Positions 1 to 64,000 are shown, numbered from the stretch's first letter. The stretch: 64,000 nt of DNA from Dictyostelium discoideum (GCA_000004695.1 CM000152.2:1664001-1728000), one strand, 5' to 3'. Numbers and translations are program-made. The notes: a model not told the origin generated them from the sequence alone.

Positions 1-699
1 CTGGATTATGATCTGATAATGAAGATGGAATTTGGTGGACTTGTGTATATATATTTTCAGGGTCTATTCTATTGTATTGAGTATATATTCTATCTAATCT
101 GTTGCCATGTGTATGAGTTGGAGTGTTTTTAAATTCACCTTGATCAATTAGATGGTGTTGGTATGTGTAGGATTGGATAATATCGTCTAATAGTGAATTG
201 TCGTTGTGGATACAGTTGAAATCTCCTGCGATAATAGATACATGTTGGGATTGGTTTGGTATTGGGTTTGTTGAGTGGTTGTGGATAAGTGTTTGTAGTG
301 AAGTTGCATATGAATTCTTTTTGATGGTATTATTAGATGCTGGTGCGTAAATTCCAAGAATACCAATTGGTAATTGATTTGGAAATATAACGTCTGCTAA
401 AATAGCTCTACCATCAATTGTTGATATGTGTTTGAGTTTGAGTGTGTTTGGGTTATGGTTAATGATTATTACACCATTTCCTCGTTTGGTGACAGAGATG
501 ATGTGATCGGGAAAATCATGTTTAAGTTGTAATGGTGATGAATTGAGTTCAGTGAGTATTGAGATTGTTGGACGAGGTGGAAGTTTTGATATAAGTAGTT
601 GTAGTGTGTCAACAGCTTTTTGGTAGGAATTGTGTTGATTGTTTGGGTTTTCAGTGAATCCTCTACAATTCCATGTTATAAAGTTGATTTTTGAGCTCA
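1..699 (-). CDS. Retroelement ORF2 N-terminus (AP-endonuclease domain), partial. It continues beyond the window edge.
   Basis: Translation MSSKINFITWNCRGF...VTKRGNGVIIINHN...GILGIYAPA...SIIAGDFNC matches the APE/EEP endonuclease motifs seen in copy-1 ORF2. Confidence 0.6.
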
Positions 700-843
700 T
701 ACCTTACTAGGTTTGGCAGCACCAGTATTGACTGGTTGTGCTGCTTCTTCTTGTATTTATTGTATTTGGAGTTGATGCACTTGGTTTGTTTGGTTGAGAT
801 TGTAGAGGTTTTTGTGGTACAATTGTTGGATCGGTTGGATTGC

Positions 844-1868
844 TCATTGATAATGAGTTTTCCCGTTATTATTATTTGAAGAATCACTTTTGTTTTGGGA
901 TTGATTGGTAATATCAAGTGATTCATTTTGTGTAGCTTTTGAACCACTATTTTGAGGTGGGTTATTATTGCGATTGGAATTTGCAATTTCGTTGATTGGT
1001 GGGGTGTTAATGTTGTTTTTTGGTGGTTGATTGTTTTTGTTCATGTTTGGGTTTGTGATAGCATTTTTTATAGTTGTTGCCATATCTGCATTTTTTGCAT
1101 GTTGAATTTTGTGTTTAGTGACACTACGTGTTGCAGCTTTGATATATCTTGTGATAACAGATGGTTGTTCGATCTTTTGATCAACAATGTTGTGTGTGTG
1201 ATCAATTAGATATGTTATAATGTAGCTTTTAAACGCAACAGCATATGAGTATGTGACAGTAAATGATTCAATTGATGTACAACTGGTGAATTTAGTGAGG
1301 TTGTTTGTAATTGCATCGTTTGCATGTTTGGGTGAGTACGTTTTAATGAATGTTTTAATGATTGCATAATCATTTGATGATATATCGAATCTATAGTTGA
1401 GTTTGTCGATATTTAGTGCAAGTTAGTTTTGAAGGTTATTATTGAAGTTAATTTATCAACGTTGCAATTTACGAAGGCAGTTGCACCAATTATTTTGAAT
1501 GCTGATGGCGACAGTATATCTTCGAAGAGTTTGTGAATGTTTTTGTGAATTTGTTGAATTCTTGTGTCATCTTTAGAGGTTAATTCTTCACGGATGTGTG
1601 GTTGATTAAAGTAACACTTAATGTTGATGGTGTTATTGTTTTTTTCTAAGAAAGAGAGTGGTCTTGTGATTGATGGAGGTGCAATGATATCTAATTGATT
1701 ATCAAGTCCTTTGTTTAGTGAGAGTTGGTTTGTTGGGGTTTGTTTTTTAGGTGTGTCGATTTTTGCACTTTTGTTTTTTGTTGTTGAGGTTGTGGAGGTA
1801 TTATTTGTATTGGTTGTGTTGTTATCTGTATGATTTAACTGTAATTCAGTTGAGTGATCATCAGCCAT
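844..1868 (-). pseudogene. Retroelement ORF1 (gag-like) of TRE copy 2, interrupted by a frameshift near 1412.
   Basis: The 151-aa ORF 1413..1868 continues in another frame (1400->844) as a long open frame (IDKLNYRFDISS...GKTHYQ*). Its position upstream of an ORF2 encoding APE endonuclease is typical of LINE-like elements. Confidence 0.45.
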
Positions 1869-1980
1869 TGTTGAAATGTATATAGGACGATAGCCCTTGC
1901 TTTATTGAGCAAAAAAGGGAAAAATTAAGAGGAATGAATGTGGCGGTGAAGATATAACAGTGATTTATTTATTATATGTA

Positions 1981-1984
1981 TAAA

Positions 1985-2014
<30 letters not shown>
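1981..2014 (-). repeat. Oligo(A) 3' tail of TRE copy 1 (A33 on the minus strand).
   Basis: A 33-nt T homopolymer on the plus strand lies at the 3' end of the minus-strand element, directly abutting the 5' UTR of copy 2. Confidence 0.55.
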
Positions 2015-2016
<2 letters not shown>

Positions 2017-2652
2017 TGGATTAACAAGATTGATATATGTCCATCTGTGTTAATACGAGTTTTTATATAATATTTATTTATAGGCTTATCATTTAAGCTG
2101 AAGGGTTATTTTAATCATATGAATTGATCAAAAGATATAATATTTGGGAGAGATGATTCTGGAATACAATAGTAATTAGCTGTTGTTTTTCTTAGCTTGA
2201 TCGTTGAGGTGAGAAGGATCTTAGGATCTTTGAAATTATTATGGTCTTTTGCTGATAAGTTTTTCAGATCTTTTGCTTTTTTGATGTATTCTAGAATGGC
2301 CAATTTGTGCCATTTCTTTAGAAGGAGCTGTATGATAGTGATTCATTTGTTAAAGGATCTTCACTGTATATTTGATTGCAAATCCAAATCCAAATGTTGT
2401 GGAGGATAAGGGCCATTAGGTTTCTATATGCGAATGATCTGGTTAGATCATAGTCTATTGCTTTATAGTTCCATTCAAAGTATTCTTTGTGGAATCTGTG
2501 GTTGGCGTAATCTGCATTCACTTCTTGATCTTTTTTGGCTGTCGGTGATAATTTTGGAGTTATTCTATTAATGAAATTGTTATTTTGCCTAATTCTTGTA
2601 TGGTGCCAGTTTTTACCTTTGCCTGTGGTAATATAGATGAAAATTTTTGAGT

Positions 2653-3243
2653 TTATTTATTTTTATGAAATGTTTTGTTTTCTTGCATGAGAAGAACAGG
2701 GTGACCGTATGGGTCTTTGCTCATATCTTCTTTGCAGAGTGGGCATTGTTTGTTGTGAAGGTAGTTTATTGGAAGGCATCTGGCATGGAATCTAAACATT
2801 GTGTCTCTTGTTTTAGGGTCTTTTATTTTCAGTATGTTGTTGAAGAGTTGATTATAGCTGTAGCCTCTTAAGTTTAGAGATGATTGGAATTCCGTTTTAG
2901 GGATGGTTGGATTTTGGTCTTGAATTGTGGTATACCATTCTGCCAGTGAAAGTGGTTGTCCATTTTCGTTTTTTATGGATGTGAGATTATTGTTGAAGAT
3001 TGCTTTTTTTATTCTTATTTTGTTCCATTCGTCTAAGTTTTCTTTTAGGTATCTGGATGTGAATTTGTTTTTTTGGATCTGATATTCCCAGCTTTTGTGA
3101 TGAGATGAGTTTGTTTGTTTGGTTTCTAGTGCTAGGATGAACTGGTTTATGATCCAAAGTTTCTGCGCCAGTTGTCTCAATTCTATATTCCAAATGTTCC
3201 AGCCCCCTACTTTTAGTGGGTATCTTGCTCTTTTGGTTCTCAT
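2653..3243 (-). CDS. Cys/His-rich C-terminal domain ORF of TRE copy 1 (196 aa). It is separated from ORF2 by a stop at 3368..3370 and ~125 bp.
   Basis: Ends ...CLPINYLHNKQCPLCKEDMSKDPYGHPVLLMQ, a CCHC-like zinc-knuckle typical of LINE ORF2 C-termini. It is out of frame with ORF2. Confidence 0.45.
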   Translation of the reverse strand: MRTKRARYPLKVGGWNIWNIELRQLAQKLWIINQFILALETKQTNSSHHKSWEYQIQKNKFTSRYLKENLDEWNKIRIKKAIFNNNLTSIKNENGQPLSLAEWYTTIQDQNPTIPKTEFQSSLNLRGYSYNQLFNNILKIKDPKTRDTMFRFHARCLPINYLHNKQCPLCKEDMSKDPYGHPVLLMQENKTFHKNK

Positions 3244-3370
3244 TAAATTAATAACTTGAAATCCACTAGCATTTTGTTGTGTTGGTGCGAATAAAAACCC
3301 ATTTGCAAATAATTAATTGATTTGGTTTAAATTCCTCTTCCTTAAAGTTCTTCTACATATGAATAGTGGG

Positions 3371-5722
3371 TTAATTTAGAGGAGTGCGAAGGCTTTTAGG
3401 GATGTTGGTTTTGGTTTTGATTGTTGAGTCAGTGGTTTTCCAAAGTACTAAGGATGATTTTATTGTGTTTAATATTTCTGGTATTTTTCCTGTTATCCCT
3501 TGCCCTGTGAAGAAGTATCCCAAGTATCTTTCTGGATTTGTAGATATTGGAATTCTTTGGTTGGTATTGTCTGGGTTGCCTATAAGAATTGATGAAGATT
3601 TGTCGATGTTTAGTTTTGAGGAAGTGGCTTTGCAAAATGAATTGAAGTGTTGTAGTACTAATTCAAGTTGTTGAGAGTCTGGGACCATTGAAGCCGAGTC
3701 GTCTGCAAAGCTTTGGAATTTCTCTCTGTGGTCGCTGTTGTTTAGAGGAAGGCCAGTAATTCGGTCATCTTGTAAAATTTTTCTAGCTAAAGCCTCTATT
3801 ACAAGGACGAACAGGGTGGGTGATAGTGGATCTCCTTGTTTAACTCCTCTTTTGATCTCAAAGGGTATAGTAGTTCTACCATTAATTTCAATTCTTGCTT
3901 CAGATTTGGTGAGTAGATTCATTATCAGGTTGATTATATTGGTTGGAATGTTGATGTGTTGTAGTGATCTGAGTATTGAACCGTGTGAAATCGAGTCAAA
4001 AGCTTTTTCGAAATCATATAGTGTAATTATTCCGTTAATTCTTTTATCATTACAATAGTTGATTAATTCGTTCATTGATATGATATTATCTATAATGAAT
4101 CTGCCTGGTACGAAACCTTTTTGATTGTGGTTGATCACTTTCGTTAGTATTGGGATTATTCTATTGTTTATTAGTTTTGAGTGGATTTTATATATACAGT
4201 TAGCCAGTGTAATTGGTCTTCTGTTTTTGATTAGTTCGGGGTCTCCCTTTTTAGGTATCGTGATAATGAGGCCTTCTTTGTAATTTTTGCTAATTAGATG
4301 AGGATTTCTTAGAGTGTCGTTGAATGCTGAGGCCAGTATTGGAGCTAGTTTTTCTTTGTGTGTTATGTAGAATAAGTTTGGAATTCCATCTGGGCCTGGA
4401 GATTTGTGTGGGTTCAATTGTTTTATTACTTCTAGGATCTCTTGTGTTGTGAATTCATTTTCAAGGTTGTCCCATGTTGAGTCCCTGGTCACTGTCCAAT
4501 TTTCCAACATTTCATAATGAGATGGTGGGTCATCTTCTTTGTAGTCATAAAGATTTGAGTAATATTTTACGTATTCTTCTTCGATCAATTCCTGTTTGTT
4601 GATTGTTCTACCTTGTGCATCTTTTACTGCGTTGATGGTGAAATCATTGTGTCTTTTCTTGATTCTCGCGGAGATGTACTTGAGTGAGGTTTCTTCGCAA
4701 TAGTTGTTCAATTCTTGTTTAAGTTGTTCTTCTCTTTTTTTAGATTCATTTATTGCTGAAAGGGTTGCGAAGGCTTGGTCTTTAAATTCTGTCTCTAGTA
4801 GGGAGATTAGATTTTTGATGTTTGCCTTATTGTTGTAGTCATTTTGTTTTTGAAATTCTGTGTATAGTTGTTTTATTTTGTTTAGTAAGCTGTTGAGTTG
4901 AGAGAAGGAAATAGAGTTATGGTTGGATGACAGCTCCCTTGAATAATCGTTAAGTAGGAAGTCTATTTTCTTAAGCATTATGCTTGAGAGGATTGAGGAT
5001 TTTTTTAATCTCCATCTGCGCTTGTTCATCTGTATGTTGGGTAGAGTGAAGGTGGTTGATAGGAAGTTGTGATCTGATAGAGGTATGTCATTAATTTTTG
5101 GGGGGATTAGGTTCCTTAAGTATAATTGGCTGTAGTTGATTATGCTATTGTTAAGGTATATTCTGTCTAGTCTCCTTTCCAAGATTCTTGTGAGGTTATT
5201 GTTTGTGTTGTGTATCGTTCTTGAGAAGGTGGGTCTTTTATTTAGTTGGTCCATATCCATTAGGTTATTTGAAATTCTGATGGCTTCGATTACTGTGGCC
5301 ATCTCATCTGGGGATTGTGTTGTCAAGTTGCCTTGGTCATCATTTGATGTGTGATTGTCATTGAAGTCTAAACAGTTGAAGTCGCCTGCTATGATGTCAA
5401 TGTTTTTATTAGGGTTAGACGTTAGGTTGTGGTATTGGTTGTTGAAGTGTTTGTTTAGTGTTGAAGCTAGTGTTTTTCTTTTATCAGGTTGGGCCGGGGC
5501 GTATATGGCCAAGATTCTCGTTGTGGTATCTTTTATTAGAATGTCTGATATTATTAGTCTACCTTCTATTATGAATATTGGTGAGAGTTTTATGTTTTGG
5601 TTGTTGTGGTTTAGTATTCCTATTCCGTTGCCTCTTTTGGTTGCGCTAATGATGGAGCCAGGGAATAGCTGGTGTGCTTGTGTTGCGTCGGCGTTGAGTT
5701 CATTGACTATGGTTAGTGCCAA
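3371..5722 (-). CDS. TRE copy 1 ORF2 (AP endonuclease plus reverse transcriptase). The true frame opens upstream to ~5870 and overlaps the ORF1 end. The TTG at 5722 is only the ORF-track start.
   Basis: APE motifs are KINQWNVRG (upstream extension), SATKRGNGIGI, AIYAPA and IIAGDFNC. RT motifs are PKKGDPELIKNRRPITL, GIITLYDFEKAFDSISH, QGDPLSP and FADDSA. Confidence 0.75.
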   Translation of the reverse strand: MALTIVNELNADATQAHQLFPGSIISATKRGNGIGILNHNNQNIKLSPIFIIEGRLIISDILIKDTTTRILAIYAPAQPDKRKTLASTLNKHFNNQYHNLTSNPNKNIDIIAGDFNCLDFNDNHTSNDDQGNLTTQSPDEMATVIEAIRISNNLMDMDQLNKRPTFSRTIHNTNNNLTRILERRLDRIYLNNSIINYSQLYLRNLIPPKINDIPLSDHNFLSTTFTLPNIQMNKRRWRLKKSSILSSIMLKKIDFLLNDYSRELSSNHNSISFSQLNSLLNKIKQLYTEFQKQNDYNNKANIKNLISLLETEFKDQAFATLSAINESKKREEQLKQELNNYCEETSLKYISARIKKRHNDFTINAVKDAQGRTINKQELIEEEYVKYYSNLYDYKEDDPPSHYEMLENWTVTRDSTWDNLENEFTTQEILEVIKQLNPHKSPGPDGIPNLFYITHKEKLAPILASAFNDTLRNPHLISKNYKEGLIITIPKKGDPELIKNRRPITLANCIYKIHSKLINNRIIPILTKVINHNQKGFVPGRFIIDNIISMNELINYCNDKRINGIITLYDFEKAFDSISHGSILRSLQHINIPTNIINLIMNLLTKSEARIEINGRTTIPFEIKRGVKQGDPLSPTLFVLVIEALARKILQDDRITGLPLNNSDHREKFQSFADDSASMVPDSQQLELVLQHFNSFCKATSSKLNIDKSSSILIGNPDNTNQRIPISTNPERYLGYFFTGQGITGKIPEILNTIKSSLVLWKTTDSTIKTKTNIPKSLRTPLN

Positions 5723-5826
5723 TGAGTTTGGGGGGGATTGGGATTTGATAAAGTCTGTTTTGTTTTTGAAGGAGGTGTCAGTGCCCCAACCTCTGACATT
5801 CCATTGGTTGATTTTGATTACTACTA

Positions 5827-7077
5827 TTATGAGATGATATCGATCTCCTCTTGGGAGTCGTATAGCTGCGGTTTGGATGGTGAAGGGTAGATACTCTCTA
5901 TGAAGCTCTCAATGATTCCTTTCCTTTCTTTTTTGACAGGTGTCTTAGGGGTGGATGGGATGTAAGGGTTGCTTCTGTTTATTGTTGGTGAGAGTTGGGT
6001 GACTTCATTGTTTGAGTGGATTTCCTCGTTCTTGCGTTTATGTGATGGAGGGATGTTTAGTGTCTTCTCTCTGTTTTCCGAGGATGAATGGATGTTAGTG
6101 CTTGTTTTGTTGGCATTGTCTTTTTGGATGGCGTTGGATGTTGTGGTAGTGGTTGTGGTGGGTTTGACAGATTGAGATTCTGCTGGGTTTTTGGGGGGAA
6201 GAGGTTGAGATGACTTTTTTGCTTGGGCTTTTTTCTCTTGTGTTGATTGTTTATCAGACTGATTGTTTGCTGAGTTGTTTGTTTGTTGTTGTGGTTTTGG
6301 TTGAGAGGATTTGATTGCTATCCTGTTTTGAGTGTTAGGAGGATCTGTCATCTCATCTTCTAATGGTTCCTCCGTGTTGGTTGTCTCTACTTTCTTGTTT
6401 TTCTTTTGTGAGGAGTAGGTTTTGGGGGCCGTTCTGATGGTAAAGTTTGCGATTTCTGTAATGTGTTGGCCATATTTCATTTGATCGCCTATTTTGCATT
6501 CTATTAGACCGAATACTATGAGGTGGTCGGTGGAGTATATAGTATTGTATATTGCATAGGGTATTTCTTCTGCAAAGGCAGTTTTGATGAGGGCGTCCAC
6601 TATTCCTGCCTTTTCTCTGGGAATTCTTACTCTTCCTGAGAGGACGCGGAAGTCTCTACTGGAGGAGATGAAGGTTCCCAATTTGCTTCTATCTCTAATG
6701 ATATTTAGGAGAGATTGTTCGTTTTTAATCATCAGGTGGATCATTTTTCTAGTTCCTTTGCCTATGTATATCTTGTCGATTGGGATATCGTAGTTTGAGA
6801 GTGTTTTTCTCATTTCTTCTAACCCCTTGAGATCCATTTTGGGGAATTCGAGTGTAATTGGGTAGAATCCGTTGTTCTTCTCGTAGGTTGAGAGCGCAGT
6901 CATGTTCAATATGGTCTCGCAGTATTTGGAGATGTCTTTGAGGCCTATTGATAGTTTGGGGTAAGTTTCCTTTATCTCTGCTGTTTTTGTGGAGAATTCC
7001 TTAATGAAGTTCTCCGATGCCTCGTCCATATGGGTGGAGGGGTTGGCCATTTTAGCCGCGTCTGCGTAGGAATTCAT
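5827..7077 (-). CDS. TRE copy 1 ORF1 (416 aa, nucleic-acid-binding gag-like protein).
   Basis: Long ORF with a basic, Ser/Thr/Gln-rich C-terminal half, placed immediately upstream of the RT-encoding ORF. Confidence 0.6.
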   Translation of the reverse strand: MNSYADAAKMANPSTHMDEASENFIKEFSTKTAEIKETYPKLSIGLKDISKYCETILNMTALSTYEKNNGFYPITLEFPKMDLKGLEEMRKTLSNYDIPIDKIYIGKGTRKMIHLMIKNEQSLLNIIRDRSKLGTFISSSRDFRVLSGRVRIPREKAGIVDALIKTAFAEEIPYAIYNTIYSTDHLIVFGLIECKIGDQMKYGQHITEIANFTIRTAPKTYSSQKKNKKVETTNTEEPLEDEMTDPPNTQNRIAIKSSQPKPQQQTNNSANNQSDKQSTQEKKAQAKKSSQPLPPKNPAESQSVKPTTTTTTTSNAIQKDNANKTSTNIHSSSENREKTLNIPPSHKRKNEEIHSNNEVTQLSPTINRSNPYIPSTPKTPVKKERKGIIESFIESIYPSPSKPQLYDSQEEIDIIS

Positions 7078-7337
7078 CTCGATGGGATTCCTTTGAATCG
7101 GCGATTTGGTAAGTTAGATCTGTAGATCGTGGTGGATTGGTGATTTTTTTCGAAAGATTGGTTAAAATTGACCGAGATTAAGGATAGAAAAGGATGAATT
7201 ACTTTTCACGTGTATCTTGTATCCTCTTGATAGCGGTACGGTTTTTTTTTTTTTTTTTTGTTAGTATCTATGTGTTTTTGTCCATCTGTTTGTTTTGGAG
7301 GTCTATAAAAAACAAAAATAACAAAAATTAAAATGAA

Positions 7338-7409
7338 AGTTCCGAACCAGGATTGAACTGGCGACCTAACGATTTGCAGTCGCTTGCTCTTCCACTGAGC
7401 TATCGAAAC
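7338..7409 (-). tRNA. tRNA-Cys (anticodon GCA), 72 nt.
   Basis: Minus-strand sequence GTTTCGATAGCTCAGTGGAAGAGCAAGCGACTGCAAATCGTTAGGTCGCCAGTTCAATCCTGGTTCGGAACT folds as a cloverleaf. The acceptor pairs GTTTCGA/TCGGAAC, the D-stem GCTC/GAGC, and the anticodon loop is CTGCAAA. There is an A-box TAGCTCAGTGG, a B-box GGTTCAATCC variant (AGTTCAATCC), and a downstream T-run terminator. Confidence 0.9.
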
Positions 7410-7587
7410 TTGTTGAAATTTTTGGATTAATAGCCAATTTTGGCCGTTTTTTATCGCAGGATCGAATCCATGCATGGTCAATTTTAATTCCTCTTTTATT
7501 TAAACAAACTAAACTGTAGACAGATGGAAGTTAAATTAATTTTTAATTTATTTATACTTTTATTTTTTTTTAATTTAAAAAGTAATT

Positions 7588-7919
7588 TTAAAGATAATTT
7601 CTATGTTTTGGCTCATGAGCGAAATCATCATTAAGTCCATCCAAATAAATTGTCTTTTGACATAACTGATCCATCATTTCAGGTGTAACACCATCAATTG
7701 TAGGAACATTAACAAAATAGAATGGTTTATTCAATTGATTCATATGAGATAACCCAAATGGATGAGTACCACACTCATTACAAAAATAATGAATAGTATG
7801 AAATGGTTCAAATTTATATTCCTTTAATGCACCACCACCACCATTCTCTTTACCTTTAGTAATTGTCATTAGTTCTGGGTCAACTCTTATTTCCCAAAAT
7901 CTATATTTAACACAAATTG
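7588..7919 (-). CDS. GFA-family (glutathione-dependent formaldehyde-activating enzyme / CENP-V-like) zinc protein, exon 2 of 2.
   Basis: Continues exon 1 in phase 1. Contains the second Cys cluster HYFCNECGTHPFG. Confidence 0.6.
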
Positions 7920-8006
7920 CTATTTGATTTTTATATTATTAAAATTAGTTTATTTTTTTCACACACCTAGAAATCATATCTAATACTGCTTAATTTAATT
8001 ACTTAC

Positions 8007-8139
8007 TGCAATTGCATTTATAATTTGGTATATCAATAATATTTGTTTTATCTTTAATTATTCCAGAGTATCTTACTTTTCCACAATGGCATCCTCCATT
8101 TAATTCCAATTGTTGTTTTCTATCTTTTTCAGATTCCAT
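8007..8139 (-). CDS. GFA-family zinc protein, exon 1 of 2. Start ATG at 8139; intron 7920..8006 is GTAAGT...ATAG.
   Basis: MESEKDRKQQLELNGGCHCGKVRY... carries the CxC GFA motif. The 87-nt AT-rich intron has a consensus donor and acceptor. Confidence 0.6.
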
Positions 8140-8244
8140 ATATAAAAAGAGATTATTTAATTAATTAATTAATTATTAAAATAAATAAAAAAAATTAAAA
8201 AATAAAAAAAATTAAAAAAAAAAAAATTTGGTTTTTTGGTCACA

Positions 8245-8279
<35 letters not shown>

Positions 8280-8696
8280 ATAATAATAATAATAAAATAA
8301 TAATAAACAAAAAAACAGAAATAAAAAAATAAATAAAAAAAAAAAAAAAAAAAAACAATTGTATATTTAAGATTATTAAGGATATTACTAAAGTTACTCA
8401 CATTTTTAAGTTTTAAAGAGAAAGAAGAAGATAAAAAAAAAAAATGATATCACGATTGTCGTTTTAAAATGTTAGGATTTTTTTAATTTTATTTAATTTT
8501 TTTTTTTTTTTTTTTTTTTAAAATAATATTTTTAAAATATCATTTTTTTTTTTTTTTTTTTTCCTTTCCTTTTTCTTTGTGTGTCAAAATATATAAATTA
8601 AACTCTTTTTTAAAGAGAATTATAATATAATAATAATAATAATAATAATACCAATACCAATACCAATACTAATATAATAATAAACATAGTAATAAA

Positions 8697-9557
8697 ATGA
8701 CAGATAGACAACCATTAATTTCAAAAAATGATGATATTATTAATAATCTCACAAGATTCTATACTGAATTAACCGAATTTGAAAAGATTATAAAGGATGT
8801 TGGTACAGGTCGTGACACAACTACATTAAGAAGTACACTTCATAAAAAAAAGGTTAATTTAGCAGATGATTTAAAAGTTATTGCACAACAAATTAAACAA
8901 TTACCATCATCAAAATTACCAAAATTCCAACAAGAAAAAATCGTTAAACAATTTAAAGAAGCTTCTTCAAAATTTGAAGAATTATTATCAACCTCAAATA
9001 AAAAAGAATCATCACATGAACCAATTGTACCAAGTCAACAACAACAACAACAACAAAATAATGGTAATAGTAATAATAATGGATATAATACAAGAGGTGG
9101 ATATAATCAACAGCAACAACAACAACAACAACAATATAATGATTACACTAATAATAATAATAATAATAATAATAATGAAGTTGAACAATATAATAGATTA
9201 GAACAAGCATTAAAATCAGGTATTGAGCAAGATGAAGAAGAATATACAAATCGTATTCTTGATGAAAGAAATGCAAATGCAAGACAAATTGCAAGAGATG
9301 TTGCAATGTTAAAAGAAGCAATGGATGATATTGCTGTTATGGTTGGTGAACAAGGTGAAATGTTAGAAAAAGTTGATGACAATGTTACAAATGCTGATGT
9401 TGCTGTCGAAGATGCTGTTGTAGAATTAGAAAAAGCATACGTTTATAAATCATCATACAGAAAGAAAATGATCATTTTCGTTATTTGTTTATTAGTTACT
9501 CTTGTCGCCGTTGGTATATTTTTAGCAATTTACTATGGTGTAATAAAGAAAAAATAA
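8697..9557 (+). CDS. Syntaxin (Qa t-SNARE), syntaxin-7-like, 286 aa, with a Q/N-rich insert.
   Basis: A C-terminal SNARE heptad region (ARDVAMLKEAMDDIAVMVGEQGEMLEKVDDNV, Gln at the zero layer) is followed by a single TM helix (IIFVICLLVTLVAVGIFLAIYYGV). The N-terminal part is Habc-like. Confidence 0.75.
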   Translation: MTDRQPLISKNDDIINNLTRFYTELTEFEKIIKDVGTGRDTTTLRSTLHKKKVNLADDLKVIAQQIKQLPSSKLPKFQQEKIVKQFKEASSKFEELLSTSNKKESSHEPIVPSQQQQQQQNNGNSNNNGYNTRGGYNQQQQQQQQQYNDYTNNNNNNNNNEVEQYNRLEQALKSGIEQDEEEYTNRILDERNANARQIARDVAMLKEAMDDIAVMVGEQGEMLEKVDDNVTNADVAVEDAVVELEKAYVYKSSYRKKMIIFVICLLVTLVAVGIFLAIYYGVIKKK

Positions 9558-9608
9558 AATAAAATTAAATAAAATTAAATAAATAAATAAATGATTTTTT
9601 ATTTTATT

Positions 9609-9640
<32 letters not shown>

Positions 9641-9720
9641 GAAGTTTAAACTTCTTCTGACTTCCCCCTTTTTATTTTTTTTCTTTTTTTTTTTTTTTTT
9701 TTTTTTTGTAGTCTTTATTT

Positions 9721-10171
9721 TTAAATAATTATAATAAAAATATTAAAAATGAATATTATATATAAAATATTTTTTAAATACCAAAATGTTGAAACTGATT
9801 TTGAAATTTCATCAGAATTATTAATATTACTATTGTTATTATTATTATTATTATTATTATTAAATTGATTTGAAGGCATTTGTAAAATTCTTTCTTCATA
9901 TAACGGGTCAATTATACCATCGAGTGTGAATGGTTGTGCTCTAAATCCTCTTGAACTTTCATTTAAATAACCAATTGAATTTTTACAAATTAATGTTGGA
10001 TTTTCACTCGAGAATCCATTTTTAGTAATTTCAAATTTTTTAGGATCTTTATTTATAATATCACATGTTGAAATTTTATATTTTAAATCTGAACATTCCA
10101 TTGTAATTCCATCTACACAATATCCATTTTTAATTCCAAAACTAAAAATTGGTTTATAATCACATGTTGAT
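9721..10171 (-). CDS. Hypothetical secreted Cys-containing protein, exon 2 of 2.
   Basis: In frame with exon 1 across intron 10172..10309 (GTAAGT...TTAG), which contains a 73-nt dA:dT tract. There is a poly-N tract near the C-terminus. Confidence 0.45.
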
Positions 10172-10173
10172 CT

Positions 10174-10175
<2 letters not shown>

Positions 10176-10248
<73 letters not shown>
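10176..10248. repeat. 73-nt homopolymeric dA:dT tract (intronic).
   Basis: Continuous T run on the plus strand inside intron 10172..10309 of a minus-strand gene. Similar tracts lie at 20681..20722, 46755..46799 and 50085..50140. Confidence 0.9.
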
Positions 10249-10252
<4 letters not shown>

Positions 10253-10309
10253 AATTATTAAATTAATAAATTAATTATTTTATAGTACTTAAAAAGTTAA
10301 AAAACTTAC

Positions 10310-10671
10310 GTGCTATATTCAGAAAGTAAACAAAATTTTGATTTATCAAAATTAAAATCATTAATTTTTATAATTTCCAATTTCCTACCTTTATAACATT
10401 GATTTTGAGTGAAAATTTCTGTTTGATAATATTTTGATTCTATTGTACATTGAATTGGAATAATTAATGGTTCGCACGATATCATTGCATTTTGAGTTTC
10501 AGTCCAAAATTTATGTTCATAAAATACTGTGATTCTTGTAATTTCACCACTACAATTTATTGAATTTTCATAATCGCTAATAACATATAAATGTTCCTTT
10601 TTATTGGCTTTTACAATAATTAAAATCATTGAAAAAATAATTAATTTAATATTAATTTTAAAATATAACAT
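10310..10671 (-). CDS. Hypothetical secreted protein, exon 1 of 2 (signal peptide MLYFKINIKLIIFSMILIIVKA).
   Basis: N-terminal hydrophobic signal sequence. The exon ends at a GTAAGT donor (10309->10304) in phase 2. Confidence 0.45.
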
Positions 10672-10684
10672 TTTTTAATTATTA

Positions 10685-10715
<31 letters not shown>

Positions 10716-11581
10716 TTTATTTATTATTAATATTATTATAATTTATTATTTTTACAATTATTCTTTTAAAAAATTATTGGAGTTTTATATTGTTATTATT
10801 TTTACAAATTACAATATTTTTAAATTAAATTTTTTATCTCTTTTTTTTTAAAATTAAATAAGTTTAAAAAAAAAAAATAATAAATAATAAAAATAATAAA
10901 AATAAAACGTTTATTTTACAATTTAACTTTTTTTTTTTTTTTATTTTTATTTTTATTACATTTTTATTAAATAAATAATTTTAAATAATATTAATAAAAA
11001 AAAAAAAATAAAAAAAATAAAAAAAAAATCGATTCGGATATAATAATCCATAACTAATACAATAATAAATAATTATTATTATTTGTTGCTAATCATTTTT
11101 ATATTTGTTTATAAAAATTTTAGGGTGTGTGTTTTTTTTTTTTTTTTTTTAAATGGTGTGAGTGTGATATTGTACATGAATGATTTCTATAGATTAAAAT
11201 AAAAAAAATATATTAAAAAGGAAAATAATGGTTTGTGTTTAAAAAAAAAATTAAAGAATTTTAAAAAATTAACTTGTTTATTTTATTTATTTATTTATTT
11301 TTAAAAAAAAACAATCAAAAAATTTCAATAAATAAATTAATTTAATTTAAAACATATAAATATAAATATAAAAAAAAAAAACAAAAAATATATATATATA
11401 TATAAATATTTAAAAACTAAAATGGTAGAATTAAAAATAGTAGTTTTAATGATGACAAAAAGGTTCAACCTATTAACTTCTTAAATTTGTAATGAACAAT
11501 CAAGTGAAATCGTTTTTAAAAAGATCTTTATATAAAATAATTAATTTTTACTTTTTAAAAAAAAATAATAAAAAAAATAAA

Positions 11582-11616
<35 letters not shown>

Positions 11617-11768
11617 ATAATATTTGTTTAAATAATTTTACAATTATTTTTAATTTTTAATTTTTAATTTTTTTTTTTATTTTTTATTTTTTATTATTTT
11701 TTTTATTATATTTATTATTTATTTATTTATTTATTTATATATATATAATTAAAAAAAAAAATTAATTA

Positions 11769-13652
11769 TTAAATTGAGGCAGTATTTGAAGTAGTTGAAG
11801 ATTGAATACCATTTGAAGAGGAAGAAAGTACTGGTGATGATAAATTATTAACTAAATCAGTGAATGATTGGAAAATATTACCATTTATAAAGTTATTATC
11901 AACGATATTGATGAGATAATAATTATTGATCATTGAATCGAGTAGAGTACGAGAAGTTGATGATGGAGAGTAAGTTGAAGACCATTGAGTTTCCCAGAGA
12001 GCAAAAGCTTCATCCTTCCAAACCATAAAAGAATTATGATCAACAACTGTTGGTTGAATGATTTCCTTACCTGGGAAGATACCCCAAGTGACGGCGTTAG
12101 TTCCTTTGGTATTGGTTTTACTATCACCTTTACGATTGACTGCATGATAAGTGATCATTGGACATTTCTTAAAGTATTCGATGAGTTTTAAGGTATTCTC
12201 TGGTGAGGCAAAGAATTCAATGTATGCTTTTTTGTAGACAATACCATTCTTACCACCCCAACCATGTTGTTTATCGGTTGATGGTAAACCATTGATTGCA
12301 GGTTGTGAATTGATTGTAAGGAAACCATTCTTATTTAAAAATACTAATTGCTCTTTAATATTTTCAGATTCCAATGACAATGGTGAATCATTCCATGGTA
12401 GTCTCTTGATATTACCTGAACAATAGGAAGCGAAAACATTATAAACATCTTGTTCTGATTGTGGTGAATCACCATAAATATTTGGAACAACAACAGAGTC
12501 ACCAGTGGTGGTGGTGGTGGTATTATTATTTGCAGAACCACCTGGTGGAGGTGTGACACCACCTAAATGGTAATCGGAAAGATCACCAAATGCTGGTGAT
12601 CTATAGTCACCCCAACGACCATTTGGAAATTCATCCCAGGAGCCAGTACGAGCGATATAAGAACGTGGACGATTTTGCCAAAAGATTGGACGGACCTCTT
12701 CCTTTAAACGGTTACCAGCAGCCGATTGAGCCCATGGTAAGAATGGTGAGAGTTGGTCTGGTGTGACCAATTGAAGACCCTTTAAAACCTTTCTAACGGA
12801 ACGTTCCAAATTGAGTGTGTAAAAGTGTAAACCCTCAACACCGAAATCCAATAGTCTCTTACTCATTTCAACACATAAACGTACACCATACTTTTTGACC
12901 TCCTCATCGTTATCTTTGATTGGTTCGAGGTTATCCATGATGTATTGTGGTACCTTTGTCTTTGAGAGAGTGGTCATACGAACGAAACCAGCATAGGTTT
13001 GAATTGGCATGATACCCGGTATGATTGGACAATTGATGCCAACGGAACGACACTTTTCAACAAACTCGCAAAAGATATCGCAATCATAGAACAATTGAGT
13101 GATGATGAAATCTGCGCCGGCGTCTACCTTCTCTTTGAGATAACGAATGTCCTCCTCCTTGGACACGCAATCTGAATGACCCTCTGGGTAGCCTGCTACG
13201 CTGATGCAAAAGTAGTCGCCATACTTTTCACGAATGAAACGAACTAAATCTGCTGCGTATGCAAATCCACCCTCAATCTTTTTCCACTCTTCACCACGTG
13301 GTGGGTCACCACGTAATGCCAATATATTTCTAATACCTGTTGATTTTGCTTTATCCAATGCATAGATAATCTCACTCACTGGCATATTGGTACAGGTTAA
13401 ATGCATCATTGTTTCTAAACCACAAACGTTTTGTGCCTTCTCTGCAATTTCCAAGGTTAAGGCTGATGTTGATCCACCTGCTCCCCATGTAATATCTATA
13501 AACAATGGTTCAAACAATAACATTCTACCTAAACGGTCATATAAATTTTGTACACCTTCCATGGTTTTTGGTGGAAAATATTCGAATGAATAAAATGGTG
13601 TATTACTTTCTTTTTTCTTTTGAATTTTATCTATAATTTTCATTGATGTCAT
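11769..13652 (-). CDS. Methylenetetrahydrofolate reductase (MTHFR), eukaryotic type with a C-terminal regulatory domain, 627 aa, single exon.
   Basis: FYSFEFFPPKT, DITWGAGG, LRGDPP, GYPEGH and other MTHFR catalytic-domain motifs. The C-terminal SAM-regulatory domain has a low-complexity insert. Confidence 0.85.
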   Translation of the reverse strand: MTSMKIIDKIQKKKESNTPFYSFEYFPPKTMEGVQNLYDRLGRMLLFEPLFIDITWGAGGSTSALTLEIAEKAQNVCGLETMMHLTCTNMPVSEIIYALDKAKSTGIRNILALRGDPPRGEEWKKIEGGFAYAADLVRFIREKYGDYFCISVAGYPEGHSDCVSKEEDIRYLKEKVDAGADFIITQLFYDCDIFCEFVEKCRSVGINCPIIPGIMPIQTYAGFVRMTTLSKTKVPQYIMDNLEPIKDNDEEVKKYGVRLCVEMSKRLLDFGVEGLHFYTLNLERSVRKVLKGLQLVTPDQLSPFLPWAQSAAGNRLKEEVRPIFWQNRPRSYIARTGSWDEFPNGRWGDYRSPAFGDLSDYHLGGVTPPPGGSANNNTTTTTTGDSVVVPNIYGDSPQSEQDVYNVFASYCSGNIKRLPWNDSPLSLESENIKEQLVFLNKNGFLTINSQPAINGLPSTDKQHGWGGKNGIVYKKAYIEFFASPENTLKLIEYFKKCPMITYHAVNRKGDSKTNTKGTNAVTWGIFPGKEIIQPTVVDHNSFMVWKDEAFALWETQWSSTYSPSSTSRTLLDSMINNYYLINIVDNNFINGNIFQSFTDLVNNLSSPVLSSSSNGIQSSTTSNTASI

Positions 13653-14245
13653 TTTTTTTTTTTTTTCCTATATATATATTTGACCTATGATTTATTTATT
13701 TATTAAATTTGTTTAATTTATGTTTTGGTTTTTGCGCTTTTGTTTGTATTATTTTTTTTTTTTTTTGTTTGAAAAAATAAAAATAAAATAAGAGAGAAAA
13801 GAAAAAAACAGTTTAATTTTTTTTTTTTTTCTTTTTAGTACTACACTTTTTAAAAAATAAAAAAATAAAAAATAAAAAAAATTTTAAAATTTTAAATTAG
13901 TATGGAAATAATAAAATATTATTATTTGAAGGGTTTTGTATTTAATTTTAAATCTACTCCATTAAAAAAAAAATAGAAATATCTTTTTTTTTTAAGAATT
14001 AAAAAATAAAAAATAAAAAAAATAAAAATAAAAAAAATTTAAAAGCACCCCCTTCGGGGATAAGGGTGGGTCGAAGGAAAAAAAAAAAAAAAATAAAAAA
14101 AAATATATTTATATAAAAAATGAATTTTATTAATCTTACCAAATTGTTTTATTAAATCTTTATTCCGGTGTCTAAAAAAGAAAGAATGCAATTGAATAAT
14201 GATAACCCAATAGTTTTTTTTTTTAAGATAAAAATAAAATAATTG

Positions 14246-14282
<37 letters not shown>

Positions 14283-14568
14283 ATTGAAAAAAAAAATGAA
14301 AAAAAAAAAAAAAATAAAAAAAAAAAAAAAATAATTGGCTCTTGATCACCCTATGGAAAAAAAAAAAAAAATATCTTGAATCAATGAGTCAAAGATAATG
14401 GTAACCAAAAAGCTGCAAATGTAATATTAAAAACAAATAAAAAAAAAAAATAAAAAAAAAAATAAAAAAATACTAAAATTATTATTTAAATATAAAAATA
14501 TTAAAATAAGATTTTTTTTTGTTTTTTCATAATTTTATATTTATTATAATCCTTTCTTTTTTTAAATT

Positions 14569-14608
<40 letters not shown>

Positions 14609-14673
14609 TTGTTTATTTACTTATTTATTATTTTTCATTTTAGTAAAATCCCAAAAATTAGTTCATTCTCCCA

Positions 14674-14721
<48 letters not shown>

Positions 14722-14853
14722 TTTATACCAGGAGAGGATTTGTCGTTTAATTTATTTTTTATTTTTTCATTTTTTTTTTTTTTTTTTTTTTATTTTTAAA
14801 TTTTGTTTTTGTTTTGGATCTATAAAAAAAAAAAACAAAGAAAAAGTATTTTA

Positions 14854-14888
<35 letters not shown>

Positions 14889-14973
14889 TAATAATAATAA
14901 TAATAATAGTAATAATAATAAATAATAAATAATAATTATAATTATAATAATATATAATAATTTATAATAATAA

Positions 14974-16116
14974 ATGTCAACAATTTATTCAAATCAAAAT
15001 AGTAGATTATTATTTGAAAAATGTAGAAATAATGAAACAGAAAAAGCAATAGCAATGATAAAGGATAGAGAGAATTTAAGAATTAATGTTAATGAAAGAT
15101 TTGAAGGTGGATGTACATCATTTTTTATATGTTGTTATTTAGGTAATTTAAAGGTAGCCAAAATGTTGGTAGACGAATGTAATGATATAGATATAACGAT
15201 TGAAAGTGACAATATTTCACCATTCACAGTATCATGTGTTCAAGGTAAAACATCAATAGTCGAATACCTATTGACTGAGCATGGTAATAAAGTTGATGTT
15301 CATTCAATGATAACAGGTTTAGTTGGTGCATGTCAATACGGATTTCCACAAATTGTTAGAAGAATTTTAGGTAAAGGTGAACTTGATATTAATATCGCAG
15401 TGGACGATTTCGGTGCAACATTATTATACGTTGCCGTTGAAACTGAAAATGAAGAAGTTGTATCATTATTATTAAATCAAGGATCAAATCCAAATATATC
15501 AAGAGGTGGTTATTATCCAATTCATTTATCATCACAAAGTGGTAATTTAAAGATACTAGAAATGTTATTAAAATCCAACTATTCAGTCGAAACCACCACC
15601 GATGTTAATGTACAAACACCAGATGGCGCAACTTCATTATTAATCGCCGCACAAAATGGTAATATCAAAGTGATTGACCTTTTATATAAATATGGAGCCG
15701 ATCCAAATATTCAAATGAAAACCGATGGTTCAACACCACTATACGTCGCAGCAGCAAGACATCATAAAAATACAATCGATGCATTATTAGAGAATAAAGA
15801 TTTAGATATAAATCTTGGTTTATTCGATGGTACAACAACATTACATGTTTTAGCTCAATTTGGTTATTTAGATTCAATTGAAAAGATATTCGATAGATTT
15901 CAATCAACCATTAAAGTTGATCCAAAAAAGAATGATCAATCAACTCCACTTCATTTAGCTGCTCGTCATGGTCAATATAAAGTTTGTCAATTCTTAATTG
16001 ATCATGGTGCTGATATTAATTTAATTTGTGATGGTGATACTGCTTATTCAATCGCAAAAAGATATGGTAGAACTGATACAATTAAAGTTTTAGAAGATGC
16101 ATTAAATAAAAAATAA
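14974..16116 (+). CDS. Ankyrin-repeat protein, 380 aa.
   Basis: Multiple ~33-aa repeats with ankyrin-type motifs (TPLHLAARHGQYKVCQFLIDHGADIN, GATSLLIAAQNGNIKVIDLLYKYGADPN). Confidence 0.7.
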   Translation: MSTIYSNQNSRLLFEKCRNNETEKAIAMIKDRENLRINVNERFEGGCTSFFICCYLGNLKVAKMLVDECNDIDITIESDNISPFTVSCVQGKTSIVEYLLTEHGNKVDVHSMITGLVGACQYGFPQIVRRILGKGELDINIAVDDFGATLLYVAVETENEEVVSLLLNQGSNPNISRGGYYPIHLSSQSGNLKILEMLLKSNYSVETTTDVNVQTPDGATSLLIAAQNGNIKVIDLLYKYGADPNIQMKTDGSTPLYVAAARHHKNTIDALLENKDLDINLGLFDGTTTLHVLAQFGYLDSIEKIFDRFQSTIKVDPKKNDQSTPLHLAARHGQYKVCQFLIDHGADINLICDGDTAYSIAKRYGRTDTIKVLEDALNKK

Positions 16117-16227
16117 AAAGTTTATATTATTATTATTATTAAGTTTTATTGTATTTTATTTTTTTAATTTATTATTTTTTTAATTTTTTTTTTTTTATTA
16201 ACTTGAATTATTTATTTATTTATTTAT

Positions 16228-18663
16228 TTAAATTTGATTATTAATTAATAAATTTAAATTATGTTCAAATAATGCCATAATATCAGGTGAAGTAGTTTTT
16301 GAAGAACATCTACAAGTATTTGTTGAAATGTTGAAAGCCAATTCAATTAAAATGTAAACAGAACTTTCAGTTTTACAAGAGAGGAAAGAGATTTCTTGAT
16401 TTGGAGCTTTCTTTCTAACGATTTCAAAGATATTCTTACTATTTAAACGACGAAGGATAGAGTCAACATCTACATGTGGTAAACGTACTTGAATTTCAAC
16501 TGAACGTTCATTTGATTCTGGAATTGATTTCCACATGGATAAATAAGATTCACGATCGAGACGACCAGTTTCTGTCAATAGACAAAGTAATGGGAAATTC
16601 ATCTTAAAGTAGAATCTCTCTTGACTTGGTAATACCATCATTGCCATATCAATGACTGGATTCAATGGATTTGAGATTTGACCATTGCATGAGATTGGAA
16701 TTGTGACATCAGTGCTTTGGCCTACTTCAATAGCACCACATGATAAGATTTGATCAGCTGGTGAAATACCAAAACTATTTTGATAAAATTGAATCTTGAA
16801 TTTTGACATACCTTGTTGACTTGTATTCAAAAGATTTAATTCTAAATTAATTCTACCTTGGAATCTTGTAAATGCTCCACTAATTTGAATTGCTTGTGAT
16901 CTATCACCACCAAATACAACAACTTTATTAACTGGTGCTTGAACTTCACCACCACCACCACCACCACCTAAAAATGATAAATCATTTGAATTACCATTAA
17001 ATTGTTGTGGTTGTGGTGAATACATATTATTATTATTATTATTACCATAATTATTGTTGTTATTATTTGGTAATGCACCACCTAAATCTGATAAATCTAA
17101 ATCGATTAAATTACCAGATTTTGGTTGTTGTTGTTGTGGTTGTTGTTGTTGATAACCACCTTGTTGTTGTTGTTGTTGTTGTTGTTGATAACCACCTTGT
17201 TGTTGTTGACCACCTTGTTGATTATTCATATTATCATCATCAACATAATCTGGTTCTTCTTCATCTTCTTCTTCTTTATTTCTTAAACCACGTTTATTGA
17301 GACCCTTTAATTTAGTGACAAAAGTCTCTGGTGGTTTATGATAAACTGAAGCGAGTGTTGAAATGTTTAAGATTAATTCATTTAATAATGATTCATCGAG
17401 ATGACTAGTGGTATCAGTAATGAGTGGTTTTTCAGAGAGTACTACGGCTTTGGCAGCTTCGAAATCGGTTGATAAGAGTCTCCAATAGACAAAACCACGA
17501 TCACGTAAATCTGGATTATCAGATTCTTGAGTTGAAAGATTTAAAACTGTTTGAACCATTTGTTGAGCATCTTTTGGTCTCTTTAAAAAGAGTTTAACGA
17601 TAGAGGTTAAAAGTTGTAATTGAACTTGACTATTTTCATCTTTGAAACCTTCCAAGAAAGAGTTTAATAATTCATGAGCATTATCGATACGTTCAGCATA
17701 TTCACCAATGATCCAAATCATTGAAGCCTTTGCCTCTGGTTCGTCCAATGATTCGAGGTTGGCGCAAAGGGTGGCGATGATACCTTCATATTTGTTTGGA
17801 TACTTTCTAAAGATATCCTTGATGACGATGATTGCCTCTTGGACGACATAGTTAACTTTGGTTTGAATGAGGTCCAATAACACTTGAATACAACGTTCAG
17901 AGGCACGATCGATTTTAATTGCACAACGACCGATTGCACGAACTGCTTTTCTAACAAATTCAACATCGATCTCAGTGGCATACTCTTTGAACTCCAATAG
18001 CACCTCTTCAATGTTCTTCTCGTTGGCCAACATGATCATAATCTCCAATTTTTCCATCTTTACATAGATTGGGTCATTGTATTTGCAAAAGAATACTTTC
18101 ATTTCATATTGAAGGATCTCTGGACGCTTTTGAACGATCAAATTAATATTACGAAGACCCAAGAATTGGATTTCTGGTTCCTTTGATAACAAAGTGACCA
18201 ATGGTGGTGCCATCTTCTTGCAGAATAAACGAATGACATCATTGTTGCCAATGGAGTTCATATATTTCATCAACACTTTGACAGCCGATAAAACTACTGC
18301 AGAGTTGGCATGTTGAAGACGTGGTGCAACACGTTCACAAACATTCTCTGCTTCTTGTGAATCTCTTGGTGTATATTTACATAATGAATTCAAAATGAAA
18401 ACTTGACCCCATTCTGTACACTCATTAAGTGCAGCTAATAATTTATTAAGATTACCTGAATGAATTCTAAATACTTCCTTCTTACTAACTTCATCAATCT
18501 CTGTTAATGATGCTACTGCATTTGCAACTACCATTGGATTTGAATCACCTAATAAATCATTTAAAATATTTAAAAATCCTTGATTTTCAACTAATTCTGG
18601 ATTAACATCATATAATTTTGCTACACAAACTGCTGCTGTTTTTCTAACATATGGATCTTGATC
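16228..18663 (-). CDS. ap1b1: Beta-adaptin (AP-1/AP-2 complex beta subunit), exon 3 of 3 (trunk C-part, hinge with poly-Q/G, appendage).
   Basis: Begins DQDPYVRKTAAVCVAKLYDVNPELVENQGFL (beta-adaptin HEAT trunk) after intron 18664..18759. A Q/G/N-rich hinge is followed by appendage-domain sequence. Confidence 0.75.
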   Translation of the reverse strand, partial: DQDPYVRKTAAVCVAKLYDVNPELVENQGFLNILNDLLGDSNPMVVANAVASLTEIDEVSKKEVFRIHSGNLNKLLAALNECTEWGQVFILNSLCKYTPRDSQEAENVCERVAPRLQHANSAVVLSAVKVLMKYMNSIGNNDVIRLFCKKMAPPLVTLLSKEPEIQFLGLRNINLIVQKRPEILQYEMKVFFCKYNDPIYVKMEKLEIMIMLANEKNIEEVLLEFKEYATEIDVEFVRKAVRAIGRCAIKIDRASERCIQVLLDLIQTKVNYVVQEAIIVIKDIFRKYPNKYEGIIATLCANLESLDEPEAKASMIWIIGEYAERIDNAHELLNSFLEGFKDENSQVQLQLLTSIVKLFLKRPKDAQQMVQTVLNLSTQESDNPDLRDRGFVYWRLLSTDFEAAKAVVLSEKPLITDTTSHLDESLLNELILNISTLASVYHKPPETFVTKLKGLNKRGLRNKEEEDEEEPDYVDDDNMNNQQGGQQQQGGYQQQQQQQQQGGYQQQQPQQQQPKSGNLIDLDLSDLGGALPNNNNNNYGNNNNNNMYSPQPQQFNGNSNDLSFLGGGGGGGEVQAPVNKVVVFGGDRSQAIQISGAFTRFQGRINLELNLLNTSQQGMSKFKIQFYQNSFGISPADQILSCGAIEVGQSTDVTIPISCNGQISNPLNPVIDMAMMVLPSQERFYFKMNFPLLCLLTETGRLDRESYLSMWKSIPESNERSVEIQVRLPHVDVDSILRRLNSKNIFEIVRKKAPNQEISFLSCKTESSVYILIELAFNISTNTCRCSSKTTSPDIMALFEHNLNLLINNQI

Positions 18664-18759
18664 CTATATAATAAAAAAAAAATAAAAAATAAAAAATAAA
18701 AAAAAAATATGTTAATATATTAATATGTTAATATATAAGAAATAAAAAAAGTAACTTAC

Positions 18760-19116
18760 TTTTAATGCATGTCTTAATGGTTCACAAAGATGTTCGGTAA
18801 TATTATCAACTCTAATACAACCCATAGTTCTAACTGCTAAAGCTCTAATTAATGGATTTGGATCGGAAGCATCCTTTTGGAAAGTATTTACTGCAAGAAT
18901 AGCACGATCTGGATGATTCTTGGCATAATTCATAACATAGAGGTAAACTAATTTCTTTAATTCCAAGTTATGGGTTTGCATACAATTGAGGACATGAGTG
19001 AATAACATACTAACATCTTTACCAACTGTCATTGCTGCAATTACCTTCTTTACTGCTTCCTTTTTTTTATCTTCTCTTTGTGATAATAATTCTTCTTTTA
19101 ATTCATGAATTTCACC
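18760..19116 (-). CDS. ap1b1: Beta-adaptin exon 2 of 3.
   Basis: [60 protein letters not shown]... is the conserved beta-adaptin N-terminus. It ends at a GTAAGT donor. Confidence 0.75.
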
Positions 19117-19243
19117 TATTTATTATTTTATAAGTTTTAAAAAATAAAAATAAAAAAAAAATAAAAAAAAATATATGTATATTAATATATATATACTTTT
19201 TATTTGTTTTCATTCGGGGGTGTGTGTGTGTGGTTTTTCATAG

Positions 19244-19288
<45 letters not shown>

Positions 19289-19291
19289 TAC

Positions 19292-19328
19292 CTTTTTTGG
19301 TGGTTTGAAAATACTTTGAGTCAGACAT
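19292..19328 (-). CDS. ap1b1: Beta-adaptin exon 1 of 3 (MSDSKYFQTTKKG), phase-1 donor GTAAAT.
   Basis: ATG at 19328. The MSDSKYFQTTKKGEIHELK junction reconstitutes the canonical beta-adaptin start after removal of the 19117..19291 AT-rich intron. Confidence 0.6.
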
Positions 19329-19490
19329 TTTCTTTTTTTTTTTTATACTAATACAACACTTTAATAGTGTATTGTAATCCTCTTAAAAAAATATTATAAA
19401 TAAATAAATATAAGTTCTTGATGGATTATATTAATATTTTAATGATATGTGCGTGTTAATTTGAAATTAAAAAAAAATTAAAAAAAATTA

Positions 19491-19523
<33 letters not shown>

Positions 19524-19988
19524 CCAAAAAAAAAAAAATGATTTTTTTAATATTTTTTTTTATGTTGAATTTCCAAAACCACTTACATTATAAATACTTT
19601 ATTTATATTCTTTATATGTATTTTTTTTTTTTTTTTTAGATTTTATTTTTTTGGTGTGGTTTTAAAAAAAAAGGTTAGTTATTCATTGATTAAAAAAAAA
19701 TAAAATTAAATAAATAAATTTCAAAGCCCAAATTCATTCCATGAAAAATACTCATATAATTTAAATCAACCCAGAAACTTTTTTTTTTGAGTGATTGTTT
19801 CAGATTAAAAAAAATATTTATTTGTTATTTTTTTTAATATTTTTTTTATTTTTTTTATTTTTTTTTTCATTTTTTTTAGATATTTTTCAGTTATGGTGTT
19901 GGTTTTTATTTTTTTTAAAGATATTTTTTTTTTTTTTCAAAAAATTTTTCTGATAATTTTGTTGATGGTGGTGTCCCAATCCCTTAAC

Positions 19989-20021
<33 letters not shown>

Positions 20022-20071
20022 AAGTAAAAAAAAAAAAAAAAAAAAAACAAAACAAAAACAAAGCATCAAAC

Positions 20072-20674
20072 ATGAAAATAAAAATTATAATAACAATTTT
20101 ATTTATTATTTTAATAAATAATATAATTTTAAATGTTGAATGTCAACAACAGCTAGGAAAAACAATGAAATGGGTTGACACTACCAATAAATTGGATTTT
20201 GAAGATCCACTTGGTTGGGACTTAAATATTAAACCATATAGAAATGATAGTGCTATCATTTCATTACATGGTTCAATGGTAATTTCAAATAAAAATACAT
20301 CTGTTGTTGGTGTAAATTCATTATTTGTTGATAATGGTAGTACTTTTCTATGTTATACACAATTTTGGTCATTTGAAAATATTACAATTGGAGATACTGT
20401 TGGTGGAAATACTGGTTTTTCACCAGCGATTTTCATAAATACAAGATATTTTGGAAGTCCATTAATTGAAATTAGAGGTTTTTTAATCTTGGCATCGACA
20501 AATGTTTTTTATTCAAACATTAAACTCTATGGAGAGGGTGTCTTAACCTCATATGATGGATGTACAAAACCAACATGTGCTTCTCTTTTCCTTGACACAA
20601 ATGTAACATTTTTTGAAAAATCACAATTATTATTAAATAATATTACTTCTTCTTTTTTCGATTTAACTTTTTAT
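20072..20674 (+). CDS. Secreted N-glycosylated protein, putative exon 1 (signal peptide MKIKIIITILFIILINNIILNVEC). Its junction to the next exon is unresolved.
   Basis: ORF with an N-terminal signal peptide and many N-x-S/T sites. A GTAAGT donor at 20675 (phase 0) is followed by a T45 tract. No phase-compatible acceptor joins it to the ORF that begins at 20878. Confidence 0.4.
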
Positions 20675-20677
20675 GTA

Positions 20678-20727
<50 letters not shown>

Positions 20728-20752
20728 TTTAAAAAAAATTAAAAAATTATTA

Positions 20753-20797
<45 letters not shown>

Positions 20798-20877
20798 ATA
20801 ATTATAATTATAAAAGAATGATTCAAATACTTTAATTTTGGAAAGTATATTATATACTCTTTCACCAGTATTTTTAA

Positions 20878-21952
20878 ATGATAAATACACCATTAAATAT
20901 TGTGGATTCTTTAATTACAGAAAATGGTACTTTAATATTAAATGATCAATCAATATTAAAAACATATAACAAAGGTTACCTTTTAATTAATAATATATTA
21001 ACAATGAATGATAATTCATCAATGATAGTATCGAATAAATCAATGATTCATGTCAATGGTGAATGTAAAGTAAGAAATTGTAATATATCTTATTCAGTTA
21101 TTCAAAGTTTAGGTAGTTTTGAAGGAAATGGTGATTATTTTAAACTTTTCACAAGTACAGTTGCGGTAATTGGGAATTTAACATTCAAATCAAATGAAAC
21201 CAATATAGATCATGGTACTGTGAATGTATATAGTGGTGGTAATTTATCAATTTATAATAAACTATTCATTAATAGTGGTAGTAATTTTATAATTGAAGGT
21301 GATTTAATTATAAATGATTTCTCAACAGTTGAAGCTGTATCATCAAGAATCGTCTTATTAAATAATGGTAAATTATTATTATCACCATTATCAAATGCAA
21401 AATTGGATAATATTGATTTCGATATTCAAAATGGTACTCTAACATCAATTGGTGATATGTATTTATCTTCAAATACTTTAATTTCAAATAAAGATACATT
21501 TTTATTATCTTCAAATATTTTTGAAACTACAAAATCTTCAAAAATTGAAAATACTGGTTCAATGATTATTAATCATATTGGAAATGGAAATGGAAATGGA
21601 AATGATGATAAATCATTTTCAATTGGTGTAAATCTTATAAATAGTGGTGGTCTAATTCAAGTCGGTAATGATAAAATTGGAAAAAATATTGAAATTCTTG
21701 ATTATATTCAACATAATAATAATTCAATACTTTTAATAAATAAAAATTCAATTATTTCAAGTAATGAAACAATTAAAATTCAAGGTGGACTTGTTTATGG
21801 AAATGGTACTTTTAATTCTTCAATAAATCATTCAAATGGTAATTTATTATCGCTTAATCAAACAAATCAAATTAATATTACAAATAATTATATTCAAGGT
21901 GAAAATGCAACAATTATAATTTTAATTAATTCAAAAGATGATTTTTCAAAAT
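20878..21952 (+). CDS. Asn/Ser-rich beta-helix-like glycoprotein ORF (middle exon; 5' boundary uncertain), phase-1 GTAAGT donor at 21953.
   Basis: Open frame rich in NGT/NxS repeats. It is spliced in frame (t+ta) to the following exon. Confidence 0.4.
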
Positions 21953-22024
21953 GTAAGTTTTTTTTTTTTTTTAAAAATAAAAAAATTTAAATAATAATTA
22001 AACAAATATTAATTTTTTTAATAG

Positions 22025-22506
22025 TAAATATAAATAAATTCGCAAGTTTAAATGGAAATATTGAAATTAGAATTTCAAAAACATTAATTAATGATAAAGA
22101 ACAACAAATTGATATTATTAATTTTAATAATGAAGAAAATGATAATGATGATGATGATGATTTGAATACAAATTTGAAATTGGTTTCTTCATCATCGACA
22201 ACAACAACAAATAAAGGAGTAAACTTTAAGAATATTAAATTTAATTCATATGATCAAGAAACTGGAGAAACAAAAGAAATTACAGAAGAATCAGATTGTG
22301 TAAAAAGTAAAAGTTCAACTACATCATTCTCTGTATTAGTTGGATGTAGTGATAATAGTAAATTATCAGGAGGTCAAATAGCTGGTATTGTAATTGGTTG
22401 TGCTGTATTTGTAGCATTACTTGGAACATTACTTCATTTTCGTAGTAGAATTTCATTAAGAGTAAGACATAGTAATTTAGTTACAAAAATGAAAACTAGA
22501 AAATAG
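22025..22506 (+). CDS. Terminal exon of the glycoprotein gene, with a C-terminal TM anchor (IAGIVIGCAVFVALLGTLLHF) and a basic tail.
   Basis: Acceptor AATAG at 22024. The frame is continuous with the 22162 ORF. It has a single TM helix plus a short cytosolic tail. Confidence 0.45.
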
Positions 22507-22582
22507 AAAAAAAATAAAATTTATTTAAACACACACACACACTATTTTGATATATTGTTTTTATTATTATTTTTGATTGTTT

Positions 22583-24169
22583 TTAAAAAATAAATTGAAA
22601 AATTAAAGATAATGTAAAAATTATTAAAATTGAAAATTGTGGTGATAATTTTAAAGAATTTGAATCTTGATCACTTGATGAGTCTGAATTATTTTTTGGT
22701 GGTGGTAATGGGAATTCTAAAATTGATAAATCATGAGAAACTGGTAAATAAAATGAACCATCTTTATTGTATGAGATTACTTGATATGCGGATGCAGTTG
22801 ATGGAGATTGGTTTACATTGATTGGGGTGTAGAGATAACCAACGTTTTCTTTATTTCCACCATTTGGAATTGCACCAAATAGTGTGACTGTGGAGACATT
22901 TGTGTATGGGTCGTTTGGACCACCATTGGCGGGTGATAAATAGTTCTTGTAGAATACAATGAGGAAGGTATTGGTAGTTGGTTTTTTAAATAATAGTATA
23001 ACCATACCAGGTTGAACACCAGTCGTACTAATAGCATTTAATTCAGTTGGTGGGACTAGTTGAGTACCAATAATTTGGAATAGTCTTTCTAATACACGAT
23101 AAACTAATTTCTTACCCAATTGTAAATTTACAATACCAAATAAACGATCAGATGCTGTTGTGATATTACTATTTGTATCTAAATCACTGATTGTGTAAAG
23201 GAAGGATTTGTCAACACCATTTACAGTATCCAAGAGTAAACGCTTGATGGTGTTATTGGCTTGTTGTACCTCACCACCTAATGAAGCATCAGATGACCAA
23301 CCCCACTCACTTGAGAAAACTAGGGAGGAGGAGGTTGGAGATGATTTTAATTTATTGACAAGATTATTTGAGAGTATGTAATTACTATTGTCACTGGAGA
23401 TATCTGATAAATCATTACCTTCTGGGTAAGTGGTGTAAGGTTGGAATGATGATGTTGAGATTGTGGTGAGAATGTTTGGACCTGCACCATCCTCACTTAG
23501 TAAATCTGTAATGAAATTTGCATTTGAGCCAGGTGCTGTCGATTCACCATAATTTAGTACAGAACCAATTGATAATTTATTTTGTAAACCCTCTGATTTG
23601 AATACTGTTAAAACTTCTTGATATAAATCTAAATAATTTTGAGGATCATATGATTGTGCACCTGTTGGAATATCATTCATTTTATCCCAAACTTGCCAAT
23701 ACTTTACAAATGTATAATTCTTTGCTAAATTTAGTAAAGTTTGAGCAAATTGAGTTTGTTGTTCAATTGTTGATGGTACCGTTGAAGGATCTAATGGTGT
23801 TGGTGTTGGTGTAGGTCCAACTGTATTAAACCATGATGGTACACCAGTGAAATATACAATGGTATTCAATCCTGAGGCATTCAATTGTCTCATTGGTGGA
23901 TCGAATCGGTTCAAATTGAATACTCCTTCTGTACTCTCGAATTGGTCAAATGGAATTCCAATTCTAACCCATCCAATTGGTAATTGTTTAATATATGTCA
24001 ATTGTTGTGATACAATGTCACTTGAAAATAATGAAAATTCACCACCAATTCCTAAAAAATCTGAAAAATTAATGGTTTTATTAATTGATCTTATTAATAA
24101 AGTTTGATCACATTTTATTATATTTAAAAATATTGACAAAATTAATAATGTAAATAAAAATTTATTCAT
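22583..24169 (-). CDS. Secreted, probably GPI-anchored glycoside-hydrolase-like protein (TIM-barrel GH clan-A-like), 528 aa.
   Basis: N-terminal signal peptide, a candidate nucleophile motif LVFSSEWGWSS, and a hydrophobic C-terminus after Ser-rich omega-like sites. Family assignment is tentative. Confidence 0.35.
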   Translation of the reverse strand: MNKFLFTLLILSIFLNIIKCDQTLLIRSINKTINFSDFLGIGGEFSLFSSDIVSQQLTYIKQLPIGWVRIGIPFDQFESTEGVFNLNRFDPPMRQLNASGLNTIVYFTGVPSWFNTVGPTPTPTPLDPSTVPSTIEQQTQFAQTLLNLAKNYTFVKYWQVWDKMNDIPTGAQSYDPQNYLDLYQEVLTVFKSEGLQNKLSIGSVLNYGESTAPGSNANFITDLLSEDGAGPNILTTISTSSFQPYTTYPEGNDLSDISSDNSNYILSNNLVNKLKSSPTSSSLVFSSEWGWSSDASLGGEVQQANNTIKRLLLDTVNGVDKSFLYTISDLDTNSNITTASDRLFGIVNLQLGKKLVYRVLERLFQIIGTQLVPPTELNAISTTGVQPGMVILLFKKPTTNTFLIVFYKNYLSPANGGPNDPYTNVSTVTLFGAIPNGGNKENVGYLYTPINVNQSPSTASAYQVISYNKDGSFYLPVSHDLSILEFPLPPPKNNSDSSSDQDSNSLKLSPQFSILIIFTLSLIFQFIF

Positions 24170-25105
24170 TTCTTTTTTTTTTTTTTTCTTCTTTTCTTTT
24201 TTTTTTTATGAACTTAAAAATAAAATTAATGTTAAAATATTTTTTAAAAAAGAAAAAAAAAAAAAAAAAAAAATTAAACAAAACTGTTAAAAATATCAAA
24301 ATAATAAAAAAAACTCGAAAAAAAAAAAACAAAAAAAAAAAAAAAAAAAAAAAATTAAACAAAACTAAATATCTTTTTGATACGTGTTTTTTAAAAAAAT
24401 CTAAAAAAAAAAAAATTGTACCAAGGGGCAAGAAAATAAATTTTTTTTTTTTAAGAAAAGAATAATTTTATTTTTTTATTTATTTAAATTTTTAAGATAT
24501 TATTGTTTTTTTAATATATCTTATTTTTTTTTTTTTTTTTTCAAGATTTTCAACATAAAATAAATAAAAAAAATAATTAATTAAATTTTTTTTCTTTATT
24601 AAAACTTGAGAAAAAAAAATAATTATTATTTTTTTATAATAATAACCTACCATCCTCTGCAAAGCTTGGGAATTATAAAGGAATAAATAATTATTTTATG
24701 ACTGTGATTACTTATCAAAAAAATCTTTTTTTTTTTTTTTTTTTTTTTTTTTCTTTTTTTTGAAAAGTCATATTTTCGCTTTTTATTTTATTTTTTTTAT
24801 TTTTTTTTTTAATTTTTTTTTTTACTTTTATTTTTTCTTTTTTTTTATTTTTAATTTTTTTTTTACTTTTATTTTTTGTTTTAATTTTTAATTTTTTAAT
24901 TTTTTTTATTAAAAAGTAATATTTGTTTTTTTATTTTTTTATTTATTACAATCAATCACACATTAAATTTTTTTTTTTTTTTTGTATTTTTAATTTCTCA
25001 TATAAATATAAATAACTTATGTGTATATAGTATATTGTAGACATTATTATTATTTTTTTTTTCTTATATTTGTAATTTTATATATTTGTTCAAATAATCC
25101 TAATA

Positions 25106-25275
25106 ATGGCAGAATCATTCCAACAATTAGGGGTTGGATCAAAGTCAAATGAAAGATCTTTTTTCTCAAAATTCTTTGGCACAGATGATTCACAAAAAGA
25201 TTTTGGGCCATTGCCTGAAATTGAATATAGCGATGAACAAAGGTTTAATCCTTATCCAGCCATTTATGAAAAGAA

Positions 25276-25348
<73 letters not shown>

Positions 25349-25681
25349 AATAATAATAATAATAACAATAGCAATGGCAATGGCAATAGGTCAAATAGTT
25401 CTTTAAATAATAGTAATAATAATAATCAAGTTAGAAGAACTCATTCACCAAGTGTCTCTAATAAATCCGATGAAAGTAATACGACAAATACAAACACAAA
25501 CATTACGACAAATACAAATATTACGACAAATACAAATACCAATACAAATACAAATAGTACAAATAATGACACAAGTTCAAATGTAACACAACAGCAATTA
25601 CTTACAAATCTTGGTCAAAGTAAAATTATTAGTGCATTAAAAACAAAATTTCAAAGACCATTACCGCCTGTTGATGATAAA
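25106..25681 (+). CDS. pip5k3: PIKfyve/Fab1 (1-phosphatidylinositol-3-phosphate 5-kinase) exon 1 of 3.
   Basis: MAESFQQLG... N-terminus with poly-N/T tracts. A GTTTGT donor at 25682 gives a phase-0 junction DDK|KFWMPD into the FYVE finger. Confidence 0.65.
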
Positions 25682-25783
25682 GTTTGTATTTTTTTATTTG
25701 GCATATATATATATATATATTTTAATAATAACTCTATATTTACAAACTTCTTTTGTTTTTTTATTTTTTTATTTATTTTTTAG

Positions 25784-27550
25784 AAATTTTGGATGCCAGA
25801 TCATTCAAGTGCAGTTTGTTATGAATGTTCAGAAGAATTTACAACATTTAAGAGAAGACATCATTGTAGATTATGTGGTCAAATATTTTGTTGGAAATGT
25901 TCACAAAAGACATTGACAGATGGTAAAGGAGAAAGAGTTAGAGTTTGTAATTTTTGTTATAGAAGATATATGGCACCTGATGATTTAGATATGGAGGGTT
26001 ATCATTATGATCCTATCACTGGTACTGTTATATCATTAATAACTAATAATGATGATGGTACTAATTTAAATAATGGTAATGGTTTAATAAAGTTGGATGG
26101 AAGTACTCACAATATGAATGTTTCATTAGGTAATAGTGGAGATAATAGTTCTTTTGTTCAATCTCCAAATAATAATTTTAGTCAATCACCAACATTTTCT
26201 CAACAACAGCAACAACAGCAACAGCAACAACAACAGCAACAGCAACAACAACAACAACAACAACAACAACAAACGACTGGTGTAATGAGTGGTTTAAATC
26301 CATTTTCAAATTCAACTCTATTATTTGGTAGAAATAATAATAATAATAATCAACAACAACAACAACCAATAATTGAAGAGGATAAACAATATTATGGTGA
26401 TATTAATACAAGTTATAATAATTCATATTTTAATAATAATGGTTTTAATAATTTTAATAATGAACATTATAATAATACCAATTTTAATGCTACAAGTTTA
26501 AATTTGAATAGTCAACTCCATTCTAATCTATTGGCAAATACAAATGGTGAACTTTTTTATGACAATAGTCAACACAGTATTAGTAACTATGGTAATTTAG
26601 ACCATCATCAACAACAACAACAGAGTAATAGTCATGGTAGTTTAAGTAAATTTTCTTTAAACTTCCAATCACCATTTAAAATTAGAAATAATAGTAATGT
26701 TGATCAAACTTCATCATAAATAAATAATAATAATAATAATAATAATAATACAAATAATAGTGGAGGTGCCACACCTTCAAATACACCATCTGGTTTAATA
26801 TCACCAATTGTGGGTGCTCCTTCAATTTTAGATCCAAATAAAATGATTTTCTATTCAGATCAAGAGGGAAACTATGATAATTTGGATGACTATGAAACAT
26901 CCTCAAGCGATGGTTCAGATAATGATAATGAAGATAATCATTTGAAATCATCTCATTCCTCAGCAAATGATTTAGGTACTAGCAATACAGTTTCAACAGG
27001 TGAGTCTAACTCTGAATCTAAACTTTCTTCATCATCTAATGATATTTCTATCCATCATCATCACTATCACCACCATCATCATCATAGTCATGGAAATTTA
27101 TTAAAGAGTAATTCATTAACACCACTAAATCTTAATAATAATAATATTATTATTAATAATAATAATATTAATAATAATAACAATAATGATAATGGTAATG
27201 ATGATAATAATAATAATAATAATGATAATAATAATAATACAACAATAGAGGTAGACCCAAGACATTCAATGCCATCAAAAACATCAAATACCTCTTTTTC
27301 AATGGCATCATTACCATCTATTTTTAAACTACCAACAATTGGTAGAAACAATAATAATAATAATAATAGTGGCAGTGGTAATTCACAATATTTATCAGCA
27401 AATTCAAATGCAAGTAATTCAATTTCACCACCAAATTCAGCAAGAGGTTCAAGTAGTAATCCAAATAGTATGACACCAACACCAACATTATCATCTTCTT
27501 TTTCAAATTTACCAAATGCTGAAACTTCACCACCATCATTAGTAAAAGCC

Positions 27551-27589
<39 letters not shown>

Positions 27590-28249
27590 CCACAACCAGT
27601 TTTACAACCAACTATACATCATCCTTTAAAAACATCATTACCAATGTTTTCAACTCAATCCCCACCACCACCAACCAACCAATTGGCTCAATCTACAAGT
27701 ATGGCACCTCCACCATCAATATTTTCACCATTGGGTAAATTACAAGCTCTATCACACCCATCGTCATCATCAAATAACCAACAACAACAGCAACCTCAAA
27801 TTGTTAAACCAATTATTATAGCACCAAATTCATTATTCTTTAGTGATCCATCAATTGTTTCATTAAAAAGTCATCCAAAGACTACAAACAAAACAAAGTT
27901 TTTAGAAAAATATCCATTACCAAAAAAATATTATGAAAGTACAGAGAATATTATAGATACATTTGGATTTAAACGTACACCATCAACAGAAGGTAATCTC
28001 TTATCACAAATGTTGGCAACATCAAAACAAAAAGAATTTGATGAAAAAGAAAGATTAAAAATTTCAAATAATCCACAAATGTCTGTTTACATTCAACATA
28101 TAAATAATTTGGTTTCAGAACAACTTGAAAAGAATAATATCGATTTATCTTGGAGATCAATTATTATTGATTTAACAAAGAAAGCAACTGATAATGTTAA
28201 AATTTTCGTTAGAAAAGGTGATAAAATGTCAACAAATGAATATATTAAA
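25784..28249 (+). CDS. pip5k3: PIKfyve/Fab1 exon 2 of 3 (FYVE zinc finger plus a long low-complexity region). It contains an in-frame TAA at 26717..26719.
   Basis: FYVE motifs are WMPD, RRHHCRLCG and RVCNFC. The same reading frame stays open and coding-like across the TAA to a GTAAAT donor at 28250. The ORF track splits it into 25793..26719 and 26810..28312. Confidence 0.6.
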
Positions 28250-28344
28250 GTAAATTTTTTTAAAAAAAAAAATATATTTTTATTTTTAATATTTTTATTT
28301 CATAATAATTAATTCTTTTTTTTTTTTTTTTATATATAAATTAG

Positions 28345-33393
<5,049 letters not shown>

Positions 33394-33545
33394 CAAAATT
33401 TTATATAATAAAATTTATTGTAAAAATAAAAAAATTTAAAGTTTATTATATATTTTCTTAAACTTTAACTCTTCTTTTTTTTTTTTTCTTTTTTTTTATT
33501 TACACTACTATATACATGTTATCATTATTATTATTATTATTATTA

Positions 33546-33577
<32 letters not shown>

Positions 33578-33578
33578 T

Positions 33579-33803
33579 TTATAAAACCTTTTTAGTTGTC
33601 ATTAATGATATGAATTCTGATTTATTTATTACACCATCGCCATCAGTGTCAGCAAATTCTATCATATCATACAAGTCACTATCTGAACATTCTTCACCAA
33701 TGTTAATTGCAACCTTTTTTAAATCTTTAAATGTAATTCCAGATCCATCTTTAACAAATAATTTAAATGCTTGTTCTAATGTTGACATACTATCTCTTTT
33801 GGG
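33579..33803 (-). CDS. EF-hand calcium-binding protein (calmodulin/centrin-like), exon 2 of 2.
   Basis: EF-hand loops DKDGSGITFKDL-like (VKDGSGITFKDL) and DTDGDGVINKSE. Acceptor TTAAG at 33804. Confidence 0.6.
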   Translation of the reverse strand, partial: PKRDSMSTLEQAFKLFVKDGSGITFKDLKKVAINIGEECSDSDLYDMIEFADTDGDGVINKSEFISLMTTKKVL

Positions 33804-33926
33804 CTTAAATGTTAAAAATGAAAATAAATAAAAAAAAAAATAAAAAAATAAAGTTAATATTTAAAATGGCCCAATATTTTTTTTTTTTTTTTTTTCACCT
33901 AAATAATAATTAATAGAAATACAAAC

Positions 33927-34154
33927 TATATATGGGGAAACCAATTCAAAAAAAGAATTAAATGATATTGATTTTTGACCTTTTTTCTTTATTAATTCTA
34001 AAGTTTCTTCTGTTATTTCACAACCTAATGCCTTAAATGCGTATTTTATTTGATCATTGTCCAATTTACCATTATCTGATTTAAACATATCAAATGATTC
34101 TTTAATTTCTGAAATTTGGTCGTCTGTTAATTTATTTGTATTTGTTTTTACCAT
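33927..34154 (-). CDS. EF-hand calcium-binding protein, exon 1 of 2 (putative GTTTGT donor; intron 33804..33926).
   Basis: N-terminal EF-hand pair (FDMFKSDNGKLDNDQ). The splice restores a calmodulin-like linker, but the donor is non-consensus. Confidence 0.45.
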
Positions 34155-34726
34155 TTTCTCGTTTTTTAAATTTTAAAACTAATTAAAAGAAAATTTTAAA
34201 AAAAAAAATAAAAAAAAAATAAAAAAATAAAAATAAAATTAAACCCAGTTTTTTTGGGAAAAAAAAAAAAAAAAATAAATTAATTAATTAAAAATTTATT
34301 TAATATAAAAACAAATAAATCAAATTCCATTGTCTTTAATAAATAATTTGAAAAAATAATACTTTTTCAGAAAATTGATTAATTGATTTTTTTGTAATTA
34401 AATAAGTTTAAAAAAAAAAAAAAATTATTTTTAATATTTTTTTTTTTTTTGTGTGCCAAATTTCCAAATGTTTTTATTAATCATATAATTGATAAAATTT
34501 TTAAACAAATAGAGATAAATAAGTTAATGCATTATCTATTTTAGTTCACCAAATTTTCATAAAAGGTAACCAAGAAAAAAAAAAAAAAAATTAAAAATAA
34601 AATAAAAATTAAAAATAAAAATAAAAATAAAAAAAAAAAATAAAAAAATTTTAAATTTTTTTTTATTTTTTTTTTATTTTTGATTTTATCATTCGGTCGT
34701 CGTTTCAGTGTAATTAAAAAAAAAGA

Positions 34727-35164
34727 ATGTCAACAACCGAAAATCAACAAGCAACCATTGAAAATAACCAATCATTGGAAACAGAAAATAATAATAATAA
34801 TAATGATGAAACTTGTAAAAAAAGAACCTTAGAAGAAACTGAAAATAAAAATAAAAACTTTGTTAATAAAAAATTAAGAAAAGAACAAAAAAAAAAAGAA
34901 ACAAAAGAAAACAAAAAACAAAAAACATTAAATAATCAAGAAAATAAAAAAGAAAATGTAGATAAAAAAGATGAACAAGAAGAAGCCACTACAGATCCAA
35001 ATGATTATGATGAAAAGAAAGTAATTTTCAAAGGTAAATTTAAATCATGGAAAAAACATAGCAGATTATTCGCAACTGATGAAGTTGTAAAAGGTTTATT
35101 AGTTTGTTGTGACTCAATGAGAGAGGCAAATAGTATTGGTGAAATGTTACCATTACTAAATATC
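34727..35164 (+). CDS. THUMP domain protein (THUMPD1/Tan1 homolog), exon 1 of 3.
   Basis: Lys-rich N-terminus, then WKKHSRLFATDEVVKGLLVCCDSMRE (matches THUMPD1 GILITCNMNERK). GTATGT donor at 35165. Confidence 0.7.
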
Positions 35165-35258
35165 GTATGTATTATACTCTATCATCATCATCATCATTAT
35201 CATCATCATTATCATCATTATTATTTATTAATTAATTAATTAATTTTTAATTATATAG

Positions 35259-35644
35259 TTTGCAGATAAATATTTCCCAAAAGAAGAGAAAGAAGAAGAA
35301 ATGAAGACAGAAAAAGTGAATTCATATTATGGTACAAATGAACAAAAACAAGAGGGTACAACAGATGTTGAACCATCAGAATTAAAGAAAAGAAAAAGAT
35401 TTGAATTAATTAATTCAGGTTGTGGTGGTATCTATTTCATTAGTATTCCAATTGAAAATGTTGATCCAATTGATTTTATGAATTGTATATTTGTTGATAT
35501 TTATAAACGTCAAATGGTAAAAAAGAATCTTTCAACTGATTTCATAGATAATGATATCATTAAAAACTTTCCAGAATCAACTAAAAAAATGTTAGAAAAT
35601 GCAAATCAATCCATTTTCATAGCAGATAAAGTTTTAAATAGAGT
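35259..35644 (+). CDS. THUMPD1/Tan1 homolog, exon 2 of 3.
   Basis: Acceptor ATATAG at 35258, phase-2 GTATGT donor at 35645. The frame is continuous with exons 1 and 3. Confidence 0.65.
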
Positions 35645-35736
35645 GTATGTTATTTTAATTGATTACATTTTTATACACATACACACAAACCCTTATATAT
35701 ATTAATATAAAAATAAAAACACACACACTATTTTAG

Positions 35737-36268
35737 AATTTTTACAAGTAAAGTGTTACCAATTTTAAGAACATTCCGTGCATCAGAAGTTGATATGTAC
35801 CCAATTATGAGAGAAGTGATTAAAGAGAATTTTAAGAATGCTCAAGGTAAGACTTTTGCAATTGAATTGAGAAGTAGAAATAATAGTTCATTAGAAAAGA
35901 ATAAAGTTATTAAAGATATTGCTGAAATGGTTGATCCAAGTATTAAAGTAGATCTTTCAAATCCTGATCTTGTCATTGTCATTGAGATTATAAAATCATC
36001 TGTTGTAACCTCCGTAATTCCACAATATAAAAAATTATTTAAATTAAATCTTAGAGAAGTTATCAAATGTGAATTAGATAGAAAACCATCTCAATCAAAA
36101 CAACAATTAAAAGATGAAAAAAAACAACAATTAATTAAAAAACAAGAACAATATTTAAAAGAAAAAGAAGAAAAAGAAAAAGAAAAAGAAAAAGATCAAC
36201 AACAAAAACAAGAAGAAGAGGAAGGTAACTTAAAAACTGAAACTGATAAAAATAATGAAAATAAATAA
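35737..36268 (+). CDS. THUMPD1/Tan1 homolog, exon 3 of 3 (THUMP domain).
   Basis: RVLPILRTF...GKTFAIELRSRNNSSLEKNKVIKDIAEMV...KVDLSNPDLVIVIEIIKS aligns closely with human THUMPD1 RVILRMLPI...GTFQIVYKSRNNSHVNREEVI...KVDLTNPQYTVVVEIIKA. Confidence 0.75.
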
Positions 36269-37021
36269 AATCTTTAAAAAGAATAATATTTTCTATTATT
36301 ATAAAATTTTTTTTTTTTTTTTTTTTTTTAAACGGAGCATTCATGAATGATCTAACAACAATAATTGGAATTTACACCATAATTATTGTTATGTTCAAGT
36401 TTTGGACGTTTACCATGTTTTGAAATTCTAATTTTTTGGAGAAAAAAAAAAAAAAAAGCAAAAGGAAAAAAGAATTAAAAAATTATTACACCCTTGAGTG
36501 TTATTATTAATTAAATTATTTTTTTGGAAAGAAAAAATAAAAAAAAAAAAAAATTTGAAAATGAAAAAAAATAAAAATATCAACTGAAAACCACTTGTAA
36601 ATATTCACATAAAAAAAAAAGATACTTATTAATAAATCTTATACTTTTATATATTTATTTATAGAACAATCAAATTTCATTCCTTCCATATTTATATAAA
36701 AAAAAAAAATTTTAAAATAAAAAAAATTTAAAAAAAAAATTAAAAAACCATAAAAAAAAAAAAAACTGAAAAAAAAAGTTTTTTTTTTTTTTTTATTTTT
36801 GTTTCATAAAAAAAAAAAAATTTAGCACTTCAAAAACCAACTATAAAAAGAAAAAAAAAAAAAAATAAAAAAAAATAAAAATATTGAAAAAACCAAAAAT
36901 TATTAAACAAATAAAAACACAAAAATAAAAATAAAAATAATAATCATATATATATATATACATATAGGTAGAAAATAAAAAAAAAAAAAAAAAAAAAACA
37001 AAATAAAATAAAAATAAAAAG

Positions 37022-37276
37022 ATGATTGAATCAGTATGGTCAATTAAGATAATGGAGGGAGTATCAGAAGATTTTTATGATTCAGGACCAACATTTCAAT
37101 ATCCAAATCCTCTATCATCAATTTATGATAAATCCATGAACATTGATTTAATGAATCATTATCATCCATCTACATCACTAATAACAAATAGTAATAACCC
37201 ATTCTATGAATCATTGAGTGATACAAGTAGTGATGATTTAAATAATGAAGATAATAGTAATAGTAATAATAATCAA

Positions 37277-37318
<42 letters not shown>

Positions 37319-37981
37319 CAAAATAGTAATAATAAATTATTAGGAATTGAAAAACAATTACAATCAATAAATTTATTAACAAATAAAGTGGATTGGAGTG
37401 ATTACCATCAACAAGTTTATCATGGATGTTCAAATGAGAATAGTCAATTAATAAGTTGGTCAGTGGATAACCAAATAGCATTCACAATGAATTTCAATAA
37501 GAATCAATTCATTAAACAAGAGCAACAACAAATCTATATAACCAGAGTAGAGTATCCACATGAATATGTCGTTATAAAGACATCACATACCAATAGTATA
37601 AAATGTTTAGAGTGGTCAACTCAGTCACCTTCAAATTTATTATTATCATTTGATCAATCTGATAAATTATGTCTTTGGAAAACTAAAGATAATTGTTCAG
37701 ATGATTGGTATTGCTTACATATTTTCCCTTTTCAATATTTATTACTTTCAAAATGGTTACCATTACGTTCAACTTATACTCCAATTTTTGATCCTTTTAA
37801 TTTAAATAATACCAACAATAATAATAATAATACTACAAATATAAATAATAATAATAATAATAATAGTAATAATAGTAATACAAGTACGAATACATTTAAA
37901 TCACCATTTGAATCATTAATAACTGATAATCATATTGATAATTCTTTTCAAACTTTTATAAGTATAACTAAAGATGGAAAG
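37022..37981 (+). CDS. med16: Mediator complex subunit 16 (MED16/Sin4), exon 1 of 4.
   Basis: [13 protein letters not shown] and [27 protein letters not shown] match human MED16 WSCRNLIAFTMDL and [31 protein letters not shown] donor at 37982. Confidence 0.7.
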
Positions 37982-38058
37982 GTAATTATTATTATTAATT
38001 AATTTATTATAATAATTAAATATTAATGTATGTATGTATATATATATATATTTTATAG

Positions 38059-38260
38059 ATTTATATAGGGTATTATGGTATAGTTGAAAGTTGTTGGAAA
38101 TATATTATTGGACAAATTCCATTACCATTTTATCATACGATTGATTGTGTTGATATATTTCCAACTCAAGAACCAGATTCACTTTTAGTTACAATCTATT
38201 CAAAGAATATAGGATTAGCTTTAATAGTTTATCATATTAATTATAATATTCATACAAGTG
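38059..38260 (+). CDS. med16: MED16 exon 2 of 4.
   Basis: Acceptor TTTATAG at 38058, phase-1 GTATGT donor at 38261. It keeps the frame between flanking exons. Confidence 0.55.
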
Positions 38261-38376
38261 GTATGTTTAAATTTATTATTTAATTTTTTTTTTTTTTTCT
38301 TTAGTTGAATATTTATTAATTATTTCATTTTTTTTATTATTTTTATTTTTTTAATGATTTATTAAATAATTTATAG

Positions 38377-39971
<1,595 letters not shown>

Positions 39972-40065
39972 GTAAGTTTTTCTTTTAAAAAAAAAAAAAA
40001 AAAAACAAAACAAAATTTATATTTATTTATTTTACTAACTATAATTTTTTTATAAAAATTTATAG

Positions 40066-42006
40066 ATTAGTTTTTTATGTGACTTTAATTTATTATTTGT
40101 AATATTTGAATTAATGAATATAAGTAAATTATTTAAAGAAAAGACATCAACATCACAGTCAAAAGTTAAATTTAAAAAATCAAAAGAGATTGATTTCTTT
40201 TTAGAGTATTTTACAAAGATTATAAAAGTTTTATGTAAAGAGGTAGTTTCATCATCATCATCATCAAATAATAATAATCCAGATGAAATTAATAATACAT
40301 TGGGATTAATTGATACTTATCTTAGTACTTTCTATGGATTTTTAAGTGAAGATAAATTAGATCAAGTTATAACACCTCCAGCTATTGAATGTAAAGGTTC
40401 TCATATGAATTCAATTATTGCAATAATGAAAAAATTCGATTCAATCATACCTTCTGAAGTCATTGCTGATACAAATGATATTTCAATTAATATCTCTTAT
40501 TCAATTTTAGATTTAGATCCACCTTTAGATGGTTTCTTAGATCAAAATCCAATAACTTCTTCTTCATTGTCAACAATACAACAACAACAACAACAACAAC
40601 AACTTGGAAATAGTAGTAACAATAATAATTATAACAATAATAATAATAATGATACTAGTGGTAATGGTTCAGTAATATTTAAATATTCACCAAAGAGTAC
40701 TGAATATATGGGAATTGTTCATGATATTATCACAAGAATACCAATTGCACCAAGAATTGATAAACCATACAAAAAATGTATTAGATGTCATAGAATTACT
40801 GTGATGTTACGTACCTCTATGTTTTGGTCTGATCGTTGGTCAATGGCTTGTCCAATTTGTGGTGGAAAATGGAAATCTTATCAATCTTCCTCTTCTTCAT
40901 ATTCTTCTTCCTCCAATACTCATGATATTGGTGCTCCTATTCAACAACCTCAATCACAACCGCAATTGAATCCACCACAATCCCAAACTCAAAATCAAGC
41001 ACAAACACAATCCCAAACTCAAAACCAAAACCAACCACAAACTCAATCACAAACACAAACTCAACCACAGACACAGACACAACCCCAAACACAAACTCAA
41101 CCACAGATCCAATCGCAACAAACTCCACAATCACAAATACAAACTCAAACTCAACCACAAAACCAAACTCAATCACAAAATCAACCACAGATCCAATCGC
41201 AACAAACTCCACAATCACAAACACAAACCCAACAATCACAAAACCAACAAACCCAAAATCAAAATCAAAATCAAAACCAAAATCAAAACCAAAACCAAAA
41301 CCAACAAAACCAAAACCAAAACCAACAAAACCAAAACCAACAAAACCAAAATCAACTAAATCAAAACCAACAAAATCAAAACCAACAAAATCAAAACCAA
41401 CAAAATCAAAACCAACAAAATCAAAATCAAAACCAAAACCAAAACCAAAACCAAAACCAAAACCAAAACCAAAACCAATATCAAAATCAGAATCAAAACC
41501 AAAATCAAAATCAAAATCAAAATCAAAATCAAAATCAAAATCAAAATCAAAATCAAAATCAAAATCAAAATCAAAATCAAAATCAAAATCAAAACCAAAA
41601 TCAACAAAGCCAACAACTTCAACAGCAACTTTTACAACAACAACTACAGCAGCAACAACTTCAACAGCAACTATTACAACAGCAACAACAACAACAACTA
41701 CAACAACAACAACTACAACAACAACAAATACTACTTCAACAACAGCAACAACAACAAAATCAACAAACACCTCAACAAAACCAACAAACACCTCAACAAC
41801 ATCCACCGACACCACAATCACATATTAATCAACAGAACTTGAACCACACCCCACAACAACATCAAGAACCTGTTCATACTCCACAACAACATCCACCAAC
41901 ACCACANNNNNNNNNNNNNNNNNNNNNNNNNNNNNNNNNNNNNNNNNNNNNNNNNNNNNNNNNNNNNNNNNNNNNNNNNNNNNNNNNNNNNNNNNNNNNN
42001 NNNNNN

Positions 42007-42054
<48 letters not shown>

Positions 42055-43306
42055 GGCTGCTTTACTACTACAACAGCAACAACAGCAAGCTGCTCAACAA
42101 GCCGCTTTACTTCAACAGCAACAACAACAACAAGCTGCTCAACAAGCTGCTGCTCAACAAGCTGCTCAACAAGCTCAGCAAGCTGCTTTACTTCAACAAC
42201 AACAACAAGCTGCTCAACAAGCTCAGCAAGCCGCTTTACTTCAACAACAACAACAAGCTGCCCAACAAGCCCTGCTCCAACAAAAACAACAAGCTGCTGC
42301 TCAACAAGCTCTACTCCAGCAACAACATCAACAAATTCAAAATATGAAAAATCAACAAGCAACTTCACCTCAATCACCATTATCAGGAGTACCACACCAT
42401 AATCAAATTACCCTACAACAACAACAACTACTACAACAACAACAACTACAACAACAGCAGCAAGCCCAGCAACAGCAACAACAGCAACAACAACCTAATC
42501 AACAAATGAGTCAAGGACAACATCCAGTCCCTCAACCAAATCAATTTGCAATGGCAAAACCACCAATTCAAAATCCACAACCCCATTTAATACCAAACCC
42601 ACAACAACCATCCGTACCAAATCCTCATGGCGCCAGTGTCGCTTCACCCCAAACCCCTTCTACAATTCAACAACATTTCCAAAAGAATCATGCTGCGCTT
42701 GCTCAAAATAATGCAAATATCAACACAAACTCACAACAACAAGCGGCACTTAAACAACAGGCTACAAACATTTCATTACAAATCTCTCAGCAACAACAAG
42801 GAAGTCCTCAACAATTGCAATTAATGCAACAACAACAAATGGTACTTTCCCAAATTACTCAATTGCAGCAACAACACACTAAACTTACTCAAACCCATAA
42901 TTATCTTCAACAACAAACTCAATTTCTTATTCAACAATTACAGTTACATCAACAACAACAACAACAACCACAACAACAAAACCAACAACAACAGCAACAA
43001 AACCAACCACAACAGCAACCACAACCACAACCACAACCTCAACCACAACCACAACCACAACCACAACCACAACCACAACCACAACCACCACAACAACAAA
43101 ACCAAAACCAACCACAACAGCAACCAAACCAACCAAACCAACAAATAACAAATCAACAAGTAAATCAACAACAGAATCAACAAATGTCTTTGAATGCTTT
43201 ATTACAACAGTTGCAACAACTTCAACAACTAAGCCAACAAGGTCAATTAACACCACAACAAATTCAACTACAGCAACAAATTATATCACAACTACAACAG
43301 AATTAA
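40066..43306 (+). CDS. med16: MED16 exon 4 of 4. Contains the C-terminal zinc-binding motif, a huge QN/QTQ repeat array, the 100-N gap at 41907..42006 and a poly-Q tail. The 3' end is uncertain.
   Basis: [33 protein letters not shown] matches human [30 protein letters not shown]. After the gap the coding frame is the CAA(Q) frame (ORF 42344..43306), not the poly-T frame printed in the track. A stop TAA at 43304 is followed by a further open CAA-rich frame to 44044. Confidence 0.55.
41255..41600 (+). repeat. Tandem hexanucleotide array (CAAAAC/CAAAAT)n, ~55 units, encoding a (QN)n tract of ~110 residues inside MED16.
   Basis: Visible as caaaatcaaaaccaaaac... repeated without interruption. Translation in the coding frame is NQNQNQ. 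Confidence 0.9.
41907..42006. other. Assembly gap (100 N) inside the MED16 terminal exon, within a CAA/CCA repeat region.
   Basis: A run of exactly 100 n characters. The reading frame across it is therefore arbitrary. Confidence 0.95.
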
Positions 43307-44173
43307 ATTCAGCAACACCAACGCCAACAACTAAATCAACAACAACAACAAAATCAACAACAAAATCAACAACAAAATCAACAACAAAATCAACAACAAA
43401 ATCATCAAAATCAACAAAATCATCCAAAAACCCAACCACAACAAAATCAAAATCAAAATCAACAATTCCAACAAAATCAACAAAATCAAAATCAACAAAA
43501 TCAACAAAATCAACAAAATCAACAAAATCAACAAAATCAACAAATAAATCAACAATTAAACCAACAACAGCAGTTTTTTCAAATGATACAAAATCTTAGA
43601 ACAACTGACCCACAGCGTTATGAGCAATTGAGACAGCAACAATTACAATTACAACAACAGCAACAACAGCAACAACAACAGCAACCACAACAACCACAAC
43701 CTCAACAACCACAACAACCACAACAACCACAACAACCACAACAACCTCAACAACCACAACAGCAACCTCAACAAAACCAAGTTCCCCAACAATTCCAACA
43801 GTTCCGTCCACAGCAACTCACTGTTCAACAAATACAACAGTTGCAGCAATTTCAACAACAACAGCAACAGCAACAACACCAACCAACCCAACAACAATTT
43901 CAATTAACTCCTCAACAAATCCAACAATTCCAACAACTAAATCCACAACAAGCTTTTCAATTACAACAACAATTGCAACAACAACAGTTGCAACAGCAAC
44001 AACAACAACAACAACAACAACAACAAAACCAAAATCCACAATAATAAAAGTGTACATAAATTATTTATTCATTCTATTGATTATTAATAAATAAAAATAA
44101 AATTAAAAAGACTGAGAATCTATTTTTGTTTTAAATAATATTATTTTTTTTTATTTTATATTAAAAAAAGAAA

Positions 44174-46150
44174 TTAATGTAAAAGTTTTCTTAAAACATA
44201 AGATAAGATACCATTATTTGCCCAATATTCAACTTCGATTGGAGTATCGAAACGAAGGATAGTTTCAAAAGATTTACCACAATTAGTGGTAACCTTTACG
44301 GTTTGACCAGTTTTAATGAGGGATTTATCAGTTGGTAACTCGATATTGAATTGTTCTTTACCAGTGAGACCCAAAGTAGAGGCATTTTGACCTGGTTGGA
44401 ATTGCAATGGGATAATACCCATACCAACGAGATTGGATCTATGAATACGTTCAAATGAGATGGCAATGACACACTTAATTCCTTGAAGGTATGGACCTTT
44501 GGCAGCCCAATCTCTAGAACTACCAGAGCCATAATCACTACCAGCCAAAACAATGAGTTGATGACCTTCTGATTGATATTTTTCTGCAGCATCTGAAATA
44601 AACATTAACTCACCAGTTGGTACATAGGTTGTTTGTGGACCAACGGCTGGAGCCAATTTATTAACAATACGAGTATTGGCAAAGGTACCTCTAACCATAA
44701 TTTCATCATTACCTCTACGAGATCCATAGGTGTTAAAATCTTCTGGTTTTACACCTTTGGACTCTAAATAACGAGCGGCTGATGATTTTCTATTGATGTT
44801 ACCGGCTGGTGAAATATGATCAGTGGTAATACTATCACCAAGATTCAAAAGACAATAAGCATTTGTAATGGCAGGTCTCTTTGAAACGGTTAATTCCATA
44901 GTCTTAAAGAATGGTGGATTATGGATATAAGTTGATTTTTCATCCCATGGGTAAAGTAAACCAGTTGGTACCTTTAATTCATTCCAACTTTTATTACCAT
45001 CGTTTACATTTGAATAAACTCTTTCATACATATCTGGAAGAACACTTGATTTAATGGTTTGTTGAATCAAATCTTTTGATGGCCAAATATCACGAAGGAA
45101 TACTGGTTGACCAGTTTTTTTAGAGACACCCAATGGAGTGGTTTCAAAATCGATATCAACAGTACCAGCCAATGCATAAGCAACTACCAATGGTGGGGAA
45201 GCTAAATAATTGGCTCTAAGGAGTGGATGAATACGACCTTCGAAATTACGATTACCAGAGAGTACACCGGCGACAACCAAATCCTCTTTGGTGATTGCTT
45301 CTGCGAGTGGTTCGGCCAATTCACCACTATTACCTATACAAGTCATACAACCGTAACCAGTTAAATCGAAACCCAACTTATTAAGTGGTTCTTGAAGGCC
45401 ACTATGAGAAAAGTATTCAGTGACAACACCAGAACCTGGTGATAAACTAGTTTTAATGTATGGAGCAACCTCTAAACCATGTTCAACAGCATTCTTTGCT
45501 AATAAACCTGCACCCAACATTACTGATGGATTACTTGTATTGGTACAACTTGTAATTGCTGCAATGGTAACTGCACCATGACCAATGGTATATTGTTTAT
45601 CTTTGAATGTGAAAGTTGCTTTCTTTTGAATTTGATCAGCAGTTAAACCAAAACCTTTAAAACCTACTGGTGATGAGAGACAACTATTGAAATCTTGTTT
45701 CATTGAATTGAGTGAGATACGATCATGTGGTCTCTTTGGTCCTGATAAACTTGGTACAACGGTTGATAAATCCAATTCCATAGTGGTGGTAAAGATTGGA
45801 TGTGATTGTGACTTATAGTTACACATTAAACCTTGTGATGATAAATAGTTTTTAATATATTCAATCTTTGTATTTGAACGACCAGTTGAGGCTAAATAAT
45901 CAATAGTATTCTCATCAGCTGGAAAGAAACCCATAGTTGCTCCATACTCTGGTGCCATATTTGAAATGGTTGCTCTATCTTGAACTGATAATGTTGATAC
46001 ACCTTCACCATAAAATTCTACAAATTTACCAACTACACCTTTCTTTCTTAATTCATTGGTAACTGTTAAAACTAAATCAGTTGCTGTTGCAATATCTGGT
46101 AATTTACCTACAAATTTATATCCAACAACTTCTGGTAATACCATTGACAT
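44174..46150 (-). CDS. Aconitate hydratase, cytosolic IRP1-type (ACO1 family), exon 5 of 5.
   Basis: [13 protein letters not shown] (human ISMVLPQVIGY) onwards, including domains 3 and 4 with SGNRNFEGR and [12 protein letters not shown] motifs. Confidence 0.85.
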
Positions 46151-46229
46151 CTAATAATAAAAAAAAAAAAAATTAATAAATTTTATAAATAAAATTATAT
46201 AAAAATGAAATTTTATTTATAAAACTTAC

Positions 46230-46530
46230 TGGTTGACCAAGCATAACAGCTTCAGCTTCAATACCACCAACACCCCAACCACAAACACCTAAACCATTAA
46301 TCATTGTTGTATGAGAATCAGTACCAACAACACTATCCGGATATAAGAGGTTACCAGTTCCATTCATAACTTCTCTTGCAATATACTCTAAATTTACTTG
46401 ATGTACAATACCACTTCCAGGTGGAGCAATAAATAATCCATCAAATGCTTGAGCACCCCATTTTAAAAATGAAAATCTTTCATGATTTCTATGGAATTCA
46501 ATCTTTTGATTTTGCTCTAAAGCATCAACA
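46230..46530 (-). CDS. Aconitase exon 4 of 5.
   Basis: [29 protein letters not shown]...[21 protein letters not shown]...[14 protein letters not shown]...AVMLGQP. GTAAGT donor 46229->46224, acceptor AG 46532-46531. Confidence 0.8.
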
Positions 46531-46613
46531 CTTTTTTTTTTTTATATAATTTTTGGAAATTGGATATGTTAGTTTTTTAATATTAAAAAAAAAAAAAAAA
46601 AAGAAAAACTTAC

Positions 46614-46751
46614 GTTCTTGATACATCAACTTGAACAGAGTGATCAATAACTAAATCAACTGGAACAAGTGGGTTAATTTTTGCTGGATCACCACCTAAT
46701 CTTTTCATGGCATCTCTCATTGCTGCAAGATCAACAACTGCTGGTACACCA
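46614..46751 (-). CDS. Aconitase exon 3 of 5.
   Basis: (T)[46 protein letters not shown] is bounded by an AG acceptor (46753-46752) and a GTAAGT donor (46613->46608). The upstream intron contains a ~45-nt dA:dT tract. Confidence 0.8.
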
Positions 46752-46755
46752 CTTT

Positions 46756-46801
<46 letters not shown>

Positions 46802-46848
46802 TAATTAGATTACCTTTTGAAAATAATAAGGAAAAAAATAATACTTAC

Positions 46849-47014
46849 GTAAAATCTTGTAATAATACTCTTGCTGGTTTGAAAGGAATTTCAACTTTAT
46901 TTGCAGTGTTTTCCCAATTTAAGATATTTTCAACATCTTTTTCGTGTACTTCAAAGTTATCACAATTACGAACTGCTGATTCCAAAAGAATTCTAATGGA
47001 GTATGGTAATTTTT
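46849..47014 (-). CDS. Aconitase exon 2 of 5.
   Basis: [56 protein letters not shown] matches the human ACO1 N-terminus. Acceptor TTATAG, donor GTAAGT (46848->46843). Confidence 0.8.
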
Positions 47015-47158
47015 CTATAAATAAGAAAAAATAAAAAATAAAAAAATTATAATAAAAATAATTATAATAATAATAAAAATAAAAAAAAAATTTATTAATT
47101 TACTTTTTTTTTTATTTTTTATTTATTTCTTTAATTTTTTTAAAATAAAAAAAATTAC

Positions 47159-47261
47159 CAATTCTTGGGTCTTGAAGTTTTGAAAGATTATAAAAATTAT
47201 AAGTTTGATCTTGTGATTTTAATACATCCTTTACTTTATCAAATGGATTATTTGTTGTCAT
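47159..47261 (-). CDS. Aconitase exon 1 of 5 (MTTNNPFDKVKDVLKSQDQTYNFYNLSKLQDPRI + G), phase-1 GTAATT donor.
   Basis: ATG at 47261. The junction ...[12 protein letters not shown] reproduces the human ACO1 YGRLPFSIRV. The five exons total 895 codons. Confidence 0.7.
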
Positions 47262-47867
47262 CTTTAAGTAATAAGGTAATTTATATAAATTAAAATTAAT
47301 AAAAAAAAAAAAAAAAAAATTTTAAAAAAAAAAAAATAATTATTAAATTGAAAAAAAAAAAAAAAAAAAAAATGAAAAAAAAAAATAATTATTAAATTGA
47401 AAAAAAAAAAAAAAAAAAAAAAATGATGTGATTTATGTCAAAAAAAGGTTAAATTTGAAAAATGAAATTTAAAAAATTTAATTTAATTTTTTTTTGATTT
47501 TTTTTGGATTTTTTTTTTATTGAGTGTATTTTTCACTATTATGGTAATAATCTAATTTATAATTATTTTATTTTAATTTTGTTTTCTTATTTCATTATTA
47601 TTTTTTTATTACTACTTTTATCATTATTATTATTATTTTTTTTTTTTTATTTTGTTTGTATGTGCAAATATAAAAATTTCGTGTTAAAATTTAAAAAAAA
47701 TAAAAATCTAAATTTTACCACTGTACAATATTTTTTAATTATTATTCAAATTGTTTATTGGTATTTTTATTTTTTTTTTTTTTTTTTTTATTATCTATTT
47801 TTTAAATTTTTCTATATATATATTTTTTTTATTTTTATTTTTAATTTTATTTTTATTTTTAATTTCA

Positions 47868-47900
<33 letters not shown>

Positions 47901-47903
47901 GAA

Positions 47904-48440
47904 ATGAATAATAATAAAATTAAAATATCAATAATTTCATTTCTTATAATTTTGAATTTTTTATACTTTCCTTTTGAAAATAATAATAATATAAATATAC
48001 ATTACTATAATTACTTTTATAAAAATCAAAATAATAATAATAATAATAATTTTTATAATAATAATTATAATAATAATCTAGAGAAACCATTGAAAATATT
48101 TTTAATTCCAGATTCATTTAATTCATTATCAATCAATTTTAGTTGTATTTCAATAGATTCAAATAAATTAAAAATAAAAAATGAGGAAACCATTATAATT
48201 TTTGTGGAATATTTAAAACAATTATCAGAATTAAAAAAATCAAATCAATTGATTATACCTATAAATGAAAAATCAAATAATATTATATTAAATACTAAAC
48301 AAAGAAAACAACAATATGATTGGTTAATTTCACAAATCTTTGAAAATAAACAAATTTTCAATATTAAATATATAATCTACATTCAAACACTTGATGAAAT
48401 AATAAAAAATAAAAATTCATTGAAAATAGATATTATTTAA
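47904..48440 (+). CDS. Hypothetical small protein with an N-terminal hydrophobic segment (178 aa), N/K-rich.
   Basis: ORF only. The N-terminal signal/TM-like stretch is ISIISFLIILNFLYF. No recognisable domain. Confidence 0.25.
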   Translation: MNNNKIKISIISFLIILNFLYFPFENNNNINIHYYNYFYKNQNNNNNNNFYNNNYNNNLEKPLKIFLIPDSFNSLSINFSCISIDSNKLKIKNEETIIIFVEYLKQLSELKKSNQLIIPINEKSNNIILNTKQRKQQYDWLISQIFENKQIFNIKYIIYIQTLDEIIKNKNSLKIDII

Positions 48441-48572
48441 TCTTTTATTTTTTTTTTTTATTTTAAAAAAAAACGAAACTCTTTTTTAGGAAAAAAAAAA
48501 AAAAAGATTTAAATGTGTGAAAATAATTTATTATTTTAAATATTATTTGTGAAAAAAAAGGGGGTAATAAAA

Positions 48573-49439
48573 TTAAGAACAATAAAGATATTTATAATAA
48601 GCAATTTGATCATTACTATTAGTTACTGTGAATGGTTTATCTTGCTTTTCCAATTTAATTATTTGTTGTTTTTCATTTTCTGGTTTTGACCAACCCTCAC
48701 CAGTGTATGAACCAGTTGAGCCGCCAGATGTAGCACATGAGCTACCAGAAGTGCAACAAGTTGGACAAATGGAAGTGATACTAGAATCACCGCTGGTATT
48801 ATAGAATGGTTGGGTTGCAAAACAATGTGGTTGGTTTTGTGATGGTGGTGGATTGCATTCTGATGGATAGTCGGCACAAAATTGAGTGACTGGGAAATGT
48901 GTATTTGGATCGCAATAGTAGAGATAGGAAGATAGGTTTTTAAACAATCTAGTATCATTGAGATAGTATTCCAATGCGACAATGTTATTTGGTGAGCATT
49001 GTTCTCCCATATAAGTGTAAATAAAACTATTTTGTGCAATGTATGGGGTTGATGATGTTGTCAATTTATAGTAAAATGGGGTGTTTGTCTTACCAGAATT
49101 CATGTTAATATAAACAGTGCTTGATTGAATACATGAATTAACTGGATATGAAACAGATGGTGAATTTGGCAATGTACAAGTTTCACCTTCATAATAGTTA
49201 TTTTCATAACTTCCCCATGAAACTTCACCACTATCAACAGTAAATAAGAAATTATTAATATAATCTAGTGTTGTACAAGTTTTAGTTGCCATTGAATAAC
49301 CAAATCCATTTAATGCGGGTGTTAAGCATTCGGAATCACTAAATGCAACAAAGTTTACATATTCATCGGAAATTTGGGTGGATCTAGTTAACCCAATTAA
49401 TGATAGAGATAAAATTATTAAACATAAATTTAATTTCAT
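48573..49439 (-). CDS. Secreted cysteine-rich protein (~288 aa; likely start MKLNLCLIILSLSLIGLT at 49439).
   Basis: A signal peptide is followed by many spaced Cys residues and a C-terminal CPTCCTSGSSCATSGGS cluster. The annotated ORF extends upstream through a poly-F artefact. Confidence 0.4.
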   Translation of the reverse strand: MKLNLCLIILSLSLIGLTRSTQISDEYVNFVAFSDSECLTPALNGFGYSMATKTCTTLDYINNFLFTVDSGEVSWGSYENNYYEGETCTLPNSPSVSYPVNSCIQSSTVYINMNSGKTNTPFYYKLTTSSTPYIAQNSFIYTYMGEQCSPNNIVALEYYLNDTRLFKNLSSYLYYCDPNTHFPVTQFCADYPSECNPPPSQNQPHCFATQPFYNTSGDSSITSICPTCCTSGSSCATSGGSTGSYTGEGWSKPENEKQQIIKLEKQDKPFTVTNSNDQIAYYKYLYCS

Positions 49440-49526
49440 TTTTGTTTTAAAAATTAAAAAATAAAAAAAAAAATAAAAAAAAGAATTGGATTTAAGGACA
49501 ATTTTTTTTTTTTTTTTATTGGTTTT

Positions 49527-49564
<38 letters not shown>

Positions 49565-50082
49565 AATTTACCATTTTTTTTCTGCATATGCTCGGAAAAA
49601 ACTAAAATCTTTTTTTTTTTTTTTTAAAAAAGAAGTGGGTTAATAAACGAATTACCTCGTTGGAATTGAAAACCAACCTAAAAAAAAAAAAAGATATTTT
49701 TTAAAATTGAAAAGTAATTTCTAATTTCAATAAAAAAAATAAAAAAAATAAAAAAATAAAAAAAATTTTTTAATGATTTCGGGAATTTGGATTGATATTT
49801 TAAGATTTTTTTTCTACTAAAAAAAACCAGGTTTAAAAAAAAAAAAAAAAAACACCAGCAAAATGATCGTTCACATAAAAAAAAGTTTTTACTTTTTTTT
49901 TTAACCACAAAAAAAAAAAAAAAAAAAAAAAATAATAAAAAAAAAAAAAAAAAAAATTCTGCACACGGCCATATAATCATTTTGTTTTTATTTATTTTTA
50001 TTTTTTTTAAAAAAAAACCTTTTTATTGATTTTTTGAATTGAGCTTTCGAGGGTTAAACTGAAAAAGGAAAAGTATTTATTA

Positions 50083-50141
<59 letters not shown>

Positions 50142-50495
50142 AAAATAGCTTCAATTTATTTATTTTATAAATCATTGAATAGTATTTTTTTTTTTTTTTT
50201 TTGTTCTTTATTTTCTTCTAGTTTTGACCTTCACTAGATAAAACTAGTGCCACTTTTAGAATTATAGGCTACTGACACAGTATTGTAATGCAATAATATG
50301 GTTTTTTGAACATTATTCTCTTAGTTTTATAAATTTTTTAATATCTTTGATAGAATGTATGGTGTTGATGATGATGAAGTTGCTTATATAAATCCTTTCA
50401 TTTTTATTTTTTAATACTTTAAAAAGTAAAAATTAAAAAAACCAGTTCGGCAATTTTTATCTCTTTTTTTTTTTTTTTTATTAATTTCCCAAAAT

Positions 50496-50526
<31 letters not shown>

Positions 50527-50880
50527 CAAATTTTTTTTTTTTTATTTTTTTTGCATAAATAGCGTCCAAAAAATTTTAATTTTTGAGAGACAAAGGTTGA
50601 TTCATATTATCTTTTGTCACCATATATATTTATATATTTTTTTTTTATTTTTTTTTATTTTTTTTTTTTCACTCTTTATTTTTTTATTTTTCAATCTTTA
50701 TTTTTTTTTTATTAATATTTTTCTCTTCTTTTAATTTTTTATTTATTTATTATTTAAATACATAATTTTCAAAAAAAAAAAAAAAAAAAAAAAAAAAATA
50801 AAATAAAATAAAAAAAAAAAGCAACCTTTTTTTGGTTATTTAATATTATAATATTTATTTAAAATTTATCAAATTAAAAT

Positions 50881-51652
50881 ATGGACGAATTGGATGAATT
50901 ATTGTCAAATCCAAACGTAAATGTAGATGATGAAAAGTACAAACAAATTCACAATCTTTTTAGCTCACCCCAACCNNNNNNNNNNNNNNNNNNNNNNNNN
51001 NNNNNNNNNNNNNNNNNNNNNNNNNNNNNNNNNNNNNNNNNNNNNNNNNNNNNNNNNNNNNNNNNNNNNNNNNNNTACACAACAGCCTCAAGCTCAACAG
51101 CAACAACATCAACATCAACAGCAACAACAGCAACAACCACAAGCTCAACAACAACAAGCCCAATCTCAACAACCACAACAACCTCAACAAGCAACACCAA
51201 AACCTCAACCTCAACGTACAGTTATTACTTTAACTCAACAACAACAACAACATTATTTAACATTGACAAATCAACAAGCACAACAACAATATTTACATCA
51301 AATAAGAGCACAACAACAACAGGCCGCTCTACTATTACAACAACAACGTTTACAACAACAACAACAACAACAACAACAGCAAGTACAACAACAGGGTCAA
51401 CCAAACCCACTAATGGGTGGTGCAGCAAAAACTATATATATGTCAACTCAACAAGGTGTTCCACAACCACAACAAAATACTATACAAAAGATGCCTCCAA
51501 ATGTAGGAACAGCCCAAATGAAACCAATGCCACAAAATCAACAAATGTACTCACAACAAACAGGTGTCCAACAACAACAACAACAACAACAACCACAAGT
51601 TATGAATATTGCAAAACCACAACCAACTGTACAACCCCATCCTCAAGCATTA

Positions 51653-51683
<31 letters not shown>

Positions 51684-52873
51684 AACAACAACCTCAAACA
51701 TTACAACAACAACAACAACAACCAAGACCAATGGTTGGTGTAAACTCTCCAACTCCAATTACATCATCTACAACAATTAACGCAAAACCAATGGCAACAA
51801 CTACAGCAACAACCAATCCTCAAATTACTCAAGCACAATTACAATACCAAAAACGTCAACAACAACAATTACAACAGCAAATGCAACAACAACAAAGTGC
51901 AGGAGGTGTAGCTCAACAATTACCATCGTCAATCCCACAACAACCACCAAAACCACAAATCCCAACTCAAGTAACAACACAAACTCAACCATTACCAAAT
52001 ACACCAACAACAACAACAACGACCACTGCAAGTACCCCACCAACAACCACTACCGCCACAGCAACAACAACAACAACAACAACAACCACACCAACAATAG
52101 CACCAATAACACCATTACCAACTCCAACACTCCCAACTCCACAATCACAGGTTCAGGCACCAACTATTCAACAACAAATACAAAATATTCAACAACAACA
52201 ACAAGCAGCAGCAGCAGCAGCGGCACAAACTAACACCACATCTCAACCTGTACCAGAATCAAAACCGGTTGATATTCAAGCAAAAGTTCAAAACCATTTC
52301 AATGCTTTAGCATTGGCATATAGAAATCAAAAAATCGATAAAAATATTTTGATGGAACATTTGGTTTTGTTGTTTGGTAATAATAACGCATTGAACTATG
52401 CCAAGAAAATTGATGATATTCCAACTGAAAAAGTTCCAGCTCTACCAAGAGATTTCGATTTAGATAATATTCTCAGAAGAACATCCGAACTTCGTCAATT
52501 AACTTTACTCTATCAAAAAACTAGTCAAAGTGGAACAAGTAAGCCAGCAGCCGATGGTCCAAATGCTACTCCCCCCGCTGCAAATGGAGCCCAACCAAAA
52601 CTACCACAACCAAATGGTACTACACCTGCACCATCCAATGCACAACTTTCAAAAGAACAAAAGAAAGAATTGGCAAAACAAGAGAGAATGAAAAAGAAAG
52701 AATTAAAAGAAGAGAAAAAACAAAGAGAGAAAAAAGAAAAAGAAGAAAAAAAACTTCAAGCTCAAATTGCTTTACAAGAACAAAAAACAAATCAAGAAGC
52801 AGAGAATGAAGATGATAAACAAAATATTAAAGATTTAAATGATGTTACTAAAATTGCAAATATTGATATGAAA
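50881..52873 (+). CDS. TAF4 (TFIID subunit 4)-like protein, exon 1 of 2. Contains the 100-N gap 50976..51075 and an extensive poly-Q/T/P region.
   Basis: MDELDELLSNPNVNVDDEKYKQIHNLF start. After the gap the coding frame is the Q-rich one (ORF 50927..52885). A TAFH-like segment is NHFNALALAYRNQKIDKNILMEHLVLLFG. GTAAGT donor at 52874. Confidence 0.5.
50976..51075. other. Assembly gap (100 N) inside TAF4-like exon 1, at the start of a poly-Q region.
   Basis: A run of exactly 100 n characters. The upstream (50881) and downstream (50927-frame) ORFs differ in frame only because of the gap. Confidence 0.95.
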
Positions 52874-52971
52874 GTAAGTTTCTAAATTTTTTTTTTTTTT
52901 TTTTTATTCTTTTTTTTTTTTTTTTTTTTATATATTAATTTTTATTTATTTTTTTATTTTTAAAAATAAAG

Positions 52972-53952
52972 AATGAATCAGATCACTTTTTACCAGATAC
53001 AAATGAAGAAGAAGAAACATATACACCAGAAACTGAACCATTATTTTTAAATTCATATCCATTAAGAAAGAAAATTCAAGCGATTGCAATTAAACATGGA
53101 TTGAAATTAAGTGAAGAGAATCTTTTAGAGTTTGTATCATTGGCAACTCAAGATCATCTAAGAACGATTTTAGAGTTTTTAATTAAAACATCTAAACAAC
53201 GTGTTGAGATGCAAAAGGATGATTTAATACCAACCATTATCACTAGTGATGTTAAAAAGAAATTAAATGCAATTGAAAAGAGAGAAAGAGAGGAGAGAAC
53301 TAAGAAAGAGAATGAAGAACAAGAGAGATTATTAAGGGAAGCAAAGGAGCAAGAGGTAACATCGTCAAAAAAGAAAATTCCCATCATTGACGATAAAAGT
53401 AGTAATGCATTAAAGGAGAAGTATGCAAAATTTCGTTTGGAGAAAGAAGAGAGAGAAAGAACATCCGCTGCTAATTCAACAGCACTTCTCGCAGTTGGTA
53501 ACATTGGTAAGAAAAAACCATTGTCTGCTCCATTCATGAAACCATCCATTTTCTCTTTAGGTGCAAATCCTCAAAATATTCAACCACCAATTCCAAGTTC
53601 ACAATTGATCAGTTTCCAACAATTAATCAAAGAAGGTAAAACTTTAACTTCAGAACAAGAGGTACAATATCAACAATCAAAAGAAAATCATGAAAATCTT
53701 TTAAAGCAATATCATGAAAAAATTGGTACAAAAGATTATCAACCAATGGATGTCGATTCAAATTCTACTTCATCAACAAATCCTTCCTCAACCGTTGGTG
53801 GAAGAGCAGGTATTAATAACAAACACCCAAATCGTAAAATCACTAAAAAAGATTGTTACTTTTCTCAAAAACATATTGGTTATAATGTACTCCAAAAATA
53901 TGAACTTTTAAAACTTAGAAAAAGATTTAATCCTCAAAATTTTCCATTTTAA
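52972..53952 (+). CDS. TAF4-like protein, exon 2 of 2 (histone-fold/TAF4 C-terminal domain).
   Basis: IQAIAIKHGLKLSEENLLEFVSLATQDHLRTILEFLIKTSKQRVE resembles the TAF4 HFD (...KHGL...ISHATQERLRNLLEKL...). Acceptor AAAG at 52971. The track's M at 53101 is a TTG. Confidence 0.5.
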   Translation, partial: NESDHFLPDTNEEEETYTPETEPLFLNSYPLRKKIQAIAIKHGLKLSEENLLEFVSLATQDHLRTILEFLIKTSKQRVEMQKDDLIPTIITSDVKKKLNAIEKREREERTKKENEEQERLLREAKEQEVTSSKKKIPIIDDKSSNALKEKYAKFRLEKEERERTSAANSTALLAVGNIGKKKPLSAPFMKPSIFSLGANPQNIQPPIPSSQLISFQQLIKEGKTLTSEQEVQYQQSKENHENLLKQYHEKIGTKDYQPMDVDSNSTSSTNPSSTVGGRAGINNKHPNRKITKKDCYFSQKHIGYNVLQKYELLKLRKRFNPQNFPF

Positions 53953-54125
53953 AATTTTTTTTTTTTTTTTTTTTTTTCCTTCTTAAAAAGTAAATAAATA
54001 AAATAATATTAAAAATAATAATAATAATAATAAAAAAAGATTTTATTTTTAAATGAAATATATATTTACAAAATAATAATAAATTATTTATCATTTTTAT
54101 TATTATAATTTTTTATTTTTTTTCT

Positions 54126-55093
54126 TTACTTTTGAACTAAATATTGACCAGCATTTAAACAATGCACTATTTGATTGGAGACTAAAATTGAGATATTACT
54201 ATTTGGATCATTGGTAATTGTTGAGATATCTTCACCAGGTTCTACACCTTTTTTCTTTATGAGTAAAAGGTGAGTTATATTATTACTATAAAGTTGTTTG
54301 AGATCAATTGGGTAATCAACTTCAATCACTTCTGCATCACCACATAATAAAATCTTTTTCCAAGCATCAATATTCTTATTAATTTTAAAATAGGCAATTC
54401 TTGCACCTTCAAATATTTTTCTACCACCATTTTGAGCCACTAATCTTTGACAAATGACTGCTGATTGTGTCCAAATATGTTCTTGACTCTTTGGGTCAGT
54501 ATTAGTTTTTGGGACCCATTGATGGGCAGGTTCATCTGCAAACCTTCCACTATTTGACGAGGCAGTGAAATAGGAAACTTGTAAAATCCATGCACCTGAT
54601 GCGCAACCACCCATAATTTTCTCTGATCTTGAAATTTGTTTTGTAACGACATGAGTTACATTCTTTGCGATGACAGCCTCAAACAATCCTCCCAATCTTG
54701 AAATTATATCTTTGACTTGATTTTGTTCGGCGTCATCAGTGATACCAGAAATTGCAAATACATATTTTTTTGAACGAGATTGTTGTTGTGGTGATGGGAA
54801 ATTATCATATAGATTGCCTCTTCTATTTAACATATTTAATAAACTTTGTTGAGCATTATCATTACTTAAAAATGATTGATTAGCATTTGATTTTGAAAAG
54901 AAATTTGATTCCATTAATTTCTCTTTCTTTTTTTTTTCTGTATCTTCACCATATGTGATCATTTGGGAACTTGTTTCACTATATGATGAAGTTGCATAAT
55001 AATTATTTAAATCATTTTCTTCATCATCATAACTTTCACTTGGATTATTACCAAAAGTATTTCCACTATTTCCACTATTATTATTACTAAAAC

Positions 55094-55145
<52 letters not shown>

Positions 55146-55518
55146 GTTATCATCATCCGATTCTATATCTTGTTCTTTTTCAGATTCATTACCAATTAGT
55201 GCTGATATATTTACAAAGGGTTTATTTGGTTTTTGAGGCATTGACATATTATTTTGTTGATTATTATAAAAGTCAATACTTCTTTTTTGAAATGAAATTT
55301 TTGAATGAGATTTCATACTATGATTATTATTAATGATATTGCCATTTGGTGGAAATGATGATAATATTTTAAAAATTGTATCCATTCCACTTGGTTTTGT
55401 TGTAGTTGTATTTGTAGTTGTATTAATAGTGGTAGAAGTTATTGTTGAACTTTTATTTATTTCTTCACTTTCTTCTATATCTTTATCTTGTTCATCATGG
55501 TCAATCATTTTTTCATCA

Positions 55519-55574
<56 letters not shown>

Positions 55575-56082
55575 TTCCTCCTCATCGATTTCTAAAGGTT
55601 TCATTTCAATTGTGGGTTCCAATTCTTCTGGTTTTTGTTTTTCATTATTATTATCATTATTTTTATTAATATTATTATTACCATTGTTATTGTTATTATT
55701 TATAGCATTGAATAATTGTGAAGGTGTTTTTGTTAATGATTGAATAGTTGGAACATCACCATCATTCTCATTTGAAATAGCTTTCAATGGTTGGAATTCA
55801 GACTCTAATAATCTTTTTCTTGAGGACCAACATTGTTCTAACCAATTAGGGTGAACTTGAAAAAAGTTTGTATCAACAAAACCTGGTGTTTCTGTATTAT
55901 CAATTTCATTCGTTATATAGTGTGTAATTTTATCAAAACCTGATGTTGTATATGTACCACCCAATTCTTTAATATATTTAATATAATTTAATGATTCTAA
56001 TGATCCATTTAATTTACTTGAAATAAATAAAACTAAATCTTTAAAAATTATTGATTCATTATTTATATTATTATTATTATTA

Positions 56083-56131
<49 letters not shown>

Positions 56132-56773
56132 CATTATTATTATTTATAATTGAATCAACTATTAATAATTTATTAAAAAGATATAAATTTTCATCCAATT
56201 TAATACCAGAAGAAGCACTACTATATAACCATTCTGGTGTTACAACCGGAATACCAATTGATATGGCCATATCATATTTTGGACCTTTCATACAGGTTAT
56301 CAAATGAGTAGTGGTTGTTGGATATAATTTTGATGTGAATTTGGCACCTAATAATTTTGATGTACTCCTAATGAAAGAAGTTTCATTCTCGGGAAAACCT
56401 TCTGTTGTAATTGAATAGTTCTTTAATAGGGATAAATTTGGTAATGGTTTAAAAATAACACATTCATCGGGTTCATAGAGTGTATTGTTGTTTAAACATT
56501 TATCAAACCAATCAATTGTAACCTTTGGTATATTTTCAAATCCACTATCAAACTGTGTTGTAACTTTCTTTCCATGTGGTACAATAATATAATGAAAATC
56601 AAATGTTGTTGAAGTCCATTGACTAGCTATAAAATTTGAATCTACTACATTTGATGCATACTTCATTACATGCTCTTTTATCCTTTCTGTTTCCTCAGTA
56701 TCAAATCCTTTTATCAATATATTCTTTCCATTAAATAAATGAATTTCATTTGTTGCTTCTTCTAACATCATTA

Positions 56774-56810
<37 letters not shown>

Positions 56811-58079
56811 ATTATTATTTGGTTGACGATTCTTGTTATTATTATTACTATTATTATAATAATTATTATTAATATTATTATTATTAAAATTTGTTCTTGA
56901 ACTTTGAGCTTTGCTTGGCATTGGTGTTGGCCTTATATAAGATTTTGTATTTGATAAACTACTAGTTGTACCACTAAAGGTATTTTCAGGCTGAACTGGT
57001 AAAGATTGTAACTGTTGCTTTTGTAATTGTCTGTGACGTGTTTGTTGAATAAATTGTTGTTGTTGTTGTGGTGGTGGTTGTTGAAATTGTAAACTATTTG
57101 ATTGATGTTGTTGTTGTTGTTGTTGTTGATTTTGTAAAAGATAATCATTTTCATTTTGATAAATACCAGATTGAATAGTTGCTCTAAACCAATCTATAGT
57201 CACTACAGGTATACTCCAAATTTCAGCCTTAACACATTTTTCACTAATTGCACCACTTGAAATTAATAAAGAACAAAAATGATTTAAATCACCTGAAAAC
57301 ATACCACCACCTTTTTTAACTTCTCTTTCAATTTCTTTTCTTTCCAAGGAAGTGAAACCAGTTATGCAAATTAAGCAACCAAAAAACAAAGGTATTAAAT
57401 AATTTCTTTCATCCACTCTTTTACCATTACCCCAACAATCTTGTAACCAACCTGATGTTACCATTGGTATACCCAATGCTCTAGCTTGTCTAGTTCTTTT
57501 TGAACCAGATGCATCTGTGTTTGTTATTACATGTGTCACTTTTGTTGATAGTGTGTATTTAAATTCACCACAAAGTTGTTCTATACATGTTGACATATTT
57601 GATTTAATTTCATCATTGAACCCACTTGTACAAATTACACAACCCTTTAAACAATCGGAATAAATTGGATACTCTTTGATCAATGAAAAATCTAATGGAC
57701 TATTCTTTTTGGCACATTCATAAAGATAGGTTATACTTATTATAGGTTTTTTAAATAAACGAGCTGTTTCATAGGCATCTCCCATAAAATCTTGAAATAA
57801 GAATATACAATCATCACTCTCTGAAAATATCCTCTTTCCACCATGTTTTTGAATTAATTTTGTTACTTTTTCTGAAATACCTTGTTCATTTTGTATAAAA
57901 TCACCTTGAAGATAAAATTTTAAATCTTGAAATATTGGTTGTTGAACTATTATATTATTATTATTATTATAATTATTATTATTATTATTATTGTTACTAT
58001 TATTATTATTATTGTTATTTATAAAATTATTTGAGGAATTAGATTTTTGAAATGCTATTGCTGGTTGTGAATCTACCAT
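54126..58079 (-). CDS. Multi-BRCT-domain protein, TopBP1/Dpb11/Cut5-like (1317 aa, about eight BRCT units).
   Basis: BRCT signatures recur along the protein, for example GCVICTSGF...THVITNTDASGSKRTRQARALGIPMVTSGWLQDCW, KYVFAISGITDDAEQNQVKDII and W-x3-C/S ends. Poly-N/Q/D spacers separate the units. Confidence 0.55.
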
Positions 58080-58503
58080 ATTTTTAAAATAATATATTTT
58101 TTATTTTTTTTTTTTTTATTTTATTTTTACTATCTTTTTTTTTTAAAAAAAAATAAAAATTAAAAAAAACTTGTAAAAACCCAAATAATAAAACAGATAA
58201 GATATTTTAATTGAACAAATATTTAAATAAAGAAAAAAAAAAAAAAAAAAAAAAATTTTGAAATGAAAAAATTAAAAAATAAAAAATAAAAAAAAATAAA
58301 ATTAAAAAAAAAAAAAAAAATAAAAAATATATAAAAAATAAAAAATAAAATAAAAATAATAAAAATAAAAATTAAATAAAAATAAAAATTTCCAAGAATT
58401 TTTTTTTTACTTAAGTTCTAAAAAAAGATTCCAAATTAAATAACTTTTTTTTTTTTTTTTTTTTTTTTAATTTTTTTTTTTTTATTTAAATTTTTTTTTT
58501 TGT

Positions 58504-60413
58504 TTATTCGAACCAACTTTGATGTTGTTTATCATTTTTATGATGATAATGTAAAGCAGTACCATCGGGACGAGCAACAAAAGCCTGAGTACCTAAAAAT
58601 ATTTTATTACAAATTGGACAAGTTAAATCTTCAGTGATTTTAATGACACCAGTTTTAAGTTGAGAAAGTTCATCTTTGATTTTAAAGTTTTCAGATTTGA
58701 AAAGATTTTTTACGATTTGATTATCTCTTTTGGTTTTGGTATTATCTCTAATGACCGATTCAAAGAAAGGATAGAGTTGATCGATTGGAGTATTTAAAGG
58801 TAAAAGTGACAATGCTTTTGGAGTATTGATTGAACGATAATGTTTGTTTAAAAGTTTTAAAGCGGGATCTAATAGTGGAGATGTATTTGCATCGGTTGGT
58901 TTTAAATAAACATTTAACAATGATAAATAAACATCTCTACTCTCTTCAGAGTCCTTATTGTAATGACGATCGCAATATTCCTCTGCCATGGCGAAATTTT
59001 TTAACTTGTGAGCATAGATTGCCAATGCTTGCTCGTGACGACCAATTTTACTTAATAGGATAGCTCTCTCTTCGTAGAGATCATTCGAAGGGAAACGTGA
59101 CAACATTTTCTCTGGTAAATAGTATTTTGAGTTTTCCAAGAATTGAATGATCTTTGTTCTAAGTTCACCCAACTCGCCACTCTCCTTACCGGCTGGTATT
59201 AAACCAGGTTCACGTACAATTGCAGAGTTTGGTGTTTGTTTAATTAATTCCAATATTGAGCCTAAATATTCGAAAACCAATTGATTGTGATATTCTGGAT
59301 TCTTATTTGGTGAGATTGGATCATTGATGATATGCTCCAAGTAAGGACGTAACAATGAGGGTGCACATTGTTTCAAATGTGGAATTACATCATCTGGTGA
59401 GAGTGGATCCTTTCTATCGACTGTGAAAATCTTTAAAGCATCCTCTGGACACTTTTGTAACACCCATTTGGAATGCTCTAAAATGATGCCAATATGTTTT
59501 TCACCCAATTGTGAGAGATAGGAAATGGTATCGTTTGGTGATATATTACTACTCTTTGCCAATAGTGTCAATGCCTTTCTGTGAAGATCCTTTGATTTAT
59601 AAAATAGAATTAGTTCTGTCAACTTCTTCTCTTCCAATAACACACGTTCCGACTCTTCAATGTGGCAATGATTCTTGAGATGGAAAAAGTGGGGAATCAA
59701 AGACGCCTTGTGCTTAATATAAACCTTTAAAAGTGTAGTATCCACCAACTCTTGTAATGTATAGCCAGAGTTTAATAGTTCGGGTGGTGATGAATATTCG
59801 ATTTTATTCTTTCTAAATTCGACCAAGTAATGCTCCAACTCTGGTAATGCTCTTGGATTGTTTTCAATATCACGTATGTTGAATGGTGTTGATAGTTTAT
59901 CCTGTAAATGTGCTGGTAGCAAGCCAGGATACAATGAAATGATTTTCAATGGATCAACTTGTGCACTTATAAAATAACCCATTGCAGCTTGAAATTGTTC
60001 CTTTGAAAAGAGATGATAGGCTGCCGATGTTTTAATCTTTATCAATCTCTCCTTAATTCCTGGTATAATATCTTTTGAAGTTTGTAATAAATTAATTGCT
60101 GTCTCATACTCTTGTTTCGTCACCATTTGATCCACCAAATCTAATATTGGCAATGGTTGTAATCTCCAAATACTCGTTGCTGATGAAACATATATATCCC
60201 TCTTGGCACTAATCGATTTGCATGCTGGTAAAAACAACGATTGTGATATTGTCTTTGGATCATTTGGATCCGGTAAAATTTGAACTTCAACTAATCTTGG
60301 TTCTATACTAATTGCAAATGGTTGATAAATTGACATTGAACTTGGTGCATCTTGCCATGTTATAGAATGTCTTCTAACTGGATTACCAGCTGTATTTATA
60401 AAAAATGACATAC
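58504..60413 (-). CDS. Vps39/Vam6-like (HOPS/CORVET-type; TGFBRAP1 related) protein, exon 3 of 3.
   Basis: CHCR/TPR-like helical region. The C-terminus LTCPICNKIFLGTQAFVARPDGTALHYHHK is a Vps39_2 zinc-finger-like motif. Acceptor AAAAAG at 60414. Confidence 0.55.
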
Positions 60414-60496
60414 CTTTTTAAACCAATATATATATATATTAATAAATATTTATTTATTATGCAATATATACAATATATAGTTTAAAATATACTTAC

Positions 60497-60958
60497 TTCC
60501 TTTAACCATTAAAAATTCATTTTCTTGTAAAAATGTTGTAAAAGTTAATTTATCAGCGTCAACATTTATAACTGACCCATCTTGAGTATTTATGATATTA
60601 TAAACTTTTTTAAAACAAACTATAATGAAATTACCACGATAATCGATATGTTTTGCTATGTCTGGCATATTGAATTCTTTTAATTCATAGAAATCTGAAC
60701 CATCCCAACCATATAATACTAATTTCTTTTTAACTGCTGCTACTAAACTTAATGAACCAGGTTGATAACTAACTGCATATGTACTACATCCTTTTGCTTT
60801 CATTAATGTTATTCCTGTTGTTACATCAAATTGAATCAAATCATATACCTTTAAATCACCATCTGTTAATACTAATAATTTATTATAATCATCAAATATA
60901 CTCATTTGTGTAATTGGTTTTTTTGATACTAATTTTGTATCTCTAATTATAACTGAAA
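60497..60958 (-). CDS. Vps39/Vam6-like, exon 2 of 3 (CNH/beta-propeller part). An alternative acceptor 6 nt downstream is possible.
   Basis: The frame is continuous, G|TT SVIIRDTKLVSKK...LMVKG. GTAAGT donor 60496->60491. Confidence 0.5.
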
Positions 60959-61049
60959 CTAAAATAAATAAATAAAAAAAATAAAAAAAATAAAAAAAAA
61001 AGTAAATGTTAATATATATATAAATATATATGTATATATGTATACTTAC

Positions 61050-61233
61050 CTTGAATATTACCATGTTGATTCTCTTTTTCAATAACATCATATACTAAAA
61101 CATGACCTTCTGTAGTTCCAATGAATAAATGTTTCTTTCCTTTATATTCCCATTGTTCAATACATTCTATTCTTTGTGGAAATTTGTCGAATAGATTTTG
61201 TGATACAAAAGCGTTCATATCAACTTTATTCAT
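61050..61233 (-). CDS. Vps39/Vam6-like, exon 1 of 3.
   Basis: MNKVDMNAFVSQNLFDKFPQRIECIEQWEYKGKKHLFIGTTEGHVLVYDV parallels human VPS39 EKLPLQIDCLAAWEEWLLVGTKQGHLLLY. GTAAGT donor 61049->61044. Confidence 0.55.
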
Positions 61234-61471
61234 TTTTGATATTATATATACAATTATTACTCTTTAAGAGCAATATATAAAGAAATTTGAAAAAATAAAA
61301 AAAAAAAATAAAACACAAATAAAAAAAAAAAATAAAAAAATGGTGTTGTGACGATAGTGCTTAAGATATTTTATTTTTTAAAAAAAAAAATAAAAAATAA
61401 AAAAAAAAAATAAAAAAATGTTTTTTTATAAATTTTTTTTTTTTTTTTTTTTATGAAAATTTTTTTTTAAC

Positions 61472-61507
<36 letters not shown>

Positions 61508-61632
61508 TTACATCAACTTCATTATTTTTAATATTTAAAAAAAAAAAAAAAATAATAAATATTTTTATTTATAGTAATAATAATTCAAAAAAAACACACA
61601 TATAGGATTATATATATATATATTTAGTAGAA

Positions 61633-62064
61633 ATGGAATCATTAATTGAATTACCATTTAATTTTTTAAAATGTCCAAAAATGAAATTAAAAGTACCAAA
61701 TATCAGTAAACCATCACCAATGACAATGTTTTCAGTAATTTTCTTTTCATACTTTTTAGTATCAAGTGGTATTATTTATGATTTAATTCAAAACCCACCA
61801 TCAATTGGTTATGAAAGAGATGAACGTGGTAATTCAAGACCAGTAGTATTCCAAATGTATCGTATCAATGGTCAATATATTATCGAAGGTCTTTCAGCAG
61901 GTTTCATATTTTTATTGGGTGCTTTAGGTTATATCATTTTAGATTTAAATGCCAAGAAAAACAACTCCTATCTTTTTGCCATTGGTTTAGCTTTAATCGT
62001 TGCAACTTATAATATTGCCATCGTTTTCATTCGTATGAAAATACCAGGTTATTCTCCATTTTAA
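61633..62064 (+). CDS. Oligosaccharyltransferase complex subunit OSTC/DC2 (143 aa, 3 TM).
   Basis: MESLIELPFNFLKCPKMKLK...GIIYDLIQNPPSIG...NGQYIIEGLSAGF...RMKIPGY aligns closely with human OSTC ([20 protein letters not shown]...GGIIYDVIVEPPSVG...NGQYIMEGLASSF...RMKLPGY). Confidence 0.85.
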   Translation: MESLIELPFNFLKCPKMKLKVPNISKPSPMTMFSVIFFSYFLVSSGIIYDLIQNPPSIGYERDERGNSRPVVFQMYRINGQYIIEGLSAGFIFLLGALGYIILDLNAKKNNSYLFAIGLALIVATYNIAIVFIRMKIPGYSPF

Positions 62065-62437
62065 GAAATAAAATAATAATAATAATAAAAAAAATGGGCA
62101 GAAAAAGAAAAAAAAAAAAAAAAAAAAGAAAAAAAATAAATGGTATACAACACCCCTTAATTATGTATAAAATAAAATCTTAATCATAGATTTTTAAAAA
62201 ATTGAAATCTATGAAAAAAAAAAAAAAAAAAAAAAAAAACCCAATTATACTGTTTTGGAAATAATTAAATAATTATTTTATTATTACTTCTTTTATAATT
62301 TTGTTTTTTATAATTATTTTTATTTTTTTATTTTTTTTCAAATTCATTCATTTTTTTTTTTAAAAACAAATAAATAAATAATAGATAGAAATGAATAATA
62401 ATAATAATTATAATGAATATATAATATTTTTATTTAG

Positions 62438-62607
62438 AATATCTTAGAGATAGAAATGACCAATTAAATGACCAAAATTTATCACTATTTAGAATTATTT
62501 ACGATATGAGGGAGTTGATGGTAAAATTTTATAATTTCCCTAAAAAAGAAAAATATTTACTTTCAGAATTAGATTCAAAAGATATTGAAATTCAAGATAT
62601 AAAAAAC
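62438..62607 (+). CDS. Coiled-coil poly-Q protein, first recognisable exon (5' end or start uncertain; possible Met at 62506).
   Basis: Open coding-like frame ...LRDRNDQLNDQNLSLFRIIYDMRELMVKFYNFPKKEKYLLSELDSKDIEIQDIKN ending at a GTATGT donor at 62608. Confidence 0.35.
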
Positions 62608-62691
62608 GTATGTAAAATTAATATTACAATTATAGTTTTTTTTTTTTTTTTAAAAAAAAATAATTAATTTTTTAAAAAAAAAAAAAAAAAG

Positions 62692-62887
62692 AAATTGAAT
62701 CAAGATTTAATTAATTTAGAAAAAAAATTAAATCAACAAATTGAAAAAGAAAATAACGAAAGTAAATCAAAACAAATATTAATTGATGGATTACAAAAAA
62801 CAATTCAAGATATTGAATCACAAAAATTTATTGATAATAATGAATATGAAAATAGAATTCAAGAATATAAAATTAAAATTCAAGAAT
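62692..62887 (+). CDS. Coiled-coil protein exon (KLNQDLINLEKKLNQQIEKEN...KIQE), phase-1 GTTTGT donor.
   Basis: An AG acceptor at 62690-62691 comes after an A-tract. Heptad-like charged repeats. The track's M here is a TTG. Confidence 0.4.
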
Positions 62888-62960
62888 GTTTGTATAATTT
62901 TTTTTTTTTTTTTTTTTTTTCTTTTTAACATTTTAATTTATTTTAATAATTATTAAATAG

Positions 62961-63067
62961 ATCAAGAAAAACTTAATGATCGATTAAAAAGTGAAACAAG
63001 GTTAAAGGATGAATTACAATTGGTACTAAATTCTAAAAATGATGAAATTATTAATTTAGAACAAGGT
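62961..63067 (+). CDS. Coiled-coil protein exon (YQEKLNDRLKSETRLKDELQLVLNSKNDEIINLEQG).
   Basis: AATAG acceptor at 62960, GTATGT donor at 63068. It keeps the frame (phase 1 in, phase 0 out). Confidence 0.4.
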
Positions 63068-63110
63068 GTATGTAATTATATCTTAATTTAGAATAAATTT
63101 TAAATACTAA

Positions 63111-63144
<34 letters not shown>

Positions 63145-63157
63145 CTGATTAAAATAG

Positions 63158-63273
63158 AAAAAAGAATTTGAAAAGCAAATTGGGGAAATAAATAGAGAAA
63201 ATGAACAATTAAAAATAAAATTATCAAACTATCAACAAAAGATATTACAATACCAACAACGTCAACATCAGCC

Positions 63274-63363
<90 letters not shown>

Positions 63364-63570
63364 GCAACAACAAAATCAACAGCAACAATATCATCAGCCA
63401 ATAGTTGTACAAAACCCTCTACATCTAAATAATAACAATAATAGTAATACGCCAAATGCCAACAATAATAATAGTGGTGGTGGTGGTGGTAATGGCAATC
63501 ATTTGAATAACTACGGTATCAGTGTCCCAATTAAAAAATCATCCTTATCAACAAGGAAATCATTTAATTA
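63158..63570 (+). CDS. Coiled-coil protein terminal exon, with a poly-Q(43) and poly-N tail.
   Basis: AAAATAG acceptor at 63157. KKEFEKQIGEINRENEQLKIKLSNYQQKILQYQQRQHQPQQQ... runs to a TAA at 63568..63570. Confidence 0.45.
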
Positions 63571-63719
63571 AAATAAATAAATAAATGATTGATTTTTTTA
63601 ATATATATATTATAATACAATTTATTTAATTTGAGTTTTTCTTTTTTTCTTTTTTTTTTTTTTTTTTTTTTTTTTAATCTTTAAGATCCATTATTCATTT
63701 TGAAAGTGGTATTAACAAT

Positions 63720-63823
63720 TTATTCTTGTACAGTCTTGAATGTTGCTTCTAAATAATCAACTTGTCTATCTAAAATGGTTAATTTTTCATTGAGATCTGA
63801 TAATTTATTTCTAGTTGATAATT
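63720..63823 (-). CDS. hspc300: BRK1/HSPC300 (SCAR/WAVE complex small subunit), exon 2 of 2.
   Basis: (E)LSTRNKLSDLNEKLTILDRQVDYLEATFKTVQE* matches human BRK1 ...[30 protein letters not shown] acceptor. Confidence 0.75.
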
Positions 63824-63897
63824 CTATATTAAAATTGATTAGTTATGGTCAAACAGGAGGGGTTATTAAGAAAAGTGGTTAAAATATAAACACTTAC

Positions 63898-64000
63898 CAA
63901 ATTTATTTAAAAATTCAACAATCTTTTGAATATTAATGCTCATATCTTCAATAAATTCTCTTTGTTCCCAATCTTTTTGAATATTTGTTTTTGTTGACAT
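63898..64000 (-). CDS. hspc300: BRK1/HSPC300, exon 1 of 2. The start ATG is the last three bases of the window.
   Basis: MSTKTNIQKDWEQREFIEDMSINIQKIVEFLNKFG matches human [26 protein letters not shown]. Phase-1 GTAAGT donor 63897->63892. Confidence 0.75.

Follow-up and report, generated by a model that had tools for sequence, protein, structure and literature searches.

A pile of TRE3 retrotransposons downstream of a tRNA-Cys(GCA) gene in Dictyostelium discoideum, with a hybrid TRE3-A element derived from two tandem copies

A tRNA-Cys(GCA) gene of Dictyostelium discoideum (GCA_000004695.1, CM000152.2:1664001-1728000; these 64,000 nucleotides are called the window) is followed by a pile of TRE3 retrotransposons in which a TRE3-A element lies next to the tRNA gene and a TRE3-B element lies distal to it. 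We hold with high confidence that this pile is best explained by three insertions, the two TRE3-A copies having been merged into one in the window. The number of integrations follows from the finding that the TRE3-A of the window is a hybrid made from two tandem copies, termed copy 1 and copy 2, which stand side by side at the same locus in a second assembly (GCA_054883475.1). Comparisons were made with an independent TRE3-A copy (L001), an independent TRE3-B copy (L002) and two sequences carrying the junction between copies 1 and 2 (L003 and L004). The features of the stack, from the tRNA gene outwards, are as follows.

7338..7409, minus strand: tRNA-Cys(GCA) gene (ARAGORN 7337..7410; Rfam RF00005 7338..7409, 61.4 bits)
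7349..7359, minus strand: internal B box AGTTCAATCCT in the T-arm of tRNA-Cys, read from the sequence
7265..7337, minus strand: native spacer 3' of tRNA-Cys, with Pol III terminator T-runs
7260..7264, minus strand: CTAAC, left target-site duplication copy for the tRNA-proximal TRE3-A insertion; its right-hand counterpart is found in L003 and L004 but missing from the window
7242..7259, minus strand: A18 run ahead of CCGTACC, made up of 5' oligo(A) and the A portion of the target-site duplication
2012..7241, minus strand: TRE3-A body, 5230 bp, combining two tandem copies as a hybrid; aligned end to end with L001 5830..11084 at 98.3% identity
5827..7077, minus strand: TRE3-A ORF1, 416 aa, intact, without a Pfam domain
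2115..5908, minus strand: TRE3-A ORF2, with endonuclease, reverse transcriptase and CX2CX10HX4C knuckle; in at least four frames in the window
1985..2011, minus strand: TRE3-A poly(A) tail, A27, equal in length to the copy 2 tail in L004
1..1984, minus strand: TRE3-B, 5' 1984 bp, the rest lying off the window; 100% identical to L004 8536..10519
844..1868, minus strand: TRE3-B ORF1, in pieces 1413..1868 and 844..1422, with a frameshift near 1420
1..700, minus strand: TRE3-B ORF2 start, with its own ATG at 698..700 (MSSKINFITWNCRGF...); the endonuclease continues beyond the window edge

The tRNA-Cys(GCA) gene had been recognised in an earlier sequence-only reading of this DNA, and the ARAGORN and Rfam calls agree with it. 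The tRNA gene and both elements are all on the minus strand and share the same orientation. From the 3' end of tRNA-Cys to the 5' end of the stack there are 78-96 bp, so that of the gap of about 90-170 bp first proposed the lower figure stands and the upper one does not; measured from the internal B box, the distance to the integration point, which it had been suggested to check, is 90-108 bp. On the upstream side of tRNA-Cys, where the end of a host GFA-domain gene is found about 180 bp off, there is no element. A search between tRNA-Cys and the stack for an external B box (GGTTCGAANCC, allowing at most one mismatch) found none recognisable. Within the spacer, the 11-mer ACAGATGGACA (7279..7289) is also present in the TRE3-A 3' UTR and has an A-run following it (2 hits against 0.02 expected). 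Extended local alignment of this region to the 3' ends of TRE3-A and TRE3-B gave scores no higher than shuffled sequence, other loci gave no match, and a third, 5'-truncated TRE3 remnant between tRNA-Cys and TRE3-A is thus unsupported.

Elements of the TRE3 type are known to integrate 40-150 bp downstream of tRNA genes and in the same orientation (PMC5911963), with TRE3-A found at distances of 14-228 bp and TRE3-B at 34-188 bp (PMC5006619 Table 1), and the sequential targeting of one tRNA gene to give tandems has been explicitly described (PMC5006619 Additional file 1, Table S2 note). The position, orientation and tandem stacking seen here are therefore already published TRE3 behaviour and nothing new, and the repeated position-specific integration that had been proposed for this locus matches the published pattern in distance, orientation and tandem arrangement. 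The same holds for L001, which lies 68 bp downstream of a tRNA-Thr gene and 33 bp beyond an external B box (GGTTCGAAACC), is co-oriented with the gene, measures 5228 bp and is flanked by a 16-bp target-site duplication. Targeting would proceed via the Pol III/TFIIIC complex at the B box, a dependence which has been examined only for TRE5-A (PMC5006619). Targeting is not absolute, given that L002 has no tRNA gene within 6.7 kb upstream, in agreement with the report that 39 of 43 TRE3-B copies are near tRNA genes (PMC5006619 Table 1).

The TRE-type identity first suggested for the two elements was borne out by protein and alignment evidence, which resolves them into two different TRE3 families, one TRE3-A-like and one TRE3-B. 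By protein identity the distal element is TRE3-B, of the same family as DDB_G0291686: its endonuclease is identical at 229 of 230 positions to GenBank pol AAD43057.1, and DDB_G0291686, which carries the dictyBase label "TRE3-B ORF2" (PMC12405889 Table 2), shares 97% identity with the intact ORF2 (1275 aa) of the AAD43057.1 family. For the proximal element the label TRE3-A, which is almost certain, was reached from length, the -1 frame ORF2 overlap, abundance and elimination and not from identity to any sequence named TRE3-A. It differs from the labelled TRE3-B, and neither TRE3-C (4734 bp) nor TRE3-D (no full-length copy) fits. Against a TRE3-A consensus of 5229 bp (PMC5006619 Table 1), L001 measures one base pair less, the body in the window one more, and copy 1 is 5223 bp without its 5' A-run. 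The proximal ORF2 matches D. discoideum proteins at 98% identity and falls into a 90% identity cluster of 79 members, the largest seen here. No match in the protein searches bore a TRE name; the literature, searched for the relatives of the proximal element by DDB_G identifier, for 'TRE3-A ORF2' and for 'Tdd-3', yielded nothing usable, and exact-product look-ups of the window's own TRE ORFs and of a putative TRE3-C protein found none on record.

The proximal ORF2 is in the -1 frame with respect to ORF1, is open from 5908 and overlaps ORF1 over 5827..5908 (about 80 nt); ORF1 stops at 5827..5829, and the first in-frame ATG of ORF2, at 5302, comes past the endonuclease N-terminus. This arrangement agrees with the report that TRE3-A ORF2 is translated via a -1 frameshift from ORF1 (PMC5911963). 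The reverse transcriptase of this ORF2 is recognised by RVT_1 with E=4e-34 (RVT_1 matches overall being 4e-34 to 4e-31), and its endonuclease match, which covers profile positions 3-225, is weak and under the Pfam cut-off. Endonuclease, reverse transcriptase and the CX2CX10HX4C (CCHC) knuckle, in that order, are common to the ORF2 of both families, as are poly(A) tails to both elements; in the TRE3-A of the window a window-specific insertion of 1 nt at 2701 disrupts the knuckle. The body begins with CCGTACC at 7241 and ends with ...CCAATATT at 2012; the oligo(A) that precedes CCGTACC is also found in other TRE3-A copies (A9 in L001 and A13 in copy 2). The end-to-end alignment with the independent copy beside tRNA-Thr shows that this element is not a product of chance. 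The full-length element of about 5.3 kb that had been placed at 1981..7246 is real and co-oriented, with a body of 5.23 kb at 2012..7241, and is a hybrid and not a single insertion; the A33 tail assigned to 1981..2014 proved to be the A27 at 1985..2011. The tail does directly abut the second element, as had been stated, with TRE3-B starting immediately after it as TTTATACATATAAT (1984).

At its 5' end TRE3-B is missing the first ~31 nt when compared with L002, to which it is 94% identical, and a full copy at the same locus in L004 measures 5217 bp plus A22. The flank downstream of the stack, beyond TRE3-B, is CCAATTTCG. The identity of the distal element to an independent copy, together with its complete identity to the orthologous copy in the other assembly, likewise speaks against chance. 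The frameshift in its ORF1, which had been noticed from the sequence, is real since L004 has the same one, and its ORF2 does run off the window as described; the endonuclease of TRE3-B gives an Exo_endo_phos match of E=1e-12. The earlier estimate of only ~40% identity between the elements is in line with the two ORF2s, which are about 44% identical in the reverse transcriptase and zinc-knuckle part and 32-35% identical in the endonuclease. That one rearranged element, or elements of a non-TRE family, should lie next to the tRNA gene by coincidence is extremely improbable. Each element aligns with independent copies in full, its own 5' UTR, 3' end and poly(A) included, these copies carry their own target-site duplications, the TRE3-B label comes from identity, a TRE3-A copy lies by tRNA-Thr, and we found nothing that supports such a reading. 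Neither a non-TRE family, nor a lack of tRNA-distance conservation, nor a single rearranged element was thus encountered, these being the outcomes that the sequence-only reading had named as contrary to its proposal.

In GCA_054883475.1 the order of the locus is tRNA-Cys, TRE3-A copy 1, CTAAC A13, TRE3-A copy 2 and TRE3-B, and the junction of the two TRE3-A copies reads ...CCAATATT(A)20 CTAAC (A)13 CCGTACCGCG... in both L003 and L004. The two copies are 98.4% identical; copy 2 has 71 private changes and copy 1 has 19, and both ORFs are open in copy 1, which may be active. Comparison of the TRE3-A of the window with the two copies divides it into the following segments.

5223..7241, minus strand: copy 1 alleles at all 61 diagnostic sites (the tRNA-proximal, intact copy)
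5144..5222, minus strand: switch interval, a 79-bp stretch without differences between the copies, where copy 1 gives way to copy 2
2012..5143, minus strand: copy 2 alleles at all 30 diagnostic sites (the older, damaged copy), including a 1-bp deletion at 2326
3276..3503, minus strand: 228 bp with 28 window-only differences, including 8 inserted bases, not shared by copy 1, copy 2 or L001

The succession of copy 1 sites and then copy 2 sites, with one switch and no exceptions, means that the TRE3-A of the window is a hybrid, either collapsed or recombined; it has the 5' junction of copy 1, together with the 3' junction and the A27 tail of copy 2. It is more likely that the single TRE3-A results from an assembly collapse in a gap-containing source assembly than from an unequal crossover. 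A biologically real hybrid, formed by unequal homologous crossover or intrachromosomal deletion between copies 1 and 2 with the loss of one 5.25-kb unit, is somewhat unlikely. A clean single switch within an identical interval, with concordant sites throughout on either side, is what one crossover gives, and it suits recombination as well as assembly collapse; tandem 5-kb repeats of such similarity would also be good recombination substrates. Against this, the flanks of the two assemblies are near-isogenic, with one mismatch and a few homopolymer length differences in ~12 kb, yet the TRE3-A of the window has 37 unique differences, and the concentration of most of these in 228 bp looks like poor sequence and not biology. 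The differences of this cluster, which are probably sequence errors, account for most of the TRE3-A ORF2 frameshifts, and most of these frameshifts are specific to the window. The window also carries two 100-N gaps, and the AX4 gene model of the adjoining TRE3-B itself, DDB_G0279127, is annotated as 'partial', with its first ~210 aa only 86% identical to this TRE3-B copy, which suggests repeat mis-assembly at this locus.

Under the preferred reading of three insertions, TRE3-B would have been the first to integrate at tRNA-Cys and TRE3-A copy 2 would have come next, between tRNA-Cys and TRE3-B. The intact copy 1 would have arrived last at the same position, duplicating CTAAC and part of the 5' A-run of copy 2, and copies 1 and 2 would then have been merged in the window into one hybrid with a single switch point. 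The last of these insertions is documented by a target-site duplication, CTAAC(A)n, which flanks copy 1 in L003 and L004; duplications are likewise seen in L001 and in L002 (10-11 bp). The window TRE3-A retains the left duplication copy only. For copy 2 and for TRE3-B no duplication is readable, the junctions being pure A-runs, and a search for a duplication bracketing the whole stack, comparing the upstream flank with the flank past the TRE3-B tail, found only A-runs in common. The search for duplications that had been suggested thus succeeded for copy 1 in the other assembly and failed for the right side of the in-window TRE3-A and for TRE3-B. In the same way, the proposal that the younger copy landed between the tRNA and the older one is upheld by the duplication for copy 1 with respect to copy 2, while we infer that TRE3-B preceded TRE3-A from TRE3 target specificity, the junctions there being pure A-runs.

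The reversed order, in which TRE3-A was placed first by the tRNA gene and TRE3-B inserted later and independently of the tRNA into the TRE3-A poly(A) tail, is improbable. L1-type endonucleases favour T-runs and A-runs, the 5' end of TRE3-B abuts the A27 and its tail is followed by unrelated flank, an all-A duplication would be invisible, and L002 shows that TRE3-B can be found away from a tRNA gene. Such an event would however have placed TRE3-B more than 5 kb from tRNA-Cys, in contrast to the large majority of TRE3-B copies, which lie within the published downstream range, and the only readable duplication puts the newest element nearest to the tRNA. Target-primed insertion at an A-run, as in the L1 mechanism, leaves the new element 5' of the run, which would suit TRE3-A arriving in front of TRE3-B.

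The elements of this locus can be set beside systems that have carried other names, TRE3-A having formerly been called Tdd-3 and TRE3-B RED, with DRE as another name of TRE5-A. The proximal element resembles TRE3-A in its length, its -1 overlapping ORF2, the order of endonuclease, reverse transcriptase and zinc knuckle, its poly(A), its downstream and co-oriented site and its high copy number, and departs from it in that the window copy is a hybrid of tandem copies with window-specific frameshifts. The distal element shares with TRE3-B the near-identical endonuclease, an ORF2 with its own ATG and, in L004, a comparable length (the consensus being 5279 bp); it differs in its shortened 5' end, its frameshifted ORF1, the 3' two-thirds of its ORF2, where identity to the reference pol is only ~94%, and its present distance of more than 5 kb from the tRNA gene, with TRE3-A copies intervening. 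TRE5-A is a related L1-like element with an ORF1, an ORF2 encoding endonuclease, reverse transcriptase and zinc finger, and tRNA gene targeting; TRE5 elements however insert ~50 bp upstream and in the opposite orientation (PMC5911963), whereas the elements here are downstream and co-oriented. The use of tRNA genes as safe havens is shared with Skipper-2, which uses the same downstream window as TRE3 (PMC5006619), and with yeast Ty3 and Ty1. These are LTR elements with an integrase, whereas those described here have no LTRs, integrase or RNase H and end in poly(A).

TRE3-A and TRE3-B, their preference for sites ~100 bp downstream of tRNA genes and their tandem stacks are textbook features of D. 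discoideum, of which this locus is a clean example. It should be borne in mind that the TRE3-A of the window merges two real copies and has probable sequence errors, and at this locus the assembly would therefore give wrong TRE copy counts, wrong age estimates and wrong judgements of which elements are intact and which are dead. If, on the other hand, the crossover were real and recent, within one laboratory lineage, it would mean that tRNA-anchored TRE stacks are recombinationally unstable and variable between near-isogenic strains, and that an intact, potentially active copy may be lost in this way.

ARAGORN and Rfam each find only one tRNA gene in the window, and behind it lie a tRNA-proximal retrotransposon (element A) and a distal one (element B, 1..1984, cut by the window edge). 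The order, all on the minus strand, is:

7338..7409, minus strand, tRNA-Cys(GCA), called by ARAGORN and Rfam
minus strand, AT-rich 73-nt spacer 3' of tRNA-Cys with Pol III terminator T-runs inside
minus strand, CTAAC between the spacer and the A18 run
7242..7259, minus strand, A18 run
7241..2012, minus strand, element A, 5230 bp, starting CCGTACCGCT (7241) and ending CCAATATT (2012)
5827..7077, minus strand, element A ORF1, intact, 416 aa
1985..2011, minus strand, poly(A) tail of element A, pure A27
minus strand, element B 5' UTR, starting TTTATACATATAAT and abutting the A27 tail; element B leaves the window at position 1
from 1868, minus strand, element B ORF1, frameshifted near 1420
from 700, minus strand, element B ORF2 with its own ATG; the endonuclease domain exits the window

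In ORF2 of element A, RVT_1 is matched strongly (E=4e-34) and the endonuclease weakly; the elements have a G+C of 30-41% with strong strand skew, against 15-25% in the flank. By this layout and these ORFs, the sequence-only reading of two TRE-type elements stacked head-to-tail behind tRNA-Cys was correct apart from small coordinate details, such as a tail given as A33 at 1981..2014, which is slightly off.

The two families share an endonuclease, RT, CX2CX10HX4C architecture, with an identity of ~44% in RT and knuckle and 32-35% in the endonuclease. The element B endonuclease is identical to GenBank 'pol' AAD43057.1 at 229 of 230 residues, and DDB_G0291686, a member of its family sharing 97% identity with the intact ORF2 (1275 aa) of that family, is named 'TRE3-B ORF2' in a dictyBase-derived table (PMC12405889 Table 2); on these two sequence matches element B is assigned to TRE3-B. 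For element A, whose ORF2 matches Dictyostelium discoideum proteins at 98% identity, length, ORF2 frame and cluster size point to TRE3-A. An independent copy of its family (L001) measures 5228 bp, and the consensus lengths are 5229 bp for TRE3-A, 5279 bp for TRE3-B and 4734 bp for TRE3-C, TRE3-D having no full-length element (PMC5006619 Table 1). Its ORF2 lies in the -1 frame, open from 5908 and overlapping the end of ORF1 by ~80 nt, with no ATG ahead of the endonuclease motif INQWNVRG, in agreement with PMC5911963, which describes a -1 frameshift for TRE3-A. No other 90% identity cluster is as large as its own, which counts 79 members.

Between the 3' end of tRNA-Cys and the stack, which has the same orientation, there are 78-96 bp, and the distance to the internal B box (7349..7359), which the earlier reading had proposed to check, is 90-108 bp; a sequence scan between tRNA-Cys and the stack found no external B box. 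TRE3-A copies have been measured at 14-228 bp from the tRNA gene and TRE3-B copies at 34-188 bp (PMC5006619 Table 1), and tandems from sequential hits on one tRNA gene are explicit in Spaller et al. (PMC5006619 Additional file 1, note to Table S2). Position, orientation and published tandems therefore support repeated position-specific integration behind one Pol III gene; TFIIIC/B-box recognition of the tRNA gene, as described in the literature, is putative here. The L001 TRE3-A lies downstream of tRNA-Thr(AGT), its start 68 bp from the gene and 33 bp past an external B box (GGTTCGAAACC), and has a 16-bp target-site duplication (ATTAAGAAATCCATGT).

Through the host gene adjoining the stack, the same locus was found in GCA_054883475.1, chromosome CM142509.1 (stretches L003 and L004), where it holds three insertions:

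tRNA-Cys, spacer, CTAAC, A18, TRE3-A copy 1 with an A20 tail
CTAAC, A13, TRE3-A copy 2 with an A27 tail
TRE3-B with an A22 tail, then flank starting CCAATTTCG

Outside the elements, over ~12 kb, the two assemblies differ by homopolymer lengths and one mismatch and by nothing else; the homopolymer differences lie in two long runs of the host flank, an A-rich one of ~110 (window 8246..8355) and a T-run (10176..10223). The window part of TRE3-B is 100% identical to that in L004, ORF1 frameshift included. CTAAC(A)n on both sides of copy 1 is a target-site duplication, and since some of the A-run at the 5' end of copy 2 belongs to it, copy 1 inserted later than copy 2, at the same position. A target-site duplication can be read for copy 1; the TRE3-B and copy 2 junctions show A's only. 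Both reading frames of copy 1 are fully open (428 and 1261 codons), so that copy 1 is a candidate active TRE3-A; it spans L003 3330..8570, with an ORF1 of 416 aa and the full 1261-codon ORF2 frame open. In copy 2 both ORFs are damaged, and with L001 as outgroup it carries 71 private changes against 19 in copy 1.

Comparison with these copies shows that the window TRE3-A merges two real copies into one hybrid. All 61 diagnostic sites from 7232 to 5223 carry the copy-1 allele and all 30 from 5143 to 2067 the copy-2 allele; the pattern changes once, within 79 bp that do not differ between the copies. The element shares its 5' junction with copy 1, and its 3' junction and tail length with copy 2. 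The proximal element described earlier as 'full-length' does run end to end as a TRE3-A, but as a hybrid and not one copy. It also probably contains sequence errors: 37 differences are absent from every other copy, 28 of them in 3276..3503 (8 inserted bases included), and they account for most ORF2 frameshifts in the window. The single switch is as compatible with a real unequal crossover between the tandem copies as with a tandem of 98.4% identity that collapsed during assembly. We infer that collapse is the likelier origin and crossover the less likely one, because the source assembly has 100-N gaps, the private differences resemble low-quality sequence while the rest of the background is near-isogenic, and the AX4 gene model of the window-locus TRE3-B, DDB_G0279127, is annotated 'partial', matching the L004 TRE3-B at 100% over 776 aa but at only 86% over its first ~210 residues. 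The window itself, which comes from a scaffolded assembly with gaps, has two runs of exactly 100 N (41907..42006 and 50976..51075).

Every junction in the stack involves A-runs, in element orientation, consistent with target-primed reverse transcription of the L1 type. In that mechanism the endonuclease would cut a bottom-strand T-run, the element poly(A) would prime at the nick, and the new copy would be placed 5' of the leftover A's. On this model, three insertions would have struck one empty site, ...GATACTAAC(A)nCCAATTTCG..., located downstream of the tRNA at a distance of about 80-95 bp, and the TRE3-B and copy 2 duplications would consist of A's only and hence be unreadable. TRE3-B, its duplication being unreadable, is placed first because TRE3 needs a nearby tRNA gene, and would be the earliest insertion. 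At this locus its 5' end is ~31 nt short of that of an independent TRE3-B copy, L002 (AAAAAAAACGAAACAAAGAAATAAACGAGAA); these nucleotides may be missing through 5' truncation when TRE3-B itself inserted, or may have been lost on the arrival of copy 2.

In both families an oligo(A) directly follows the target-site duplication (L001 5830..5838, L004 ~3273..3285, L002 6680..6687), as A9 or A13 before CCGTACC in TRE3-A and A8 before CGAAAC in TRE3-B; it may be templated 5' sequence or an untemplated addition at the 5' junction. The L002 copy (6680..13075, GCA_054883475.1 CM142511.1) has a clear target-site duplication (ATCATCATTTC) and no tRNA gene in the 6.7 kb upstream. It seems to have entered a polyketide-synthase-like gene or its immediate vicinity, with ketoacyl-synthase and acyltransferase genes immediately upstream. 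Between endonuclease and RT it carries ~1.1 kb of inserted non-coding sequence (~8814..9955), which has an A-run of its own and is missing from the L004 TRE3-B.

The 11-mer ACAGATGGACA occurs twice on the minus strand in 64 kb (0.02 expected): at 7279..7289, in the tRNA-Cys/stack spacer 19 nt ahead of the A-run, and at 2038..2048, in the TRE3-A 3' UTR 26 nt ahead of the tail. The spacer occurrence could be a remnant of an older, almost wholly truncated TRE3 3' end; extended alignment of that region to TRE3 3' ends gave no significance. A B-box-like GGATCGAATCC (7459..7469, plus strand; one mismatch to GGTTCGAANCC) sits on the strand opposite tRNA-Cys, ~50 bp upstream of the gene, in degenerate tRNA T-arm-like sequence (GCAGG ATCGAAT CCATGC). 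Either a leftover of a tRNA gene or chance could explain it: at least two such matches (up to one mismatch) occur in 17% of shuffled sequences.

[quoted passage not shown] The sole addition to the known picture is that the window's 'full-length' TRE3-A is a hybrid with probable sequence errors, and the hybrid together with its frameshifts is why the open frames of copy 1 are not visible in the window.
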